64,000 nucleotides of DNA from Chloroflexota bacterium (lineage in GTDB: Bacteria > Chloroflexota > UBA11872 > VXOZ01): NCBI GenBank assembly GCA_965220175.1, contig OZ244814.1, forward strand, positions 2,634,630 to 2,698,629, written 5' to 3'. Positions 1 through 64,000 of this stretch are shown one piece after another. How positions within the stretch are numbered: position 1 is the first letter of the stretch; each line of letters opens with the position of its first letter. The translations under genes and the position numbers were made by a program. The notes beneath the pieces are model-generated. The model saw only the letters and a program-made list of their open reading frames with translations. It made no database searches and was not told the origin of the DNA.

Positions 1-22
1 TTCCCTAACGCTGAGGCGGCAA

Positions 23-496
23 TTGGCACAGCAAGACACAGTCCTTCAACATGCGAACGCTGGCACCGAAAGCCCTGCACGCAAGCCGTGGTATTACGAA
101 TTGAGCCCGCTAGTGGCCGTAGACATGGGCATCCTCGCGCTCTTTCTCGTCGCGATGCTCTATCTGATGCCCACGGGTCAAGTTGCCGACGCCGGCTTTC
201 GCATCCAACTCTTGGAACGCACGATCGAGCAAGTCGAGCGCGAAAACCAGCTATTGCGAACTCAGATCGCCCGCGCGGGTGATCTGCGCACCATTGAGCT
301 CGTTGCCCGCAAGGATCTGGGCATGGTTCCGGCGCGTCGTGTGCACTTTGCACATGTACCTGAACGTGCCAAGGAACTCAATCTGCCGCTGGATGGGACC
401 GCTGAAGAGGCAGACTTGCCCTTTAGCACCCGATGGGACCTCGTCCGCGAGCAATTCACGGCGCTCTTTGGCGAGGAGTTGCTCAATGGGTGGTAA
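23..496 (+). CDS. ftsL: Cell division protein FtsL/DivIC-like
   Basis: One TM helix (ILALFLVAMLYL), coiled coil and 'LRTIELVARKDLGM' FtsL/DivIC-type motif; directly upstream of ftsI. TTG start uncertain because the frame is open to the window edge. Confidence 0.75.
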   Translation: MAQQDTVLQHANAGTESPARKPWYYELSPLVAVDMGILALFLVAMLYLMPTGQVADAGFRIQLLERTIEQVERENQLLRTQIARAGDLRTIELVARKDLGMVPARRVHFAHVPERAKELNLPLDGTAEEADLPFSTRWDLVREQFTALFGEELLNGW

Positions 497-500
497 GACT

Positions 501-2243
501 ATGGGTACCGGGCGCATCCGGCTGATTCAAGCATTCGCTCTACTCGGCGCGCTTGTCGTAGCGGGCGAGCTTGTTTGGCTGCATATTCTGGAAAGCGACC
601 GACTGGCGTCACAGGCTCAGGATCAATACCAGCAGGATACCCAAATCGTACCGAAGCGCGGCAGCATACTCGACGCGAATCGCACCTTGCTGGCAACCGC
701 CGAATACCTAGATGACGTTGAGGCGGCGCCAAACGTTGTACGAGGGAGCGGCACCTCGCCGGCCGCCATAGCGAGCGAATTGTCCCTGTTTATTGACATG
801 CCGAGAGAGCAATTGGTCGCCCTCTTGGACCAACCCGATACGCGCTATGCGGTGTTGGCAAAGGGTGTAACACCGGACACGAGCGCACGTATCAAGAGAC
901 TCTTACGTGAAGGCAAAGCTCCCGGAGTTTACTTGAATGCCGTCCCCTACCGTACCTATCCGCTCGGCATGCTTGCAGCGCACGTCGTGGGATTTTATAG
1001 CCAGAGCGGCAGCGGTCAATACGGCATAGAAGGCCATTACGAAGAAATGCTGCGGGGTGCGCCGGGACGCCGACTTAGCTCGAGCGCGCCTTTCGGCGGT
1101 GAAGCCGGCGAAGCGACGTGGGTTCTGCAGCCTGCGGAGCCTGGTGCAGACCTTGTGCTGACGTTGGACAGCACCGTGCAGCACGTTGTCGAGAGGGAAC
1201 TGGAACTGGCGCTTGAAGAGTTCGGTGCGTCTGGCGGGACCGTCATTGTCATGGATCCGCGAACGGGAGCAATTGTCGCCATGGCAAGTCGTCCCACGTA
1301 CGATTCCAATACCTACCAGGCGTTCCATTCGCCGGGTCGGGATGCCTACGCCAATCCGGCGATCAGTATGCAGTATGAGCCGGGCTCCACCTTCAAATTG
1401 ATCACCCTGGCTGGAGCACTGGACGCAGGCGTAATCACGCCCGAACGGACTTTCTTCGACTCCGGCTCAGTGGAGTATGGCGGCGTAGAGATCAAGAACT
1501 GGGACGAGAAGGGCCACGGCGAAAGCGATATGACCGATCTCATCGCGCATTCGAGCAATGTCGGCGCGGTACTCGTGGGCGACCTGTTGGGCAAAGACCA
1601 GTTCTATGAATACGTGTCCGCATTTGGCTTTGGCGCACTCACCGGTGTTGATCTGTGGGGAGAAGTGGCCGGTGACGTTCACGATCCGAAATCCCCTTAC
1701 TGGTATCCGTCGAGTCTGGCGACGAACGCGTATGGTCAGGGAATTGCCGTTACGCCGCTCCAACTCGTGACCGCAGTTGCCGCCTTAGTCAACGATGGCG
1801 TTCTCATGCGGCCTTACGTGGTGCAAGAGATCCATACCGAGGCCGGCATTCGGCGCATTGAGCCGCAGGCCGTGCGCCGCGTAGTCCGCAAGGACACCGC
1901 CAATACGCTTATGTCAATGCTCGTGAACGCAAGCAAGCGTTCGGAAAGCAAGATGCACCTGATCCACGGCTATGAGGTCGCAGGGAAGACCGGAACAGCC
2001 TCAATCCCCCTGGAAACGGGCGGCTATCACGAAGACTTGACGATTGCCTCCTACGTGGGATTTGGCCCCGTGGAGAACCCTAAGTTCGTCATACTCGTCA
2101 AGATTGATCACCCGACCGTCGAACCATGGGGTTCTTTGGTTGCAGCGCCGGTGTTTCGCGCCGTCGCCGCGGAACTTTTCCGCTACTATCACATTCCGCC
2201 GGCAACGGTTCAGCAGACGACCATACGTGAGGAAACAGGCTGA
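501..2243 (+). CDS. ftsI: Class B penicillin-binding protein (FtsI/PBP2b-like transpeptidase)
   Basis: N-terminal TM, 'RGSILDANR' dimerisation motif, SxxK (EPGSTFK), SxN (SSNVG), KTG (AGKTGT). ATG at 501 is in frame with ORF 183..2243. Confidence 0.93.
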   Translation: MGTGRIRLIQAFALLGALVVAGELVWLHILESDRLASQAQDQYQQDTQIVPKRGSILDANRTLLATAEYLDDVEAAPNVVRGSGTSPAAIASELSLFIDMPREQLVALLDQPDTRYAVLAKGVTPDTSARIKRLLREGKAPGVYLNAVPYRTYPLGMLAAHVVGFYSQSGSGQYGIEGHYEEMLRGAPGRRLSSSAPFGGEAGEATWVLQPAEPGADLVLTLDSTVQHVVERELELALEEFGASGGTVIVMDPRTGAIVAMASRPTYDSNTYQAFHSPGRDAYANPAISMQYEPGSTFKLITLAGALDAGVITPERTFFDSGSVEYGGVEIKNWDEKGHGESDMTDLIAHSSNVGAVLVGDLLGKDQFYEYVSAFGFGALTGVDLWGEVAGDVHDPKSPYWYPSSLATNAYGQGIAVTPLQLVTAVAALVNDGVLMRPYVVQEIHTEAGIRRIEPQAVRRVVRKDTANTLMSMLVNASKRSESKMHLIHGYEVAGKTGTASIPLETGGYHEDLTIASYVGFGPVENPKFVILVKIDHPTVEPWGSLVAAPVFRAVAAELFRYYHIPPATVQQTTIREETG

Positions 2244-2248
2244 CACCA

Positions 2249-3478
2249 GTGTTACGAATCCTGCCCAGGTCCGTCCCGGTTACCAATGCTGACGACGCCA
2301 AGCGTGCGCGCTGGCCGGACGTGCCGCTGACCGTCCTGATGTTGGCATTGCCATTGATCGGCTTGATCGCCATCTACAGTGCCAGCATCGCCGTCGCCTA
2401 TGCTGAGACCGGCGATCCGCACTTCTACTTTCGTCGCCAGCTCATGTTTCTCGTCGTAGGCTTCGCGGCGGCACTTGCCACTTTGCGCATTGACTATCAC
2501 TGGTTTGGCCGCATTCAGTTTTTTGGCGTGAATATCACATTCTGGTTCTTGGCGGCAGTCATTGTCGTGTTGGTCCTGATGGCAGTTACGGACATTGGGT
2601 ACTTGGCCAGGGGATCGGTCCGCTGGATACGCTGGGGCTCGGTCAGCATTCAGCCCAGCGAGATTGCAAAACCGATCCTCGCCCTTTACCTCGCACAGGT
2701 TCTGGCTAGTCGCGACGAAAGGGTCAGCCGGCTCGTTTACTTCCTGGTACCTACCCTATTGGTCGGGCTCATTGCCGCCATCGTGGCGCAGCAACCGGAC
2801 CTCGGCACAGCGACCATGATTCTATGCATCGGCCTGACAATTCTCGTTGCAGCCCGCATTCCACTACTCTATCTTCTTGGCATGCTCGTGGCGGGATCTC
2901 TCGCGACGTGGTATGCCATAGTTCTCCACCCCTATCGGCTGCAACGCCTCACGGCCTACCTTGATCCCTTCAACCCGCAGTATCAAGACAATGTTGCGCA
3001 TCACAATTTTCAAGCGCTCCTTGCCTTTGGCTCGGGGAAGATTACCGGCGTCGGTCTTGGTAGGGGCATGCAGAAGTTCTTCTACATGCCCGAGCCGCAC
3101 ACCGACACGATCTATGCTGTCATAGGCGAAGAATTGGGACTCATCGGTACGCTGGCCGTCCTCATTCTCTATGTGCTGCTCGCGTGGCGGGGGTTCAACG
3201 TGGCTGCCAAGGCCCCCGACATGTTCGGCCAGTTACTCGCCCTGGGCCTGACCTGCGGGCTTTTCGGGCAGGCGCTCCTCAATATGGCTGTGGTGACCGG
3301 GCTGCTGCCCTTTACCGGCATTCCGCTGCCTTTTGTCAGCGCAGGTGGATCTTCGCTTTTGGCAAGTTCAATTGCCATGGGTATTCTGCTCAATATCTCA
3401 ATGCAAACAACAAACGCGGCGAAGCAGAGCGGCCGCCGTCGCTGGCATTCCAGGCCCGATCGCGCCGCCATGCAGTAA
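2249..3478 (+). CDS. ftsW: SEDS peptidoglycan glycosyltransferase FtsW
   Basis: About 10 TM; 'RWIRWGSVSIQPSEIAK', 'QPDLG', 'PEPHTDTIYAVIGEELG', 'GIPLPFVSAGGSS'. Confidence 0.93.
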   Translation: MLRILPRSVPVTNADDAKRARWPDVPLTVLMLALPLIGLIAIYSASIAVAYAETGDPHFYFRRQLMFLVVGFAAALATLRIDYHWFGRIQFFGVNITFWFLAAVIVVLVLMAVTDIGYLARGSVRWIRWGSVSIQPSEIAKPILALYLAQVLASRDERVSRLVYFLVPTLLVGLIAAIVAQQPDLGTATMILCIGLTILVAARIPLLYLLGMLVAGSLATWYAIVLHPYRLQRLTAYLDPFNPQYQDNVAHHNFQALLAFGSGKITGVGLGRGMQKFFYMPEPHTDTIYAVIGEELGLIGTLAVLILYVLLAWRGFNVAAKAPDMFGQLLALGLTCGLFGQALLNMAVVTGLLPFTGIPLPFVSAGGSSLLASSIAMGILLNISMQTTNAAKQSGRRRWHSRPDRAAMQ

Positions 3479-3487
3479 GGGCATTCT

Positions 3488-4909
3488 CTGAACGCTCACG
3501 AATTACAACAATTTCTTGAAGCCGAAACTCGCAGTGTCCATCTCATTGGGGTGGGCGGTGCGGCAATGTCGGGGATCGCACGCATTCTTACCACGCAGGG
3601 ACATCAGGTCACCGGCTCCGACCTAGTCGACTCGGCCACTCTCAATTACCTGCGCGACCTGGGCGTGGACGTCGCAATCGGACATGCGGCCACGAATGTG
3701 CTTGGCTGTGACCTTGCCGTATTCAGTTCGGCCATCTTGCCGGAAAACGCCGAACTCGCCGCGGCGGCGCAACACGGCATACCCGCGGTCAAGCGCGCAG
3801 TCCTGCAGGGAGCCCTCACTCTCAGCAAGACTACCATTGCGGTGGCGGGCACGCACGGCAAGACCACGACCAGTACGATGATCACACACGCCTTGCGTGC
3901 CAACGATCAGGATCCATCCTTCATGATTGGCGGCGATCCCCAGGACTTCTCCCAAAACGCCCATTGGGGCACAGGCGCGACGCTGGTGATCGAGGCGGAC
4001 GAGTTCGACCGAGCATTCCTCGAGCTCTTCCCGACAGTGGCTGTAGTCACAGCCGTGGAAGCCGACCATCTCGACACTTACGGTACGCTGGAGGGCCTTG
4101 AAAGCGCTTTCCAAGCGTTCGTCGGCAAAGTACCCGACCACGGCACCGTAGCGACACACGCGGACAGCCCCGCCTGCCGCCGAATCGCCAGTAACACCAA
4201 CGCCAAGCAAATGACCTGGTCGCTAAGCGGCAATGCAGATTGGGTCTGCACGGAAATGTCGCCACGAAAAGGCAGCGGCTATGTAGCGCAAATCCAAAAC
4301 GATAGCGGTGAACGTCACCGCCTCTCGCTACAGGTACCGGGATTACACAACGTACTCAATGCCTTGGCCTGCGTAACGGCGCTGGATGCCATCGGCATAC
4401 CTGCAGGCTCCGTCACGCGGGCGCTCAGTCGGTTTAGCGGTGTCAAGCGGCGGCTCGAATTACGTGGGACAATCGATGGTGTCACTCTGGTGGACGACTA
4501 TGCCCACCACCCTACGGAAGTCAGGGCGTCACTACAGGCCGCCAGAGATTGGCACGCGGGAAGGATCATTTGCGTTTTCCAACCGCACCTACGCAGTCGT
4601 ACTGCCGACCTCTTCGACGAGTTTCGCGACGCATTCGGCAATGCAGATCGGCTCATCCTCGTGGAGACCTATCAGCCCGCCGGCAGGGAGGAGCCGCTGA
4701 CGCTTTCGAGTGCCGACCTGGCGCGCGCGGTTTCGGGACCGCGCTATGCGGGGTATGCGGCCACCCTGGCAGACGCGCTATCCCAGGTAGCGCAGATTGT
4801 TGAATCCGAAGACTTGGTCATCGTCATGGGCGCCGGCGACATTACCGAATTGTGCGACCCGATACTTGAATACCTGCAAACTCGCACCCCAGCGGGAACA
4901 TCACTGTGA
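3488..4909 (+). CDS. murC: UDP-N-acetylmuramate--L-alanine ligase
   Basis: 'VHLIGVGGAAMSG', 'VAGTHGKTTT', 'EADEFD', 'DDYAHHPTEV'. The conserved HLIG strand lies upstream of the tracked GTG at 3551, so the start is placed at the in-frame CTG at 3488 (inferred). Confidence 0.9.
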   Translation: MNAHELQQFLEAETRSVHLIGVGGAAMSGIARILTTQGHQVTGSDLVDSATLNYLRDLGVDVAIGHAATNVLGCDLAVFSSAILPENAELAAAAQHGIPAVKRAVLQGALTLSKTTIAVAGTHGKTTTSTMITHALRANDQDPSFMIGGDPQDFSQNAHWGTGATLVIEADEFDRAFLELFPTVAVVTAVEADHLDTYGTLEGLESAFQAFVGKVPDHGTVATHADSPACRRIASNTNAKQMTWSLSGNADWVCTEMSPRKGSGYVAQIQNDSGERHRLSLQVPGLHNVLNALACVTALDAIGIPAGSVTRALSRFSGVKRRLELRGTIDGVTLVDDYAHHPTEVRASLQAARDWHAGRIICVFQPHLRSRTADLFDEFRDAFGNADRLILVETYQPAGREEPLTLSSADLARAVSGPRYAGYAATLADALSQVAQIVESEDLVIVMGAGDITELCDPILEYLQTRTPAGTSL

Positions 4910-5880
4910 GTGATTTAGCCGTGGCAAGCGAACGTCCGCCAATCGGGAAACCTGCATCAGCCAAGCTGGCCGCCATTGCTGCCGTCGCTACGCGTTCGCT
5001 CTTAGGACTGAAACCCGCGTGGCACGAGCCCCTGGCCAAGCACACGTCGGTGCGGGTGGGAGGGCCGGCGGATCTGCTCATTCGTGTTCGCTCCCGGGAG
5101 GCCCTGCGTATCGTCGTGACAGAAGCCTACCGGCACGCGGTCCCGTTTCGGGTGATTGGAGACGGGACCAATCTCATAGCCGCCGAAGCGGGAGTCCGTG
5201 GGCTCGTAGTCAGAAACCATGGTGGAAACCGGGGCCAATGCGCCGATGAGGTCTCCATCTGGGCGGATGCGGGGTGCTCTCTGATTAGCACGGCGCGTTG
5301 GGCTGCCAGCCTTGGACTATCCGGCCTGGAGGGCGCGGCAACAATACCGGGAACCGTGGGTGGGGCGGCCGTGAACAATGCCGGAGCATATGGCTGGACG
5401 GCAGCCGATTCCGTTTCCCGCGTCAGGGCTCTCGACCGCCAGGGAGAGCGGTGGATCTATCCGGATGAAATGGCCTATGCATATCGAACAAGCACGATCA
5501 AGGAACGTCCCGGCTATGCTGTGGTTCTAGGCGCCGAACTCCGACTGACGCGAGGAGACCCGGATCGAATTCTGGGCACCATTCAGGAGCGGCTGCAGAC
5601 CCGTCAGCGCACGCAACCCACGGCTCCGAGTTCCGGCTCGGTCTTTCGCAATCCGCCCGGAATGAGTGCCTGGAAACTCATAGATGAGGCAGGGATGCGG
5701 GGAAGAATTATGGGAGGGGCGCACGTTTCCCGGCAACACGCCAACTTCATCGTCAACGACGGCCCGGCAAAGGCTGACGACGTTTACGGACTGATCCGAG
5801 CAATCGAACAAGCGGTCAAGCTCCACTCAGACGTAACGCTGCAGCGAGAAGTCGAACTCTTCGGAGAGTGGGAAATTTAA
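4906..5880 (+). CDS. murB: UDP-N-acetylenolpyruvoylglucosamine reductase
   Basis: 'VGGPAD', 'IGDGTNL', 'IPGTVGGAAVNNAGAYG', 'SSGSVFRNP', 'HANFIVN', 'LQREV'; 4-bp overlap with murC. Confidence 0.93.
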   Translation: MSDLAVASERPPIGKPASAKLAAIAAVATRSLLGLKPAWHEPLAKHTSVRVGGPADLLIRVRSREALRIVVTEAYRHAVPFRVIGDGTNLIAAEAGVRGLVVRNHGGNRGQCADEVSIWADAGCSLISTARWAASLGLSGLEGAATIPGTVGGAAVNNAGAYGWTAADSVSRVRALDRQGERWIYPDEMAYAYRTSTIKERPGYAVVLGAELRLTRGDPDRILGTIQERLQTRQRTQPTAPSSGSVFRNPPGMSAWKLIDEAGMRGRIMGGAHVSRQHANFIVNDGPAKADDVYGLIRAIEQAVKLHSDVTLQREVELFGEWEI

Positions 5881-5884
5881 GTCC

Positions 5885-6682
5885 ATGGCAGCACGCGTGC
5901 ACAACCCTGAAACAAGCGGCAAGTTCGGCGCAATCGGACGCCTATTTCGCTTTCTCGGCCGCGGCGTGCGCAGTTTCGGCCATCGCTGGATTTCCTTGAT
6001 TCTTGGCTTCTCCGTTTCGTTTGCCCTTTGGGGCGCGCTCACCTCGCCGGAGTTTCACGTGTCGATTGTCGCGATTCGCCGCATCACGCCGCCAACGCTC
6101 GCCGGAGACAACTCACTCGTGAAGATCCAGTCGTTCACGGGGCTGGTGGGGCAGCCGATCTTCTTGCTCGATCCGCATCAGGTCAAGCAGCAGATAACGC
6201 AGCTTCCTGCCGTTGCGGATGCCCGCCTCTTCCTCGTTCTACCCAGCAAAGCAGTCGTAGAGATGGCAGAACGGCAGCCGGAGGCACGGTGGATCGCCAA
6301 CGGCCATGTCTTCCTTGTTTCGCGAGACGGTGTGATCCTGGGCAGCGGCGATGCGCCAGAACTCGAAGTGACCTTGATCGACGACACCGGGGTGCCCCTG
6401 AACACGGGAGACCTCGTGGACTCCAGTGCCGTGGAAATGGCGTTCTTGCTGCGCGACCTGTTGACGCGTGTCGGCATAGGCATTAGTGCGTTTCGGTATT
6501 CCACGTTGGAAGGCCTTTCCGTTGAAGCGGAAGAGGGATGGACCGCGAAGTACGGCAGCGCGGACCGTATTGTCGAAAAGACTCAGGAGCTACTGACGGT
6601 ACTCAAAGTTGCGCGAGAGCAGCAGATCCCTGCGGACGTCATCGATCTGCGACCGAGCAGGAGTCCGACGTTTCGCATGTAG
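5885..6682 (+). CDS. ftsQ: Cell division protein FtsQ/DivIB
   Basis: TM + POTRA-like domain ('LPAVADA...LP...VEMAERQP'), C-terminal 'IDLR'; position before ftsA. Confidence 0.85.
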   Translation: MAARVHNPETSGKFGAIGRLFRFLGRGVRSFGHRWISLILGFSVSFALWGALTSPEFHVSIVAIRRITPPTLAGDNSLVKIQSFTGLVGQPIFLLDPHQVKQQITQLPAVADARLFLVLPSKAVVEMAERQPEARWIANGHVFLVSRDGVILGSGDAPELEVTLIDDTGVPLNTGDLVDSSAVEMAFLLRDLLTRVGIGISAFRYSTLEGLSVEAEEGWTAKYGSADRIVEKTQELLTVLKVAREQQIPADVIDLRPSRSPTFRM

Positions 6683-6728
6683 CTGCAAGTGGCAAGAAAT
6701 CATACTTGACAGCAATCCAACTAAGAAT

Positions 6729-6757
6729 TTGCTGATGCATGAGTAAAAAGTTATAAT
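6729..6757 (+). promoter_or_regulatory. Sigma70-type promoter for ftsA-ftsZ
   Basis: TTGCTG (6729-6734), 17-bp spacer, TATAAT (6752-6757) in an AT-rich intergenic stretch. Confidence 0.6.
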
Positions 6758-6792
6758 GTAGCCAGTTTTTCCCGCAAGGTAGGTAACTAAAC

Positions 6793-8034
6793 GTGGGCAA
6801 AAGCAATCTCCTCGTCAGTATTGACGTGGGATCGACTTTTACACGCGCCCTCGCGTGTGAGGCTTCTCCTGACGGACTACCTGAAATCGTGGGTGTGGGA
6901 ATCGCCCCAACCCACGGCGTAGTGCGTGGCGCCGTAGTCGACATGGAAGCCGCAACATGTTCGATTCGCACGTGCCTGCAAGACCTCAGGCAGTCTCTCG
7001 GTAAGACGCCGCTCACTGCACACATCAGCGTCAGTGGGTGCAGCATTACCTCGCAGATCTTGCGCGTAGAAACCGTGGTTAAACGATCCAAGGGCGCGAT
7101 CACCCATACTGAAATCAGCGAGGTCTTGGAGATGGCGCACAGAGCCGCCATACCTGAAGACCGCCAGGTGCTTATGGCTTTTCCCGTTGGTTTCATTTTG
7201 GACGGCACTGAGGGTATCCGGGATCCCGCCGGTATGTATGGCAACGTGCTCGGCGCGGAAGTTCACGTGATTACCGGCACCGTGGGATCGGTTCGCAATC
7301 TCACAACATGTGTCAATGCGGCTGATATGGTCGTTGCCGGCGAGATCACCCCCCAAGCACTTGCCGCCGCCGATGCCGTGCTCTCAGAGCAGGAAAAGCA
7401 GCTTGGCGTCGTTCTCGTCGACATTGGCGGCGGTACAACCGACATAGTGCTCTACACGGATGGGGTGCCGTGGCACACCGCCAGCATTCCTCTTGGTGGC
7501 ATCAACATCACTAAGGACATATCGTACGGCTTGAAATTGCCCCAAGAGGTTGCGGAAGAGATGAAGTTGCAGTACGCTACGGTAAGTGAAGAGGCGCTGG
7601 AAGACGAGACCGAGATCGATGCACCCGGTTTTTTGCCGGGAAGATGGACGGTGCTGGAGCATCGCGACCTGGCGACTATCGTCGTGGCTCGCATGGAAGA
7701 GCTACTGGAGTTCATCAAGGACGAGATCCGGCGCACCGGATATTTCGATGTCTTGCCGGCTGGCGTGGTCTTTACGGGCGGCGGTTCGGAGTTGCATGGG
7801 CTAGAAGACTTGGCATCAGCGGTGTTGGGTTTGCCGGTGCGGCAAGGGGTGGTACCCGTGCTGCGGGGTATGAGCGAGGAGCTCAGCCGACCCGAGTTTG
7901 CTACCAGTGTCGGCTTGTCCATGTACGCCGCTCGCCTTGAAAGGTCACGGGTTCGACGGCCCATGAGCGCTGTTTTTGGTACGATGGCGGAAAGACTTGG
8001 AACAGTCATGCGGTCGCTTATTCCGATGAGTTAA
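6793..8034 (+). CDS. ftsA: Cell division protein FtsA
   Basis: Actin-fold motifs 'IDVGS', 'DIGGGTTD', 'FTGGGSELHG'; SHS2 region. Confidence 0.95.
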   Translation: MGKSNLLVSIDVGSTFTRALACEASPDGLPEIVGVGIAPTHGVVRGAVVDMEAATCSIRTCLQDLRQSLGKTPLTAHISVSGCSITSQILRVETVVKRSKGAITHTEISEVLEMAHRAAIPEDRQVLMAFPVGFILDGTEGIRDPAGMYGNVLGAEVHVITGTVGSVRNLTTCVNAADMVVAGEITPQALAAADAVLSEQEKQLGVVLVDIGGGTTDIVLYTDGVPWHTASIPLGGINITKDISYGLKLPQEVAEEMKLQYATVSEEALEDETEIDAPGFLPGRWTVLEHRDLATIVVARMEELLEFIKDEIRRTGYFDVLPAGVVFTGGGSELHGLEDLASAVLGLPVRQGVVPVLRGMSEELSRPEFATSVGLSMYAARLERSRVRRPMSAVFGTMAERLGTVMRSLIPMS

Positions 8035-8054
8035 AGCAATGTAGGGTGGTAGTC

Positions 8055-9242
8055 ATGGCAGACAATCCAGAGAGTCGCATTTCTCGACTTCCCTCAAGCT
8101 CGAGCGATGACTCGGGAAGATTGGACCCGAGGCAACGCCAAGAATCGTGGGCACACATTAAGGTGGTTGGCGCAGGCGGGGCTGGCGGCAATGCCGTAGA
8201 CCGCATGATTCAAAGCGGGGTGAGCGGTGTTGAATTCATTGCCGTAAACACCGATGCGCAAACTTTGATGAGTTCCCAGGCTGAAAGACGCATCCGAATC
8301 GGCGACAAGCTCACAAAGGGCCTGGGAGCCGGCGGACAGCCCACGGTAGGGGAGAAGGCGGCGGAGGAAGCCTACGAAGATTTGCAGGACGCGCTGCGCG
8401 GCTCGGACATGGTGTTTATTGCGGTCGGCATGGGTGGCGGCACCGGTACCGGCTCCGCGCCCGTCATTGGTGAGATCTCACGCAATATCGCGGCACTCAC
8501 GGTCGGAGTGGTCACGCGGCCGTTTACGTGGGAAGGCGTCCCACGCAGGCGCATCAGCGAAGAGGGTGTGCGCAAATTGCGAGAGCACGTGGACACGCTG
8601 ATTACTATTCCGAATGACCGAATTCTGGAAATTGCGCCCAAGAATACACCGATTACGGAAGCGTTTCGCTTGGCGGATGAGGTATTGCGGCAGGCAGTGC
8701 AGGGTATTTCCGACCTCATCACGCAACCCGGTCTCATAAACCTTGATTTCAATGACGTCAAGGCCATTATGCAGAATTCCGGCACCGCATACATGGCAAT
8801 TGGCTACGGCAGCGGCGAGAACCGTGCAGCGGATGCCGTGCGCGATGCCTTGGCCAACCCGTTGCTTGAACTGTCCATCGACGGCGCCAAAGGCATTCTG
8901 CTGAACTTCACCGGCGGACCGGACATGAGTTTGCACGAGGTCTCACAGGCCGCGGAGATTATTTCCAACGCCGCCGATCCCGACGCCCAGATTATCTTCG
9001 GTTCCGTGATTGACGAGTCAATGAGTTCGGATATTCAGATTACGGTGATTGCCACCGGCTTCGATGAACAGGACATTCGGCGCCCGAGTAACCGCGGCGC
9101 CGCGGAGCCGCGCGGCTCGGATGCGGGTGATCGGCCCCCGGTCATCCCCATTGGCAAGGAAGAGATGAGCGACGTCGACACGGAACATGACCTCGAGGTC
9201 CCGACGTTCTTACGGAAACGCATGAACCGACAGGACCGTTGA
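8055..9242 (+). CDS. ftsZ: Cell division protein FtsZ
   Basis: 'IKVVGAGGAGGNAV', tubulin signature GGGTGTG, 'NLDFNDV', C-terminal peptide 'LEVPTFLRKR'. Confidence 0.98.
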   Translation: MADNPESRISRLPSSSSDDSGRLDPRQRQESWAHIKVVGAGGAGGNAVDRMIQSGVSGVEFIAVNTDAQTLMSSQAERRIRIGDKLTKGLGAGGQPTVGEKAAEEAYEDLQDALRGSDMVFIAVGMGGGTGTGSAPVIGEISRNIAALTVGVVTRPFTWEGVPRRRISEEGVRKLREHVDTLITIPNDRILEIAPKNTPITEAFRLADEVLRQAVQGISDLITQPGLINLDFNDVKAIMQNSGTAYMAIGYGSGENRAADAVRDALANPLLELSIDGAKGILLNFTGGPDMSLHEVSQAAEIISNAADPDAQIIFGSVIDESMSSDIQITVIATGFDEQDIRRPSNRGAAEPRGSDAGDRPPVIPIGKEEMSDVDTEHDLEVPTFLRKRMNRQDR

Positions 9243-9272
9243 CAGTCCCTGACGTTTCAATACGCAAAATAA

Positions 9273-9306
9273 AAGAGGGGCGGAGAGATTTCTCTCCGAC
9301 CCTCTT
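9273..9306. terminator. Probable bidirectional intrinsic terminator between ftsZ and the convergent hydrolase gene
   Basis: AAGAGGG-G-CGGAGAGA-TT-TCTCTCCG-A-CCCTCTT hairpin preceded by an A-rich run. Confidence 0.7.
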
Positions 9307-9540
9307 GTCATGGGCACTTGCACTATGGTCTACCAATCCGTGGGCCGTCTCATGCGCGCCGCCGCCGCGCTGACTCCGGGCGCTCGGCACGCGCGACCTG
9401 CCACTGCTCAGTAGGCTAACGCCCTGCACACTCCCATCGTTCTAGAGTCTGCAGCATCAATCTACCTCGCGAGTGCACAAGACGGTCGTACAGCACTTTG
9501 GGGCCAGGCAGATCGCCGGCATTCAGCAACCGCGGCCGCT

Positions 9541-11223
9541 TCACGAAGCGGGGATCACCGGCAAGAGAATGTGGGAAGGATACGCCTTGCTGTGGAACAC
9601 CGTCTGACGCGCCAGTTCCCAGCGATCCTCCAAGCCGTTGTTTTCTGCACCCGTATTGAGATTGCGGTCGAAACGCGGGAAGTTGCTTGACGAAATCTCA
9701 ACCCGGATTCGATGTCCCGCAAGAAAAACGTTGCCGATTACCCAGAGGTCAATCTCGTACTCGTACACTGTGCCGGGATCGATGAGTGACGACGATTCTC
9801 GTCCCTCGCGAAACCGCGCGCGCACTATGCCGTCGCAGAGGCTATTTGCACGACCGTCCAGATGGACATCTACCAGCTTGGCCGTCCAGTCCGTATCGGG
9901 CCGATCGCTGGCGGCGTAGAGCACCACCTTGATTGGGCCGGTCACCTCCACGTCTTCCACGAGCGGCTCGCTGGTATAGCACAATACGTCCTGGCGCATC
10001 TCGATATTCTGCTGGTCGTAGGGACCCCACGCTACAATGTGCGGCGAGCAGCAGTTGTTACCGCCAAGCGTTGGAACCGGCGCATTCGGGTCATACGTGT
10101 AGCTATCTGACGATTCGTCTCCGGGCACATCAATAGAGAGGCTGCCGTTACCATTCAACGTGTTGGCGGCCCCTTGCGAATGGAAATACCACTGCTGCCA
10201 GTCCGTACGCGCCAGCGGCCACTCGTGCTCGCTCCGCCACTCGTTGCGCCCCATGATGAAGAGCCGCAAAGGCGGTTCGTCGAGGATGCCGTTCTGCTCC
10301 CCCTTCAGCCAGTAATCGAACCAACGCAGTTCTTCCCCGTCTAGGTCAACCATTGAATCGGCGCCAAAGTCCACTTGACCCGTAACCCGCGAGGTTGAGA
10401 GCCCATGGGGCCACGCACCCATGATGAGTTGACTCTGCCGGGCTTCCTCCGATTTGCCACGAAGGCGGAGCTCGTTCCAGTTGTCGAACGTTGCCTTGGA
10501 GTAGAGGTCGAACCAGCCACCCATGTTGTACGCCGGCGCGACGACATGCTCCCAATGCTCGCTGTTGCTGGATGGCTTCCAGTAGTCGTCGTAGTGAGGA
10601 TGGCGGATCCAGTCTTTCCAAAAGTCTAGGTCACGGCCGATCTCAGTGGTGACGTCGGCCACGGGCAGCGTGCGAAAGACGCGTACCCAGTCCTCGTACT
10701 CAATGTTCTGGGCCGTGCGGCCGTGAGTCCGCGATCCCCAGGTAGCGAGAACGCCTAGCTGCAGAGCGCCATTTGTGTATCCCGGGGAGTCATAGAAATC
10801 GCATGGGGCGACGCGCGGCACGATACAGGTCAGATGCGGACTGCCGCGCCACGCCGCCGTCCACTGCGTGATGCCCAGGTAGGAACCACCCGCCATGCCA
10901 ATCTTGCCGGTACTCCAGGGCTGCTCTGCAACCCATTCCACCGTATCGTGGCCGTCGTCGGCTTCATTGCTAACCGGGTAGTAGGTGCCTTCAGAGTCCC
11001 ACCGGCCGCGCACGTCCTGGATCACCGCGGCATAGCCCTGGCTCGCCAGTTTACGCCCTTTTTCAATGTGAAGATCGGTGTTGTTGCCGTATGGCGTGCG
11101 CACGAGCACCGTTGGCGCCGGCTCTGCGTGCGGCGGCAAGAAAATGTCGGCCGATAGGGCCACGCCGTCCCGCATCGGCACTTTGGCATCAACCAGGGTC
11201 CGAATCTGTGACACGGTGCGCAC
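9541..11223 (-). CDS. CocE/NonD family alpha/beta hydrolase (acyl esterase / X-Pro dipeptidyl-peptidase-like)
   Basis: 'VPMRDGVALSADIF', 'RTPYG', 'QDVRGRWDSEG', nucleophile 'GGSYLG', C-terminal 'SSSNFPRFDRNLNTG'. Confidence 0.9.
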   Translation of the reverse strand: MRTVSQIRTLVDAKVPMRDGVALSADIFLPPHAEPAPTVLVRTPYGNNTDLHIEKGRKLASQGYAAVIQDVRGRWDSEGTYYPVSNEADDGHDTVEWVAEQPWSTGKIGMAGGSYLGITQWTAAWRGSPHLTCIVPRVAPCDFYDSPGYTNGALQLGVLATWGSRTHGRTAQNIEYEDWVRVFRTLPVADVTTEIGRDLDFWKDWIRHPHYDDYWKPSSNSEHWEHVVAPAYNMGGWFDLYSKATFDNWNELRLRGKSEEARQSQLIMGAWPHGLSTSRVTGQVDFGADSMVDLDGEELRWFDYWLKGEQNGILDEPPLRLFIMGRNEWRSEHEWPLARTDWQQWYFHSQGAANTLNGNGSLSIDVPGDESSDSYTYDPNAPVPTLGGNNCCSPHIVAWGPYDQQNIEMRQDVLCYTSEPLVEDVEVTGPIKVVLYAASDRPDTDWTAKLVDVHLDGRANSLCDGIVRARFREGRESSSLIDPGTVYEYEIDLWVIGNVFLAGHRIRVEISSSNFPRFDRNLNTGAENNGLEDRWELARQTVFHSKAYPSHILLPVIPAS

Positions 11224-11361
11224 CTCCTAAAGCTCTCAGAATTTCTCTACCACGCGGACATTCCGGCATGAATACTGTCTGTCAGGCAGTGTAGCATAGG
11301 TTGTATCTTTCCCTGCCGTGCCCAAGAACCACGGGAGCGCTTTTGGTGCTTGTACGGTAGG

Positions 11362-11390
11362 TTGGGTCTTATTAACCTGCGTGGTATGAT
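11362..11390 (+). promoter_or_regulatory. Probable promoter for the metG operon
   Basis: TTGGGT, 17 bp, extended -10 TG-G-TATGAT (11385-11390). Confidence 0.45.
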
Positions 11391-11453
11391 GGTGTGACGG
11401 CAACCACCGAACCAGACCCCTCAGTGTCACGCTGCTTCCCTTAGATTAAGATT

Positions 11454-13001
11454 ATGGCGACCTACTATCTGACAACTCCGATCTATTATCCCAACGCCAA
11501 GCCCCATATTGGCACGGCCTTTTGCACCATCGGCAGTGACGTGCAGGCGCGCTATCGCCGCTTGAAGGGCTACGATACGTTTTTTCTTACAGGCCTCGAT
11601 GAGAACAGCCTCAATGTGGAGCGCCAAGCCAGAAGCCAGGGCAAGGACCCGCAGGAATACTGCGACGAGATGGCGGAGTTCTTTCGCGACCTGTGGGACA
11701 AGCTCGACATATCCCATGACGGCTTCATCCGCACGACGGAGGAGCACCACAAGCACGCGGCGCGTCTCTTGTTGCAGAAGTGCTACGACGCCGGCGACAT
11801 TTACAAAGGCACCTATGCCGGGTGGTACTGCCTCCCTTGCGAGGCCTTCTACGCCGACGACGACTTGGTAGACGGCAAGTGTCCGGTGCACGATGCCGAG
11901 CCGGAATGGACGGAAGAAGACAACTACTTCTTTGCCCTCTCCAAGTACCAGGACCGGTTGCTGGCATTCTATGACGAGCATCCGGAGTCTGTTTTGCCTG
12001 ATTTCCGGCGCAACGAAGTCGTCAATATGGTGCGCGGAGAGTTGCGGGACTTCAGCATTTCACGCGCCAACAAGACGTGGGGCATTCCCGTACCCTTCGA
12101 CGAAGAGCAGGTGATTTACGTTTGGTTCGATGCGCTCACCAACTACATCACCGGCGTCGGCTATGGGCAGGATGACGACTTGTTTGCACGCTACTGGCCG
12201 GCAGATGCCCATGTCATTGGCAAGGACATCATCCGCTTTCACTGTGTGTATTGGCCCGCCATGCTCATGTCAGCCGGTGTCCCCTTGCCGAAGACCGTGT
12301 GGGCCCACGGTTGGATCATGTTCCGCGGCTTGAAGATAAGTAAGTCCCGTGGCACCGATGTAGACCCCTTTGAGATGGTGGACGAATTCGGGGCTGATGC
12401 GGTGCGCTACTACCTGGTGCGGGAAATCCCGTTCGACCAGGACGGCGTATTCTCGTGGGAGAGTTTCTATAACCGGTACAACGCCGACTTGGCGAATGAT
12501 CTCGGCAACCTCGTGCATCGCACGACCGCCATGATAGCGCGCTATTTTGACGGCACCCTACCCGCGCCGTCAGGAGAAACCGAACTCGACGTTTCGCTCC
12601 GCGACATGGCGCAAAGCGCCGTTGCGGGAGCGGAGCAGGGGCTCGAATCCTGGGACCTCGACGCCGCGCTCGATAGCATCTGGACGCTTGTAACGCGAGC
12701 GAATCAATATATTGAAGAAAACGCGCCTTGGGAGCTTGCCAAATCTCCCGATCAGCGGGAGCGCCTCGGTACGGTGCTCTACAACGTCACGGAGGCCGTG
12801 CGCATCCTTGCACTCCTGCTTGGTCCCTACATCCCGCAGACGGCGGATGCCATTCTGGACCGCCTCGGAGAATCTCCGCTGGCTGACGGCGCGTGGCAAC
12901 GCGGCCTTGCGTGGGGCGGTGTAACCCCGGAGCGCACAATTACGGCCGGCAAGCCGCTCTTTCCTCGCTTGGAAGTACCGGAATTCTCCGAGAGCACGTG
13001 A
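11454..13001 (+). CDS. metG: Methionine--tRNA ligase (short form without C-terminal tRNA-binding domain)
   Basis: 'TTPIYYPN..PHIG', Zn knuckle CLPC...CPVH, 'YVWFDAL', KISKS (KMSKS variant), 'LANDLGNL'. Confidence 0.96.
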   Translation: MATYYLTTPIYYPNAKPHIGTAFCTIGSDVQARYRRLKGYDTFFLTGLDENSLNVERQARSQGKDPQEYCDEMAEFFRDLWDKLDISHDGFIRTTEEHHKHAARLLLQKCYDAGDIYKGTYAGWYCLPCEAFYADDDLVDGKCPVHDAEPEWTEEDNYFFALSKYQDRLLAFYDEHPESVLPDFRRNEVVNMVRGELRDFSISRANKTWGIPVPFDEEQVIYVWFDALTNYITGVGYGQDDDLFARYWPADAHVIGKDIIRFHCVYWPAMLMSAGVPLPKTVWAHGWIMFRGLKISKSRGTDVDPFEMVDEFGADAVRYYLVREIPFDQDGVFSWESFYNRYNADLANDLGNLVHRTTAMIARYFDGTLPAPSGETELDVSLRDMAQSAVAGAEQGLESWDLDAALDSIWTLVTRANQYIEENAPWELAKSPDQRERLGTVLYNVTEAVRILALLLGPYIPQTADAILDRLGESPLADGAWQRGLAWGGVTPERTITAGKPLFPRLEVPEFSEST

Positions 13002-13022
13002 CCGGCCCCGGTAATTGCGCGC

Positions 13023-13802
13023 ATGACGGACACCCACGCCCACATCAACGTGCCACGCTTTGCTGAAGACCTCCCAGCAGTCGTGAACCGCGCGGAATCA
13101 AAGAACGTAAGCGCAATCATCGTGGTGGGCGTGGACGTTCCCACGAGCCGGGCAGCCGTAGCAATCGCCGAGCGGTATGCCAATTGTTGGGCGACGGTCG
13201 GCATTCACCCGCATGAGGCCGAGACGTGTACCCCCGAAACGTGGCGTGAATTGGAGTCTCTTGCCAAGGCCCCAAGAGTCGTCGCTATCGGAGAGACCGG
13301 CTTAGACTACTATAGAAACTTCGCCTCCAAAGACCGTCAGGCCATGGCCTTCTCCCAGCAGTTAGCACTCGCCGCGAAAGTCAATCTCCCGGTAGTCGTT
13401 CACATGCGCGAAGCGTTTGCAGATGTGCATCGCATGTTGACGCAGGCGATGCCTCCCCGACAGGCAGTCATGCATTGCTTTTCCGGAGACAGCGCTCAGG
13501 CAATGGCATTCCTTGACTTGGGATGTATGGTTTCTCTTGCGGGACCCGTGACGTTTCGCTCCGCCGTGAAGTTGCATCAGGTCGCAAAAATGGTACCATC
13601 GGATAGATTGTTGCTGGAGACCGACTGCCCTTATCTCGCGCCGGCGCCGCACCGTGGCAAGCGGAATGAGCCCGCTTACGTTCGGTTCACTTTGGAAGCA
13701 GTGGCGCTGAGGCGAAACGCGGCGCCTGAAGCAGTGGAAGAGTTTACGGATAGGAATGCCCAGACGTTCTTCGGACTCACCCACCTCGATCGAGCGGTCT
13801 AA
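13023..13802 (+). CDS. tatD: TatD family DNase/hydrolase
   Basis: 'DTHAH', 'GIHPH', 'GETGLDY', 'HCFSG', 'ETDCPYLAP'. Confidence 0.95.
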   Translation: MTDTHAHINVPRFAEDLPAVVNRAESKNVSAIIVVGVDVPTSRAAVAIAERYANCWATVGIHPHEAETCTPETWRELESLAKAPRVVAIGETGLDYYRNFASKDRQAMAFSQQLALAAKVNLPVVVHMREAFADVHRMLTQAMPPRQAVMHCFSGDSAQAMAFLDLGCMVSLAGPVTFRSAVKLHQVAKMVPSDRLLLETDCPYLAPAPHRGKRNEPAYVRFTLEAVALRRNAAPEAVEEFTDRNAQTFFGLTHLDRAV

Positions 13803-13815
13803 CCCGGTATCTGCC

Positions 13816-14781
13816 ATGGGGAAGATTACGCTCCCTGTCGTCGCAGGGCTCGACGAGGTTGACGAATACTTATCATCGGTTTGGGGAGAAACTCCCAATC
13901 CCGCGCTTTCACAGTTGGTGCGCCATATCCTGGCGGCCGGCGGTAAGAAGCTGCGGCCACTGCTGACCTTGCTTGCGGCGTCGATCCACGCGCCGGCAGA
14001 CTCCCGGGCCGTCCGCGTTGCCGCCGCAATCGAGATTCTCCACGCCGCAACCCTCATTCATGATGACGTCATCGACCATGCTTACGTACGCCGAGGCGTG
14101 CCCACGGCCAACTCCGTGTGGTCAAACACACTCGCCGTGCTTTCCGGTGACTATCTCTTCGCCAAGTGCTCCCACGTTTTGGCGGAGTTGGGGGATCCGG
14201 AGCTCGTGCGCATGCTGGCGCGAACGGTGATGCGTATGGTTGCCAGCGAGACCACGCAATTCTCAGACATCGAACAAATGGAAGTCCTCGAAGACGAATA
14301 CTACGCCAAGGTACAGGGGAAGACCGCTTCTCTCTTCGAGTTGTGCTGTGATGGCGGGGGGCTGGTCGGCGGGGCTTCGACGGAAGAGCGTGAAGCACTG
14401 CGCGGGTTTGGAGAAAATCTGGGTACGGCGTTTCAAATCGTGGACGACATTCTCGACATTGCGGGTACGGAAGAGGAATTGGGCAAGCCTGTCGGCGGTG
14501 ACCTGCGCGAAGGAACGATCACGCTGCCGTCAATCATCTTCTTGCGCCAGAATCCCGCTCATCCGGCCGTGAGCGGACTGCTCAAGCAAGAAGCGGCGGG
14601 CGGCGACAGTGTTTGGGAAGCCGTGGAGGCAATTCGCCACTCCGGAGCGATAGAGATTGCGTACGCCAAGGCCAGAGAATTCGGCGAGCGAGCGCGCTCC
14701 AACTTAAAGGCCTTGCCCATGGGCGACAGCCGCGAATCCCTTGACATGCTGATTGATTATGTCGTGGAACGAAGACAGTAA
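13816..14781 (+). CDS. hepT: Polyprenyl (heptaprenyl-like) diphosphate synthase
   Basis: 'GGKKLRP', DDVID and DDILD aspartate-rich motifs, 'GKT'. Confidence 0.88.
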   Translation: MGKITLPVVAGLDEVDEYLSSVWGETPNPALSQLVRHILAAGGKKLRPLLTLLAASIHAPADSRAVRVAAAIEILHAATLIHDDVIDHAYVRRGVPTANSVWSNTLAVLSGDYLFAKCSHVLAELGDPELVRMLARTVMRMVASETTQFSDIEQMEVLEDEYYAKVQGKTASLFELCCDGGGLVGGASTEEREALRGFGENLGTAFQIVDDILDIAGTEEELGKPVGGDLREGTITLPSIIFLRQNPAHPAVSGLLKQEAAGGDSVWEAVEAIRHSGAIEIAYAKAREFGERARSNLKALPMGDSRESLDMLIDYVVERRQ

Positions 14782-14811
14782 TTGAGAACCTACTGGAGGG
14801 AGTGAGGTCCC

Positions 14812-16281
14812 ATGCCGCGCGTCCTGATCGCAGAATTGCAGCAAGAAACGGCGACGTTCAATCCCCATCTCACCCAGTATGAGGACTTTCGGGTTGTGCG
14901 CGGCGCGGCCATTATTGAGGAATTGCAGGGCACGAACACCGAGATAGCAGGCGCGCTCGATGTCTTTGCGGAACAAGGTGACATTGAGGTTGTCCCGACC
15001 ATGGCAGCGTGGGCCGTGCCCCATGGTCCGGTCGCCGATGCCGTTCTCGACCGGCTGATTCGGGACATCGTCGACGGAATCAAACCGGTTAGCGACGTAG
15101 ACGCTGTACTGCTCGTGCTGCACGGCGCCATGGCAAGCGAGACCAATTTCGATCCCGAAGGCACGCTATTGGCAGCGGTGCGAGAGTGCGTGGGAGCAAT
15201 TCCCGTTGTCGCCTCCCTCGACTTTCACGCCGTGATTACCGATCGCATGCTCGGCACGGCTGACATGATGGTCGGCTACCATACCTATCCGCACACGGAC
15301 TTCTATGAAACGGGAGCGCGGGCGGCCCGAAGCCTGGTGAGCATGTTGAAGGAAAACGCGACACCCACGACGGCCCGCGTCAAGATACCGCTCATGGCAC
15401 GGGGCGATGAGCTGCTCACGGCAACCGGACGCTTTGGCGAAGCCATTCGCATGTGCCAGGCGGTCGAAGAGTCACCGGGTGGACTCGTCGGCAACATCTA
15501 TCTTTCCAATCCTTTCACGGACGTGCCCGATCTGCAGTCCTATGTGCTTGTAACGACCGATGGCGACCAAGAGCGGGCAAATGCAGAAGCCGAACGCATC
15601 GCGTCATACATGTGGGAAAACCGCGACCTGTGGATGGCAGAACTCACGCCGCTCTCTGAGGCAGTTGCCCAGGCACAGGAGACTCCCGGTCTCACGATTT
15701 TTTCCGATGCCGCCGATGCAACGTCTTCCGGCGCGCCGGGCGACAGCAACGCCGTGATTAAGGGGTTGCTGAGCCAGGAATACGGCAAACGGGCCCTCGT
15801 CCCCCTCATCGACGCGCCGGCCGTGGCCGCCGCATTTGAAGCGGGAGTCGGCAGTACCATCACCGTCCAACTCGGCGGAACCATGGACCCCGGACGCCAC
15901 ACTCCGTTTACGGCGACCGTTTATGTAAAGAGCTTGCACGATGGTGAATTCGCCTATGAAAACGGCGTGATCGAGCAAGCCGGCCGCACGGCCGTGCTGA
16001 CAATCGGCAACATTGCCGTGCTAACTACCGAAAGACTCATCCTCTTTGTTGGTCGCAGAGTATTCCAGGCCTTCGGCCTTGAACCGCAAGACTTTGACCT
16101 GGTTGTTGCCAAGTCGCCCAACGGCTTCCGCACGTGGTACGAGTCGATTGCGGCCCGTATCGTCCATTTGGACACGCCCGGCTCCGCGAGCCTCAATCTT
16201 GATTCGCTGCCGTACGAGCACTGCGTGCGCCCTATCTTTCCGCTGGACGAAGACGTCGTTGCTGACCTGCGCGCCGGCTAG
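14812..16281 (+). CDS. M81 family metallopeptidase (MlrC-like)
   Basis: 'QETATFNP', 'LHGAM', 'DFHA', 'YPHTD', 'DAADATSSGAPGD', 'AKSPNGFR' MlrC-type motifs. Confidence 0.85.
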   Translation: MPRVLIAELQQETATFNPHLTQYEDFRVVRGAAIIEELQGTNTEIAGALDVFAEQGDIEVVPTMAAWAVPHGPVADAVLDRLIRDIVDGIKPVSDVDAVLLVLHGAMASETNFDPEGTLLAAVRECVGAIPVVASLDFHAVITDRMLGTADMMVGYHTYPHTDFYETGARAARSLVSMLKENATPTTARVKIPLMARGDELLTATGRFGEAIRMCQAVEESPGGLVGNIYLSNPFTDVPDLQSYVLVTTDGDQERANAEAERIASYMWENRDLWMAELTPLSEAVAQAQETPGLTIFSDAADATSSGAPGDSNAVIKGLLSQEYGKRALVPLIDAPAVAAAFEAGVGSTITVQLGGTMDPGRHTPFTATVYVKSLHDGEFAYENGVIEQAGRTAVLTIGNIAVLTTERLILFVGRRVFQAFGLEPQDFDLVVAKSPNGFRTWYESIAARIVHLDTPGSASLNLDSLPYEHCVRPIFPLDEDVVADLRAG

Positions 16282-16345
16282 TTGCGCAGAGCATTACCAA
16301 ACGCGCAGTCCACACGCATCCACGAATCCGCAGCGCTAACGGAAT

Positions 16346-17068
16346 GTGATGATCTCACAAGAAGAGAAACCGGCGTATGTGCGGCGCATGTTCGATGCCA
16401 TCGCGCCGACGTACGACTTCATGAATTCGGTCATGACCGCGGGCGCGCACCATCTCTGGCGGCGCACGGTGGCGCGCGAAATCGTTGCCACCGATCCTGC
16501 CGTAGTCCTGGACCTCGCGTGCGGCACCGGTGACCTCAGCTTCGCCGTTATGCAGGAAGCCATGGCCCCGTGCGCGATTCTTGGCGTTGACTTTTCTCCT
16601 CCGATGCTTGTGTTGGCACGTGAAAAACACGCGCGCCTCGAAGAACAGCGCTTTCCCATCGAATTCTTGCGGGCAGACGTGCTGACGTTGCCCTTACCCG
16701 ATGCCAGTGTTGATGTCGTAACCAACGCCTTTCTGCTCCGGAACCTGGTCGACCTGGAGGTCTTCTTTGCGGAGTGCTACCGCGTTCTTCGCCCCGGCGG
16801 ACGTTTCATCACATTGGAGATCACGCATCCGCCCGTGCCGGGATTTCGCAACGCCTTTGCGCTCTATTTCAATAATGTCGTTCCGTTATTGGGGAAAATG
16901 CTGGTCAGACACCAGGAGGCGTACACCTATTTGCCTACGTCATTGCAAGCCTTTCCCAACGCGCCGACTCTCGCTGAGGCTATGCGGACAACGGGTTTTC
17001 CTGAGGTATCCTATCGTTACCTGGGGCTGGGCACAGTGGCAGTGCACATCGCAAATAAGGTACCCTGA
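16346..17068 (+). CDS. menG: Demethylmenaquinone methyltransferase (UbiE/MenG)
   Basis: 'MFDAIAPTYDFMNSVMT', SAM motif 'LDLACGTGD', 'LRNL', 'YTYLPTS'. Confidence 0.9.
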   Translation: MMISQEEKPAYVRRMFDAIAPTYDFMNSVMTAGAHHLWRRTVAREIVATDPAVVLDLACGTGDLSFAVMQEAMAPCAILGVDFSPPMLVLAREKHARLEEQRFPIEFLRADVLTLPLPDASVDVVTNAFLLRNLVDLEVFFAECYRVLRPGGRFITLEITHPPVPGFRNAFALYFNNVVPLLGKMLVRHQEAYTYLPTSLQAFPNAPTLAEAMRTTGFPEVSYRYLGLGTVAVHIANKVP

Positions 17069-17126
17069 AAGCAACAGAATCTGAATTGGCGAGAACGACC
17101 CCTTGTTCACAAGGAGAAGTATTCAA

Positions 17127-18296
17127 ATGAAACAACGCCTCAGTCTCGCGTTGATGATTGCCTTCTTACTTACGCTCCTGGGTGCGTCCGTCGCCCACGC
17201 GGCAGACTTTCGCACCGATACCTCGATTACTATTGGTGAAGGCGAAGTCATCGATGACGACCTCTATTTGCTTGGCACGACGTTAATTGTCAACGGCACT
17301 GTCAATGGCGATGTCTTTGCTGCCGGCACAACGATTGAAATCAACGGGACCGTAAACGGCAATGTGAGCCTTGCCGCCACCGATGTCACCATAAACGGCA
17401 CCGTCTATCAGGGTGCGCGCATCGCCGCCAATAGTGTCACGATAGCGGGGATGGTTGCCGAGGATGCGCTGATTCTGAGCAACACCGCTGACCTCATCTC
17501 CGGCGGTATAGTCGGCCGTGACCTGATATTGACAGTAGCTACGATGACGCTTGACGGTTCCGTGGAGCGCCGCGTTGCCGGTGTTGCCGACAAGGTGACC
17601 CACAATGGCAGTATTGGCGCAGAATTCGACATGCGCGTTTCGAACCTAATCATTAACGACGGCGCAAGCATCGGCGGCGACCTCACCTATCGCTCTGAGA
17701 ATGAAGCTGAGATTGCCAGCGGTGCCGAAATTGGCGGCGAAATGACACATGAGATGGTTGAAGAAACAACCGACATCGATGTTGGCTTTTCATTTGACTC
17801 GATCGCTGTAGGGATTGCCGGTCTCATCATGACCGCCGTCTATGGCACGGTGTTTCTCCTCGTCTTTCCGCGACTTTCGGTCACGGCGTCCAATCAACTA
17901 CTCGAGAACCCGCTGATGAGCATCGGGATGGGCATCGTCTTCCTGATCGTTGTGCCGATTGTCTCCATCCTCGTGATGATCACAGTCGTCGGCATTCCGC
18001 TTGGGTTGATTACGCTCTTGCTCTATGGCATTGCGCTCTTCTCAGCCCAGGTCTTTGTTGGCATGACCATTGGACGGTTGATTCTTAGCTTCTTTGCAGA
18101 CGGCAACCGTCGCCTCATCCAGTTCTTCGGGCTGCTGATTGGCTTGCTCATTCTTTACGGCATTTCGTTCATACCGTACGTCGGACCCTGGGCGCCCCTG
18201 ATTGTGATCATCCTCGGCTTGGGCGGACTAGTGCTCGCCCTCGGTCGGCTGCGGAAAGAGCCGGCACGAGGAGTCCCGCAGCCTGCTGAGGGATAG
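17127..18296 (+). CDS. Bactofilin/CcmA-like beta-helix repeat protein with C-terminal multi-TM domain
   Basis: Signal-like N-terminus (ASVAHA|ADF), repeated G-T/D/N-V-x-G units, about 4-5 C-terminal TM helices; RBS AAGGAG before ATG 17127. Confidence 0.7.
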   Translation: MKQRLSLALMIAFLLTLLGASVAHAADFRTDTSITIGEGEVIDDDLYLLGTTLIVNGTVNGDVFAAGTTIEINGTVNGNVSLAATDVTINGTVYQGARIAANSVTIAGMVAEDALILSNTADLISGGIVGRDLILTVATMTLDGSVERRVAGVADKVTHNGSIGAEFDMRVSNLIINDGASIGGDLTYRSENEAEIASGAEIGGEMTHEMVEETTDIDVGFSFDSIAVGIAGLIMTAVYGTVFLLVFPRLSVTASNQLLENPLMSIGMGIVFLIVVPIVSILVMITVVGIPLGLITLLLYGIALFSAQVFVGMTIGRLILSFFADGNRRLIQFFGLLIGLLILYGISFIPYVGPWAPLIVIILGLGGLVLALGRLRKEPARGVPQPAEG

Positions 18297-18299
18297 ACC

Positions 18300-19352
18300 G
18301 TGGGAATCGGAGAAGTCGCCGCAGGCGATGCGGCGACTGATCTGACTTTCGCTACGGCACACAATCAACAGGAATGGGACGCGCTGGTTGCTGCTTGGGG
18401 CGGTGAGTTGCTCCAAAGCTGGGCTTGGGGTGAATTCAAGTCGCGTACCGGCTGGAGAGCAGAACGCACGCTATGCAAGCGTGCCGGCCAGCCAGTCGCT
18501 GCGGCCCAGTGGTTGCGGCGCCGCATACCGCTTTTGGGGTCTCTAGCGTACCTACCACGGGGTCCGGTCTGCGCAGCCGGAGAATCTACACCGGCAAGTG
18601 CCATCGTAGACCGCGTTGCCGTGGAAGCACGAGGCGCGGGTGCGTTTGCGCTTTGGGTAGAACCGCCTTGGGATGCGAACCAGGGCCCGGATCTGCCTGC
18701 CAGCTTTAGCTCCACGCCAGACTACATTCAGCCCCCGGCAACCGGTCTTATCGATCTGCGACCGCCGCCCGAAAAAGTGCTCGCCGGCTTTCACAGCGGC
18801 ATGCGCCGCAATATTCGTTCGGCCTCCCGGCGGGGGCTGAAGATACGCGCCGCCAATTCTGATAAAGACTGGCAAGATTTCTACGCGTTGCTCTCGGAGA
18901 CGGCGGAACGCGACGGTTTTGGCATCCACACCTGGCCTTACTTCGCGACCATGCGCGAAACGCTGGAAGCGGCCGGATCGGCGACGCTCTTCTTGGCTGA
19001 GCATGCCGGCACGCCTGTTGGCGGCCTATTGCTGACTACCTTCAGCAAGACGGCCACATACCTCTTTGGCGCCAGCGCGACGGCGGGGCGAGACCTACGT
19101 ATTGGACATGGTTTGCAATGGCACGCCATGTGTTGGGCCAAGGACAATGGCTGTCACACCTATGATCTCTGGGGCATGCCGGCCACCGCCGACCCAAGAG
19201 ACCCCCTGGCGGGGGTGCATCGATTCAAGCGCGGTTTCTCGCCGCGAGTCGTCAGTTATGCACCTACAGCGGTTGCGGCACTGGACGCTCGTCGTTTCTG
19301 GCTCTGGCGGCGACTGTCACCGCTAGCACGAAAAGTGCTGCCTGGGTTTTGA
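18300..19352 (+). CDS. FemABX family peptidoglycan bridge peptidyltransferase (FemX-like)
   Basis: 'LLQSWAWGEFKSRTGW', 'AYLPRGP', 'YLFGAS', 'LQWHAM', 'YDLWG', 'GVHRFKRGF'. Confidence 0.9.
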   Translation: MGIGEVAAGDAATDLTFATAHNQQEWDALVAAWGGELLQSWAWGEFKSRTGWRAERTLCKRAGQPVAAAQWLRRRIPLLGSLAYLPRGPVCAAGESTPASAIVDRVAVEARGAGAFALWVEPPWDANQGPDLPASFSSTPDYIQPPATGLIDLRPPPEKVLAGFHSGMRRNIRSASRRGLKIRAANSDKDWQDFYALLSETAERDGFGIHTWPYFATMRETLEAAGSATLFLAEHAGTPVGGLLLTTFSKTATYLFGASATAGRDLRIGHGLQWHAMCWAKDNGCHTYDLWGMPATADPRDPLAGVHRFKRGFSPRVVSYAPTAVAALDARRFWLWRRLSPLARKVLPGF

Positions 19353-19545
19353 GAGCAGACTAGAGTCGGGGCGAGTCTACATTCTGTCGACGATCCGGCT
19401 CTCGCCGCAGTACAGACTATCTGCAATGAAGATGGCTTCCCGCTTGCACGGGAACAACGGGCCGGATCGCTGTCGGTCTTAGGTCAATGACGATCAGACT
19501 CCTGAGAAAACCATCCTACCGAATGCCCGTGGTGAGCCCAGAGCC

Positions 19546-20580
19546 TTGAATCCTTCCAACCTACAGGTCATCGCCGACGTACCGTATCCTGCCTGGACTC
19601 AGGCACTGCAGGCCTTGCCAGGCCAGCATTTCCTCCAGACCTGGGAATGGGGCGCGCTGCGAGAGCGTCACGGGTGGCAGGCTCAGCGTTACTTGTGCGA
19701 ACACGACAGTCAGGTTGCAGCCGCCTTCACATTGCTTACCCGCCGGATTCCCGGGTTTCCCTTGAGAATCGCTTACGTGCCCAAAGGCCCCGTGCTCGAT
19801 TACGCCAATCAATCGCTCTTCGCTGCCGTCCTGGATCGCGTCGCCACAGCCGCACGGGAGGCGAGGGCGCTTTATGTAAAGATTGATCCCGATATTCCGG
19901 AGGCCGACACAAGCACTGCCCGCTTCTACCAAGAGTGCGGTTGGCAAGCAAGCCGCCAGCAGATTCAGTTTCCCCATACCGCCATGCTTGACTTGGCAGG
20001 CGGGGCAGACGCGCTATTGGCATCCATGAAACCAAAGACACGCTACAACATTCGCCTGGCAACGCGGCGCGGCGTGGAAATCGAGCGTTCTTCCGACTGG
20101 CAAGCGTTATTCCATCTCTATGCGGACACCGCCAACCGTGACGGCTTTGCCATACGGGAGGAGCGCTATTACCATGACCTGTGGTCGCTGTTTCATCAGT
20201 CGGGTCAAGGAGAGTGCTTCTTCGCGCGCGTGGACGGTGAGGCCATCGCAGGGCTTTTTCTCATACACATTGGTGACACCGGGTGGTTCTATACGGGCGC
20301 ATCCTCCCAGCGGCACCGTGGCAAGATGCCCAACTACCTCTTGCAGTGGCACGCTATCCAGTGGCTGATAGAGCGCGGCTGCCGCTGGTACGACCTCTGG
20401 GGCGCGCCGACGGTGATGGCTGAGAGCGATCCGCTGTGGGGCGTGTACCGCTTCAAGAGCGGCTTCGGAGCGCATTATGTGCGCCGCCTCGGGGCGTACG
20501 ATCTAGTGCTGAATCGCCCCGGCTACTACGCCGCCACACGGCTTATTCCACGCCTGCTACAGCTTGCTCGCCGCCGCTAG
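19546..20580 (+). CDS. FemABX family peptidoglycan bridge peptidyltransferase, second paralog
   Basis: 'HFLQTWEWG', 'AYVPKGP', 'KTRYNIRLA', 'MPNYLLQW', 'YDLWG', 'GVYRFKSGFG'. Confidence 0.92.
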   Translation: MNPSNLQVIADVPYPAWTQALQALPGQHFLQTWEWGALRERHGWQAQRYLCEHDSQVAAAFTLLTRRIPGFPLRIAYVPKGPVLDYANQSLFAAVLDRVATAAREARALYVKIDPDIPEADTSTARFYQECGWQASRQQIQFPHTAMLDLAGGADALLASMKPKTRYNIRLATRRGVEIERSSDWQALFHLYADTANRDGFAIREERYYHDLWSLFHQSGQGECFFARVDGEAIAGLFLIHIGDTGWFYTGASSQRHRGKMPNYLLQWHAIQWLIERGCRWYDLWGAPTVMAESDPLWGVYRFKSGFGAHYVRRLGAYDLVLNRPGYYAATRLIPRLLQLARRR

Positions 20581-20679
20581 GCCGCCAGCCACCCTTTCCT
20601 TACCGCTGCGCTTGACCCTGCGCAATTCGCAGCCTACTATGCCTCTAAGCATGGCTGGAATCCTGGGGAGCAGAACAGC

Positions 20680-22050
20680 ATGGCAAAAATCGCCTTCATT
20701 GGCGCCGGCAGCGTAACGTTTGCCCGCCGTATCCTCACCGACATCTTGACGTGGCCTGAGCACCGCGAGAGTTCGCTGGCGCTCATGGACATTGACGGCG
20801 AAACGCTGGCGATCACGAGCCAATTCGTGCAGCGGCTCATCCGGGAACAGGGGCTTGGCGCCACCGTTAACGCCACCACCGATCGGCGGGAAGCAATCGC
20901 CGGCGCCGACTATGTCATTACGGCAATTGACGTCGGCGGTCAGCCGCTCCGCATGCAGGACTGGAGAATCCCCGCCCAATTCGGTGTCTATCAGACTGTG
21001 GCCGACACGATCGGTCCCGGCGGCGTCTTCCGAGGGCTCCGGACGGCTCCCGTCCTCGCCGCGATTGCCCAGGACATGGATGAACTGTGCCCCGATGCTC
21101 TACTCATCAATTACGCGAACCCCATGAACATCAACATGTGGCTCATCGGCGCCACCAGCAACGTACGGGCTGTGGGCCTGTGCCATAGTGTGCAGGGCAC
21201 CGCCGGGCAGCTTGCGGGCTACCTGGATTTGCCGCCGGAGGAGGTGTCGTACTGGGTGGCCGGCATCAACCACCAAGCGTGGTTCTTGCAGCTCCGTCGT
21301 CACTCTTACCGCGGGGAAGACTTGTATCCACGCTTGCGGGCGGCGATGGAGGATGCCGAAGTCTACGGCAAAGACAGCGTTCGCTTCGAGATCCTGCGTC
21401 ATTTTGACTACTTCGTCACCGAATCGAGTCACCACATGTCGGAGTACACGCCGTGGTTTCGCCGCACCGCGGCAGACCGGGCCCGTTTCATGCCGCTACA
21501 CCTGAGGCGCTGGGCCGAGGAGAATAACGTCGCGAGAGACGAGAACGGGAATCTGCTGGACGACGAAGCGGTCATACGCGAGTCGTTCATGTATGCGCGG
21601 CAGGAACGGCGTGAAGACTACTTTGCGGACCAGCGGAGCCAGCTCGAAGGCCCTGACCCTCTTCCATTCAACCGCACGCATGAATACTGTTCGTTCATAT
21701 TTCACGCTATAGAAACCAACACGCCCTATCGCTTCAACGGCAACGTACCGAACACTGATCTGATTACGAACCTTCCCCGCGGCTGCAACGTCGAAGTGCC
21801 AATCTTGGTGGACAGCGCGGGGCTTCATCCCTGCCACATTGGCGATCTCCCGCCCCAGTGCGCGGGCATCAACCGCACCAATGTCAGCGTACAAGAACTT
21901 ACTGTGCAAGCGATGCTGGAACAGGACCGGCGCCACGTTCATGAAGCAATTGCATTGGACCCGATTACGACCACCCAGTGTTCGCTTGACGACGTGCGTG
22001 CCATGACTGAGGGGTTGTTTGCCGCAAGCGCGGACTACTTGACCATCTAG
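20680..22050 (+). CDS. melA: Glycoside hydrolase family 4 (NAD+/Mn2+-dependent alpha-galactosidase-like)
   Basis: 'KIAFIGAGS', 'DTIGPGG', 'NYANP', 'GLCHS', 'AGINH', 'TESSHHMSEY', 'VEVP'. Confidence 0.88.
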   Translation: MAKIAFIGAGSVTFARRILTDILTWPEHRESSLALMDIDGETLAITSQFVQRLIREQGLGATVNATTDRREAIAGADYVITAIDVGGQPLRMQDWRIPAQFGVYQTVADTIGPGGVFRGLRTAPVLAAIAQDMDELCPDALLINYANPMNINMWLIGATSNVRAVGLCHSVQGTAGQLAGYLDLPPEEVSYWVAGINHQAWFLQLRRHSYRGEDLYPRLRAAMEDAEVYGKDSVRFEILRHFDYFVTESSHHMSEYTPWFRRTAADRARFMPLHLRRWAEENNVARDENGNLLDDEAVIRESFMYARQERREDYFADQRSQLEGPDPLPFNRTHEYCSFIFHAIETNTPYRFNGNVPNTDLITNLPRGCNVEVPILVDSAGLHPCHIGDLPPQCAGINRTNVSVQELTVQAMLEQDRRHVHEAIALDPITTTQCSLDDVRAMTEGLFAASADYLTI

Positions 22051-22174
22051 CAGCACGGCACGGCAGCTAGCAACTACCGTGGCCGTCGCTTCCTCACTTC
22101 ACCAAAGTCCGACAGAAGCAAATGTAGAGTTCGCTTTTCAGCAAATTGCCTGCGAGGATCGATAGCGGAGCGTC

Positions 22175-22564
22175 ATGAAGAACCACAGCGATGAATCCCC
22201 ACCCGCGGATGAAGCACGGCAGGGCCCCCTAGACAGCGAGGATCAGGCGCAAGGCCCGATCGATGAGTCTCCAGAGGGGTTCCCGGTCTGCCAGTGGTGC
22301 GGCGGCGCCATAACTGAGAAGGAAGACTTAGTGGTTGCCGCCGATGAGACCGGCGCGCCGACGCGAATAGCGCCGGTCGGGTACACGGCACCACGCACCT
22401 TCGCGACCTATCACCGGGAGTGTCACTTTGAGGCATCCGGCGAGTTTCCCGACGTGCAGACTGAGGAAGCGTCACCGTTCTGGACGCCTGTCAATACCGC
22501 CATTGTTGGCGTTACACTGGTGGTCGTCCTTGTCGTGCTGTACTTCGCTCTCTTCCCGCAATAA
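22175..22564 (+). CDS. Hypothetical tail-anchored protein with putative Zn finger
   Basis: Acidic N-terminus, CQWC...HREC motif, one C-terminal TM helix; RBS GGAG upstream. Confidence 0.6.
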   Translation: MKNHSDESPPADEARQGPLDSEDQAQGPIDESPEGFPVCQWCGGAITEKEDLVVAADETGAPTRIAPVGYTAPRTFATYHRECHFEASGEFPDVQTEEASPFWTPVNTAIVGVTLVVVLVVLYFALFPQ

Positions 22565-22799
22565 TGCCTCTTCATGCTGCCGCGGGTTCTTTAAGAATCA
22601 GGTGGGGAAAATCGAACACTCTATGCGGACTTGACGACCCTGAACTCATAGCGTAAACTTCACGTGTACTGTGCGGCGCACGGTTGGTGTGGTATTGCCG
22701 CCGAGACCGGCCCGCAGGCGTAACAGTGTGTATGAGGCCATACGCTGCCCGATCGATAACGGGTGGGAGAAGCGAAACTTAGAGAAGGAGTTGCTGCAG

Positions 22800-23909
22800 A
22801 TGGCTAGTGTAACTCTTGAAGCCGTAACAAAGCGCTTTGGCGAAGTTGTCGCGGTGAGCAACATGTATTTGGAAGTGAAGGACAAGGAATTCCTCGTCCT
22901 CGTCGGCCCTTCCGGGTGCGGTAAGTCCACGACCCTGCGCATGATTGCCGGCCTTGAAGAGATTACGGAAGGCAGTCTCTTCATCGGCGACCGCTTGGTC
23001 AACGACGTGCCACCGAAGGACCGTGACATCGCGATGGTGTTCCAGTCCTACGCGCTCTATCCGCACATGTCGGTGTACGATAATCTCGCGTTTGGATTGC
23101 GGTTGCGCCGCACGCCCAAGAAAGAGATTGATCGTCGTGTCCGTGAGAGTGCTGAGATGCTCGGCATTGGCGAACTCCTCAACCGCAAGCCCCGGCAGCT
23201 TTCCGGAGGCCAGCGGCAGCGTGTCGCGTTGGGACGCGCGATTGTGCGCGACCCCGCCGTCTTCTTGATGGATGAGCCGCTTTCGAACTTGGACGCCAAA
23301 CTGCGCGTTACCACGCGTGCGGAGCTCATCAAGCTCCACCGCCGCTTGGAGACCACGACGATCTACGTCACCCACGACCAGGTAGAGGCAATGACGATGG
23401 GGCACCGCATCGCTGTGATGCGAGACGGTGTCTTGCAGCAACTAGACACGCCGCAGAACATCTACGACCATCCGTCCAACATGTTCGTGGCCGGTTTCAT
23501 TGGTAGCCCGGCCATGAACTTCCAAGAGGCCACGCTCTCCGGCGATGCCGACGAAATGTGGGTTGAGACCGGCGGCTTCAAGCTCCGCTGGCCGCCCGAC
23601 AAGGCCGCCGCGCTGGCCAGGGCCGAGACGGACAGGATTTACTTCGGCTGGCGGCCGGAGGACATGTTCGACCCGCGCTTCCGCCCTGCCGCGTTGGACG
23701 TCACCGAAGGTAACTCGATGACGGCCCGCGTCGACGTTGTGGAGACACTGGGCTCTGAAATGTACGTTTACTGCCTCGCCGGCGACATTGACTTCGTTGC
23801 CCGGCTCGATCCGCGCGCTGAAGCGGTGGTCGGTCGCGATATCGAAATGGTGGTTGACGTGGATAAGTGCCACGCGTTTGATATGCGGACGCAAGAGTCG
23901 ATTTTCTAA
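22800..23909 (+). CDS. ugpC: Sugar ABC transporter ATP-binding subunit (UgpC/MalK/MsmX family)
   Basis: GPSGCGKST, 'LSGGQRQRVALGRA', 'MDEPLSNLDAKLR', TOBE domain; RBS AAGGAG before ATG 22800. Confidence 0.92.
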   Translation: MASVTLEAVTKRFGEVVAVSNMYLEVKDKEFLVLVGPSGCGKSTTLRMIAGLEEITEGSLFIGDRLVNDVPPKDRDIAMVFQSYALYPHMSVYDNLAFGLRLRRTPKKEIDRRVRESAEMLGIGELLNRKPRQLSGGQRQRVALGRAIVRDPAVFLMDEPLSNLDAKLRVTTRAELIKLHRRLETTTIYVTHDQVEAMTMGHRIAVMRDGVLQQLDTPQNIYDHPSNMFVAGFIGSPAMNFQEATLSGDADEMWVETGGFKLRWPPDKAAALARAETDRIYFGWRPEDMFDPRFRPAALDVTEGNSMTARVDVVETLGSEMYVYCLAGDIDFVARLDPRAEAVVGRDIEMVVDVDKCHAFDMRTQESIF

Positions 23910-23975
23910 GAATACCGGTCACCTGCTCCGCAGATGGCTCCCAAGGGCCATCGCGCAGAGAACGGACAAAGCACA

Positions 23976-24013
23976 AAGAGAGGAGGCAGCGCAAATGTGC
24001 TGCCTCCTCTCTT
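23976..24013. terminator. Long perfect inverted repeat between convergent genes
   Basis: AAGAGAGGAGGCAGC (23976-23990) pairs with GCTGCCTCCTCTCTT (23999-24013). Confidence 0.65.
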
Positions 24014-24211
24014 GGCGTTTCGCGGTCTTACATCGCAGTAAGCACGGATACGGATTGCGATTGATCTCAGCCGTGCAGGAGAGGTTTCTCGGTAAGTATC
24101 CTTTAGACAGTTGCTAGACTGCCTCTCGCAACCCGGCCAGGCGAGCAGATTGCTCAAGCACCCCGCAGACTAGTAGACCGTGCCATACCCTGTTTGGCGC
24201 CGAGGTACTGG

Positions 24212-24781
24212 CTAGACCGGCAATTCCCAGAGCGCGTACCACTTGGATTGGTCGGCCTCCAAGGGCAGTTCGCGATCGGCGACCGCTTGCATCCGCAGTT
24301 CCAGGGCATTGTCGCGTGTGCGTGCGCCCGTCGGGGCAAATGGATAGAATGATCCACGCTTGTAGTTGTAGATCCAGTACATCCCCGTACCTTCCATGTC
24401 CTCGAAATGGAAGGCCGCGGCAAGGAGCTGGTCGCGGTAGCCGTGTTCGGAGAGGGTAAGGCTGACCATGTGGATGGTGGTGACCAAGTCTTCAAAGTCG
24501 GGGTCTTCAAGCACCACCCAGTGGAAGCCGAAGGAATCTTCCTTGATCAGAGTTTCGGTGCCCGTTTCCTTGCCGCTCACTTCCAGCAAGTCAGCGAGCT
24601 CCCGCTGCAGACTTGAGAACTGGCTGGACGATAGCGAACGGAAGCAGATTCCGGCGTTGCCGTTGCTGTGCAGTCCGTTGCTTGCAGCAAAGGCAAACGC
24701 TGCCGTGGAAATGCTCATCAGGCTTTCCAGATGGGAGCGAACCGGCCGGCTGCGACCCAGCAGCGCGTCCAGGAACTTCAC
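24212..24781 (-). CDS. PspA-associated protein PspAB-like
   Basis: 'EDSFGFHWVVLED.DFEDLVTTIH', 'YNYKRGSFYPFAP', 'RDNALELR', 'WYALW'; coupled to htpX. Confidence 0.75.
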   Translation of the reverse strand: MKFLDALLGRSRPVRSHLESLMSISTAAFAFAASNGLHSNGNAGICFRSLSSSQFSSLQRELADLLEVSGKETGTETLIKEDSFGFHWVVLEDPDFEDLVTTIHMVSLTLSEHGYRDQLLAAAFHFEDMEGTGMYWIYNYKRGSFYPFAPTGARTRDNALELRMQAVADRELPLEADQSKWYALWELPV

Positions 24782-25683
24782 TACGCTCGCTCCATCTGCT
24801 GTTCGAGCGCGGCGAGACGCTTGAGACGATTCTCCAGCGACGGGTGGGTCGAAATGAGTTCCATCAAAGAACTCTTGCTCACGGCGGGCATGATGAAGAA
24901 TGCATTGGCGCCTTCCACCTGGCGCAAGTCATCTTTCGGTATGCGTTGCATCCGGCCGCTGATCTTCAGGAGGGCGGACGAAAGATGAGATGGTGACCCC
25001 GTCAGCGCTGCGGAGCCGCGATCGGCGGCATACTCGCGGTATCTGGACAGCGCCCGTATCAAGAGGAAGCTGACAATCCATACCAGGAGCGCCACGAAGT
25101 ACACCAGAATTATCGCGTTGCCTGAGCTGTCCCGGCCCCTGCCGCCAAAGCCGCCAAACAGGCCCATATACATCCCAAAGCGCATGATCATGAATGCAAG
25201 CGTAGAAAAGAAACTCGCCAACGTAATGACCATCACGTCACGGTTCTTTACGTGACTGAGTTCGTGAGCCAGCACCGCCTCCAACTCATCCCGATTCAGT
25301 TGGTGGATGAGCCCGGTTGTCACCGCCACGACCGCGTGCTTGGGGTCCCTGCCGGTGGCAAAGGCATTCGCCATGGAGTGCTCGACCATGGCAACCCGCG
25401 GCTTCGGCATATCCGCCATTGCCGCGAGACGTTCGATCATGGCGTGCAAATCGGGAGCTTGTTCCGGCGTGACCTCTTTGGCGCCCATCGACCACAGAAT
25501 CATCTTGTCGCTGAAGAAGTATTGCGCGGCCATCAGAGCACCCGCGAACACCAGCATTGTCATGGCGCCCGCGCCCAGCGACCAAAGAGCGGCCAAGAAG
25601 AAGACGTACACCGCACCCAGTAGGAAGATCGTGATGAACATGCGCACCTGCAGTCCACCGTCGCTTATCCACTTGCGCTGCAT
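24781..25683 (-). CDS. htpX: Zinc metalloprotease HtpX (M48)
   Basis: 'NAFATG', HELSH zinc motif, 'SRYREYAAD', 'STHP'. Confidence 0.95.
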   Translation of the reverse strand: MQRKWISDGGLQVRMFITIFLLGAVYVFFLAALWSLGAGAMTMLVFAGALMAAQYFFSDKMILWSMGAKEVTPEQAPDLHAMIERLAAMADMPKPRVAMVEHSMANAFATGRDPKHAVVAVTTGLIHQLNRDELEAVLAHELSHVKNRDVMVITLASFFSTLAFMIMRFGMYMGLFGGFGGRGRDSSGNAIILVYFVALLVWIVSFLLIRALSRYREYAADRGSAALTGSPSHLSSALLKISGRMQRIPKDDLRQVEGANAFFIMPAVSKSSLMELISTHPSLENRLKRLAALEQQMERA

Positions 25684-25808
25684 TGAGATTCTCCTCGTCT
25701 AGGTTATTGATTAATAGTTTCTTGTTTAGTTTTTCAAAGTAACTAGGTCACTGCTCACGCTAGTTTAACCGGGCCTTTCCTTCAGGCACTAACGGTTACT
25801 TACCATCA

Positions 25809-25837
25809 ATTATACTGAAGGCGGGGGGCTTTGACTA
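25809..25837 (-). promoter_or_regulatory. Probable promoter for htpX-pspAB
   Basis: Minus-strand TAGTCA, 17 bp, TATAAT in an AT-rich divergent intergenic region. Confidence 0.45.
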
Positions 25838-25976
25838 TGGTAGGTTGCTGGCGCGGGCTCCAGGTACGCGGGCAGAGTTGTCCCCATGCACGCAGGCCGT
25901 GGATTTGCTACAGTAGAGTTGTCGAGACCGGCCCAAACCAAACTTCCGATTAGCGGAATGACTGACGATTGCGCTC

Positions 25977-26705
25977 ATGACCATCGCAGATAACGTCGCG
26001 CACGTAAAATCACGGATTGCCCAGGCTGCGGTACGCGTGGGCAGAGACCCCTCCGAGATAACGCTCGTTGCCGTCACCAAGACATTCGGCAAGGACACCG
26101 TCGAGGAGGGCGCCGCTGCCGGGCTCAGGACATTTGGTGAGAACCGCGTCCAGGAGGCGGCCGAGAAGATTCCGATGCTGCCTGCATCTTTCGCATGGCA
26201 CATGATCGGGCACGTCCAATCAAATAAAGCCAAACAGGCTGCGGGGCTCTTCGATTACGTGCAGTCGGTCGACAGCATGCGATTAGCCACGGCCCTTGCG
26301 CGGCATGCGGCTGACCAGGACCGGCAATTGCCGGTATTACTGCAAGTGAATGTTACGGGCAAGGCAAGCCAATTCGGCTTCGAACCGTCCGAGTTGCCCA
26401 CGATAGCCCAGAACGTTGGGACGCTCACCAATCTGCGGATAGACGGGCTGATGACAATCGCGTCTTTCACCGATGATGAGACGACACTCCGCGGAGAATT
26501 CCGCACCCTGAGGGAGTTGCGCGCTAGGCTGCAGTCAATGCTGCCCGATCACCCGTGCCGGGAACTCTCCATGGGCATGACCAACGACTATGCAATCGCG
26601 ATAGAGGAGGGTGCTACCATAGTTAGGGTGGGGAGGGCACTCTTTGGCGAGCGCCCACCTCCGGAGCGCGCGAGCGCGTCGATGGCGGCATTACAAAGTA
26701 CCTAA
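25977..26705 (+). CDS. yggS: PLP homeostasis protein YggS/PLPBP
   Basis: 'LVAVTK', 'FGENRVQE', 'WHMIGHVQSNK', 'LSMGMTNDY', 'VRVGRALFG'. Confidence 0.95.
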   Translation: MTIADNVAHVKSRIAQAAVRVGRDPSEITLVAVTKTFGKDTVEEGAAAGLRTFGENRVQEAAEKIPMLPASFAWHMIGHVQSNKAKQAAGLFDYVQSVDSMRLATALARHAADQDRQLPVLLQVNVTGKASQFGFEPSELPTIAQNVGTLTNLRIDGLMTIASFTDDETTLRGEFRTLRELRARLQSMLPDHPCRELSMGMTNDYAIAIEEGATIVRVGRALFGERPPPERASASMAALQST

Positions 26706-26722
26706 ACGGAACTCTTAAGCGC

Positions 26723-26983
26723 ATGAACGCGATAATCTGTACGTTTGTTCACTTTCTCACGCTAGCGCTGATCTTCGCTATCATCGCTCGTGCCTTAGCT
26801 TCATGGTTTGTGCAGGACCCGGGCAACCCCATCATTGCAATGCTAAATGACATCACGGAGCCGATTGTTGGCCCCATCCGGCGCTATATGCCAAGTGCCG
26901 GCATGATCGATTTTTCCCCATTGGTCGCGCTCATTCTGTTACAGCTACTCCGGACATTCTTGCTCTCGTTGATTTGCGGTTAG
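26723..26983 (+). CDS. yggT: YggT family membrane protein
   Basis: 'ITEPIVGPIRRYMP..GMIDFSPLVA'. Confidence 0.92.
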   Translation: MNAIICTFVHFLTLALIFAIIARALASWFVQDPGNPIIAMLNDITEPIVGPIRRYMPSAGMIDFSPLVALILLQLLRTFLLSLICG

Positions 26984-26986
26984 CGA

Positions 26987-27301
26987 ATGTCGCAGCCGGC
27001 GTTTGACATCAGAGATTCCACAGACGGCTGCGAGTTAACTATCCTGGCAAGACCGCGAGCGCGGCAGACTGAACTTGCCGGAACGCACGCTGGCGCGCTT
27101 TGCGTCCGTTTACAGGCGCCACCGGTGGACGGGAAGGCCAATGCGGAGTTGATAGCGTTTCTTGCCCGTGTCCTCGGCGTACCCAGGGCTGCGGTCATGC
27201 TGCGGCGGGGCGCTGCGGCACGACGCAAGCAGATTGCGATCAGGGGACTTACGGCCGCTCGGGTAACACGCTGCCTTAGCGCACTTCAGACAGGAGAGTA
27301 A
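26987..27301 (+). CDS. yggU: DUF167 / YggU family protein
   Basis: 'APPVDGKANAELIAFLA' motif. Confidence 0.9.
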   Translation: MSQPAFDIRDSTDGCELTILARPRARQTELAGTHAGALCVRLQAPPVDGKANAELIAFLARVLGVPRAAVMLRRGAAARRKQIAIRGLTAARVTRCLSALQTGE

Positions 27302-27304
27302 GAC

Positions 27305-28579
27305 GTGCTGCAGACCCCTCGAGGCACAGCCGACGTTCTACCCAGCGAACAAGCGTACTGGAGCTACGTAACGTCTCACTTTAAGGCCATCTGCGATTCG
27401 TACGGCTACGGCGAAATCCGTACACCTGTGTTTGAAGACACGCGTCTCTTCCAACGCACTGTGGGTGAAGGCACGGATATCGTAGAGAAAGAAATGTACA
27501 CGTTTGCCGATCGCGGGGGTGACAGCCTCACGCTGCGACCGGAAGGGACGGCGCCGGTGGTGCGCGCCTATCTGGAGCACGGTATGCACCGGCTGCCTCA
27601 ACCGGTCAAGCTCAGTTATGTCGCTTCAATTTTCCGCTACGACCGGCCTCAGGCAGGGCGCTTGCGCCAGCACCACCAGTTCGGCGTGGAAGCGCTCGGC
27701 GAAGAGTCTGCCGCCATCGATGCCGAGGTGATTAGCCTCCTATTGCATCTCTATCGAAGCGTTGGGCTGACCGAAGTTTCGCTGCAACTCAACAGCATTG
27801 GCGATGCGGCCTGCCGTCCACAGTACATCGCAGAACTGAAGGCATACTACGATTCTCACGTAGAATCTCTGTGCGCAAACTGTCAGACGCGCCTGGAACG
27901 CAACCCACTCCGCCTCCTGGACTGCAAAGAGGATTCGTGCCAACCCTTCATCGCTGATGCGCCGCACACGTTGGACAACCTCTGCGAGGACTGTGAGGAG
28001 CACTTCGACGTGCTGAAGCGCTCATTGGAGGCGATGGGCATAAGCTATGCCTTGAACCACACGCTGGTGCGGGGTCTGGACTACTACACGCGTACCGTAT
28101 TCGAGGTCTGGCCGCAAGCAGTGGGGCGGCAGAGCGCGTTGGGCGGCGGGGGCCGCTACGACGGCCTGGCAGGGCAGATTGGCAAGCGCGACCTGCCGGG
28201 GATAGGATTCGGCACAGGAATCGAGCGCATTATTCTCAACCTGCAACGGCAAGGCGTCATCCCCAACGAGTCCCGGCCCTTTAGCGTGTTCGTAGCAACA
28301 CTCGGCGAGCGGGCTGCGACGTACGGCACCCGCCTGGTGAATGAACTCCGACAACGAGGCATGCGCGCGCTGATGACGTATCGGCCGCGCAGTCTCAAAG
28401 CGCAACTCCGCCAGGCCGGAAATCATCACGCTGACTTTGCCGTGATCGTTGGGGACGATGAACTGGCACAAGGCCACGTCTTGTTGCGGGATCTGGGATC
28501 GAGCACGCAGGAGAGCGTCGCGGAGTCCGACCTTATGCAAGCTCTTGAGCGCTTGCGTGCTGATGGGCGAACTCCCTGA
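27305..28579 (+). CDS. hisS: Histidine--tRNA ligase
   Basis: 'PRGT', 'LRPEGTA', 'FRYDRPQAGRLRQHHQ', 'LVRGLDYY', 'GGGRYDGL', anticodon-binding domain. Confidence 0.97.
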   Translation: MLQTPRGTADVLPSEQAYWSYVTSHFKAICDSYGYGEIRTPVFEDTRLFQRTVGEGTDIVEKEMYTFADRGGDSLTLRPEGTAPVVRAYLEHGMHRLPQPVKLSYVASIFRYDRPQAGRLRQHHQFGVEALGEESAAIDAEVISLLLHLYRSVGLTEVSLQLNSIGDAACRPQYIAELKAYYDSHVESLCANCQTRLERNPLRLLDCKEDSCQPFIADAPHTLDNLCEDCEEHFDVLKRSLEAMGISYALNHTLVRGLDYYTRTVFEVWPQAVGRQSALGGGGRYDGLAGQIGKRDLPGIGFGTGIERIILNLQRQGVIPNESRPFSVFVATLGERAATYGTRLVNELRQRGMRALMTYRPRSLKAQLRQAGNHHADFAVIVGDDELAQGHVLLRDLGSSTQESVAESDLMQALERLRADGRTP

Positions 28580-28753
28580 GAGTGTGCGTGCTGAGCCCCT
28601 GAGAGTTGATCGTGCAAAGGGCAGCGCGCAACTCAACCCAGCACAAATGGAACAGTCAATTTCCCGTTCGCCCGGACCCTGTCGAAGGCCGGCTCTGCAC
28701 CCAACCAATGAGCCGAGGGGATGCGTGCCAACAATTCCTCTTGACGCGGACGA

Positions 28754-29521
28754 CTAAACGGGAACGCCAACCAGCGACTCCATCAATTCGACGTTCTCGT
28801 CAACCTCAGCCTTGTTTTCCATGCCCAATACGATGGCAGCAACGCTGGAGAGATCGAGCACGTACTCAAGCGCCTTGCGGCGGTCGTCGAGCAGCTTGCC
28901 CGCGCCGTAGACTTTCATCCCATAGATTCCCTTGCCGCGCGCGGCCATCTCGTCCATCACGGGAATGACCTCCTCAGGCGAGGCATCCATCAATACGCCG
29001 GCGTAGTTGATGCGGGCAAGCACGACCTCTACCCAGGGAGAGACGGCAGCTAGTTTGAAGGCTTCGAAGTCATGGCAGGAAACGCCCACAGCGCGAATCT
29101 TGCCCTCGTTCTTGCACGCCGAAAGCGCTTCCATGCAGTCCTGGTACCGCGTCGTCCAGTCGTGCTCCGTCAGGCAGTGCAAAAGCACGATGTCGGCATA
29201 ATCGGTGCCGAGTTCACGCAGGAAGCGGTCGACATCTGCCCGAATGCCATCCGGAGTGCGTGACGTCGTCTTCGTCGTAATGACAACCTGATCGCGCGGC
29301 AGCACGCCTAAGGCCCCACGCACATGGGGATGGGAACCATATTGGTCGGCGGTATCCCAGAAACGCACGCCGGAGTCGTAGGCGTAGCAGAGGAGGTCGA
29401 TCAGGCCTTCAGTGCCAAGCTGCCGGGTCTGATTCGATGACCCGTTCCATCCGACCGTACCGGTGCCGATGCACAACCGGGAGACTTCAATGCCGGAGCT
29501 TCCGAGAATTACATTCTGCAT
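28754..29521 (-). CDS. Aldo/keto reductase
   Basis: 'GIEVSRLCIG', 'DTADQYGS', 'ITTK', 'GKIRAVGVS'. Confidence 0.88.
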   Translation of the reverse strand: MQNVILGSSGIEVSRLCIGTGTVGWNGSSNQTRQLGTEGLIDLLCYAYDSGVRFWDTADQYGSHPHVRGALGVLPRDQVVITTKTTSRTPDGIRADVDRFLRELGTDYADIVLLHCLTEHDWTTRYQDCMEALSACKNEGKIRAVGVSCHDFEAFKLAAVSPWVEVVLARINYAGVLMDASPEEVIPVMDEMAARGKGIYGMKVYGAGKLLDDRRKALEYVLDLSSVAAIVLGMENKAEVDENVELMESLVGVPV

Positions 29522-29599
29522 GGCTATTGACTCCTTCTTGACTGCTGGCTTGACACTATTCTACCACTCCGGAAACGCGCGCACGCGAAATGCGCTCCC

Positions 29600-30835
29600 C
29601 TACGACATCACGTACGGGAGAGCCAGTTGCACGACCACACCGAACACCGCCCCGCCCGCGATCAGCCAGATTGAGTTGATCTTAGTAAACCACAATAAAG
29701 CAATGGCAATCACCGCGGCGGCTATCGTGGGAATGTCAACGAGTGCCGCCTGTCCCAGGAAAAGCGCTACGGCCCCCATCAGACCGATGGCTGCGCTCAC
29801 AACACCATCAAGCACGGCGCCAAAGAACCGGGAGTCGCGTAGTTTCGGGATCCAGGGGTTGATGGCAGCTACGAAGAGAAATGACGGTAGAAATATGCCC
29901 ACCGTTGCCAACGCACTTGCCAACAGGGCGCCCTGGGTGGTGCCGAAGTGCTCGAATCCGGTGATGTAGCCCACAAACGAGGCGGTAGTAAAGAGCGGAC
30001 CGGGAGTGAGTTGACCCACGGCAACGGCATCGAGTAGCTGGTCTTCCGTAAGCCACCCCAATCCTTCAACAAAGTCGCCGTGCAGAAATGCCAAGAGCAC
30101 GTAGCCGCTGCCGTACAGAACGGCGCCAATCTTGAGAAAAGTAAAGAACAACTGGCCTAACCCAAACGGCGCGGCGATCGGCGCCAACAGCGCACCCGCG
30201 AGTCCAACCAACGGCTTGGCAACGGGTGAAGCCGTGCCAAGCGTAACGAGCGGCACAGCCGCGAGGTTTGTTCCGGCCGGTAATTTAGGCAGATGGCCCT
30301 TAGCGGCTACGACGACTCCCGCTAGCAGCCCGCATCCAAATAAAACCAGCAGTTCATTGACACCCAGCACAGCGATGACCGCCGCCGCCAGCCCCAACAC
30401 CGCGAGCGGAACGCTGCGCCAGGCGGTACGCAGCAAGCCAAATAGCGCGTGCACGACAATAGCGATGACAACCGGCTTGACCCCATAGAGTATCCACGCA
30501 GCCTGGGGCAGGTGCCCGAATTGCGTATAGCCCCAGGCGAGCGCGGTCACCATAAGCGCCGCAGGCAGGATGAAGGCGATGCCGCCTCCAATGAGGCCGC
30601 GCCAGCCGGCCCGCACCGTTGAGATGTGAATCGCCATCTCGGTGGAATTGGGACCGGGAATGAGGTTCGTGGCCGCCCATAGATCGACGAATTGCTGTTC
30701 GCTGAGCCATTGCTTACGCTCCACCAACTCTCGATGCATCATGGCCACGTGCGCGGCCGGGCCGCCAAACGCAACACAACCAAGGATGAAAAAGTAGGAA
30801 ATTACCTCGCGGAGAGAGGAGTTTCTATGCAGCAA
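29600..30835 (-). CDS. chrA: Chromate efflux transporter (long-chain CHR)
   Basis: Two CHR domains: 'FGGPAAH', 'PGPNS', 'YGSGY', 'GQLTPGP'. Confidence 0.92.
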   Translation of the reverse strand: MLHRNSSLREVISYFFILGCVAFGGPAAHVAMMHRELVERKQWLSEQQFVDLWAATNLIPGPNSTEMAIHISTVRAGWRGLIGGGIAFILPAALMVTALAWGYTQFGHLPQAAWILYGVKPVVIAIVVHALFGLLRTAWRSVPLAVLGLAAAVIAVLGVNELLVLFGCGLLAGVVVAAKGHLPKLPAGTNLAAVPLVTLGTASPVAKPLVGLAGALLAPIAAPFGLGQLFFTFLKIGAVLYGSGYVLLAFLHGDFVEGLGWLTEDQLLDAVAVGQLTPGPLFTTASFVGYITGFEHFGTTQGALLASALATVGIFLPSFLFVAAINPWIPKLRDSRFFGAVLDGVVSAAIGLMGAVALFLGQAALVDIPTIAAAVIAIALLWFTKINSIWLIAGGAVFGVVVQLALPYVMS

Positions 30836-31029
30836 GGTGCCGTTACCTATGCGATTCGGATAAGTCTCTTCCTGTCAAGACCCAGCCGTGGAAACAGATC
30901 GATGGTGACAAACTGCCCCCCAGCCGTCAAGCAGAGCGGCAAGGCCAAATCAACCGGTTGTGAAGGTGACAAGCGGCGTGCTCTCTAGTACTGTAGATGA
31001 GTGCGTAAGCGGATACCAGGGAGGTCCCA

Positions 31030-31962
31030 ATGGCGCGAACTGTGCGAGTGGCAGTTTGCTCTACGCCGCTCCGCGTGCCGGATGGCACTGACGGTGAGAA
31101 ACATGCGTACAACTTAGACGTAGCAGAAGAGTTGATCGTCCGTGCCGCGGAACAAGACGCGGACATAGCCTGTCTCCCCGAGGTCTTTCACGTCAAAGGC
31201 ATCGGTCGTGCCGGCAAGGCCGAGAATTGGTTCGAAGATGTACCCGGCGGCCCGACCTACATGCGCATGTCCCGGATCGCCGAGCGCCACAGCATCAGCG
31301 TCATAGCGCCAATCCTTGCGAATGAGCAAGGAATACGGCGCAACTTGGCAATGGTATTCAACCGCGCCGGTCGCTACGTTGGCGGCTACCGCAAAGTGCA
31401 CTTGACGAAAGTGGAAAGCCAAGAGTGGGGAATCGTCCCCGGCCATGATTGGCCGGTTTTCGATTTGGACTTTGGCAGGATCGGCATTACGATTTGCTTC
31501 GACGTGAACTTCCCGGAGGGCTTTCGCATTCTTGCTTTGCAGGGAGCCGAGATTATCTTTCATCCGACCGTTTACGGCATGTACGGCGAGGTAGGCTGGG
31601 AAGCGGTCATTCAGTCGCGGGCTATCGACAATTGCGTTTACGTGTGCCCCGTCAACAACGGCATCGATGACGAGGCGCCATGGATGCCAGGCATGTGCCT
31701 CAACCGGAGCAGCGTAATCGGACCTGACGGCGTTGCCCTGGCAGACCTGGGACGCTACTGGGGCATGGCAGTGGCCGAAATTGACCTGGATCGTCCCCGC
31801 ATTGTGCGCAGCATGGGGAACTCCGGTGAAGCAAACTTCCGTGAGAATATGTGGGAGCACCGCCGGCCTGAAACATACGGCCAACTATCGGAACACGGGT
31901 ACTGGGTAACGAATGGCTATCCGCATGAATCGGTAGCTGTACAGGACGCGAATAAGGAGTAG
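31030..31962 (+). CDS. Carbon-nitrogen hydrolase (nitrilase superfamily)
   Basis: Catalytic triad E (LPEVF), K (YRKVHL), C (ICFDVNFPE). Confidence 0.9.
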   Translation: MARTVRVAVCSTPLRVPDGTDGEKHAYNLDVAEELIVRAAEQDADIACLPEVFHVKGIGRAGKAENWFEDVPGGPTYMRMSRIAERHSISVIAPILANEQGIRRNLAMVFNRAGRYVGGYRKVHLTKVESQEWGIVPGHDWPVFDLDFGRIGITICFDVNFPEGFRILALQGAEIIFHPTVYGMYGEVGWEAVIQSRAIDNCVYVCPVNNGIDDEAPWMPGMCLNRSSVIGPDGVALADLGRYWGMAVAEIDLDRPRIVRSMGNSGEANFRENMWEHRRPETYGQLSEHGYWVTNGYPHESVAVQDANKE

Positions 31963-31965
31963 TCG

Positions 31966-33261
31966 GTGATGGCGCAACAAACTGTCGTACAATTCACTGA
32001 GTCCTTAGATCTCTTTGCACACGCCCAAGACGTAATTGCCGGAGGTTCTCAAACCAGTAGCAAGCGGCCCGGCGCCTATGCTTTCGGCGCCTATCCCATC
32101 TACGCCGCACGCGCGAGCGGCTCGCACATTTGGGATGTCGACGGGAACGAGTACATCGACTTTGTGAATGCCCTCGGCCCCATCGTTCTCGGCTACTGCT
32201 ACCCTGAGGTGGATGCGGCCATAGCAGAGCAGCTAGGCAAGGGGATCATCTACGGTCTGCTGTCACCGCTTGAGGTTGCAGCGGCAGATAGTCTCATCGA
32301 CGCCGTACCCGCCGCCGAAATGGTCCGCTTCCTCAAAGGCGGCGCCGAGGCGAACAACGCCGCGGCACGTATTGCCCGCGCGTACACCCGGCGCGAAATT
32401 ATCCTCAACAACGGCTATCGCGGTTGGTCCGATGGGTGGAGCGCAAACCGCAACGACGGCGGCATACCCTCGGCTCTAGAACAAAGCATTAGGCAGTTTA
32501 CGTTCAACGATCTCAATCACCTTGAAGACCTCTTCCGTTCCCACGACAATCAGGTTGCCGCCGTAACTCTGGATGTGGCATCCATGGGCAAAGAGCCGGA
32601 CCCGGGCTATCTCCAGGGGCTGAATGATCTGGCGCACAAGAATGGTGCGCTCGTCATTTATGACGAAATCGTTACCGGTTTTCGCCTGGCCATGGGCGGA
32701 GCGCAGGAGTACTTTGGCGTGACACCGGACATCGCCACCTTTGCCAAAGCCATGGCGAACGGAATGCCATTGGCAGCCGTCGTCGGTAGCAAAGAAGTGA
32801 TGAAAGCAGCGGAAGACCTCGTAATCAGCATCACGTACGGCGGTGAGGCACTGTCGCTCGCTGCCGCGGTGGCGACGATGAACGTGATGCGCGAGCACAA
32901 CGTGCAGGCACAACTGCATCAGACGGGCGACCTACTCAGAGACGGCATTAATGGCGCGGCGCAGCGTGCCGGAGTAGCGCTGGAAGCCTATGGTCTGGCT
33001 CCCATCGGAGGCGAACGCTTCCTAGACGCCGGCGACGCTGAAGAAGAGGGCCTTATGTGGCGCTTTCTCCTCGCCGGCCTGGCCCAGCGCGGAGTGCTCA
33101 TTCGACGCGGAGGCGTGAATTTCATCACGTATTCGCACACAGCAGAGGATGTCGCGCAAGCAGTAGACGCATTCGAGGACACCTTGCACGAACTACGCCG
33201 TGTCCGCGAGAGCGGTAACTTGGCTCGCGCTGCCAGCGAAACCGCTGCCATAGCTACTTAG
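31966..33261 (+). CDS. Class III PLP aminotransferase, GSA aminomutase-like
   Basis: 'DVDGNEYID', 'GPIVLG', 'DEIVTGFR', PLP-lysine 'TFAKAMANG'. Confidence 0.85.
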   Translation: MMAQQTVVQFTESLDLFAHAQDVIAGGSQTSSKRPGAYAFGAYPIYAARASGSHIWDVDGNEYIDFVNALGPIVLGYCYPEVDAAIAEQLGKGIIYGLLSPLEVAAADSLIDAVPAAEMVRFLKGGAEANNAAARIARAYTRREIILNNGYRGWSDGWSANRNDGGIPSALEQSIRQFTFNDLNHLEDLFRSHDNQVAAVTLDVASMGKEPDPGYLQGLNDLAHKNGALVIYDEIVTGFRLAMGGAQEYFGVTPDIATFAKAMANGMPLAAVVGSKEVMKAAEDLVISITYGGEALSLAAAVATMNVMREHNVQAQLHQTGDLLRDGINGAAQRAGVALEAYGLAPIGGERFLDAGDAEEEGLMWRFLLAGLAQRGVLIRRGGVNFITYSHTAEDVAQAVDAFEDTLHELRRVRESGNLARAASETAAIAT

Positions 33262-33301
33262 CAGGGTCATTCACATTCAGGGGTTCACCCTTCACACAGT
33301 T

Positions 33302-34111
33302 ATGCTCATACCGTCAGTCATTACCATCCACTTGGACCCTGTCCTGGTCCAGCTCGGACCCATAGCGTTCCGCTGGTACGGCCTCATGTACGTCTTGGGA
33401 ATCTTGGCCGGTGTTTGGACCATTCGCAGGTACGCCAACGAGCGCGGCATCAATGACGATCAGATCAACATGCTCTTCTGGCCGGCAGCCATTGCGGGGT
33501 TCATTGGCGGGCGGCTCTATTACGTTATCCAGCAACCCCTTGAGCCCTATCTGCAACAGCCTTGGCGCATAATAGCTACCTGGGAAGGGGGCATGGCGTT
33601 CTACGGCTGCATCTTTGGGGTGGTGATTGCACTCCTGGTCACGTGCTGGCGCACCAACATAGGGGTGTGGCCCGCGCTTGATGCCGCCGCCATACTTGCG
33701 CTGCCTGCGCAAGGCATTGGCCGCATTGGCAACATCGTCAATGGCGATGTGATCGGCTACCCGTCCGAGCTCCCGTGGGCTTTTCTGTATACGCATCCTG
33801 CGACGTTCGCGCCGAGCACAACAGTCGCATACCATCCGGCCGCGGTCTATGAGCTCTTGGGTAATGCCGTGATCTTTGCCATTCTCTGGCCGTTGCGACA
33901 CCGCTTTCGCACGCCGGGCATGATATTCGCCCTCTACTTGGTGGGATACTCTCTCGCGCAGATCATCATCTTCAACTGGCGGCTGAATGAGATCGTACTC
34001 TGGGAATTGAAGCAAGCGCAGGTGACCGGCATTATCGTCGCGGCGGCCGGCATTGTGCTGGCGGTATACCTGCATCAAGCCACCCGGAAATCAGATATGC
34101 AAGAGGCATAG
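33302..34111 (+). CDS. lgt: Prolipoprotein diacylglyceryl transferase
   Basis: 'FRWYGLMY', 'GGRLYYV', 'WEGGMAFYG', 'GRIGNIVNG', 'HPAAVYE'. Confidence 0.93.
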   Translation: MLIPSVITIHLDPVLVQLGPIAFRWYGLMYVLGILAGVWTIRRYANERGINDDQINMLFWPAAIAGFIGGRLYYVIQQPLEPYLQQPWRIIATWEGGMAFYGCIFGVVIALLVTCWRTNIGVWPALDAAAILALPAQGIGRIGNIVNGDVIGYPSELPWAFLYTHPATFAPSTTVAYHPAAVYELLGNAVIFAILWPLRHRFRTPGMIFALYLVGYSLAQIIIFNWRLNEIVLWELKQAQVTGIIVAAAGIVLAVYLHQATRKSDMQEA

Positions 34112-34132
34112 GGAGGAGCCTAGACCCTAGAC

Positions 34133-35677
34133 ATGACGGGAACATCGCGCGTTTTACTTATTCTCATCGTTTTCGTAGGCGGCATTTCGAGTTTGGGGAC
34201 GGAGATTGCTTTGTCCCGGCTCATCGCCCCGTTTTTCGGCACATCGCTCTTCGTTTGGGCAAACGTCATTGGATTTACGCTGCTCTACCTGACATTGGGC
34301 TACTACCTTGGCGGTCGTTTGGCCGACCGCTACCCACGAGAAGAATTACTCTACCAATTGACGGCGGTGGCGGCGGTACTGATTGGCGTGCTGCCCTTTG
34401 TTTCCCGCCCCATATTGCAGTACTCCCAAGTCGCATTCGCCACGTACTCTCTCGGCGTCTTCTGGGGCTCACTCTTGGTGGTGTTGCTCTTGCTTGCGAT
34501 TCCGATTACGTTGCTCGGCTGTGTTTCGCCCTTTGCAATACGGCTATCTTTGGAAGATGGCGACGTGCGGCAGTCAGGCAGCGTGGCCGGCCAGCTCTAC
34601 GCGATCTCCACGGTCGGCAGCTTGCTCGGCGCTTTTTTGCCGACGCTCGTGCTGGTGCCAAACATCGGCACGCGCAACACGTTCCTGACGTTTGCCTTCG
34701 CGCTGCTTATTCTTTCAATCATCGCTTTAGGTAGACGGCGGCTCTATCCGCTTGTCTTCCTGCTCGTGCTCGTGGGGCTGACAATTGTGCCCCAAGTGAC
34801 TATCAAGCCTGCGGACACAGGAGTAGTCATTGAAGAAGCAGAATCTGCCTACAACTACATTCGCGTCATCGAAGAAGCAGATGGCATGCGCCGTCTCGAA
34901 CTGAACGAAGGGCAGGCGACACACTCAATCTACCATCCTGAGCGGCTCCTCACGGGCGGGCCGTGGGACTACTACCTGGCGGCGCCGTACTTCGCTCCCG
35001 ACGTTAAGCCCGCCGATCTGCAGCATGTCTTGATGATTGGGCTTGGCGCGGGCACGGTACCTAAGCAGATGACGCAGATCTACGGTCCGATAAAGATTGT
35101 CGGTGTCGAGATCGACCCCGAAATTGTGGAGATTGGACGGCAGTTCTTCGACATGACCGAGCCCAATCTCGAGGTGGTAGCGCAGGACGGACGCTACTTT
35201 CTCATGACAGACGACCGAAAGTATGACCTGATTGGCACAGACGCGTACCAACAGCCGTATATTCCGTTTCAGATGACTACGCAGGAGTACTTCCAGCATG
35301 TGCGTGACCGGCTGACGCCCAATGGTGTGGCAGTAATCAATGTTGGACGCACGTCAACTGATTTTCGGTTGGTCCACACAATCGCCGGCACGATGAAGGC
35401 CGTCTTCCCAAACGTCTATATCATCGACATTCCAGGCACGATCAACAGCATCATCGTAGCCACCAATCAGTCAAGCTCACCACAGGACTTTCTCGACAAC
35501 ATACAGCCGCTCCTCGTCAGCCAGGACGTGGACGACCGCCTGCGGGTTGTACTCTCTGTAGCATCGGAGCACTATCGCGAACTCTCAACCGTCGAGACTC
35601 AGGTCTTTACTGACGACCTCGCCCCGGTCGAGCAGCTGATCCACACGATGATTCTGGACGTCGCTCAAGGGGAATAG
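34133..35677 (+). CDS. Membrane-anchored spermidine-synthase-like protein (fused TM / SAM-binding domain)
   Basis: About 7 N-terminal TM; 'IGLGAGT', 'VEIDP', 'DGR', 'DAY', 'LTPNGV'. Confidence 0.85.
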   Translation: MTGTSRVLLILIVFVGGISSLGTEIALSRLIAPFFGTSLFVWANVIGFTLLYLTLGYYLGGRLADRYPREELLYQLTAVAAVLIGVLPFVSRPILQYSQVAFATYSLGVFWGSLLVVLLLLAIPITLLGCVSPFAIRLSLEDGDVRQSGSVAGQLYAISTVGSLLGAFLPTLVLVPNIGTRNTFLTFAFALLILSIIALGRRRLYPLVFLLVLVGLTIVPQVTIKPADTGVVIEEAESAYNYIRVIEEADGMRRLELNEGQATHSIYHPERLLTGGPWDYYLAAPYFAPDVKPADLQHVLMIGLGAGTVPKQMTQIYGPIKIVGVEIDPEIVEIGRQFFDMTEPNLEVVAQDGRYFLMTDDRKYDLIGTDAYQQPYIPFQMTTQEYFQHVRDRLTPNGVAVINVGRTSTDFRLVHTIAGTMKAVFPNVYIIDIPGTINSIIVATNQSSSPQDFLDNIQPLLVSQDVDDRLRVVLSVASEHYRELSTVETQVFTDDLAPVEQLIHTMILDVAQGE

Positions 35678-35820
35678 GCTGCTACGACCATGCCCATTTG
35701 CCTAGCCCCATGGCTACAGAGCAGTGGGACGCCAGGCGATCCGATTGGAATCAAAGAGCGAGCCGGTCCGCATGGACCGGCTCGCTTTCTTTCGTCGCAA
35801 TCCAGTTTCCGGCTGAGTCT

Positions 35821-36159
35821 CTAAGACGCTGTCTGCAAGAGATCGGCCTCGATGGCTTTGAGCAGTTGGGCCTTGGGCCGGAATCCCACGACTCTCCCAA
35901 CTTCCTGGCCGTCGCGGAAGAAGATGAGCGTTGGAATGCCCTGAACGCCCAAACGCGTAGGAGTCTCCAAATTGTCGTCCGTATTGACTTTGGCGAACAC
36001 TACCCTACCCTCAAGCTCATTGGCGAGCTCCTTGACGATAGGATCTACCATCTTGCAAGGACCGCACCATGATGCCCAGAAGTCGACGACGACAGGGAGT
36101 GCAGATTCCGTGACGTCTTTCGTAAAGCTGTCATCTGTCACCGCAATTGGATCAGCCAT
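35821..36159 (-). CDS. trxA: Thioredoxin
   Basis: WCGPC active site, 'GIPTL'; ATG 36159 after the GAGG RBS. Confidence 0.96.
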   Translation of the reverse strand: MADPIAVTDDSFTKDVTESALPVVVDFWASWCGPCKMVDPIVKELANELEGRVVFAKVNTDDNLETPTRLGVQGIPTLIFFRDGQEVGRVVGFRPKAQLLKAIEADLLQTAS

Positions 36160-36458
36160 TGCTTCCTCTTTCTTGCCTGACGGGAGTTCCTGCCACTGCG
36201 CATTCGCTAGTTTCACTATGACAGAGATTCAAGCGGATTTCAACCCATTTTACCCAACGATGCAATACCCTCTTGGGCCATCTCCTCTGTTGTGTGGCAA
36301 GGGGTGGGTTGCGCTCCCTTCGCCTCGTTCTCACCGAGTTCCCGCGTTCGTCTTCCAGATCGAAAGCAATAGCCACCATGGACGTTGGCGACGCTAGAGC
36401 GGCGGGAAGGGTGCTGCGTCCGAGTAGCCGGGGCGCACGGCAGATAGACTGCCAATGC

Positions 36459-36487
36459 TTGCCCTCGGCTCAGGGTTTTGATAGCAT
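36459..36487 (+). promoter_or_regulatory. Probable dnaA promoter
   Basis: TTGCCC, 17 bp, extended -10 TG-A-TAGCAT. Confidence 0.45.
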
Positions 36488-36529
36488 GATTGCTTAGCGA
36501 TTGAGCCTCTCCCTTGGTTCCCCTGCTCT

Positions 36530-37918
36530 ATGTCTACTTTAGAACCGCGAACGCTCTGGCAAACTGTCCTCGGCGAACTTGAACTGGAAGTGCCGCGCGG
36601 ACAGTATTCGGCTTGGCTTCGCAATACTCATCTCATTGACGCTAACGGCGCCCCTTTTAGGGTTGGCGTGCCCAACACCTTTGCCAAAGAGGTGGTGGAG
36701 AGGAACTACCACGCTTTGGTAGAGCAAATCCTGGCACGACTCTGTCAACAGGAAGTCTCGGTTGTTTATGAGGTATCCTCATCCGCTTCCGAGCAGGCCC
36801 GGCGAAATCCCACCGCAGATGGACCGGCGACACCGGCGCCTAGCTTCCCGGATGTTGCGCAGACACAGTTGCCGCGCGATCCGAACACGCAGGGAATGGT
36901 CAACGCGAAGTTTACGTTTGATCGGTTCGTGATTGGCGCGGGAAGCCGCTTGGCCGCGGCCGCCGCGCAAGCAGTGGCAGAACGCCCGGCGGAAGCGTAC
37001 AACCCCCTGTTCATTTACGGAGGCGCGGGTCTTGGCAAGACTCACTTGCTGCACGCCATTAGCAATGAGGTGATGCTGGCCCAACCCAACCGGCATATCG
37101 TCTACGTAACGTGCGAGACATTCACGAACGAGTTCATTCGCGCCATCAAGAATAAACGTATCGATGAATTCCGCGATCGCTACCGCAGCGCAGACATTAT
37201 TCTCATTGACGATGTGCAGTTTCTCGCCGGCAAGGAACAGACGCAAGAGGAGTTCTTCCATACGTTCAATGCCTACCACGAATTCGGCAAGCAAATCGTG
37301 CTCTCCAGCGACCGGCAGCCAAATAGCATTGAGACCCTCACCGAACGACTGCGCAGCCGCTTCATATGGGGACTGATCGCGGACATTCAACCCCCGGACC
37401 TTGAGACTCGCATTGCGATCCTGAGCAAGCGGGCCGAGGAGGAAGAAGCGGTTGTCTCTGACGAAGTGCTGGAATTCTTGGCGACGCATCTCGTGAGTAA
37501 TGTGAGAGAACTCGAAGGAGCCCTGACACGACTCTTGGCGTTCGCGAAGTTGAACAACCAGCAGCCGTCCCAAGACTTGGCAACGGAAGTCCTGGATGGA
37601 TTGCTGTTCAATGTACGCAAAGACGCCTTCAGGCCCGAACAGATCCTCAACGCCGTCGCCACGCACTTTCGCGTGCAGGTGGCAGACCTCACCGGGCCAA
37701 AGCGCGATAAGTCTATTGCGCGGCCCCGCCAGATAGCGATGTACATGATGCGGGAAGAAACACAAGTCTCACTGCCGGAAGTTGGCAGAATTCTTGGTGG
37801 CCGCGACCACACCACGGTGATGTACGGCTGCGACAAGATCAGTAAGGAGCTTGAGCATAACACTGAGTTGCAGCAGGAGATCGCCAGCGTCTGGCACATT
37901 TTGCAGCCCGCTCGGTAG
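36530..37918 (+). CDS. dnaA: Chromosomal replication initiator DnaA
   Basis: Domain I, 'YNPLFIYGGAGLGKTHLL', 'IDDVQF', 'RLRSRF', 'NVRELEGAL', 'GGRDHTTV'. Confidence 0.98.
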   Translation: MSTLEPRTLWQTVLGELELEVPRGQYSAWLRNTHLIDANGAPFRVGVPNTFAKEVVERNYHALVEQILARLCQQEVSVVYEVSSSASEQARRNPTADGPATPAPSFPDVAQTQLPRDPNTQGMVNAKFTFDRFVIGAGSRLAAAAAQAVAERPAEAYNPLFIYGGAGLGKTHLLHAISNEVMLAQPNRHIVYVTCETFTNEFIRAIKNKRIDEFRDRYRSADIILIDDVQFLAGKEQTQEEFFHTFNAYHEFGKQIVLSSDRQPNSIETLTERLRSRFIWGLIADIQPPDLETRIAILSKRAEEEEAVVSDEVLEFLATHLVSNVRELEGALTRLLAFAKLNNQQPSQDLATEVLDGLLFNVRKDAFRPEQILNAVATHFRVQVADLTGPKRDKSIARPRQIAMYMMREETQVSLPEVGRILGGRDHTTVMYGCDKISKELEHNTELQQEIASVWHILQPAR

Positions 37919-38290
37919 TCGGTGCCCGCGATGGCGTCGCCGGGTGGGGCCGCCAGCACGGGACGGCCCATGGCCAAGAACAACCAGCCTCTTTGCCCCG
38001 AAACCGCGCCACAATCTGTACCCAGCGGCGCCAGCGATTCCTTTCGGTAGCACTCATCCTTCCGCCCAACGCGCCGGTCCCGCCACATGCCTTACGCCGT
38101 CCACCTGCCTCTCGCGAGCAACATGCCGCCACGAACAGGACCGCAACCGTGTAACTTGCTATCCTGAAGTCGACGCGCCTAGCTCAATCGCAACAAACAC
38201 CCTAGCATCGATCGCCTGTCGAATCGTGCAGTGGTTGAGCCTGAACCTGGTTTGGGCTGCCCAAGACAAGAGCCCGCTGCTGGAGAATCC

Positions 38291-38908
38291 ATGCCGAGTC
38301 AAAGACGTCCACTTCTCGTGCTTGCTACCGGCAATCCCAATAAGGTGGAAGAGATCCGGCACCTCTTGCGAGACGTTTCCTTGACACCGGTTACCGCTAC
38401 CGACCTCGGCTTGTCGCTGCCTTCCGACGAGCCCTATGCGACATTCGTGGAAAACGCTGAGCACAAAGCGCTACATGTCGCGGCACAGACGTCGCTGCTC
38501 GTGCTTGGAGAAGATTCCGGGCTGGAGGTTGACGCGCTCGGCGGCAGGCCGGGTGTGCTTTCGAAACGCTACAGTGGGCCCCAGGAAGACGCCCAGGCCA
38601 ACAATCGGAAGCTGTTGCGGGAACTCAAGGACGTTCCCCACCCACAGCGCACGGCCCGATTTCGGTGCGTGGCAGCGCTTGCTCTCGCCGATTCGGTGCT
38701 GTTCTCAGCGAGCGGCTTGTGTGAAGGGATGATCGCAGAAGAGCCCCGCGGCACCTGGGGATTCGGCTATGACCCGGTATTCTATCTTCCTGACGAAAAG
38801 CGAACCATGGCCGAACTTTCGTCCAGCGAGAAGAACCGCATCAGCCACCGCTCCCGCGCCCTTGAGAAAGCCATGGCATTCATACGACAATATGCAGCAG
38901 ACGCCTAG
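38291..38908 (+). CDS. rdgB: Non-canonical purine NTP pyrophosphatase (RdgB/Ham1)
   Basis: 'ATGNPNK', 'EDSGL', 'FGYDPVF', 'SHR'. Confidence 0.95.
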   Translation: MPSQRRPLLVLATGNPNKVEEIRHLLRDVSLTPVTATDLGLSLPSDEPYATFVENAEHKALHVAAQTSLLVLGEDSGLEVDALGGRPGVLSKRYSGPQEDAQANNRKLLRELKDVPHPQRTARFRCVAALALADSVLFSASGLCEGMIAEEPRGTWGFGYDPVFYLPDEKRTMAELSSSEKNRISHRSRALEKAMAFIRQYAADA

Positions 38909-38997
38909 GCGCCCGTTGGGCTCTGCCGCGTCTAAACCGGCAGTCCAGATGGACGTGCCTTTGTGTAGAGAAAACGTCTGCGAGAGGAATGCAAACG

Positions 38998-40098
38998 ATG
39001 GATGAACTAGAAATCAAACATGAACGCATTGCCCAATTCCTGGCTGATCAGAATCTCGACGCTCTCGTTCTCGGACGTCTGGCCAACTTTGCATGGGCGA
39101 CGGGAGGACGCGATGGCTTCATCATGATTGCCACTGAGCACGCCGGCGCCCACTTGATCTACACGCCCGATGAAAAGTCCCTGGTGGCCGACCGCGTCGA
39201 GATGCCGCGTTTCCAAGCGGAGGAAGGCCTCGTGCCTCCGGAATGGACCCCGGTTGCGCCTTTCTGGCATGTGGACCGCGCGCAAGTGGTCCATTGGAAT
39301 ACGGTCGCTCAGGGCAAGCGCACCGGCGCCGACTGCGACATCCAGGGAGCGCAAAAGCTAACCGGCGACATTGCGCGGATGCGTTTTCAGCTCTTACCGC
39401 AAGAGATCGAGCGATACCGCGCGCTGGGACAGGCAGCCGCACAGGTGCTTGAACTGGCCGCTCACGAAATCGCTCCCGGCATGACGGAGCACGCCATCGC
39501 CAGCCTAATTGCCGGCATAGCCATATCCCAGGGGATCCAGGCGGCGCTCACACTCGTCGCGACCGATGAACGCATCTTCCGCTATCGACACCCTATTCCT
39601 ACGGCAAAACAGCTCGATAGGTATGCCATGCTTGTGCTGTGCGCCCGCCGGCACGGACTCATCTGCTCCGTGTCGCGCCTCGTGCACTTCGGAGACATTC
39701 CGCGGGAAATCCAGGAAAAGTCAGCCGCCTGCGCGCAGGTAGACGCGGCCTTCATTCTCGGTTCGGTACCGGGCCGCCCCGCGAAGGACGTTTTTGCTGA
39801 AGCCGTGAGTGAGTACGCCAAGGCCGGCTACGAGGATGAATGGCGCTACCACCATCAGGGAGGCGCATGTGGCTATGAGTCCCGAGACTACAAAGCGTCT
39901 CCCGCAAGCGCAGAGGTGATACAGTTGAATCAGGCCTTCGCGTGGAATCCCAGCATAGCGGGTGTCAAGAGCGAGGACACGACCCTGGTAACCGAGCAAG
40001 GTATTGAGGTGCTCTCGGCGGCCTCCGCTGACTGGCCGACGATTACGGTGGAGTGGCAGGGCAAGACCATCGCGCGCCCCGCCATTCTGCAACGGTAG
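38998..40098 (+). CDS. M24 family metallopeptidase (Xaa-Pro peptidase-like)
   Basis: 'FRYRHP', 'HHQGG', 'WNPS', 'KSEDT' (alternative ATG at 38989). Confidence 0.85.
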   Translation: MDELEIKHERIAQFLADQNLDALVLGRLANFAWATGGRDGFIMIATEHAGAHLIYTPDEKSLVADRVEMPRFQAEEGLVPPEWTPVAPFWHVDRAQVVHWNTVAQGKRTGADCDIQGAQKLTGDIARMRFQLLPQEIERYRALGQAAAQVLELAAHEIAPGMTEHAIASLIAGIAISQGIQAALTLVATDERIFRYRHPIPTAKQLDRYAMLVLCARRHGLICSVSRLVHFGDIPREIQEKSAACAQVDAAFILGSVPGRPAKDVFAEAVSEYAKAGYEDEWRYHHQGGACGYESRDYKASPASAEVIQLNQAFAWNPSIAGVKSEDTTLVTEQGIEVLSAASADWPTITVEWQGKTIARPAILQR

Positions 40099-40109
40099 AG
40101 CGCGACAGC

Positions 40110-41027
40110 ATGCAAGCAAGTGAACCACAGGTAGGACTATCTGAGCGGGCCCATGCCACACCACAGATCGAGTGGAAGAACCTTGGCGTTTTCCTCGGCT
40201 TGGCATTCGGCCTGACCTGGGGGATTTGGGCGGTTGTCTACCTGTTGGGCGGGTTGAATAACCTCCTCGTGTTTACGGCTGGCTCTCTGCTCGCCATGTG
40301 GGGGCCAGGCGTTGCCGCGATTATATGCAGTCGCTATGTGTCGCCCATGTCCAGACGAGAACTCGGCGTACAGCGTGGCAACCTGGAACGATACGCCAGC
40401 ATCTACTTCTTCGTGCTCCTCTACCTGATTGCGGCGATGGGCCTGAGCGTTGGACTCGGCATCCAGGAGGTGAATACGCCGCTTGAACCGCTGCGGAGTG
40501 AGCTTGCCGACCAGCCCTATCCCTTCAACGACCCAATCCTAGTGGTGTTCATCAACATCGTCACCGCATTCACGCTGGCGGCGGTACTTAACAGCCTCTT
40601 TGCCCTTGGTGAAGAACTTGGCTGGCGCGGCTATTTGCTGGCGAAACTCGCACCCCTAGGCATGGGTCGCGCGAGTCTGCTCATCGGACTCATCTGGGGC
40701 ATCTGGCACGCCCCGGCCATCTTCATGGGATATAACTATCCCGAACACCCCTGGCTGGGCATGGTTCTTATGGTCTGGTTCGCGCTAGGGTGGAGCGTCA
40801 TTCTCACGTGGCTGCGTGTCGCGGCGGGGAGCGTCCTGGCTGCCGCCTTTGGACACGGCCTCATCAATGCCGTTGCCGGGCTGCCGCTTCTCCTGCTGCT
40901 GGACACTGATTCGCTCATTCGCGCGCCGCTCGGCATCACGGGACTCGTGCCGCTGACCCTCTTGGCGATTCTTGCTTTCGGCCTGCTGCAGAAGCAGGAG
41001 CGGCAGGATGCGCAGACTTCTTCCTGA
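40110..41027 (+). CDS. CPBP family intramembrane glutamic endopeptidase
   Basis: 'GEELGWRGY', 'WGIWH', 'HGLIN'; multi-TM. Confidence 0.9.
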   Translation: MQASEPQVGLSERAHATPQIEWKNLGVFLGLAFGLTWGIWAVVYLLGGLNNLLVFTAGSLLAMWGPGVAAIICSRYVSPMSRRELGVQRGNLERYASIYFFVLLYLIAAMGLSVGLGIQEVNTPLEPLRSELADQPYPFNDPILVVFINIVTAFTLAAVLNSLFALGEELGWRGYLLAKLAPLGMGRASLLIGLIWGIWHAPAIFMGYNYPEHPWLGMVLMVWFALGWSVILTWLRVAAGSVLAAAFGHGLINAVAGLPLLLLLDTDSLIRAPLGITGLVPLTLLAILAFGLLQKQERQDAQTSS

Positions 41028-41267
41028 GCGATGCCTGCGGAATGTCACTACCCGGTTGGAGTGACTTCGTAGTCGTCCCCGAGGCCGATGAGTAGGCCGC
41101 TGCGTCGTAATCTTGCAAGAATCACCTGCCTTGCTCACCTCTCGCCTCTGCACGCCGACCGTCGCCGGCATTCGGGTAACGCAGCAGCCTGCAAAGCAGG
41201 AAGTCCTCTTCCCAACACTACTCTGGGTGCTGGGACTGAGCCCAATCAAGAACCTCTATCGGAGTAC

Positions 41268-43109
41268 TCACTCTTGGTCCGCAAACTGCATCGTATAGAG
41301 CTGAAAGTAGCTGCCGCGTTGCTTAAGGAGCTCCTCGTGGCTGCCTTGCTCCACAATCTCGCCTCTATCCATCACGATGACCTGATCGGCGTTTTGGATA
41401 GTGGAAAGACGGTGGGCGATGACAAAGCTCGTCCTGCCGCGCAGGAGAAGCGCCAGGGCCTCCTGGATCTGTTGCTCGGTCTCCGTATCCACGCTGGACG
41501 TCGCCTCATCCAACACCAGTATGCGCGGGTCAGCCAGCAAGGCCCGCGCAAATGAGAGCAATTGCCGCTGGCCGATAGAGAGTTGCGTGCCCCGCTCGCC
41601 CACGAGCGTCTCGTAGCGGAATGGTTGGGATTCCACGAAGTCGTGGAGACGCACGGCCTTGGCCGCCTCCACGATCTCCTCGTCCGTCGCATCGAGCCTG
41701 CCGTAGCGGATGTTCTCTTTGACCGTACCGGAGAAGAGGAATGGCTCCTGCAGTACGAGTCCAATCTGGCCGCGCAGGCTTTCGAGGGTAACAGCGCCAA
41801 TGTCGGAGCCGTCAATTGTCACGGCACCGGATTTAATGTCGTAGAACCGACACAGCACATTGATGATCGAGGTCTTGCCCGCACCCGTGTGGCCCACTAT
41901 GGCGATGAGCTCGCCCGGTTGGGCTTCCAGGGAAATACCGTGCAACACGGGCGTATTCTCTACATACTCGAATAAGACATTGTCGAAGCGTACATGGCCG
42001 CGCACTGCCGGCAGAGCCTTGGCATTCGGCGCGTTGACGACATCCGGCTCCTGGTCGAGCAGCGCAAATACGCGCTCGCTTGCCGCCATGGCGGACTGCA
42101 TCTGGTTGAAACGTGACGAGATGCTTTGCAGCGGTTGGAAAAAGCGTTGCACATAGCTGAGGAAGGCCACCAAGACTCCCAGCGAGATTGTGTCCTGAAC
42201 AACGGCCACGCCGCCAAACCAGATGATGATTACGATGGCAACCGCGTTGATAACGCTTACTGTCGGTGAAAACGCAGCCGAAAGTCCGTTGGCCTTGAGC
42301 ATGGAGCCGACGTAGCGATCGCTCAGGGACTGAAAACGCCGCAGGTTTTCCGCCTGACGCGTATATGCTTGGGTAACCCGCACGCCGAGGATGCTCTCAG
42401 CAAAGTTGCCGTTCATCACGCTGCGGTCTTCCCGCGCAAGACGCCAGGCGCTGCGGGCCTTGCCTTTAAAGAAGAATACCACTCCTATGAGGGCGGGCAG
42501 CACGATGAAGGTGAAGAGCGCTAGCTGCCAGTGCATGTAGAGCATCATGAAGAGGATGCCCACCAAGACGAAGAGGTCCGTGGCGGTGTTTACAATGCCT
42601 TCCGTCACCAGTCGATTGATATCCCGCACGTCACTGGTGACACGCGTGATGATGCGCCCGGCGCGGTTGCGGTCGTAGAAGCCCAGCCCCAGGCGTTGGA
42701 GGTGCTCGAAGAGCCCCTGGCGCACCGAGAAGAGCAACTGTTGGCCCAACCAGCTAATAATCCACTGGCGCGCGCCCATGGCACCGAAGAGCACGAGTCC
42801 AGCGATTAGATAAAGAATGGCAAGAATGTCGAGCCCTCGCAAATCACCGCTTGCGAGCGGGCCGTCGATAGCCAGCTTGAGCAAGTATGGCCGCAGGACG
42901 CTGGCCACCGTATACGTGAAGGTCACGACGACCCCGCCGACAATCTGCCAGCGGAATCCGGCGGTATAGCCGAAGAGGCGGGCGATTATTTTGAGGTCTA
43001 TTTCGCCCTTGATCTGCTCCTCCTCGTCAGCCAGCTCAACAGAAGGCTTGTCAGGCTTCTTGCTGCTGTCGGTCGGAGGAGGCGTGGACTGTTGCGAGCG
43101 CTCAGCCAT
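41268..43109 (-). CDS. Type IV ABC exporter half-transporter (TMD+NBD)
   Basis: 6-TM domain; GHTGAGKT, LSIGQ, LVLDE, IAHR. Confidence 0.92.
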   Translation of the reverse strand: MAERSQQSTPPPTDSSKKPDKPSVELADEEEQIKGEIDLKIIARLFGYTAGFRWQIVGGVVVTFTYTVASVLRPYLLKLAIDGPLASGDLRGLDILAILYLIAGLVLFGAMGARQWIISWLGQQLLFSVRQGLFEHLQRLGLGFYDRNRAGRIITRVTSDVRDINRLVTEGIVNTATDLFVLVGILFMMLYMHWQLALFTFIVLPALIGVVFFFKGKARSAWRLAREDRSVMNGNFAESILGVRVTQAYTRQAENLRRFQSLSDRYVGSMLKANGLSAAFSPTVSVINAVAIVIIIWFGGVAVVQDTISLGVLVAFLSYVQRFFQPLQSISSRFNQMQSAMAASERVFALLDQEPDVVNAPNAKALPAVRGHVRFDNVLFEYVENTPVLHGISLEAQPGELIAIVGHTGAGKTSIINVLCRFYDIKSGAVTIDGSDIGAVTLESLRGQIGLVLQEPFLFSGTVKENIRYGRLDATDEEIVEAAKAVRLHDFVESQPFRYETLVGERGTQLSIGQRQLLSFARALLADPRILVLDEATSSVDTETEQQIQEALALLLRGRTSFVIAHRLSTIQNADQVIVMDRGEIVEQGSHEELLKQRGSYFQLYTMQFADQE

Positions 43110-44892
43110 GGGCAGTTCCGTCTCCGTTCGCGTCCCGGCTCGCTTCACGCGCCAGTGCGGCCATGCGCTCTTGGTCCCTGAGTTGAATGTCGTAAATGCG
43201 GGCGTAGAATCCTTTCCGTTGCACCAGTTCCTCGTGGGTACCCCGGTCGACAATGCGGCCCTCTTCCATGACGAGGATTAGGTCTGCTTCCTTGATGGTC
43301 GAGACACGCTGCGCCACGACGAGTCTCGTAGAGCTTTGGGCATAGTTCTTGAGACCCTCGTAGATCCGGTACTCCGTCTCCGTATCGACGCTGGCCGTCG
43401 CATCGTCCAGCATGATGATGGGACGCTGAAGGAGGAGCGTGCGCGCAAGCGCGGTGCGCTGCCGTTGACCGCCGGAGAGGCCGGCGCCGCGCTCGCCGAT
43501 GCGGTGTTGGTAACCATTGGGAAACTCCATGATGAAGTCATGGGCTTGAGCGGCCTTCGCCGCGGCGACAATCTCATCCATGCTCGCATCGGGGCGTCCG
43601 TAGGCAATATTGTTCGCCATGGTATCTGCAAACAGCATAGGCTCCTGCAGCGCGATACCAACCTGCTTCCGCAGCGAGTCCTGGGTGACATCCCGCACGT
43701 CGTGGCCGTCAATCTTGACCGAACCCGAGCGTACGTCATAGAAGCGGGCAATCATGTAGAGCAGTGTGCTCTTGCCGCTGCCGGTCGGCCCCACGATGGC
43801 GATCATCTTGCCCGGCGCGGTCTCCACGCTGATGTCTTCCAGCACGGCAAAGCCGCGCTCGTATTCAAACGTTACATCCCGCAGGACGACGTGACCCGTT
43901 ACCGGCGGCAGTTCGTGGGCGCCGGTCTGGTCGCGCACCGGTGAGCGCGTATCGAGAACACCGTAGTAGCGCTCGCCGCTGGTGATGCTCGTTGCAATGC
44001 TGTCCATTATTCCGGGGAGCTGCTGCGTCGGTCCTACGAGCATTTGGAAGTAGGCAACAAATGCCACCAGCGCTCCAATCGTGAGATCACCACTTATGAC
44101 AAGCCGCCCTCCCAACCACAGCACGATGACGATCCCAAGTACCGAGACCATGTTCATCAGTGGACCGAGCGTTGCATTCACGTTGACGGCCCGCATCATG
44201 AGGCGTACGAGTTCGCGTCCTTCTTTCTTGAACTTCTCCTGTTCATGCGTTTCCCGCACAAAGGCCTTCACCACGCGCGCACCGTTGATGGCTTCCTCCA
44301 AGGCAATAACCACCCGCTCGCGTTGCTGCCGGACCCATCCGTACGCAGGCCGAACCCGCTTGTTATAGAACCAGGAAATTACGCCCAAAATCGGGAGGAG
44401 CGGCAATGACCAGAGAGCCAGTTCGCCGCTAAGCCAGAACATGATGCCGAGCACGATAGAGTAGCGCAGAAACGTATCGAGCATATTGATAATGGCCTGG
44501 GTGCCAAAGCCCTGTATCAGCTCGATGTCGCTCAGGGCTACGGAGATCATCTCCCCGGCCTGAATTCTGTCGTGAAAGCCATAGGAGAGGTGTTGCAGGT
44601 GATCGTAGAGCTGCGCGCGCAAATCGTAGCCGGTCTTCTGTGAGGCGACGGCAGTGAAGAAGGCTTTGCCAAAGAGAAAGAGCGCGGCGAGTAGGGAAAC
44701 TGCCACGATGACGCCGCTCATGAACGCAATGTAGCGGAGATCGCCCGGCGTTAAGCCGTTGTCGATAACTTCCTTGAAGAGCGCGGGCGTGACGAGGCTC
44801 AAGACCGTGCTGGCTAGCCATGCACCGTACGCCAACAAGGCAGAGTTGCGGTGCCGAAATGTCGCGGCTATGAGGCGCTTGAGGATCTTCAT
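43102..44892 (-). CDS. Type IV ABC exporter half-transporter (TMD+NBD), partner subunit
   Basis: GPTGSGKST, LSGGQ, IMLDD, VAQR; overlaps the partner's start by 8 bp. Confidence 0.92.
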   Translation of the reverse strand: MKILKRLIAATFRHRNSALLAYGAWLASTVLSLVTPALFKEVIDNGLTPGDLRYIAFMSGVIVAVSLLAALFLFGKAFFTAVASQKTGYDLRAQLYDHLQHLSYGFHDRIQAGEMISVALSDIELIQGFGTQAIINMLDTFLRYSIVLGIMFWLSGELALWSLPLLPILGVISWFYNKRVRPAYGWVRQQRERVVIALEEAINGARVVKAFVRETHEQEKFKKEGRELVRLMMRAVNVNATLGPLMNMVSVLGIVIVLWLGGRLVISGDLTIGALVAFVAYFQMLVGPTQQLPGIMDSIATSITSGERYYGVLDTRSPVRDQTGAHELPPVTGHVVLRDVTFEYERGFAVLEDISVETAPGKMIAIVGPTGSGKSTLLYMIARFYDVRSGSVKIDGHDVRDVTQDSLRKQVGIALQEPMLFADTMANNIAYGRPDASMDEIVAAAKAAQAHDFIMEFPNGYQHRIGERGAGLSGGQRQRTALARTLLLQRPIIMLDDATASVDTETEYRIYEGLKNYAQSSTRLVVAQRVSTIKEADLILVMEEGRIVDRGTHEELVQRKGFYARIYDIQLRDQERMAALAREASRDANGDGTAHG

Positions 44893-44915
44893 GCAGCAGT
44901 CTGTGCCAACGTGCC

Positions 44916-45362
44916 TTAGAGGGGTTTTCTACCCGCGAATCCGGTATCTAATTCGTGCCAGAAACGGATTTCGTCCTCGCCTTGCTTCCAACACAGAAAG
45001 ACGATGCGTCCATCCCGTTCTGCCGGAAAGTCGATCAATCCCTGCTCGATGTCTTTCAACGCGACACCCAAGTCCACGACGGCTTTGATCAACGACTCTG
45101 CCTCATCGCGCAAGGCTTGAATTTCGCGCAACTGCGGTAGGGAAGCCGGTTCCCCCTTGGGATGGCCATTGGAGCGCTGCAATGGGGCAGGATACGACTC
45201 CCCTTCAGCGTAGTGTCGAAACTGAACGAAGATCTCTTGCAGACGGGCGACGGTTGCACGCAATCGCGGCAAGAGAGCATTGGCTTCTTGAAGCGTGAAG
45301 AGCTTGAGGGGCGGGTCGGCCGGCGTCTCTTTAGAAGACATTGACAAATGGGGGAAAGGCAA
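44916..45362 (-). CDS. DUF2203 family protein
   Basis: 'FTLQEANALLP', 'KDIEQGLIDFP', 'LCWKQGE.EIRFWH'. Confidence 0.85.
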   Translation of the reverse strand: MPFPHLSMSSKETPADPPLKLFTLQEANALLPRLRATVARLQEIFVQFRHYAEGESYPAPLQRSNGHPKGEPASLPQLREIQALRDEAESLIKAVVDLGVALKDIEQGLIDFPAERDGRIVFLCWKQGEDEIRFWHELDTGFAGRKPL

Positions 45363-45560
45363 TAGGAATGCGACGGGAACGCCTACTATCTTTACACAGC
45401 GATTGATTTACGTCAAGCGGATGCGTGTCCGTTGAGCGCACAGTGAAGGTAGAATGTGTTTGACTAGCTTGTATAACTGCCGTCAAACGGCTCTCATACA
45501 TGTCGTATAGAAGCCTAAGCTCAGCAAATCAATTTACGCCCTGAGGGAGAAGCGCACGCC

Positions 45561-46373
45561 ATGAGACGGATTCAGCAGAGAATTTACGAACTTCTGGAGG
45601 TGGCACACCCCGAAGACTCCGCCAGCCGTGCAACCGATCTCTTCCTCTTTGTATTGATCGCTTTGAATGTGGTCGCGGTGATCGTGGAGACCGTGGAGGA
45701 CCTGGCAACGCAGTACAAAGCCGTCTTTTTCTACTTTGAAGTTTTCTCGGTGGCGGTATTTACGATGGAGTACGTGCTGCGCCTCTGGACGTGCGTCGCG
45801 GACCCCCGTTATGCGCGTTCGATTCGCGGCCGCATCCGCTTTGCCGGATCATGGCACGCGGTAGTCGACATTCTGGCAATCCTGCCCTTCTACCTACCCA
45901 TGATTCTGCCCATTGACCTGCGCGTCATCCGTGCTTTGCGCTTCTTCCGTCTACTGCGTTTCTTGAAGCTCAGCCGTTATTCCGAATCGATGCGCATCTT
46001 TGGCAAAGTGCTCCGCAGCGAACGTTCCGAGCTGCTGGTTGCCCTGTTTGTCGCCGGAGTGCTCCTCGTCATTGGCTCTAGTTTCCTGTATCTCGTCGAG
46101 CACCAAGCACAGCCGGATGTATTCTCGAGCATTCCGGCGGCGATGTGGTGGGGCGTGGCGACCTTGACTACAGTGGGTTACGGGGATGTCTATCCAGTAA
46201 CGCCGATCGGCCGCTTTCTTGGCGCGATCGTCGCCGTCATGGGCGTGGGCATGTTCGCCCTGCCCGCCGGCATTCTGGCATCCGGCTTTGCCCGAGAAAT
46301 GGGAAAGCGCCAGGATGACCCGGAAGTCTGCCCCCACTGCGGCGAGCCCATCAGTGATGTCGAGGGTGAGTAA
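45561..46373 (+). CDS. Voltage-gated-type potassium channel (ion transporter)
   Basis: S1-S6, Arg-rich S4 'RVIRALRFFRLLRFLK', selectivity filter TVGYGD, C-terminal CPHC. Confidence 0.92.
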   Translation: MRRIQQRIYELLEVAHPEDSASRATDLFLFVLIALNVVAVIVETVEDLATQYKAVFFYFEVFSVAVFTMEYVLRLWTCVADPRYARSIRGRIRFAGSWHAVVDILAILPFYLPMILPIDLRVIRALRFFRLLRFLKLSRYSESMRIFGKVLRSERSELLVALFVAGVLLVIGSSFLYLVEHQAQPDVFSSIPAAMWWGVATLTTVGYGDVYPVTPIGRFLGAIVAVMGVGMFALPAGILASGFAREMGKRQDDPEVCPHCGEPISDVEGE

Positions 46374-46513
46374 GGGCTGCTGAGAGCGAGGACTTCGACC
46401 ACCGAAAGTCCCACCGGCCTCGCCACGGCTTGAATTCGCCGGACAATCAGTAGCCGGGAACAGCCGCAGACAGCCCACACCGATTCGCACAGGCGCCCGG
46501 ATGCATTGGGCGG

Positions 46514-47044
46514 TTACTCTTCCTCGAACAGTCCCCGTGCTTCTAGATACTCCCGCGCGTAGCCCAGGTACGTTTCTGCGTTGCTGTAGATGCGCTCGAT
46601 CTCCTGCTCAGTAACCTCACGCAGCGCCTTGCCCGGCACGCCAAGAATTAGCGATCGCGGCGCGAACTCCTTGCCCTCTGCCAGCACCGCTCCCGCGCCG
46701 ACGATGCTGTCCGGCCCCACGGAGGCGCCGTTCAATAGCAATGCACCCATGCCGATAATGCAGTGGTTGCCCACGGACGCGCCATGAATAACGGCGGTGT
46801 GCCCGGTCGTGACATGGGATCCAACCTGAGACGGAAACCCATGGTCTGTGTGCACGACGCAATTCTCCTGAATGCTGGTGTGCGAGCCGATGACAATTGG
46901 CGCGAAGTCCCCGCGCAGCACGGCGCCATACCATACGCTGGCATTGTCGCCGAGCTCTACGTCGCCGATGACATACGCGTTTTCCGCAATGAAGACGTTC
47001 TTGCCAACGCGAGGCATCACGCCCCTATAGGGCAACACTGGCAC
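46514..47044 (-). CDS. Gamma carbonic anhydrase family protein
   Basis: Hexapeptide repeats, 'VLRGD', 'IQENCVVH', 'GH.AVIHG'; GTG start after GGAGGAGG. Confidence 0.9.
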   Translation of the reverse strand: MPVLPYRGVMPRVGKNVFIAENAYVIGDVELGDNASVWYGAVLRGDFAPIVIGSHTSIQENCVVHTDHGFPSQVGSHVTTGHTAVIHGASVGNHCIIGMGALLLNGASVGPDSIVGAGAVLAEGKEFAPRSLILGVPGKALREVTEQEIERIYSNAETYLGYAREYLEARGLFEEE

Positions 47045-47472
47045 GTGACTTACCTCCTCCTTCGCACCTGAGTAGTGTTCGTTTCTCTCTAATTGCTGAC
47101 CAATCCCGCCGAGGCTGGCACGGGACGCAAGCATCCACGGCCATGATAGCACCGTGAACTGGCAGGACGCCCGCTCATATACATCCGAGCGTGTACACAC
47201 TGGGTATCATCGTTGGCGAAAATCTGATCACAATGCCGACGTACTCCATACACATAGAGTCCGGGCACTCCCTCTCCATTGTTTGAGGCGCGGATTGAAG
47301 GGGCTGTCCCACAAGGCAGAATCTGTCGGCGTGCCACAAGAGTGCCTGCAAACACGGCAAAGCACTCGTCCTGTCCCCTACCGAAATCTGCGTGTACGTG
47401 GGCTAATGCCTATGCTATGGTGATATGGAACTAGCATAAACTCACCAAGCCTACGCAAGGAGACGATGAAGG

Positions 47473-48921
47473 ATGGCGGTCAATACCGATACAAAGCACT
47501 TTGGATTACTGATCGATGGCGAGTGGCTCGATCGGCCGGACGGCAAGCTGCTGGAGGTGCGCAGCCCCAACGACGGTGAGGTGTTCGCCACGCTGCCGGA
47601 AGCCACGCAAGACGATCTGGATGCTGCCATCGAGGCAGCCCAGCGGGCCTACGACAAGCAGGAACTCTCCGCCTACCAGCGTTACGAGATTCTCTACAAG
47701 GCGTCCCAACTTCTTACTGAACGCGTCGAAGATATCGCCTTCCACATGAGCATGGAGGGCGGCAAGCCCATCAAAGAGGCGCGGATAGAGGTGGCGCGCG
47801 CCGCCAGCACGATCCTCGTAGCGGCGGAAGAAGCAAAGCGCATTCATGGCGAGCAGATTCCGGTGGAAGCCGCGGTGGCATCCGAGAACCGGTTGGCGTT
47901 CACCATGCGTCAGCCGATTGGGGTCATCTGCTGCATCTCGCCGTTCAACTTCCCGGCCATCCTCGTGGCGCATAAGATCGCGCCCGCCATCGCGGCCGGC
48001 AATACGGTGGTCCTCAAGCCCGCCAGCGCCACGCCGGTGACGGCGGTGAAGATCTGCCAGGCCTTCATGGATGCCGGGCTGCCGCCGGGACACCTGAATC
48101 TCCTTGTCGGGGGCGGGGCAACCCTGGGCGAGTGGCTCATTCAGGACGAGCGCTTTGCCATGTACTCGTTCACGGGCTCCGCTGAAGTCGGCAAGCACCT
48201 GCGCAATAGCATCGGCCTGCGCCGCGCCACGTTGGAATTGGGCGCGAACTCACCCGTCATCGTCGACAAAACCGCCGACGTGCAAGCAGCCGCTGAAGGA
48301 GTTGCCCAAGGCGGCTACATGAACGCGGGTCAGGTCTGCACTTCCGCCCAACGTATCCTCGTGCACCGCGACATAGAGGAGGAATTCCTGGCGGCCTTGG
48401 TGCCCCAGGTGGAGAAGATGAACGTCGGGCCTTCCTACGAAGACAGCACCGACGTCGGCCCCATGGTCACGCTGAGCGCCGCCGAGCGCGTGGAGGCGTG
48501 GTTCAAGGAGGCGGCTGCCGACGGCGCGAATGTGCTCTGCGGCGGCTCGCGCGATGCCCAGTTCGTCACGCCCGCAGTGGTAAGCGGTGTCCGCTCGGAC
48601 ATGAGGATTTTCCAGGAAGAGCTATTCGGTCCCGCGGTTACGGTAACCGTGTTCGACGACATCGATGAGGCAATTGCCTTGGCGAACGACTCCCGCTACG
48701 GCCTGCAGGGCGGCATCTTCACCAACGACCTGGAAACCGCCTGGAAAGCCGCCAAGCAGGTGCGCATCGGCGCGTTGATGATCAACGACACCTCCCGCTA
48801 CCGCGCCGACCAGATGCCCTTCGGCGGCGTGAAAGAGAGCGGCATGGGACGCGAGGGTCCCAAGTTCGTCATCGAAGAGATGACCGACCTGAAACTGGTG
48901 GTCTTCAACCTGCAGGGGTAA
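47473..48921 (+). CDS. NAD(P)-dependent aldehyde dehydrogenase
   Basis: 'ISPFNFP', 'KPAS', 'FTGS', 'LELGAN', catalytic C in 'AGQVCTS', 'EELFGP'. Confidence 0.95.
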   Translation: MAVNTDTKHFGLLIDGEWLDRPDGKLLEVRSPNDGEVFATLPEATQDDLDAAIEAAQRAYDKQELSAYQRYEILYKASQLLTERVEDIAFHMSMEGGKPIKEARIEVARAASTILVAAEEAKRIHGEQIPVEAAVASENRLAFTMRQPIGVICCISPFNFPAILVAHKIAPAIAAGNTVVLKPASATPVTAVKICQAFMDAGLPPGHLNLLVGGGATLGEWLIQDERFAMYSFTGSAEVGKHLRNSIGLRRATLELGANSPVIVDKTADVQAAAEGVAQGGYMNAGQVCTSAQRILVHRDIEEEFLAALVPQVEKMNVGPSYEDSTDVGPMVTLSAAERVEAWFKEAAADGANVLCGGSRDAQFVTPAVVSGVRSDMRIFQEELFGPAVTVTVFDDIDEAIALANDSRYGLQGGIFTNDLETAWKAAKQVRIGALMINDTSRYRADQMPFGGVKESGMGREGPKFVIEEMTDLKLVVFNLQG

Positions 48922-49008
48922 GCCTGTCGTCTGCGCTGATGCAGACAGCAAGCGGGGGGCCACGTTCGGTGCATCCCGAATGAGGGAGCGCTGACGGGGT
49001 TGTCTTAA

Positions 49009-49032
49009 GTAGCGCGGGGGCTTGTCCCCCGC
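49009..49032 (+). repeat. GTAG-tagged palindromic REP-like element
   Basis: GTAG-C-GCGGGGG-CTTGT-CCCCCGC, intergenic; single copy in the window. Confidence 0.5.
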
Positions 49033-49134
49033 CTCTTGGGCTAGTCAGGTGCTCGGATGTGGCAGAGCCGCAATGGCGTGCATCTTCGCCTCTGGTCGGT
49101 TAAAACTTAGCTCTGCGGAAGGTAGAGAATCAGC

Positions 49135-50481
49135 ATGCCCAAAGACCGCATGCTCAGCGTTGAAGAAGCGTTCGCGCGCATCGTCTCCCAGTTCTCCGTA
49201 CTTGAGGCGGAGACGGTTCCTCTGATGGATTCCCTCGGTCGCGTGCTGGCAGAGGATGTAGTCAGCGCCGAGGACGTTCCCGCGTTCGATAACTCGGCCA
49301 TGGACGGCTATGCCGTGCGTTTTGCCGATACGCAGACGGCGAGTGAGGGGCAGCCGGTGCACTTGCGGGTGGTCGGCGACCTGGCCGCCGGCGCCGTGCC
49401 GGACGCGCCGCTGGGATCCGGCGAGGCCGTGCGTATTATGACAGGCGCCCCGGTGCCACCGGGCAGCGACGCCGTGGTGCCGTTCGAGGATACCGACCGC
49501 ACGGATTGGGCGAAATTCGGCACGCCCCCCGGCGCGAGCGGCGATCCCGCCACCGTCGGCATTCTGCTGGCCCCTGAATTCCAGGACAACGTGCGCTTCC
49601 GTGCGGAAGACATCAAGACCGGCGAGACGGTGCTTACCCAGGGCAAGCGCATTCGCGCGGCGGAGATCGGCGTGATGGCTTCCCTCGGCAAGACCGAGGT
49701 GGCGGTCTACCGGCGGCCCGTGGTGGCTGTGATCCCCACCGGCGATGAGGTAATCGATATCGCTGAACCGCTGCAGCCCGGACAGGTCCGCAACAGCGCG
49801 GCCCATGCCTTGGAAGCGCTGGTAACCGTCTACGGCGGCATCCCGCGCCGCCTGCCGGTGGTCGGCGACTCCGTGGATGAGATTCGGCAGGCACTGCTTT
49901 CCTGCCATGACTGCGACCTCATCGTCACCATCGGCGGCGTTTCGATGGGCGATTACGACCTGGTGCGCAACGTGCTGGGCGCGGAAGGCGAAATTGACTT
50001 CTGGCGCATCCGCATGCGCCCCGGCAAGCCGCTGGCATTTGGTCACATCGAAGCAGTAGTCAGTGCGCACTCTTCCGTCATTCCCGCGAAAGCGGGAATC
50101 CATCTTTCATCCGATAGTCCAACCCGCCGCGTGCCCGTCGTCGGCCTGCCAGGCAATCCCGTCTCCGCTTATGTCACCTTTGAGGAATTCGTCCGTCCGG
50201 CGCTCCTCGTCATGCAGGGGCACACCCACCTCCACAAGACCACCGTCAAAGCCCGCTTCCTCGACAGCATGGAGAATCACGGGAGGCGCCAATTCGTGCG
50301 CGTCGTCGTGGAGCGCGACGACCACGGCTATACCGCGCGGCTCACCGGCGAGCAGGGCTCGCAACTGCTTACGTCCCTTGCCAAAGCCAATGGCCTCGCC
50401 ATCATCTCTGAGCACACAGATTATGTCGAGCCCGGCAGCGAGGTCACCGTGCAGATGCTCGACTGGCCGGAAGAGGGGTGA
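49135..50481 (+). CDS. moeA: Molybdopterin molybdotransferase with an in-frame repeat-derived insertion
   Basis: 'GRVLAEDV', 'SAMDGYAV', 'IMTGAPVP', 'TGDEV', 'GGVSMGDYD', 'RPGKP', 'GLPGNPVSA'. Confidence 0.95.
   Translation: MPKDRMLSVEEAFARIVSQFSVLEAETVPLMDSLGRVLAEDVVSAEDVPAFDNSAMDGYAVRFADTQTASEGQPVHLRVVGDLAAGAVPDAPLGSGEAVRIMTGAPVPPGSDAVVPFEDTDRTDWAKFGTPPGASGDPATVGILLAPEFQDNVRFRAEDIKTGETVLTQGKRIRAAEIGVMASLGKTEVAVYRRPVVAVIPTGDEVIDIAEPLQPGQVRNSAAHALEALVTVYGGIPRRLPVVGDSVDEIRQALLSCHDCDLIVTIGGVSMGDYDLVRNVLGAEGEIDFWRIRMRPGKPLAFGHIEAVVSAHSSVIPAKAGIHLSSDSPTRRVPVVGLPGNPVSAYVTFEEFVRPALLVMQGHTHLHKTTVKARFLDSMENHGRRQFVRVVVERDDHGYTARLTGEQGSQLLTSLAKANGLAIISEHTDYVEPGSEVTVQMLDWPEEG
50073..50106 (+). repeat. 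CGTC-tagged palindromic REP (dRS3-like) inside moeA
   Basis: TTCCGTCATTCCCGCGAAAGCGGGAATCCATCTT; 8-bp stem, GAAA loop; 34/34 identical to the reverse complement of 59793..59826. Confidence 0.9.
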
Positions 50482-50624
50482 TGAGGCAAGGCTGGGAGTG
50501 TTCCAGCGCGTGAGCTCTTGGGAATCACTGCTCGCTCGAAAGCCTTGTCGTTTGAAATTGTCTTCCTTCCCGGCAATTGGTACAGTTTGTAATGGCTATG
50601 GAAGCGCTCCCATGAAAGCGGAGA

Positions 50625-50876
50625 ATTGCAATAGCGGTATTCGATTCACACACAGGACGTATGAAGCACTGAAGGCGGGAGGCCTTTCAAATTCGCAGGC
50701 AAAGATCTTACATGATGCCCTACGGTGAATCGAACGAGTCGCTGGCAACCAAAGCAGACATAGTCGCCGTAAGGGCGGATCTCCGAGAGCTAGAGTTGCG
50801 CATGCGGCTGCATTTCTATGGGGTAGCCATTGTGGTAGTTGGCATCTTGGCTGCTTTGGAGTTGTTGCCGATCTAG
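50625..50876 (+). pseudogene. Decayed DUF1640/CCDC90-like coiled-coil membrane protein gene
   Basis: Three pieces in shifted frames: 'AVFDSH' / 'RTYEALKAGGLSNSQAKILHDAL' / 'NESLATKADIVAVRADLRELELRMRLHFYGVAIVVVGILAALELLPI*'; no ATG. Confidence 0.65.
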
Positions 50877-51028
50877 GCGCACTGAGACAACTGTATTGCA
50901 TTTCCCAGCGGCCCCGCGCGGTTGCACCGCTTGAAGCCCGTTGCAATTCTAAACCCCTCAGAGCATGGCGACGAAAGGGTGCAAACACACCCCGGCGTTC
51001 CGTGCAGCAAGGCGAGAAGAGGCTACAC

Positions 51029-51190
51029 ATGTTCATTCAGTGGATGTCGACCCTCAGCACCGCAGACACCGTGCTCTTCTTTATATCGCTCGTCTCGATT
51101 TTCCTCATGCTCGCCATCCCCTTCGCCCTGCTCTTCTCCGTCGCCATCATCGACGAAATCCTCTCCAACCGCCTCGACAGCCTGGAGTAG
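51029..51190 (+). CDS. Small (53 aa) hydrophobic membrane protein
   Basis: RBS-like GAAGAGG, strong C-ending codon bias, long hydrophobic segment. Confidence 0.5.
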   Translation: MFIQWMSTLSTADTVLFFISLVSIFLMLAIPFALLFSVAIIDEILSNRLDSLE

Positions 51191-51228
51191 CCCGTCGCTT
51201 GCCTCTTGGCTGCCTAGCTCCGATCCAT

Positions 51229-52974
51229 TTACGACGGCTCCAGGGAATCGTTTGCATTCAGGAAGTCTTGGGGGGCTGTAAAGGCATTTAAGAAGAGGGG
51301 AGTACCGGCAAACGAAAGAGGAGAAACTGGGCCAATGGTCATGAATGAGTACTCTCGAGAAGCTAGATCGAACGATGATTGCGGGTCACGGAAGAGTTGA
51401 TAAAGATCTAAGGCTTTGCTGCGGCCACCAACCAAATCACGCAGAGCCTGAAATTCACTACCCATCGACAGACCAAACCCGAAGAAGTAAATGCGCAATT
51501 GATCTGTAATTGCGCGGTCAAGACTCGACAGCGTTGGTGAAATAAACATCCAACCAACCCCATACTTTCGGGTTGTCCGCACCGAGTCTATGAAGATTCT
51601 CCGGACTTGCTTGATAGTCTCATTGTCCAGGCTTCCAGACGGGGCTAAACGATGTGCTTCATCCATTAGGACTAGCGTATTGAGACTTCTCTTATTGGCG
51701 TAAGCGTTCTCAGCAGAGACTCGAATTCCTTCCAAGAGCCGCCTAATGATAAGCGCCTGAATCGTTTCGTTCCAAAACAGACTTACGCTGCTTTGAGCGG
51801 CTAGGTCCACAATGATCAGAGGTCTGTCCTGGGGATTGAACAAGCTGTTCAGGATTGACCCCACCGATTGTGTTCCGGTTCGACTCTTGTCAAATAGGCC
51901 CGTGATCGGTTGCCAATACTCATAGAATTCATCGGGGTCAGCATCGACATACTGCGAATTGAAGCGCTTGCGAGCTTCAGCCCCTAGGTAGAAAAGTTCC
52001 TGCACACTTTCTTGGCCAAGAATGTCCCAAGCCTTATCGAAAGACTCTCGCTTGTGCAGGTCTGTCAGTTTGACCTTCTTCTTTTGCAAATTGTCACTCA
52101 AGACTCCGGCAGCTGCTTCTTGCTTCCCACCTTTAGAAACGCTGAGCTTATCAAAAAACGAGGACTCGCTAAGGACTTGGGCGAACAATTCCCACCTATC
52201 TAGAACTAGGTCCTTCACACTTATGACTCTTGTCGTTTTCTTGATCCCAGCCAAAGCTTCTCTGACCGGAAGCTGAAAACTCCCCATAGCTCCCGAACCC
52301 GAAACATCCTGCGAGAACTCGCCTTTCGGGTCTATTACCAGAATGCCCATACTCTTGTAACGGGCATAAGCCAGCATAATCATCTTGGCCAAGACTGACT
52401 TTCCTGATCCAGTCTTGCCAAATACCCCTAAGTGATAAGCCTCACCTGCTCCATCCGCGCCAGAATCAAAGTGCTTAAACCACAACGGTAGTCTAGGCGT
52501 AGATCCGTAGACGTGGCCTAAATAAAACAACTGCTCCTTATATGGCTCAAGCAAGACGTCCAGCACACTATCATCCACTAAGTGCACATTTGTGCCTGTA
52601 GCCGGGACAGTCCCCAGACTGCTAGGGCGGTACTTACCGTTCTGGTCAGCAAAGACTGCACTGACGCCCATTTCACCTTGGTGGGTATCCTGACGTTCGC
52701 TCACAGCATCGACCGTGCCACGCTGGCGAATCAAGCTCCGCATGGTTGGGTCTTCATGCCAGATGTTTCGCAGTGCTATCTCTGTGATCTGTCCGAGCGC
52801 ATAGTGATCAGAGTTATCCTGTAGGTAGCGAAACAAAGCCAGTTCGCCTACCAACTTCTTGTTGACCGCACTAGCCAAGATGTCAAGAGCAAGTTCCGAT
52901 GTAGAAGATGGGGAACCAATTACGCCTATTCTCTCGGACTGGTCAACCAACTGGCTCATTTCTTGATTCGGCAT
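51229..52974 (-). CDS. herA: HerA-like (FtsK/HerA superfamily) ATPase
   Basis: N-terminal HAS-barrel-like region ('IGVIGSPS...GQITEI'), Walker A GKTGSGKS, 'VIDPKGEF', Walker B 'LMDEAH', 'RTTRKYGVG' Arg-finger region; RBS GGAAGG. Confidence 0.88.
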   Translation of the reverse strand: MPNQEMSQLVDQSERIGVIGSPSSTSELALDILASAVNKKLVGELALFRYLQDNSDHYALGQITEIALRNIWHEDPTMRSLIRQRGTVDAVSERQDTHQGEMGVSAVFADQNGKYRPSSLGTVPATGTNVHLVDDSVLDVLLEPYKEQLFYLGHVYGSTPRLPLWFKHFDSGADGAGEAYHLGVFGKTGSGKSVLAKMIMLAYARYKSMGILVIDPKGEFSQDVSGSGAMGSFQLPVREALAGIKKTTRVISVKDLVLDRWELFAQVLSESSFFDKLSVSKGGKQEAAAGVLSDNLQKKKVKLTDLHKRESFDKAWDILGQESVQELFYLGAEARKRFNSQYVDADPDEFYEYWQPITGLFDKSRTGTQSVGSILNSLFNPQDRPLIIVDLAAQSSVSLFWNETIQALIIRRLLEGIRVSAENAYANKRSLNTLVLMDEAHRLAPSGSLDNETIKQVRRIFIDSVRTTRKYGVGWMFISPTLSSLDRAITDQLRIYFFGFGLSMGSEFQALRDLVGGRSKALDLYQLFRDPQSSFDLASREYSFMTIGPVSPLSFAGTPLFLNAFTAPQDFLNANDSLEPS

Positions 52975-52976
52975 TG

Positions 52977-54149
52977 CTACCTTCCTGCCTCCGTCCGATA
53001 GCTATGAAGGCCAACAAACACATCATCGATGTTACCCTGATAGTCCTCTGCTAGATACTGGCTGGCAATTTGGCGAAATGCAGGAACAGCTTGGGGCAAG
53101 TGCTTCACCATCCTGTCCGCCAGATAGAGTGGGTACGGCTCCATGATGGCCGCCGTGCCACACTGATCCTTGATGCCCTGAAATGCTATGCTCAAACGAC
53201 CTTGATTGTCGGCAATTGCTCGGCTCATCTCCAACCGCAAAGCTGGCATGTAGGAGTGGGGCCGATAATAGAGAACATAGATGTCACCCAAGAGGTTAGT
53301 GACTTGGTCAACCAATTTGCTGATTTCATCCCGTTCAGCATTTTCGACAATCCCATCGGCTACTGAAGTGTCGATGTGCCATGGCTGGGAAGGCGGCAAT
53401 AGTTGAGTGGGTGACGTGTATTCACCTGCTTCCAAGATTGAGCTAAGCAGCCCGCGATCATCATAAGACTTGGGCCAGTTCAATTGGCCCCCAATTTCTC
53501 GACGGGTAGTGTATTTTGGCACTGCTATCCACTGACGGTCATTACGCTGGGCTGTTAGCACAGAACAGTAAGCTTCCAAGAAAGGCCTAATCTTCTTAAT
53601 CAGATAGTCTTCAACGGTCTTGAGGTTAGGATACTCTTTAGCTTTATTGAATCCTTGATTGAAGTAAATGGCCGGCGTGGTAAATGAACCATCCAAGAGA
53701 ACAAGCTCATGAGGGGCGTTCGCGGCCAGTAGCAACTCCATCCCAATCATCCCTGCGCGCAAAACAGACCCTGTATCAGGACTATGAGGTTCAGTCTCGA
53801 CATGCACAAAGTGGTTGGGCTCGGGCCAGAACCGCTTCTCAGAAGGGGGCGTCAAACCTTCAACCGCTACTGCGCCTGCCACGACCAGATCTGTGGCGAG
53901 CAATCTTTCAACAGCATAGGAACCGTCAACTCCACATGTGGTAGGGCTCTGCACTCGTGGCAGAGTGGAGTCTCGTCTTGCTTTGCCAGAGTCAACAAGC
54001 TGGTCCCGCCACACTTGCCTTTTCTCGCGCAACTCCTCAAAGGAGTCCAGCAGTTCCTTCCCTACCCCCTTTGTTCGGTTTAGAACCTCATCGACAAGTG
54101 ATTTTGGCAGTTCCCTAAAGCTAGACTGTTCGTCCAATGTCTTCTCCAT
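52977..54149 (-). CDS. nurA: NurA-like nuclease (RNase H fold)
   Basis: 'GVDGS', conserved E ('MIGMEL'), 'LLDGS', 'AVPK', C-terminal 'EPYPLYLAD..VK'; start ATG 54149 or TTG 54137, overlapping the upstream gene. Confidence 0.8.
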   Translation of the reverse strand: MEKTLDEQSSFRELPKSLVDEVLNRTKGVGKELLDSFEELREKRQVWRDQLVDSGKARRDSTLPRVQSPTTCGVDGSYAVERLLATDLVVAGAVAVEGLTPPSEKRFWPEPNHFVHVETEPHSPDTGSVLRAGMIGMELLLAANAPHELVLLDGSFTTPAIYFNQGFNKAKEYPNLKTVEDYLIKKIRPFLEAYCSVLTAQRNDRQWIAVPKYTTRREIGGQLNWPKSYDDRGLLSSILEAGEYTSPTQLLPPSQPWHIDTSVADGIVENAERDEISKLVDQVTNLLGDIYVLYYRPHSYMPALRLEMSRAIADNQGRLSIAFQGIKDQCGTAAIMEPYPLYLADRMVKHLPQAVPAFRQIASQYLAEDYQGNIDDVFVGLHSYRTEAGR

Positions 54150-55299
54150 CCGACCACAACTGCAACTCTTGAGGATTCCAGTCAAGATGCCGTTTCTCTC
54201 GCCGACTGCGTGGCATCAGCCATCTGTTACGATACCAATCGAAGAGTTTGTCTACAGGTTGATCAAAGTATTCCAGCTTCGAGGCACCGCCACCTAGGAA
54301 TTGACGAGCATTTTCTGCTAACGGAGAAATGAAAATCTCGCGATTAATTCCGTGATTCTGCCACTCCTGCGGCAATCCCAATGCAGTGAGCACCTTTTGA
54401 AGGACTTCTCTTCTGTTCCTAAATCCATTTCCCCATGATTCATGCTTAGCAGTGGCTCTTGAATTAGATCTAGCAAACTTCACCATAGAGTCGTAAATTC
54501 CGTTGGAAACGTGGAATTCACCATACCCTTGAGTGAACCCTACCGACCTGAACACTAATCGATCATTGAATCTCAAGCGGTTATAGAGTGACGACCTACC
54601 CAGGGCAGAGGTAGTGGTAACCAATGCAATCTGGCCGGGTAGCTCTCTTTGCTGGATCAAGGATGCCCTTCGTTCATATTTGGCCCTGAATGCTTCACGT
54701 ACTTCATTGCTCACGGCCAACAAAGCAATAAGCTTGCCTCCTAGCAAGAAAGAGTACGGCGGAACCGCCCCCAACACATAGGCGTCTACAACATGGTGAA
54801 GCCTCTCCATTCGACCTTCTTTTTCCCAACCGATCCACTGGTCCCGTTTCCTTAGACTAAAGACTGGATCACCTAAACCGAATAGGCCCATTAGCTTGTT
54901 CGAGTTTTGATCCACTACAAGAAATCTCAATCTTCGCCCATATCCCGAAGACACCGGAATGCTCCAGTGTAAACTCGCATAGCGGAATAAGAGCTCGTCA
55001 CTTGAATTCGGATGGACTTCGACCAGTTTGGGGTAGATCTTATCGATATCAATTTCTCTCCCAAAAGCAAAACGTCGCAAAAGTGAGGATTCGTGTTTGA
55101 GAAGTCCCTTTTTGCGCTGAATCAGCTTTTGGTGAACCGCTTCGGCGTGCAGGGATCTTATCGTGTCCTTATTCAAGTCATTAGGCAGGTAGAACCGATT
55201 GTCCCGCAACACAAAACCTTGCTTCTCAAATGACGCCAAAATGCGAGCTTTGAGGTGTTCTGGGTCATTCTCTTCAGTGATGTCAGGGTCAGTCGACAA
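54121..55299 (-). CDS. druA: DUF4338 / Druantia DruA-like protein
   Basis: 'WSIPVSSGYGRRLRFLV.D', 'GLGDPVF...RD.WIGW', 'GAVPPYS.LLGGKL.ALL', 'TTSALGRSSLYNR' match my recollection of DUF4338/DruA proteins; about 390 aa. Confidence 0.8.
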   Translation of the reverse strand: MSTDPDITEENDPEHLKARILASFEKQGFVLRDNRFYLPNDLNKDTIRSLHAEAVHQKLIQRKKGLLKHESSLLRRFAFGREIDIDKIYPKLVEVHPNSSDELLFRYASLHWSIPVSSGYGRRLRFLVVDQNSNKLMGLFGLGDPVFSLRKRDQWIGWEKEGRMERLHHVVDAYVLGAVPPYSFLLGGKLIALLAVSNEVREAFRAKYERRASLIQQRELPGQIALVTTTSALGRSSLYNRLRFNDRLVFRSVGFTQGYGEFHVSNGIYDSMVKFARSNSRATAKHESWGNGFRNRREVLQKVLTALGLPQEWQNHGINREIFISPLAENARQFLGGGASKLEYFDQPVDKLFDWYRNRWLMPRSRREKRHLDWNPQELQLWSDGEDIGRTV

Positions 55300-55497
55300 T
55301 TGCCAGTCTCGTTCTGCACTCGGTCTTTCCTAGATCATATCCATTATATGGCAAGACTTGGACATACATCTGACGATAGCAAGAACCTTCTCGAATGCAT
55401 TGGCACCTATTCACCAATCGTGCGAGAACACAATGCCGAGCGACGCCAGCAGAAGATACTGCCAGCGCCGCTGCGTGACTTGGTGGCCTACAGTACC

Positions 55498-57432
55498 CTA
55501 CTGATCCAACCTGTACAAGTACCGGATATCCCACAGCCCGTACAGCGTCGGGGTGGTGTTGCCGAAGATGTTGCGGGTGGCGGTGAGGCGTTCGCCTTGG
55601 GTGGTGTAGATCAGGGGCAGGTTTTCGGCGACGATGGCCTGGGCCTGGTGGTAGAGTGCCACGCGCTTGGCGTGGTCGAGTTCCTGGCTGGCCTGGATGT
55701 AGAGCTCGTCGATCGCGGCCTCCCAATCGGTAGCGGGTTCGGGCTGGCTGGGGTGCCAGAGGTGCAGGAATTCGCTGCTGTGCCAGACTGCGATGCCGCT
55801 ATACGGGTCCGTGCCGCCGGTGAGACCGATGACGATGGCCTCCCAATCGTAGGTGGCGGTCAACTGGTTCACGAGCTCGCCGAATTCGATTGACTCATAG
55901 TTGGCTTTGATGCCCGCTGCCAGCAAGCCGGCGGCAATACGTTGGGAGATGGCCGCGCGCACGCTATTATCACCATTCGTCGCCAGCGTGAACTCGATGG
56001 TGTTGCCGTCTTTGTCCTCGCGGATGCCGTCGCCGTTGGTGTCCACCCAGCCGAGCTCATCCAGGATTTGCTTGGCCGCGGCGATGTCGTAAGGGTAGCG
56101 GCGCACACCGGGATTATGGAAGTCGCCGGCCGCCGGACTCACGGACGACCACTGTGGATAGCCGAGCCCATGCTGGATCTCCGCAACAATCGCGGCCTTG
56201 TCAACGGTGTGGGCAATCGCCCGGCGAAACTGCGTGTTTTGGAACCACGCCAGCTTTTCCGGCGCAACATACGGCGCACCGGTCTCGGCGTTTGATCCCG
56301 GATTCATGTTGAAGGTGAGGAACGACGTCCCGAAGCCGGGTCCGCGCCGGTGGATAGTGTAATTCCCCTCGACTTCGAACGGCTTCAGGTGTTCGTACTC
56401 TTCACCCAAGACCCCATGGACGTCGGTCTGGCCGGCCTGGAACATCTCCAGCTCGGTCTCGAAGTCCTCCACGATGTGGTAGACGATGGTGTCCAGGTAC
56501 GGCAGGGAATTGCCGGCGGCATCCTTGAGCCAGTAACTCGGATTGCGCCGCAGCACCAGCAGCTCTTCAGTGTCGTAGCGCTCAATCGTGAAGGGTCCGG
56601 TGCCGACAATTTCCTGTGGGTCGGTCTCGATGTCCCACACGGAGTCAAACGTGCCGTCGTTAATGTACGACTCGAGAATGTGCTTTGGATAGATCGCCTG
56701 GCCCATGGAGCGCAAGAACGGGGCAAATGACACCGGCAGGACGAACTCAACCGTGTATTCATCCAGCGTGCGCACGGTCATGCGGCCTTCCGTCCACTCG
56801 CCACTCTCCGCGTCGATGTAGCGGAACGTAAAGGCGGCGCGATCATTGGTGGGAATGTCGTCGTTGTAGATAATGCGGTTGAAGGTGAATTCAACATCGT
56901 GGGCCGTAAAGGGTTCACCGTCATGCCACGTCACGTCTTGGCGCAGGTGAAACGTCCAGGTCAAGCCGTCCTCAGAGTGCTCCCAAGACTCCGCCAAGGC
57001 CGGTTCCACCTCATTGGTCAGCCACGAAGTCTCGGTGAGGCCCTCGAAAAGATAGCTGAGGTACCCGGATGACGAAGCATCATTGGCAAGCGCCAGGTTG
57101 AAGGTCAGCGGTTCACCGATAGTGGAGTACGTAATTTGCCCACCCGGCTTGCCAATGGCGTACGCAAAGGCTGAGGCATTGTCCTGAAGATCGGCGACAA
57201 TCGTCTCATAGTCGCGGACAACGTCGGGTTGCTCCTGGGCGGGCTCCTCTCTGGGTTCAACTGTGGTGACTACGCCACACGAAGAGAGCAGGAGCACGGC
57301 GACGATTGCCAACAGGCCGAGCACGAAACCGAGCGGCCCTAGAGCAGCCTGTACACTGCCGCCTGCCTTTGTGGCTAGAGCATCGTCCTGGCTCCGCGCC
57401 GCCTGTAGCGCTACATCCCGGTGAAATCGCAT
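55498..57432 (-). CDS. ABC transporter substrate-binding lipoprotein, family 5 (peptide/nickel)
   Basis: Lipobox LLSS-C, 'LFEGL', 'PALAESWE.S.DG.TWTFHLR..V.WHDG.PFTA.DV.FT', 'GTGPF'; RBS GGAGGGAG. Confidence 0.92.
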   Translation of the reverse strand: MRFHRDVALQAARSQDDALATKAGGSVQAALGPLGFVLGLLAIVAVLLLSSCGVVTTVEPREEPAQEQPDVVRDYETIVADLQDNASAFAYAIGKPGGQITYSTIGEPLTFNLALANDASSSGYLSYLFEGLTETSWLTNEVEPALAESWEHSEDGLTWTFHLRQDVTWHDGEPFTAHDVEFTFNRIIYNDDIPTNDRAAFTFRYIDAESGEWTEGRMTVRTLDEYTVEFVLPVSFAPFLRSMGQAIYPKHILESYINDGTFDSVWDIETDPQEIVGTGPFTIERYDTEELLVLRRNPSYWLKDAAGNSLPYLDTIVYHIVEDFETELEMFQAGQTDVHGVLGEEYEHLKPFEVEGNYTIHRRGPGFGTSFLTFNMNPGSNAETGAPYVAPEKLAWFQNTQFRRAIAHTVDKAAIVAEIQHGLGYPQWSSVSPAAGDFHNPGVRRYPYDIAAAKQILDELGWVDTNGDGIREDKDGNTIEFTLATNGDNSVRAAISQRIAAGLLAAGIKANYESIEFGELVNQLTATYDWEAIVIGLTGGTDPYSGIAVWHSSEFLHLWHPSQPEPATDWEAAIDELYIQASQELDHAKRVALYHQAQAIVAENLPLIYTTQGERLTATRNIFGNTTPTLYGLWDIRYLYRLDQ

Positions 57433-57775
57433 ACTGCTCCCTCCTTGGTAGAGTAACAAGAATACGCCGTTTTCCACTCGGATCAGATTGCAATCGTTCA
57501 CGGTGAGAGTGCAGGTTTCCGGCGGCATTTCGCTGCGCCGGAGTGCGTCAGCTACCTCCACTCAGACCCATTGCTCCAGTAATTTCACTGTAGCACTTTG
57601 GCGGTCCACCGAGTGTAGCCCTGCTTACACTCGCACGCTTGGGCTGCGCTGTGCGGGACACCCATAAGCCGACTAGCTACGAGCGCCGTATGTCATCATG
57701 CGGTGGCCGCAGCCGCTGAACACTATCCGTAGAGTGTGCCGCTGGCCCCTCTCATTCGGGCGGAAGGTCCGGCGC

Positions 57776-58567
57776 TCACTTGACCAGTCGGCGGTGCAAG
57801 AGGGTGGCGGCGATGGGGAAGAGTACAACGATCCAAGCGATCACGTATACACCCGCGAGCAGATGAGACATGCCCAAGTCACCGGTTACAAATCCTCGGG
57901 CCAGGTGCACGGAGGGCGTCAGCGGAGCGGCCCAAGCGAGCGGTTCCACCCAATCTGGCATGGAAGAGATGGGAAAGAACGCGCCGCTGAGAAAGTAAAG
58001 CGGACTCGCCACCACGGTGAAAATCAGCGACAGAATGTGCACGTTCGGTGAAAGCGCGGCGAATATGAGCCCCAGCGCCCCAAACTGCACACCAACCAAG
58101 GCCGCCGGCAGTAGGACCCCCACGCTGGAGAGGGGGTCTATCCAGCCAAAGGCCGTTGCTACAGTCCCAATGCATACCGCCGTTGCGATTGTTCTTGTCA
58201 TGGACCAGAAGATGTCGCCCATAGCGACCTCCCGTGTGCTCACCGGCGCGGTCAGTGTGGTCTCATACACACCTTTCTGGATGCGCATAAACCCTCCCCA
58301 AGCGCACTCGAAAACGGCGTGGAACATGGCGGAGCCCACAATGACGCCGGGAGCTATGAACCGCGCATACGGCACGCCTTGAACATCATTCACCAGGGAG
58401 CCCACACCGATGCCAATGGCCACGAGAATCACGAAAGGCTCGACGAAGTACCAAGATATGGACGTAAGCAGATTGCGCCTGAGCACGAGGAAGTGCCGGT
58501 ACCAAATGCCGGCTATGCTCCGCAGCCTGACGCCTGCGATGTAGGTACTTGCTGTTGCAGCCATCAT
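57776..58567 (-). CDS. ABC-2 type permease (NodJ-like)
   Basis: 6 TM; 'PLYFLSGAFFP', 'PLTPSVHLAR'. Confidence 0.88.
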   Translation of the reverse strand: MMAATASTYIAGVRLRSIAGIWYRHFLVLRRNLLTSISWYFVEPFVILVAIGIGVGSLVNDVQGVPYARFIAPGVIVGSAMFHAVFECAWGGFMRIQKGVYETTLTAPVSTREVAMGDIFWSMTRTIATAVCIGTVATAFGWIDPLSSVGVLLPAALVGVQFGALGLIFAALSPNVHILSLIFTVVASPLYFLSGAFFPISSMPDWVEPLAWAAPLTPSVHLARGFVTGDLGMSHLLAGVYVIAWIVVLFPIAATLLHRRLVK

Positions 58568-59496
58568 TCGTCGTCCGTCAACCCGCGGCCCGCCATGGTG
58601 AGAAATACGTCCTCCAGGTTGGAGGGCCGGTAGGAGACCCGCACACCTGCCAATCCCGATAGATCCGGGCGCGCGCCGTTGCGGGACGTCACGGTGATGA
58701 CCGCGCCGGCGTCTCGATAGTCGAGGCCGGCATTGCCGATCCAGTCCACCACGTCCTGGCGCGCACCGTTGGATACGCGCACCTGCGCCACTTCCGAGCC
58801 TGCGTGCCGGGTGACCAGCTCGTCCGGTGTTCCTTCAGCGAGGATCCTACCGTGGTGCATGATGGCAAGCCGATCGCAGAGCGCCGCGGCTTCATCCATG
58901 TAGTGCGTGGACATGAGAATGGTCACACCGCCCTGCTTCATGGTCTCCAGCTCTTGCCACACGCGATTGCGGCCCTGCGGGTCAAGGCCGGTCGTGGGCT
59001 CGTCAAGAACAATGACGCGAGGGCTGGTCATAAAGGCCCTGGCAATAGCGAGGCGCCGCTTCATGCCGCCGGACAGATAGTCGATTTCCTCATGTGCCTT
59101 GTCGGTCAGGTCGAAGAACATCAGCACAGCGTCCGCGCGTCTTTCGGCTTCCTTCCAAGAGAGTCCGGCGGTAAAGCCGAACACAATGAGGTTCTGCCTG
59201 GCGTCAAGGTCGGTATCGAGGCCGTCTTCCTGCGTCACGACACCGAGGACATTGCGGACTTCCCGGGCCTGGCGGGTCACGTCTATGCCTGCCACGGTCA
59301 GCGTGCCGGCGGTGAGCGGGGAGAGCCCGCTAATCATGCGCATGGTGGTGGTCTTGCCCGCGCCGTTCGGGCCAAGCAGGCCATAGGTTTCGCCGCGGCT
59401 GACCTCGAACGAGATGCCGTCCACGGCGACAATCTCTCCGAACCGTTTCGTGAGATTCGATGCGCGAATGACGGTGCCTTCACTCTGGTCGTTCAC
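58564..59496 (-). CDS. ABC-2 type ATP-binding protein (NodI/DrrA-like)
   Basis: GPNGAGKTT, LSGGMKRR, LDEPTTGLDPQ, 'STHYMDEA'. Confidence 0.92.
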   Translation of the reverse strand: MNDQSEGTVIRASNLTKRFGEIVAVDGISFEVSRGETYGLLGPNGAGKTTTMRMISGLSPLTAGTLTVAGIDVTRQAREVRNVLGVVTQEDGLDTDLDARQNLIVFGFTAGLSWKEAERRADAVLMFFDLTDKAHEEIDYLSGGMKRRLAIARAFMTSPRVIVLDEPTTGLDPQGRNRVWQELETMKQGGVTILMSTHYMDEAAALCDRLAIMHHGRILAEGTPDELVTRHAGSEVAQVRVSNGARQDVVDWIGNAGLDYRDAGAVITVTSRNGARPDLSGLAGVRVSYRPSNLEDVFLTMAGRGLTDDE

Positions 59497-59556
59497 AGTC
59501 GTTCCTCAATGCCGGCAGGTACGATACAGGCCTTCTCTAATCGCTTAGTGCTATTC

Positions 59557-59587
59557 AAACGAAAGCGGAAGGTTTAACCCTTCCGCT
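59557..59587 (-). terminator. Intrinsic terminator downstream of tRNA-Arg
   Basis: Minus strand: 9-bp stem AGCGGAAGG/CCTTCCGCT followed by TTCGTTT. Confidence 0.7.
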
Positions 59588-59609
59588 CATATCCTGTTCG
59601 CGTTAGAGT

Positions 59610-59685
59610 TGGTACGCCTGGAGGGATTCGAACCCCCGACCCTCGGTTCCGAAGACCGATGCTCTGTCCACTGAGCTACAGGCGC
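59610..59685 (-). tRNA. tRNA-Arg (anticodon TCG)
   Basis: Cloverleaf GCGCCTG-TA-GCTC AGTGGACA GAGC-A-TCGGT CT-TCG-GA ACCGA-GGGTC-GGGGG TTCGAAT CCCTC-CAGGCGT-A-CCA; CCA encoded. Confidence 0.97.
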
Positions 59686-59754
59686 AGGTGGGCGCTTTGC
59701 GAAGAAAGCGATAGAGCCGCCTGATTAATTATAGCAGGCGAGCGCGCAAGTCCT

Positions 59755-59826
59755 GTCACTCCGGCGGATGCCGGAGTCCAGGGCACGCGGAGAAGATGGA
59801 TTCCCGCTTTCGCGGGAATGACGGAA
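59755..59826. repeat. Inverted REP dimer (BIME-like) of CGTC-type palindromes
   Basis: GTCACTCCGGCGGATGCCGGAGTCCAG (59755-59781) followed by the inverted ATGGATTCCCGCTTTCGCGGGAATGACGG. Confidence 0.8.
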
Positions 59827-59963
59827 AGAGGCGTACTTCAGGTCTTGTCTGATCGGACCGGAAAAAACCTATCAACGAATTAGTTAACATTCACAATTCC
59901 AATAAGCCCCCGGCGCACCGCCCTCGCGCAAAGAAACTTCGTGTAGGCTCAGGATAGTGCGTC

Positions 59964-61232
59964 CTACGGCCGGTTAACGGTGCCGTCGGCGCGGCGCAGG
60001 GGCGCCCAGCCGCCGCCATACGGCATTTCCGGCAAGGGGAATCGCGCCGCCAGCTCTTCGTCGAGATCTATGCCGAGGCCGGGGCGTTCATTCGACCACA
60101 TCGCGCCGTCGCGGATCTCCGGCGTGCCGGGAAATGTGTCCTGCGCGGCCTGGTTGAACCTGTGCTGCTCCTGAATGCCAAAATTGTGGCAGGCAAAATC
60201 CAGATGCATGTTGGCTGCGTGTCCCACCGGCGAAACGTCGGCCGGTCCGTGCCAAGCCGTGCGCACGCCGTAGAATTCGCAGAAGGCGGCCAGTTTGCGT
60301 GCCATCGAAATGCCGCCGATGTCGGAGATGTGGACCCGTATGAAGTCGATGAGCCGTTCCTGAATCAGGGGCACATACTCGGCTTGGTTGACGAAGAGTT
60401 CGCCCATGGCGATGGGAGTCGTGGTCTGCTGGCGCATGATGCGAAAGTAGGCGTTGTCCTCCGGCGCCAGCGGGTCTTCCAAGAAGAAGAGATTATAGGG
60501 TTCAAGTGCTTTCGCCAGTCCAAGCGCCTGGATGGGCGGGATGCGCTCGTGCACGTCGTGGATCAACTCCACGCTGTCGCCCAACTGGTTGCGCAGGTGC
60601 TCGAAAAGCCGGGGCAGTTGCCGCACGTACGGTGTCGGCTCCCAGTAGCCCTCCAAAACGCCGTGATCCACTTCGAAAGCCTCTCCACCAGATTTGCCGG
60701 CACTCTCGCCTTGAGACGGGCGCTTCCAACCCGTGGCGTTGCTACCGGCACTGTAGGACCTAAATCCCGGCTCGCTCGTCGAACACTTAACGTAGCGGTA
60801 TCCCTGCTCCATAGCCGCGCGCACGGACTCTTCCGCCGCGTGCACATCTTCGCCGCCAGCGGAGGTATAGAGCGGTACGAATTCCCGGCACTTGCCGCCA
60901 AGAAGCTGGTACAGGGGCATGTTTGCACACTTGCCCTTTATGTCCCACAGCGCCGCATCCACGCCCGCCAGGGCGTTATTCAACACCGGACCGCTCCGCC
61001 AGTAGGAATTCACGTAGGACGACTGCCAGATGTCCTCGATGGCGGACGGGTCTTTGCCGACGAGGAAAGGGCGCAGGTATTCGTTTACCGCCGTTACAAC
61101 GGTCAGGGGCCGCTGCCTGAATGTGGCACAACCCACCCCGTGGAGGCCGGGCGTGCTCGTCTCGATCTTGACGACGACTAGCGCAAGGCCGGCCGGCGCG
61201 GTGCAGATGGCGCGAACGTTGGTGATGCGCAT
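59964..61232 (-). CDS. rspA: Enolase superfamily dehydratase (RspA/ManD mannonate dehydratase-like)
   Basis: 'YVNSYWRSGPV', 'ALWDIKGK', 'HDVHER', 'FFLEDP', 'MGE', 'WHGP.DVSPVG'. Confidence 0.88.
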   Translation of the reverse strand: MRITNVRAICTAPAGLALVVVKIETSTPGLHGVGCATFRQRPLTVVTAVNEYLRPFLVGKDPSAIEDIWQSSYVNSYWRSGPVLNNALAGVDAALWDIKGKCANMPLYQLLGGKCREFVPLYTSAGGEDVHAAEESVRAAMEQGYRYVKCSTSEPGFRSYSAGSNATGWKRPSQGESAGKSGGEAFEVDHGVLEGYWEPTPYVRQLPRLFEHLRNQLGDSVELIHDVHERIPPIQALGLAKALEPYNLFFLEDPLAPEDNAYFRIMRQQTTTPIAMGELFVNQAEYVPLIQERLIDFIRVHISDIGGISMARKLAAFCEFYGVRTAWHGPADVSPVGHAANMHLDFACHNFGIQEQHRFNQAAQDTFPGTPEIRDGAMWSNERPGLGIDLDEELAARFPLPEMPYGGGWAPLRRADGTVNRP

Positions 61233-61312
61233 GGTATTCCATCCTTTGACACTATTCCGTAGACGCGCCGCGAAGTGCGGCGGCCCGATTGCACACAGGT
61301 TCTCAACTGCCG

Positions 61313-62212
61313 CTAAAAGGCCAAATGCAGCACCCGATCGAATCCGGCAAGATCGCGATAGACGGACACGCGGGCGCCAGGGGCGAGACGCCAAGCAAGC
61401 TCCCGCAGTGATGCCGCCATGTCAAAACCAATCTCGAAGAAGGCATGACCGCCAGGCGGAAGATAGACTTGCAGAAAAGGGAACATCGAGCGGTAAGCGA
61501 TGAGCCCATCGTTCCCGCCGGACAATGCGACGGTCGGCTCATAGTCACGCACGTCGCGATCAAGACTCGGAATCTCACTTTCCGGGATATACGGCGGATT
61601 GCACACGATCACTTCCATTGGTTTCGGCAGCGCTGTCAAGTGATTCCCCAGCGAGAACACCATCCTATCCGCTACCTCGTGGGAAGCGGCGTTCCTTTGC
61701 GCTACTTCCAGCGCGTCGGCAGACACATCTGTAGCGTACACGGTGGCATGGGGGAGGTATTTTGCAATGCTAACGCCAATTGCGCCGCTACCGGTACCGA
61801 CGTCGGCAATGAGCGGATGCGACCCATTGCCTTGTTTAGACACTCTGGGGACGCCTGTCACAGGGCTACGAACAAAGAGATTTAGCACCTTCTCAACTAA
61901 GAGTTCCGTTTCAGGTCGCGGAATAAGCACCCTGCAGTCCACTGCGAACTCGAGGCCCATGAACTCTCGGCAGCCTGTGATGTAGGCGATGGGTTCACGC
62001 TCCTGGCGGCGCGCGATCAGCTGGCTAAACTCGGTTACCTCCTTGTCCGAGAGTGCAGCGATGCGCTCACCGGCAAGGTCTTCTTCACTACAGTCCAGCA
62101 CGTGCCTCAGTAGGATTCGGGACTCGCGAACGTAAGAGTCTAATCCGAAAGCTCTGAGTTGCTCCGCTCCCCAACGGAGAGCATCTCTCAAACCTGGCGA
62201 GGTGAGTGACAT
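61313..62212 (-). CDS. prmC: Release factor glutamine methyltransferase
   Basis: 'EPIAYITG.REF.GL', 'LIPRPETE', 'DVGTGSG', NPPY. Confidence 0.95.
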   Translation of the reverse strand: MSLTSPGLRDALRWGAEQLRAFGLDSYVRESRILLRHVLDCSEEDLAGERIAALSDKEVTEFSQLIARRQEREPIAYITGCREFMGLEFAVDCRVLIPRPETELLVEKVLNLFVRSPVTGVPRVSKQGNGSHPLIADVGTGSGAIGVSIAKYLPHATVYATDVSADALEVAQRNAASHEVADRMVFSLGNHLTALPKPMEVIVCNPPYIPESEIPSLDRDVRDYEPTVALSGGNDGLIAYRSMFPFLQVYLPPGGHAFFEIGFDMAASLRELAWRLAPGARVSVYRDLAGFDRVLHLAF

Positions 62213-62332
62213 GTCTTTGCGAATAGCACGTGCGCTTGTGTCAAGGGCGCTAGTAAGAAACCGGAGAATTACCAGAGGGCGGGGCAGACAGTCTTCCTGC
62301 GAGACTCTCAAACACGGAGGCGAAGTGCCAGT

Positions 62333-63403
62333 TTACGCCTCCGCGCCCGCGGTCGCCAGGCGCTCAGACTCGTACGTGGTTGTGAGGGCGTCCACGACTC
62401 CCTCCAGATTACCGTCAACCATCTGGTCCAACGTATAAATGGTGAGGTTGATGCGGTGATCCGTCACGCGATTTTGCGGGAAGTTATAGGTGCGGATCTT
62501 CTCGCTCCGCTCTCCCGTCCCAACCAAGCTCCGGCGCATGGCTGATTCTTTCTCTTGTTGTTTGCGCTGTTCCATCTCCAGGAGCCGGGCACGCAAGACT
62601 GCCAGCGCCCGGATGCGGTTTTGCTGTTGGGAACGTTCATCTTGGCACGTTACCACCAGACCGGTAGGCAGGTGCGTGATGCGCACAGCCGAGTCAGTAG
62701 TGTTGACGCTTTGACCGCCGTGACCGCTCGCGCGGTAAACGTCGATTGTGAGATCGTCCGGGCTGATGCTGACGTCGATTTCCTGCGCTTCGGGCAAAAC
62801 GGCGACCGTGGCAGTAGAAGTATGGATACGGCCGCTCGTCTCAGTGACGGGCACGCGCTGCACGCGGTGCACGCCGCCCTCAAACTTTAGGCGGCTGTAA
62901 GCGCCCTGCCCCTTGACGAGAAAAATAATCTCCTTGAAACCGCCAATGCCGGTCGGACTGGATGACAAGAACTCTGTCTTCCAGCCTTGCTTTTCCGCAA
63001 AGAGGTTGTACATGCGAAAGAGGTCTGCGGCAAAGAGCCCTGCCTCATCACCACCCGCGCCGGCGCGTATCTCCATGATGACATTGCGGTCGTCATTTGG
63101 GTCCTTCGGCACCAATGCGGCCCGCGTCTGCTCAAGGAGCGACTCCTTTTGGCTCTCGAGTTGCTGTAATTCTAGCCGCGCCATTTCCAAGAGCTCGTCG
63201 TCATCCTCTTCAGCCAGCAACTCTTCGGCGCCGCTGATCTCTCTGTCCACACGCTGAAGATCGTTGTAAAGGAGTACCACCTTTTCCAGTGAGGCCTGTT
63301 CCTTGGCGAACGCAGTAATCTGCGGAATGTCATTACTGTGCTCAGCCATGAGCAGATTGAGTTCCTGGTACCGGGCTTCGATTTCGGCCAGTTTTTCTAA
63401 CAT
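62333..63403 (-). CDS. prfA: Peptide chain release factor 1
   Basis: '[11 protein letters not shown]', '[14 protein letters not shown]', GGQ, '[14 protein letters not shown]'. Confidence 0.97.
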
Positions 63404-63419
63404 TTTCCGTCACATGCTC

Positions 63420-64000
63420 TCAAGCAGTTTCCAAAGACCCCAATGGGGTCGGTTCTCTTGCTCTGTCGTCCGCTGATATTACAGCCCGGAGCGCGGCTAT
63501 GGCCACGGCAACCTGGCCGTCATCAGGCTCCCGGGTGGTCAAGGACTGCAGCCATAGGCCCGGCCACACTAACGCTCTGACAAAGACTTGCCTAAAATGC
63601 CTCGCAGAGAATCGCAGCCACTCGTAAGCAAGCCCGATCAATACCGGAACCAAGAGTATACGAGATAGTATACGCAACCACAGTGGCAGATGTCCCAACA
63701 ATGCAAACAATACGATGCTCAACACTATCACAACCAGGAGCAGCGCCGTGCCGCAGCGGGGATGCGCGGTGGAACACGTTTGCACGGTTTCGGGCTCCAG
63801 GTCCAGTCCTCGCTCCTGCGCATGGACGGCCTTGTGCTCGGCGCCGTGGTAGGCAAACACGCGTCCTACGTTGGGCGAAATCCCTATCAGCCACAGGTAG
63901 CCAACCAGCAGGAGGAGACGAAGCAAACCCTCAGCGAGACTGGCAAGCGCCGCGTTGCCGATTTGACCATAAAAGATGCCGACAATGAGCATCGGCATCA
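63420..64000 (-). CDS. DUF1385 membrane protein (5' end beyond window)
   Basis: 'FAYHGAEHK', 'HPRCGT', 'LTTREP'; usual neighbour of prfA/prmC. Confidence 0.88.
   Translation of the reverse strand, partial: MPMLIVGIFYGQIGNAALASLAEGLLRLLLLVGYLWLIGISPNVGRVFAYHGAEHKAVHAQERGLDLEPETVQTCSTAHPRCGTALLLVVIVLSIVLFALLGHLPLWLRILSRILLVPVLIGLAYEWLRFSARHFRQVFVRALVWPGLWLQSLTTREPDDGQVAVAIAALRAVISADDRAREPTPLGSLETA

Follow-up and report, generated by a model that had tools for sequence, protein, structure and literature searches.

A CGTC-1-type palindromic repeat translated in frame within a lineage-specific loop of MoeA in Chloroflexota

In the 64,000-nucleotide stretch of Chloroflexota DNA analyzed here (the window), a palindromic repeat of a family known from many bacterial phyla is read in frame within an extra loop of MoeA. 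Repeat DNA has become MoeA protein sequence. The best explanation, which we hold to be probable, is an ancestral in-frame insertion of a CGTC-1 REP into a tolerated loop, followed by later gain and loss of repeats and by upkeep of the hairpin at the DNA or RNA level.

An extra loop in an otherwise conserved MoeA

The gene for molybdopterin molybdotransferase, moeA, lies at positions 49135 to 50481 on the plus strand and appears in the ORF list as an intact reading frame of 448 amino acids. Pfam recognizes MoeA_N, MoCF_biosynth, and MoeA_C in it (E-values of 4e-51, 2e-28, and 5e-17). The top solved-structure matches, by both sequence and fold, are E. coli MoeA, the gephyrin E domain, and Cnx1E (PDB E of about 1e-61). 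The homologue alignment shows conserved PGKP and GLPGNPVS motifs, and the architecture is that of MoeA. Judged by its sequence, this frame encodes MoeA. A look-up for a protein record identical to it had no hit. Across the core of six orthologues, codon positions 1, 2, and 3 are invariant at 84, 89, and 34% of sites, respectively, which argues for purifying selection on the protein.

A first-pass annotation had placed roughly 20 to 25 additional amino acids between GKPLAFG and VPVVGLPGNP. We defined the insert by an alignment with 45 homologues and by the loop DNA of 10 genomes. It comprises residues 304 to 330 (HIEAVVSAHSSVIPAKAGIHLSSDSPT; positions 50044 to 50124, plus strand) and lies between GKPLAFG and RRVPVVGLPGNP. 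The window protein has 33 residues between the GKPLAFG and GLPGNP anchors, whereas uninserted orthologues (46 to 53% identity) read PGKPLAFG-QVHGTPVI-GLPGNP, with a plain 8-residue turn. The net gain is 25 amino acids, within the range that the annotation had given. E. coli MoeA aligns to residues 6 to 305 and 336 to 440 of the window protein, and residues 306 to 335 are unmatched. Relatives lacking the repeat have the short turn only, so the observation that the annotation had named as counting against its own reading, the same loop in repeat-free relatives, was not made. The shared repeat accounts for only 33 to 34 nt of the insert's 75 to 87 nt, and the rest of the insert occurs nowhere else in the 64-kb window.

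In an AlphaFold2 model that resembles MoeA, gephyrin E, and Cnx1E in overall fold, strands at residues 299 to 307 and 331 to 338 flank residues 309 to 329, which have a pLDDT below 50. The model is of moderate confidence (mean pLDDT of 69.9). It places the insert at the tip of a beta-hairpin, and the insert is predicted to add a floppy surface loop to MoeA.

Anatomy of the element in moeA

The element itself spans positions 50074 to 50106 on the plus strand, 33 nt or 11 codons, and encodes SVIPAKAGIHL (residues 314 to 324). We delimited it by its sequence, its hairpin fold, the family anatomy, and a pile-up of 415 to 640 contigs per run, in which the ends are loose at 50070 to 50075 and 50104 to 50107. 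An unpaired CGTC head (50076 to 50079) is followed by stem arm ATTCCCGC (50080 to 50087), a GAAA loop (50088 to 50091), stem arm GCGGGAAT (50092 to 50099), and a CCA tail (50100 to 50102). The 8-bp stem has complementary A/T at positions 1 and 2. These are all the structural parts of a CGTC-1 REP.

The annotation had derived SVIPAKAGIHL from a 34-bp palindrome with an identical, inverted intergenic copy, and had fitted it to the dRS3 consensus ATTCCC-N8-GGGAAT. Both readings hold: the sequence at 50073 to 50106, TTCCGTCATTCCCGCGAAAGCGGGAATCCATCTT, equals the reverse complement of 59793 to 59826 at 34 of 34 positions, and the consensus has exactly 2 matches in the 64 kb against an expectation of 0.03, a count that 0 of 100 shuffles reached. 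Folded as DNA, the hairpin forms 8 base pairs closed by a 4-nt loop (−9.0 kcal/mol; z = −3.9), and it is present in both the minimum free energy (MFE) and the centroid RNA folds. The whole 96-nt insert region folded as RNA was no better than shuffles (z = −0.41); thus, we claim no larger RNA structure. Rfam had no match at either copy of the element in the window, and the sequence at the moeA hairpin has no T-run for termination.

A palindrome introduced or misplaced by the assembler could in principle give this arrangement. Short-read contigs of runs X1 to X4 do stop inside the palindrome (49700 to 50099 and 50079 to 50500), and none spans it. However, the contigs on either side share a 21-nt overlap and carry no variants, and the reading frame stays intact. 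Independent assemblies of other samples, among them the complete MAG chromosomes L001, L002, and L005, show the same arrangement, as do about 40 database proteins. We regard an assembly artefact as hardly credible.

The intergenic copy and a dimer near tRNA-Arg

The intergenic copy (59793 to 59826, minus strand, with GACG at 59820 to 59823) forms the right half of a tail-to-tail dimer. A pattern scan and the sequence identified the left-hand unit at 59754 to 59780 (plus strand) as a variant of the same superfamily. It has a TGTC head (59754 to 59757), stem ACTCCGGC/GCCGGAGT, a GGAT loop, and a CCA tail (59778 to 59780), and its stem covaries with that of the moeA variant, A1. The dimer (59754 to 59826), the only one in the window, sits between the 5′ side of a tRNA-Arg(TCG) gene (59610 to 59685, minus strand; ARAGORN and Rfam) and the stop codon of an enolase-superfamily gene (59964 to 61394, minus strand; Pfam MR_MLE). 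Together with the moeA element, this gives two strict copies and one variant in 64 kb.

The genes flanking the two copies encode an aldehyde dehydrogenase, the MR/MLE enolase-superfamily protein, an ABC ATPase, an SBP_bac_5 protein, and PrmC; no transposase or RAYT gene is among them. These neighbors are ordinary metabolic genes, and no prophage or repeat array adjoins either copy.

The moeA copy is old and its loop is variable

Sequence derived from repeats occupies this loop in all of the approximately 40 Chloroflexota orthologues with 72 to 92% amino acid identity and in none of those at 46 to 53%. Reversion to the short turn was seen in 0 of the approximately 40 close orthologues. Six genomes have retained variant A1 intact, and in each of them exactly 21 nt separate the 3′-most unit from the RR codons that follow. 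In L084, a second variant, A2 (ATTCCGGC/GCCGGAAT, loop GCAA), lies 18 nt before these codons; it occupies the orthologous site and keeps its pairing by compensatory change. The moeA copy, being orthologous in all close relatives and fixed in its distance to the RR codons, predates the divergence of these species. It is also older than the intergenic copy, which was not found near tRNA-Arg in L002 and L005, where the moeA copy is present. The intergenic copy does have an ortholog in L001, where similarity to the window stops exactly at the element head.

These data bear on the annotation's proposal that perfect identity indicates recent mobility, that is, that the moeA copy is a young insertion of an active element. 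On that reading the 34-nt identity would follow directly. Outside the general 27-nt core, a further 7 flanking bases are common to the two window copies, and both flanks were found in 0 of 135 metagenome copies. In addition, hundreds of near-identical 33-mers in the same sample suggest that the subfamily may have been active in the community. But the proposal is already contradicted by the orthologues. The moeA copy is present in every close relative, with 27 nt identical in six genomes whose core nucleotide identity is 82 to 86%, and the intergenic dimer, although younger, is common to L001. We therefore consider recent transposition very improbable. Instead, the 34-nt identity of the window copies reflects extreme conservation of the family: at least 120 unrelated metagenome contigs, with GC contents of 34 to 70%, carry the 27-mer unchanged. 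Matches of 90 to 97% occur in Azospirillum, sphingomonads, Neisseria, and Photobacterium, and records of N. gonorrhoeae contain at least 40 places with about 91% identity to the 34-mer. The 33-mer is on 415 to 640 contigs per run in the source sample, a mixed holobiont metagenome whose copies are not assignable to the window genome. The 75 other moeA-centered loci contained no strict copy, and about 100 kb flanking moeA in L001 to L005 held only two loose or degenerate copies besides the tRNA-Arg dimer of L001.

The loop has a history of its own, which the annotation had missed. Inserts in relatives measure 21 to 151 amino acids (63 to 453 nt) and share no conserved peptide besides the repeat itself. 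Intact CGTC-1 hairpins number at most two per insert and BoxC hairpins at most four, alongside degenerate or half units; some inserts hold tandem arrays of 27 nt (5.4 copies) or 60 nt (2.9 copies). What separates P0002 (A) from P0001 (A-B-A) is a module with direct A units at its borders. L003, L004, and L083 have decayed remnants of the hairpin in a retained loop and an intact gene. The window loop is among the shortest forms and has a single unit. The moeA loop is thus a lineage-wide hot spot rather than the site of a single event, although "hot spot for insertion" may be an overstatement for the CGTC units. The hairpins in all moeA loops, like the other repeat units in those of relatives, have one orientation and one codon phase while copies elsewhere use other frames, a pattern more readily explained by local duplication than by many separate insertions. 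We rejected a frame preference inherent in the element as an account of the single phase, since confirmed host proteins away from moeA read it differently: the element has five open frames and is translated in several of them, three of which are confirmed in real proteins.

We also considered target-site microhomology between the native CCCGTCATCGG of uninserted orthologues and CCGTCATTCC of the element. This was dropped since inserted genes have about 30 nt between the native motif and the element, and neither L007 nor L008 conserves the motif.

The hairpin is conserved beyond coding needs

The 27-nt hairpin is invariant in the six A1 genomes (P of about 5e-5 for its 9 third positions). With only 34% of moeA third codon positions invariant in the same genomes, something other than protein function must maintain it. 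We believe that a process at the DNA or RNA level keeps the hairpin intact in most lineages, most likely homogenization against, or replacement by, other genomic copies.

The same conservation could instead come from a function of the hairpin. The loop might serve as a disordered tether or interaction surface, or the hairpin, with its GNRA-type loop, might act in mRNA or DNA to modulate translation, mRNA stability, or replication within moeA. Conservation at synonymous sites, the compensatory A2 change at the orthologous site in L084, retention of the loop in all of the approximately 40 orthologues, and the presence of the hairpin in both RNA folds would each suit such a role. However, the loop varies from 21 to 151 amino acids with varied content and the repeat as its sole conserved peptide, and the hairpin has decayed in three lineages whose gene is intact. 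The same 27-mer is also found in unrelated proteins and in intergenic DNA, and neither the shuffle-level folding of the 96-nt region nor the missing T-run speaks for a regulatory structure. We find a selected function unlikely and favor homogenization.

Comparison with known repeat systems

CGTC-1 REPs were defined by Di Nocera, De Gregorio and Rocco 2013 (BMC Genomics 14:522, PMC3733652). That paper describes a CGTC head (with TGTC and CCTC as variants), an 8-bp stem starting with AT, a 4-nt loop, and a CCA tail, and it equates CGTC-1 with Neisseria dRS3 and with RPE-6 of Rickettsia conorii (PMC3733652). The two analogies drawn by the first-pass annotation, to dRS3 and to Rickettsia elements, therefore refer to one family. 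In-frame intragenic copies are documented there, including clusters encoding 43 to 82 amino acids; no mobilizing enzyme, dedicated transposase, or RAYT partner is known; head-to-head (HH) dimers predominate; and the five phyla listed do not include Chloroflexi (PMC3733652). The moeA element shares the head, stem, loop, and tail, and near-identical sequences exist in Azospirillum, sphingomonads, and Neisseria. It differs in its host phylum and in its host gene, as moeA was not found among the host genes in the excerpted text of that paper (PMC3733652). It also differs in the clade-wide occupancy of the moeA site, with inserts of up to 151 amino acids, and in the tail-to-tail arrangement of the window dimer, a single case (n = 1) against the HH predominance.

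In the strict sense of Neisseria dRS3, the consensus is present but the genomic context is not, the host being a Chloroflexota MAG lineage. In Neisseria, dRS3 elements occur in RS arrays and are used as integration sites by Nf prophages. Because of its Chloroflexota host and the lack of an adjoining prophage or array, we file the moeA element under the wider CGTC-1 class and not under dRS3. The Rickettsia palindromic elements (RPE) are a second point of reference; Ogata et al. in 2000 reportedly found them in frame in a housekeeping gene under purifying selection, with the insert predicted on the protein surface. The moeA repeat is likewise in frame in an intact housekeeping gene under purifying selection, uninserted orthologues exist, and the model predicts the insert to be on the surface. 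But the moeA unit is 33 nt, and classical RPE-1 is about 100 to 150 bp; the host is a free-living or sponge-associated member of the Chloroflexota and not an obligate intracellular alphaproteobacterium. REPIN/RAYT systems (GTAG-headed REPs with Y1 transposases) are similar in that their short hairpin repeats are often dimers, dispersed, and homogeneous within a genome, but the moeA head is CGTC, not GTAG, and no RAYT gene lies beside either copy.

The second repeat in the moeA loops of relatives (e.g., CCCTCTCCCTGGGGAGAGGGCCAGGGTGAGGGG in L003) fits CCCTCNCCC-N-GGGNGAGGG-N3-GGGNGAGGG and is 94% identical to BoxC-type loci of E. coli. It was found only in the moeA loops of L001, L003, L004, L005, and L083, and a pattern scan of the 64-kb window did not find it. 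BoxC/PIT/TMECO intrastrand-triplex motifs have the consensus CCCTCNCCC-N3-6-GGGNGAGGG-N3-GGGNGAGGG, are tied to local genomic variability, and are always intergenic in E. coli MG1655 (Holder et al. 2015, NAR 43:10126, PMC4666352). The moeA loop is variable in the same way. In contrast to the published motif, the repeat is translated here (PSPWGEGQGEG), and its first spacer is 2 nt on a strict reading versus N3-6.

A proposed history of the loop

We propose that a 33-nt CGTC-1-type REP, 11 codons long, entered moeA in frame in the common ancestor of the sponge-associated Chloroflexota clade. The site would have been the tip of the domain III beta-hairpin between the PGKP and GLPGNPVS motifs. 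This tip may accept extra residues as a disordered surface loop, and on this proposal the enzyme remained under purifying selection for that reason. The resident repeat would then have destabilized the site, relatives adding CGTC-1 units and BoxC/PIT triplex-type repeats. Slippage or unequal recombination, acting between direct copies, may have multiplied some units and removed others, and only variants with a length that is a multiple of three would have survived. The single-unit form in the window may itself be secondarily reduced, its precursor having been of the A-B-A type seen in the nearest relative. Two points weigh against this history: no mobilizing enzyme is known for CGTC REPs and none adjoins either copy, and the 64 kb contains just two or three copies.

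A bolder idea, which we think doubtful, is that the hairpin tip is a self-perpetuating "repeat trap." The CGTC-1 REP and the BoxC/PIT motif, both structured DNA repeats that are conserved between phyla, would be actively maintained or re-templated within a coding sequence by a sequence-specific process, either the missing CGTC-REP mobilizing enzyme or directed gene conversion. If so, the occupied, expanded, and decayed orthologous sites would be a natural experiment for identifying the machinery, and the loop would hold the first translated BoxC-type triplex motif.

In-frame REPs were already documented. What is new here is the phylum, the gene, and the unusual hot-spot history. Translated palindromic repeats are now on record for Chloroflexota and for moeA as well, and dRS3 and Rickettsia elements appear as one class. 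The approximately 40 orthologues display one site at many stages, i.e., a single unit, A-B-A modules, tandem expansions, and decay. This series is a tractable system for the upkeep of CGTC REPs without a known transposase and for how much disordered sequence a loop of an essential enzyme can absorb.

Separately, long "ORFs" over metagenome copies (L089, L115, L155, L189, and L133) resembled Arg-rich antisense artefacts and were excluded as genes. The element seeds such spurious antisense ORFs (MDSRFRGNDG...), breaks short-read assemblies, and coincides with frameshifted gene calls in public MAGs.

Repeat-derived insert in MoeA

The moeA ORF (49135-50481, + strand) encodes 448 aa with three MoeA Pfam domains, and its sequence strongly matches MoeA, gephyrin E-domain, and Cnx1E proteins of solved structure. 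Alignment with E. coli MoeA covered only two blocks (query 6-305 and 336-440), so that residues 306-335 have no E. coli counterpart. The first-pass annotation had described an in-frame palindrome here, and the observation is real: positions 50073-50106 (TTCCGTCATTCCCGCGAAAGCGGGAATCCATCTT) encode SVIPAKAGIHL (residues 314-324) and are the exact reverse complement of an intergenic copy at 59793-59826. The ATTCCC-N8-GGGAAT pattern of dRS3 repeats fits as well, with 2 sites in 64 kb (the moeA and intergenic copies only) versus 0.03 expected by chance. We built an AlphaFold2 model from a 46-sequence alignment (mean pLDDT, 69.9), and the modeled fold matched gephyrin E, Cnx1E, and E. coli MoeA at E ~1e-34. 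Given beta-strands at 299-307 and 331-338 and pLDDT values below 50 for residues 309-329, the insert is predicted to be the disordered tip of the hairpin joining the PGKP and GLPGNPVS motifs. On the opposite strand, a 352-aa ORF (49045-50103, −) runs across moeA from an ATG inside the repeat hairpin (MDSRFRGNDG...); it looks like the spurious ORFs that REPs of the CGTC family seed in annotations.

The element consists of a CGTC head, a stem arm (ATTCCCGC), a GAAA loop, the second arm (GCGGGAAT), and a CCA tail. Its 8-bp stem and 4-nt loop fold as DNA at −9.0 kcal/mol (z = −3.9), and the hairpin appeared in both the MFE and centroid RNA folds of the insert region. Loose ends of source-sample contigs at 50070-50075 and 50104-50107 delimit a unit of 33 nt, or 11 codons. 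Di Nocera et al. 2013 (PMC3733652) describe CGTC-tagged REPs as having an unpaired CGTC (sometimes TGTC or CCTC) head, an 8- or 9-bp stem whose first pairs are A/T, a 4- or 5-nt loop, and a CCA tail; in their CGTC-1 family, the stem is 8 bp and the loop 4 nt. The window's element has every structural CGTC-1 feature in that description. The same paper equates CGTC-1 units with Neisseria dRS3 repeats and Rickettsia conorii RPE-6 elements, so the two analogies drawn in the first-pass annotation, to dRS3 and to Rickettsia, are one family. That work already documents REPs read in frame, among them clusters that encode as many as 82 aa. Chloroflexi is not among the five phyla that this account lists for CGTC repeats, and on that basis the host phylum is new for the class. 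The host gene likewise appears to be new. New too are the history of a single codon-phased site across a whole clade, the translation of a BoxC-type motif in relatives, and the conservation of the hairpin beyond coding needs.

At least 120 metagenome contigs (GC, 34 to 70%), with sources in soil, sludge, peat, freshwater, and ocean, carry the exact 27-mer, and matches of 90-97% came from Azospirillum, sphingomonads, Neisseria, Photobacterium, and a Microcystis phage. In the sample holding the source genome, the 33-mer occurred in 415-640 contigs per run with a summed depth of 13,000-58,000, versus 18-36 for the flanks. The 274-kb genome of the Microcystis cyanophage MaAM05 (MW495066.1) is ~90% identical to the 34-mer in four places (e.g., 44587-44617). 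Sphingopyxis indica plasmid pMC4 (NZ_CP076395.1 30814-30844, L205) carries a 97% copy inside an annotated ileS, ~300 nt from the 3' end.

Age and build-up of the moeA loop

The closest genomes were the Chloroflexota MAGs L001 to L005 (complete 2.6-3.6 Mb chromosomes; MoeA, 81-88% aa identity); the sequencing runs and more distant relatives are of sponge metagenome origin. Roughly 40 MoeA proteins (72-92% identity) are between 442 and 572 aa long, with the whole difference confined to one loop, the GKPLAFG to RRVPVVGLPGNP interval, of 21 to 151 residues. In Chloroflexota orthologues of 46-53% identity, a plain turn takes its place (PGKPLAFG-QVHGTPVI-GLPGNP), and we found no repeat copy in their ~20-kb flanks. 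The first-pass annotation would have been refuted by repeat-free relatives with the same loop; the comparison instead favors a repeat origin. The core idea of that annotation, that repeat DNA makes protein sequence here, is right.

Its proposal of recent mobility was wrong. We compared the loop DNA across ten genomes and found the 3'-most unit to be orthologous. Six genomes have an identical 27-mer there (GTCATTCCCGCGAAAGCGGGAATCCAT), whose end lies exactly 21 nt ahead of the RR codons. L084, a locus from a relative, has variant A2 (ATTCCGGC GCAA GCCGGAAT) that differs by a compensatory stem change, while L003, L004, and L083 retain a decayed remnant, with loop and gene still intact. The moeA insertion is old, not recent. 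Seven flanking bases are common to both window copies and occur in none of 135 metagenome copies, which indicates a lineage-specific 33-34-nt subfamily. They are no sign of a recent jump into moeA.

In relatives, a loop can contain as many as two intact CGTC-1 hairpins and as many as four copies of another hairpin, CCCTCTCC-CTGG-GGAGAGGG followed by CCAGGGTGAGGGG, read as PSPWGEGQGEG. Half-units of 27 nt (ASGSVIPxx) and Gly-Ser-Pro tracts occur as well. This other hairpin, the second repeat of the loop, gave 94% matches to BoxC-type loci in >4,000 E. coli genomes and conforms to the consensus that Holder et al. 2015 (PMC4666352) give for BoxC/PIT/TMECO intrastrand-triplex motifs. In E. coli MG1655, that motif is reported to be always intergenic and tied to locally variable regions (PMC4666352), whereas in the relatives' moeA it is translated in frame (PSPWGEGQGEG): in L001 (10991-11023), L003 (~11003-11035), L004 (10946-11026), L005 (11108-11140), and L083 (~1333-1505), in the last as a 60-nt tandem array. 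Tandem Repeats Finder gave periods that are multiples of three in L082 (27 nt, ×5.4) and L083 (60 nt, ×2.9) and no tandem repeat in the window. The two longest loops, in the homologues P0011 and P0036 (L081 ~4920-5010), have collagen-like Gly-Ser/Thr-Pro tracts (GSPGNPGTPGSPGSPG...) between repeat units.

The window's nearest relatives, P0002 with a single CGTC-1 unit (A) and P0001 with A-B-A, differ by one module with direct CGTC-1 units on either side, the pattern expected of unequal recombination or slippage; the single-unit loop of the window may therefore be a reduced form. The strict element was found outside moeA in 0 of 75 other moeA-centered loci, and ~100 kb flanking moeA in L001 to L005 held only two loose or degenerate copies, apart from a dimer at tRNA-Arg in L001. 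By this comparison, the moeA loop appears to be a repeat hot spot in relatives.

Reading frame and maintenance of the hairpin

All hairpins of both kinds, in every moeA loop, have one orientation and start at codon position 1. Five of the element's six frames are open (VIPAKAGI, SFPRKRES, HSRESGNP, DSRFRGND, and WIPAFAGM); a TGA interrupts the other. The identical 27-mer is in frame in metagenome contigs L183, L191, and L181, read as DSRFRGND in an Lhr-type helicase and in the linker of a MeaB-methylmalonyl-CoA-mutase fusion and as HSRESGNP inside the EcoEI_R_C domain of HsdR (type I restriction R subunit). Since these real proteins use other frames, the single phase is a property of the moeA locus. 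It fits one founder, spread by local duplication or templated replacement, better than many independent insertions.

Among six orthologues, codon positions 1/2/3 of the moeA core were invariant at 84/89/34%, so MoeA is under purifying selection despite the loop. The hairpin was invariant at 27 of 27 bases in the six genomes, within an otherwise hypervariable loop; for its 9 third positions alone, P is ~5e-5. Its state is bimodal, either perfect or strongly decayed. Something that acts on nucleic acid maintains the hairpin. We favor homogenization against, or replacement by, many other copies, which would keep the hairpin intact; the main rival is that a function of the hairpin keeps the sequence. 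The GAAA and GCAA loops belong to the GNRA type, and hairpins of d(GCGAAAGC) have unusual stability. Elsewhere in the moeA core, one 33-nt run was invariant across the six genomes, the next longest being 17 nt.

Intergenic dimer and assembly

A variant unit at 59754-59780 (TGTC head, covarying stem ACTCCGGC/GCCGGAGT, CCA tail) is paired tail-to-tail with the 59793-59826 copy. The resulting dimer (59754-59826) is upstream of tRNA-Arg(TCG) (59610-59685), between this tRNA and the stop of an enolase-superfamily gene. L001 shares the dimer next to the same tRNA, with ~190 nt from the tRNA through both hairpins nearly identical; the head of the second unit marks precisely where the similarity ends. 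The dimer is missing from L002 and L005 and is thus younger than the moeA copy.

Short-read (Logan) contigs from the source sample ended inside the moeA palindrome (50079-50099) in 4 of 4 runs, so the element fragments k-mer assemblies of the source community. The flanking contigs (49700-50099 and 50079-50500) overlap by 21 nt with no variants. These contigs stop short of crossing the palindrome, but assemblies made independently from other samples agree with the arrangement, which speaks against the artifact that the first-pass annotation had considered. In the database homologues P0040-P0049 and P0052, the moeA calls are truncated or frameshifted in the repeat tract and pass into other open frames of the hairpin (RHSRESGNP, SFPRKRES), either through error, possibly in sequencing, or because the genes are pseudogenes. 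The repeat tract is hazardous for both assembly and gene calling. Just downstream of moeA, all four relatives L081 to L084 have a 53-aa gene without a Pfam hit (e.g., L084 6427-6588), and a 54-aa ORF in the window (50712-50876) is possibly its counterpart.

What the first reader, a model, noticed from the sequence alone, without database searches (positions are those of the whole stretch)
51229..55299. Candidate new defence/DNA-processing system: DruA(DUF4338)-NurA-HerA three-gene operon
Seen: three co-oriented genes with tight coupling. The druA stop at 54121 overlaps the nurA start (54137 or 54149), and herA starts 2 bp after the nurA stop behind a strong RBS. The block is AT-richer than its flanks (hand counts: 23/60 GC at 54421-54480 and 29/60 at 52141-52200, versus 40/60 at 48001-48060), has a decayed gene on one side, and lies about 4 kb from a tRNA 3' end. 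Known: DruA belongs to Druantia type I, which depends on the large DruE helicase (absent here). NurA-HerA is the archaeal/Deinococcus end-resection nuclease-translocase pair, and HerA ATPases drive several anti-phage modules (Sir2-HerA, DUF4297-HerA). Inference: a laterally acquired NurA-HerA motor with a DruA sensor/modifier could degrade foreign or linear DNA. I do not know this trio as a named system.
Basis: partly seen in the sequence, partly recalled or inferred. Interest (0 to 1): 0.9.

Follow-up and report, generated by a model that had tools for sequence, protein, structure and literature searches.

The report
Conserved DruA–NurA–HerA gene cassette
Three tightly coupled genes (a Druantia-type DruA protein, a NurA nuclease and a HerA DNA-pumping ATPase) form a horizontally spread cassette found in at least a dozen phyla; it is most likely an undescribed anti-phage/anti-plasmid DNA-shredding system, but no experiment has tested that.

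Summary
On the minus strand lie druA (54121-55299), a NurA-family nuclease gene (52977-54149) and a HerA-family ATPase gene (51229-52974). druA and nurA overlap by 29 nt, and nurA and herA are 2 nt apart. The block has GC3 of about 0.52, against 0.76-0.81 in the neighbouring genes.

HMMs confirm DruA strongly, and NurA and HerA above Pfam cut-offs. An AlphaFold model of gene 2 matches solved NurA structures (Foldseek E 2e-9). The DruA model resembles GNAT acyltransferases only weakly.

The trio is a real, co-conserved module. Among 80 loci from other genomes chosen by NurA similarity alone, DruA is present in 75 and HerA in 78, across at least 12 phyla and with only the three genes shared.

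Variant loci carry known defence components between druA and nurA: LmuB, TmtA, CARF-kinase-AAA, and STAND NTPase plus TPR. Others have DNA methylases or a Type III R-M pair fused to the operon.

No DruB-E is present. PADLOC v2 has no matching NurA model, and no paper in the library mentions NurA together with Druantia.

Best reading: an uncatalogued defence cassette in which a HerA6-NurA2 motor-nuclease degrades DNA from free ends and DruA provides sensing or marking. The function is inferred, not shown.

The parts
55300..55497 (-). 198-bp intergenic region upstream of druA. It presumably holds the operon's own promoter. A terminator-like hairpin of the upstream SBP gene lies at 55451-55434.
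   Evidence: Sequence read. Terminator-like site. No sigma-70 consensus match was found here, so the promoter is inferred only.
54121..55299 (-). druA: 392-aa DUF4338/DruA protein. It has a short N-terminal helix plus beta-hairpin, a long helix, a GNAT-like core and C-terminal helices.
   Evidence: Pfam PF14236, E 1.3e-112. PADLOC DruA1, E 2.5e-117. 37% identical over 93% of its length to the DruA of a canonical druABCDE operon on P. putida pKF715A. AF2 model pLDDT 83. Foldseek top 50 hits are almost all GNAT acyltransferases, but at E 0.04-0.5. DUF4338 is called a GNAT domain in PMC10853773.
54121..54149 (-). 29-nt overlap of the druA 3' end with the nurA 5' end, suggesting translational coupling.
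   Evidence: Read directly. Overlapping or abutting druA and nurA recur in most related loci.
52977..54149 (-). nurA-like gene: 390-aa PIWI/RNase H-fold nuclease. D75, E138, D153, D345 and H382 are invariant or near-invariant, and H350 is near-invariant.
   Evidence: Pfam NurA, 28.4 bits (GA 21). AF2 pLDDT 81 with Foldseek hits to NurA 3taz_B (E 2.1e-9), 2ygk and 9x1n. Conserved residues. The catalytic D-E-D-H set of P. furiosus NurA is from PMC3300031.
51229..52974 (-). herA-like gene: 581-aa HerA/FtsK-superfamily ATPase. Walker A at 186-193, Walker B at 434-439, and a conserved TTRK motif at 467-470 that may hold the arginine finger.
   Evidence: Pfam DUF87, 41.9 bits (GA 23.2). PADLOC HerA PDLC04105, E 1.8e-13. 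Profile against PDB gives weak hits to defence HerAs 9c1m, 8wiv and 8xau, TdpA 8wet, and archaeal HerA 9x1l and 4d2i. Motifs and conservation in 61 orthologues.
50482..51228 (.). About 750 bp between herA and the host moeA gene, of intermediate GC, with no recognisable gene. A small hydrophobic ORF lies at 51002-51190 (+). Whether this stretch belongs to the cassette is uncertain.
   Evidence: No Pfam hits. Sequence read. Conserved only in the two syntenic relatives L001 and L077, not in other phyla, where homology ends at about 51251.

Best explanation
This is a self-contained, horizontally mobile three-gene conflict (anti-phage/anti-plasmid) cassette.

Effector. The HerA-like protein most likely forms a hexameric ATP-driven dsDNA translocase that docks a NurA-like nuclease dimer. 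By analogy with characterised HerA-NurA complexes, the complex loads on free DNA ends, pumps the duplex through the HerA pore into the NurA channel, and digests it.

DruA. DruA is translationally coupled to NurA and is the same protein family that heads type I Druantia operons. It most likely supplies the decision step. Either it recognises or marks nucleic acid or protein, through a GNAT-like catalytic core and an N-terminal (often extended) DNA-binding region, and licenses the nuclease, or it protects self.

Modularity. DruA thus appears to be a portable front end that pairs with alternative motor-nuclease back ends: DruBCDE in Druantia I and NurA-HerA here. In some lineages extra sensor modules are slotted between DruA and NurA: Lamassu-type SMC, STAND/KAP NTPase plus TPR, CARF-kinase-AAA, and TmtA.

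Shown: gene identities, catalytic motifs, coupling, co-conservation and horizontal spread.
Inferred: complex formation, action at DNA ends, the defence role and the role of DruA.
For: (1) Identities.
- DruA, NurA and HerA are confirmed by HMMs and, for NurA, by fold.
- Catalytic residues are conserved in at least 97% of the 61 sequences compared (window plus 60 loci): NurA D75, E138, D153, D345 and H382, and HerA Walker A and B.

(2) Linkage.
- In 80 loci from other species found by NurA similarity alone, DruA is present in 75 and HerA in 78.
- The exceptions include loci cut by a contig end, one degraded locus, and four with room but no detectable DruA.
- 60 loci have all three genes intact.
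- Pairwise-identity matrices correlate: DruA-NurA r = 0.75, NurA-HerA r = 0.70.

(3) Mobility.
- At least 12 phyla plus one archaeal MAG carry the trio.
- Nucleotide homology to other phyla stops at the ends of the trio, 55254-51251.
- GC3 is about 0.52 against about 0.78 in the neighbours.
- Relatives occur in 222 genome-collection stretches out of 185,579 species.
- The family is compact: 618 representative clusters in 1.84 billion proteins.

(4) Defence signal.
- Genes inserted between druA and nurA in variants are PADLOC defence components: LmuB (E 8.8e-48), TmtA (E 3.7e-98), CARF6-type STK_AAA (E 5e-30) plus CARF (E 4e-19), and TPR plus AAA_16/KAP NTPase.
- A DNA methylase overlaps the herA stop in L041 and L045.
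- A Type III-like Mod and Res pair lies directly upstream and co-oriented in L085.
- Schlafen/AlbA_2 plus TmtA lie upstream in L002.
- PIN and HicB genes lie downstream in some loci.
- N6_N4 methylases account for 8 of 222 flanking genes.

(5) DruA equivalence.
- The window's DruA is 37% identical over its full length to DruA of a canonical druABCDE operon.
- That is the same distance as to many trio-associated DruAs, and canonical DruAs branch among the trio clades.

(6) Mechanistic precedent.
- HerA6-NurA2 complexes digest dsDNA from ends, and an antiviral role has been proposed for them (PMC12977600; PMC3300031).
Against: - There is no experimental evidence of any kind.
- In this window, and in most related loci, the immediate neighbours are housekeeping genes: Aldedh, MoeA, ABC transporters, ClpB, AspRS, PFL. 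Classical defence-island guilt by association is therefore weak.
- One relative (L093) carries Mre11-like and Rad50-like genes after herA, the arrangement of archaeal repair operons.
- The GNAT assignment of DruA rests on weak Foldseek scores (E at least 0.04, TM about 0.4-0.5 of target) and on one published statement. I could not recognise a canonical Q/RxxGxG/A motif by eye.
- The cassette is almost absent from sequenced phages and plasmids. Only 3 IMG/VR contigs carry it.
- The window lineage has kept the cassette at the same locus in three genomes. That is compatible with a domesticated housekeeping role.
Confidence: 0.55

Rival explanations
1. It is a DNA double-strand-break repair or recombination module. 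NurA-HerA resects DNA ends for homologous recombination, as proposed in archaea and Deinococcus, and DruA is an accessory regulator, for example an acetyltransferase that tunes the complex.
For: - NurA fold and HerA motifs are present.
- L093 has DruA-NurA-HerA followed by Metallophos (Mre11-like) and AAA_23 (Rad50-like) genes.
- Most flanking genes are housekeeping.
- The cassette is stably inherited at one locus in the window lineage.
Against: - The distribution is very patchy: 222 matching stretches in a collection of 185,579 species genomes.
- The cassette was clearly transferred between phyla and has foreign composition.
- It is far below the NCBIfam HerA repair equivalog cut-off, 17 against 970 bits.
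- Its constant partner is a Druantia protein.
- Defence modules (LmuB, TmtA, CARF, STAND) are inserted within the operon in variants.
- There is no mre11 or rad50 in the window.
Confidence: 0.15
2. It is machinery of a mobile genetic element itself: a DNA-processing, transfer or addiction module that promotes its own spread or maintenance rather than protecting the host.
For: - The cassette has spread horizontally, and many metagenome contigs break just outside the trio.
- Many DruA homologues carry an N-terminal DUF4096 domain, the IS4/IS5-transposase HTH.
- The best NCBIfam hits of the ATPase are conjugative or DNA-transfer ATPases such as CedD and VirB4, though only over the P-loop region.
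- Resolvase/recombinase genes flank 2 loci.
- Two copies occur in one Gemmatales MAG.
Against: - No integrase, transposase or terminal repeats lie at the window's cassette.
- No non-coding ends are conserved between phyla.
- Short contigs show no circular overlaps.
- There are no phage hits and only 2 distant plasmid hits.
- The cassette is inherited syntenically in three genomes.
Confidence: 0.12
3. It is a defence system with the roles reversed. DruA is the toxic effector, a GNAT that acylates tRNA or protein as the AtaT/TacT-type toxins do and causes abortive infection. NurA-HerA is the sensor of invading DNA ends that switches it on.
For: - Foldseek hits of the DruA model include GNAT toxins (7byy) and tRNA acetyltransferase TmcA (2zpa).
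- In DndF fusions the DUF4338 GNAT is interpreted as a co-effector (PMC10853773).
- Other HerA systems (Sir2-HerA, DUF4297-HerA) use HerA to control an effector.
Against: - NurA keeps an intact catalytic set, conserved in at least 97% of the 61 sequences compared, so it is unlikely to be a mere sensor.
- The Foldseek scores are weak.
- In Druantia I, DruA also coexists with a large helicase rather than acting alone.
Confidence: 0.13
4. It is a chance adjacency or a decaying remnant with no joint function.
For: None beyond the weak individual HMM scores for NurA and HerA.
Against: - 75 of 80 loci carry DruA and 78 of 80 carry HerA.
- All three ORFs are intact in 60 loci.
- Start and stop codons overlap, and divergence is correlated.
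- Catalytic residues are conserved in at least 97% of sequences.
Confidence: 0.02

Closest known systems
Type I Druantia (DruA-DruB-DruC-DruD-DruE)
   Same: The first gene is a full-length DruA/DUF4338 protein (PADLOC DruA1, E 2.5e-117). It is 37% identical over 93% of its length to the DruA of the druABCDE operon on P. putida pKF715A. Canonical DruAs branch among the trio-associated DruA clades.
   Different: DruB, DruC, DruD and the roughly 1800-aa DruE helicase are absent. Their place is taken by a NurA nuclease and a HerA/FtsK-type ring translocase, a different motor class.
Archaeal and Deinococcus HerA-NurA end-resection complex
   Same: It has a NurA fold with the D-E-D-H/D catalytic set, a HerA-type ATPase, adjacent translationally coupled genes, and the expected HerA6-NurA2 DNA-end-processing mechanism.
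   Different: - The clade is highly divergent: Pfam NurA only 28 bits, no PDB sequence hit, HerA equivalog 17 against 970 bits.
- There is no mre11 or rad50 here.
- It is patchy and horizontally transferred.
- It always has an extra upstream partner gene: DruA in the core family, and other small genes in distant relatives.
HerA-partnered anti-phage systems (Sir2-HerA, DUF4297-HerA) and the 'HerA/FtsK capture systems' of Krishnan, Burroughs and Aravind
   Same: - A HerA/FtsK ATPase is coupled to an effector enzyme in a small mobile operon.
- The HerA profile's best PDB hits are defence HerAs (9c1m, 8wiv, 8xau) and TdpA.
- Some variants add ORC/Cdc6-like or STAND ATPases, as in capture systems.
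   Different: - The effector is NurA rather than Sir2, DUF4297 or a REase.
- NCBIfam 'HerA_antiphage' scores 12 against 800 bits.
- A DruA gene is obligatory.
- These papers do not mention NurA.
Lamassu (LmuA-LmuB-LmuC)
   Same: One variant (L072) carries a near full-length LmuB-type SMC ATPase between druA and nurA (PADLOC E 8.8e-48). Both are thought to respond to DNA ends or structures.
   Different: The window's cassette has no SMC gene. The effector and the other genes are unrelated.

Membership tests
Type I Druantia | DruA (DUF4338, PF14236) gene present | tested here: met
   Pfam 376 bits; PADLOC DruA1, E 2.5e-117.
Type I Druantia | DruB, DruC and DruD genes follow DruA | tested here: not met
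   Only NurA and HerA follow DruA. The canonical layout was seen for comparison in L083.
Type I Druantia | Large DruE helicase (about 1800 aa, DEAD/DEAH plus DUF1998) in the operon | tested here: not met
   No ORF above 700 aa anywhere in the 64-kb window. No large helicase lies beside the trio in the 80 related loci, except an unrelated Type III Res in L085.
NurA nuclease family | PIWI/RNase H-like NurA fold | tested here: met
   AF2 model pLDDT 81. The top 10 Foldseek PDB hits are all NurA, E 2e-9 to 1e-7, probability 1.0. Pfam NurA is above its gathering score.
NurA nuclease family | Catalytic Asp (strand 1), Glu (helix), Asp (strand 4) and a C-terminal His/Asp, as in P. furiosus NurA D51/E105/D126/H411 | tested here: met
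   D75, E138 and D153 sit in the corresponding secondary-structure elements of the model. D345, H350 and H382 lie in the C-terminal region. All except H350 are conserved in at least 97% of the 61 sequences compared; H350 is near-invariant. The residue-by-residue correspondence was inferred from order and secondary structure, not from a superposition.
HerA-NurA repair complex (archaeal/Deinococcus type) | HerA ATPase with Walker A/B and a HerA central domain, encoded next to nurA | tested here: met
   DUF87, 41.9 bits. GKTGSGKS at 186-193 and LVLMDE at 434-439. There is a 2-nt gap to nurA.
HerA-NurA repair complex (archaeal/Deinococcus type) | N-terminal HAS-barrel domain of HerA | not tested
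The N-terminal 170 residues are highly conserved, but their fold was not checked.
HerA-NurA repair complex (archaeal/Deinococcus type) | Orthology to repair HerA (NCBIfam equivalog NF040819) and linkage to mre11-rad50 | tested here: not met
   17.3 bits against a cut-off of 970. There is no Mre11 or Rad50 in the window. The linkage was seen only in one distant relative, L093.
HerA-NurA repair complex (archaeal/Deinococcus type) | HerA6-NurA2 complex with ATP-dependent end-resection activity | not testable with these tools
   Needs biochemistry or a multimer prediction.
Sir2-HerA / DUF4297-HerA anti-phage systems | HerA of the anti-phage clade (NCBIfam NF042943) paired with a Sir2 or DUF4297 effector | tested here: not met
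   NF042943 scores 12.4 bits against a cut-off of 800. The partner is NurA, with no Sir2 or DUF4297 domain.
GNAT acyltransferase superfamily (for DruA) | GNAT fold | tested here: inconclusive
   Nearly all of the top 50 Foldseek PDB hits are GNAT enzymes, but at E 0.04-0.5 and TM 0.27-0.54 of target. DUF4338 is stated to be a GNAT in PMC10853773.
GNAT acyltransferase superfamily (for DruA) | Acyl-CoA binding and acyl-transfer activity | not testable with these tools
   By eye I could not recognise a canonical Q/RxxGxG/A motif after the predicted beta4 strand (residues 179-192, VPPYSFLLGGKLIA). Activity needs an assay.
Anti-phage defence system (generic) | Enrichment next to known defence genes | tested here: inconclusive
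   - Flank census of 222 genes: 8 DNA methylases, 5 PIN, and some AAA_5, TmtA and resolvase genes, but mostly housekeeping.
- Stronger signal: defence components are inserted inside the operon in variants.
- No background-corrected statistic was computed.
Anti-phage defence system (generic) | Protects against phage or plasmid when expressed | not testable with these tools
   Needs an experiment.

The most novel reading that the evidence does not exclude
DruA is a nucleic-acid- or protein-directed GNAT-type enzyme that supplies the self/non-self or licensing signal for interchangeable motor-nuclease effectors: DruBCDE in Druantia I and NurA-HerA here. The trio would then be a minimal restriction-like immunity based on an acyl mark, or on acyl-transfer sensing, instead of methylation. 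Being only three genes, it would be the tractable model that reveals how type I Druantia works.
Probability: 0.15. Interest if true: 0.9.

Novelty: new variant of a known kind. Interest (0 to 1): 0.68.

Why it matters
- Type I Druantia is one of the least understood of the widespread defence systems. Its signature protein DruA has no demonstrated function.
- Here DruA is found as the constant partner of a two-protein motor-nuclease whose biochemistry is already well understood, in a compact three-gene operon. This gives a much simpler system in which to ask what DruA does.
- It also suggests that defence systems are built from a portable DruA front end and swappable DNA-motor back ends.
- If the cassette restricts phages or plasmids, it would be the first direct case of a NurA-HerA pair acting in immunity. 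That idea has recently been raised for archaeal HerA-NurA (PMC12977600).
- It would also add a system that is common in poorly studied phyla (Chloroflexota, Poribacteria, Planctomycetota, Verrucomicrobiota) and invisible to PADLOC-DB v2.0.0, the only defence-annotation library tested here.

Tried and rejected
- **tRNA-targeted island.** The tRNA-Arg is 4.3 kb away, and the genes in between have host-like GC3 and are syntenic in relatives. Rejected.
- **Flanking direct or inverted repeats, or att sites, around 50.3-55.7 kb.** Only short chance-level matches.
- **Structured RNAs in the region.** No Rfam hits.
- **Sigma-70 promoter upstream of druA.** None found by the consensus scan.
- **Small circular replicon.** No terminal overlaps in 13 short contigs that carry the trio.
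- **Phage or plasmid carriage.** No phage hits. Two distant plasmid hits lack DruA. Only 3 IMG/VR contigs carry the trio.
- **Sequence relatives in the PDB.** None for DruA or NurA, only weak hits for HerA.
- **'Decayed gene' beside herA.** No recognisable remnant.
- **Literature.** Searches for DruA, DUF4338, PF14236, NurA with defence terms and NurA with Druantia found no description of the trio. Subscription-only papers (Doron 2018, Gao 2020, Millman 2022 and their supplements) and current DefenseFinder and PADLOC releases could not be checked.
- **Extent of the DruA partnership.** More distant NurA-HerA pairs (L081, L092, L095, L098) have other upstream genes, so DruA is specific to the core family.

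Full report
**What is there.**

Window 51229-55299 carries three minus-strand ORFs of 392, 390 (402 from the upstream TTG) and 581 aa.

- The first is an unambiguous DruA/DUF4338 protein. Pfam PF14236 scores 376 bits (E 1.3e-112), and PADLOC DruA1 gives E 2.5e-117 over nearly the whole model.
- The second passes the Pfam NurA gathering score only modestly, 28.4 against 21 bits. It has no sequence relative in the PDB.
- An AlphaFold2 model of the second protein, built on 42 homologues (pLDDT 81, pTM 0.81), finds NurA structures as its ten best Foldseek hits. These are 3taz, 2ygk and the 2026 T. kodakarensis HerA-NurA cryo-EM entries, at E 2e-9 to 1e-7 and probability 1.0.
- D75, E138 and D153 sit in the strand, helix and strand that carry Asp51, Glu105 and Asp126 of P. 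furiosus NurA (PMC3300031). Together with D345 and H382 in the C-terminal region, they are conserved in at least 97% of the 61 sequences compared (window plus 60 loci). H350 is near-invariant.
- The third protein passes Pfam DUF87 'HerA central domain' at 41.9 against 23.2 bits. It has Walker A GKTGSGKS (186-193), Walker B LVLMDE (434-439) and a conserved TTRK motif (467-470).

**Coupling and composition.**

- druA ends at 54121, inside nurA (ATG 54149).
- herA's ATG at 52974 follows the nurA stop by two bases and is preceded by GGAGG and GGAAGG motifs.
- The trio has GC 0.494 and GC3 0.50-0.54. The four neighbouring genes tested have GC3 0.76-0.81.
- The neighbours are ordinary metabolism and transport genes: aldehyde dehydrogenase and MoeA on one side, and a family-5 solute-binding protein, an ABC-2 transporter and tRNA-Arg on the other.
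- Two Chloroflexota MAGs (L001, L077) are syntenic with the window across the whole 20 kb, trio included, at about 80-85% nucleotide identity. The same GC dip is seen in L001, the only one of the two profiled. The cassette was therefore acquired before these lineages split and has been kept.
- Against genomes of other phyla, nucleotide similarity of about 70% begins and ends with the three genes, 55254-51251.
- I found no flanking repeats, integrase, structured RNA or consensus promoter.

**Is the trio a unit?**

- The NurA-like protein has more than 2000 relatives at the 90% cluster level.
- It forms a compact family of 618 representatives at 50% identity among 1.84 billion proteins.
- A scan of one genome per species found 222 matching stretches. 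The 80 best came from Chloroflexota, Poribacteria, Latescibacteria, Planctomycetota, Verrucomicrobiota, Acidobacteriota, Armatimonadota, Acetothermia, Bacillota, Desulfobacterota, Nitrospirota, a cyanobacterium and one Thermoproteota MAG.
- These loci were selected on NurA alone. DruA is present in 75 of 80, almost always directly upstream and co-oriented. HerA is directly downstream in 78 of 80.
- The exceptions include loci cut by a contig end, one visibly degraded locus, and four with room but no detectable DruA.
- Sixty loci have all three genes intact. Their pairwise identities are correlated: DruA-NurA r = 0.75, NurA-HerA r = 0.70, DruA-HerA r = 0.53.
- This is a co-inherited module with some shuffling.

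**Relation to Druantia.**

- A canonical druABCDE operon on P. putida pKF715A was retrieved for comparison.
- Its DruA is 37% identical to the window's DruA over 93% of the length. That is as close as many trio-associated DruAs are to each other.
- In a neighbour-joining tree the canonical DruAs branch among the trio clades. The tree is rough, but the identities agree with it.
- No DruB-E is present. The window has no ORF above 700 aa.
- DruA therefore behaves as a portable component that pairs either with DruBCDE or with NurA-HerA.
- The DruA model (pLDDT 83) gives Foldseek hits that are nearly all GNAT acyltransferases, but at weak scores (E 0.04-0.5).
- The Aravind laboratory independently calls DUF4338 a GNAT domain (PMC10853773).
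- Many homologues carry extra N-terminal HTH domains, DUF4096 or HTH_24. This suggests that DNA binding matters to DruA.

**Evidence on function.**

Classical guilt by association is only moderate.

- Of 222 genes at positions -2, -1, +1 and +2 of the related loci, 8 are N6/N4 DNA methylases and 5 are PIN proteins.
- A few are AAA_5, TmtA, resolvase or HTH/M78 genes.
- Most are housekeeping.

The internal variants are more telling. Several lineages have genes inserted between druA and nurA, and these are recognised defence components:

- A near full-length Lamassu LmuB SMC ATPase (E 8.8e-48).
- TmtA (E 3.7e-98).
- A CARF6-type kinase-AAA protein plus a CARF protein.
- A pentapeptide-repeat protein.
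- A TPR protein plus an AAA_16/KAP STAND-like NTPase.

Elsewhere:

- A DNA methylase overlaps the herA stop (L041, L045).
- A Type III-like Mod-Res pair abuts druA (L085).
- PIN or HicB genes follow herA.

Pointing the other way:

- One relative adds Mre11-like and Rad50-like genes after herA (L093). This echoes the archaeal repair operon.
- More distant NurA-HerA pairs have other small upstream genes instead of DruA.

**Mechanism proposed.**

- Characterised HerA-NurA complexes are HerA hexamers that pump dsDNA from a free end into a NurA dimer, which digests it. A recent structural study argues that the archaeal complex destroys both strands and may be antiviral (PMC12977600).
- Both enzymes keep intact, conserved catalytic motifs, and the genes are tightly coupled. 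I infer the same machine here.
- I infer that DruA supplies target discrimination or licensing.
- Whether DruA marks self, senses the invader, recruits the motor or is itself an effector cannot be decided from sequence.
- I put 0.55 on 'mobile anti-invader cassette with NurA-HerA as the DNA-degrading effector and DruA as the decision or marking subunit'.
- The rest is split among a repair role (0.15), a reversed-roles abortive-infection design (0.13), mobile-element self-maintenance (0.12) and no joint function (0.02).

**Known or new?**

- PADLOC-DB v2.0.0 recognises only the DruA. No model there hits the NurA, and the HerA gets only partial hits.
- NCBIfam has nothing for DruA or NurA. It places the ATPase far below both the repair and the anti-phage HerA equivalogs.
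- Full-text searches found no paper that describes DUF4338 or DruA together with NurA and HerA. No paper at all contains both 'NurA' and 'Druantia'.
- Subscription-only papers, their supplements and the newest DefenseFinder and PADLOC releases could not be checked. Prior mention cannot be excluded.
- All three parts belong to known families, and HerA-plus-effector defence operons are an established theme. I therefore class it as a new variant of a known kind rather than categorically new.

**Verdict.**

- Interest is 0.68: a well-conserved, apparently uncatalogued three-gene system that ties the enigmatic DruA to a well-understood nuclease motor and is readily testable.

Noticed in passing
window 50482-51228: About 750 bp between herA and moeA has no recognisable gene. 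A small hydrophobic ORF lies at 51002-51190 (+). The stretch is conserved only in the two syntenic Chloroflexota MAGs.
   Followed up: partly
L006-L009, L012; proteins P0159-P0210: Many DruA homologues, especially in Poribacteria, are 480-680 aa because of an N-terminal DUF4096 domain (the HTH of IS4/IS5 transposases). One (P0146) has HTH_24 instead. Some also have a C-terminal extension that reaches the nurA start.
   Followed up: partly
L087-L091 (metagenome contigs carrying P0100): Five-gene variant: DruA, a TPR protein (503-785 aa), an AAA_16/KAP STAND-like NTPase (442 aa), NurA and HerA, followed by a HicB antitoxin-like gene. It is inserted next to cobalt-transport and Fur genes.
   Followed up: partly
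L065 1946-5616; L072 5352-7998; L076 5675-7972; L079 4854-7985: Other insertions between druA and nurA:
- L065: Ser/Thr-kinase plus ORC/Cdc6-like AAA (PADLOC CARF6 STK_AAA), and a CARF/HFX_2341_N protein.
- L072: a Lamassu LmuB-type SMC plus a 173-aa protein.
- L076: a pentapeptide-repeat protein.
- L079: a Sacsin/NOV_C protein (PADLOC TmtA).
   Followed up: partly
L093 5863-14772: DruA-NurA-HerA is followed, co-oriented and overlapping, by a Metallophos (Mre11/SbcD-like, 400 aa) gene and an AAA_23 (Rad50/SbcC-like, 1187 aa) gene. The result is a five-gene cluster that resembles the archaeal mre11-rad50-herA-nurA operon with DruA added.
   Followed up: no
L085 527-6793 (IMG/VR UViG_3300010342_001259); L041 and L045 about 10985-12922: In L085 a Type III-like Mod methylase (1035 aa) and Res helicase (1051 aa) lie immediately upstream of druA in the same orientation. 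In L041 and L045 a 645-aa N6/N4 DNA methylase overlaps the herA stop. These may be fused R-M plus trio superoperons.
   Followed up: partly
L025: Permuted gene order, NurA-HerA-DruA, in a Desulfovirgula MAG.
   Followed up: no
L015, L017, L020, L030, L033, L034, L043, L064, L067 and many clusters: Many metagenome contigs that carry the trio are only 3-6 kb long and end a few hundred bases outside it. This suggests that assemblies break at its borders because of strain-variable or multi-copy context. One Gemmatales MAG has two copies (L020, L043). No circular overlaps were found.
   Followed up: partly
L032; L054: A Thermoproteota (archaeal) MAG carries the trio with 57% NurA identity to the bacterial ones, which means either inter-domain transfer or mis-binning. 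A contig labelled 'uncultured Bifidobacterium' (L054) groups with the Verrucomicrobiota versions, so its label is doubtful.
   Followed up: no
L082 (Meiothermus taiwanensis plasmid pMtWR-220): A DruA gene and a 1807-aa DEAD/DEAH helicase (DruE-like) lie side by side, without annotated DruB-D and flanked by transposase genes. It looks like a rearranged or reduced Druantia locus.
   Followed up: no
L081 (Euzebya pacifica plasmid), L092, L095, L098: More distant members of the same NurA-HerA clade lack DruA and instead have small unannotated genes (about 100-320 aa) directly upstream. The upstream partner of this NurA-HerA clade seems to be exchangeable.
   Followed up: partly
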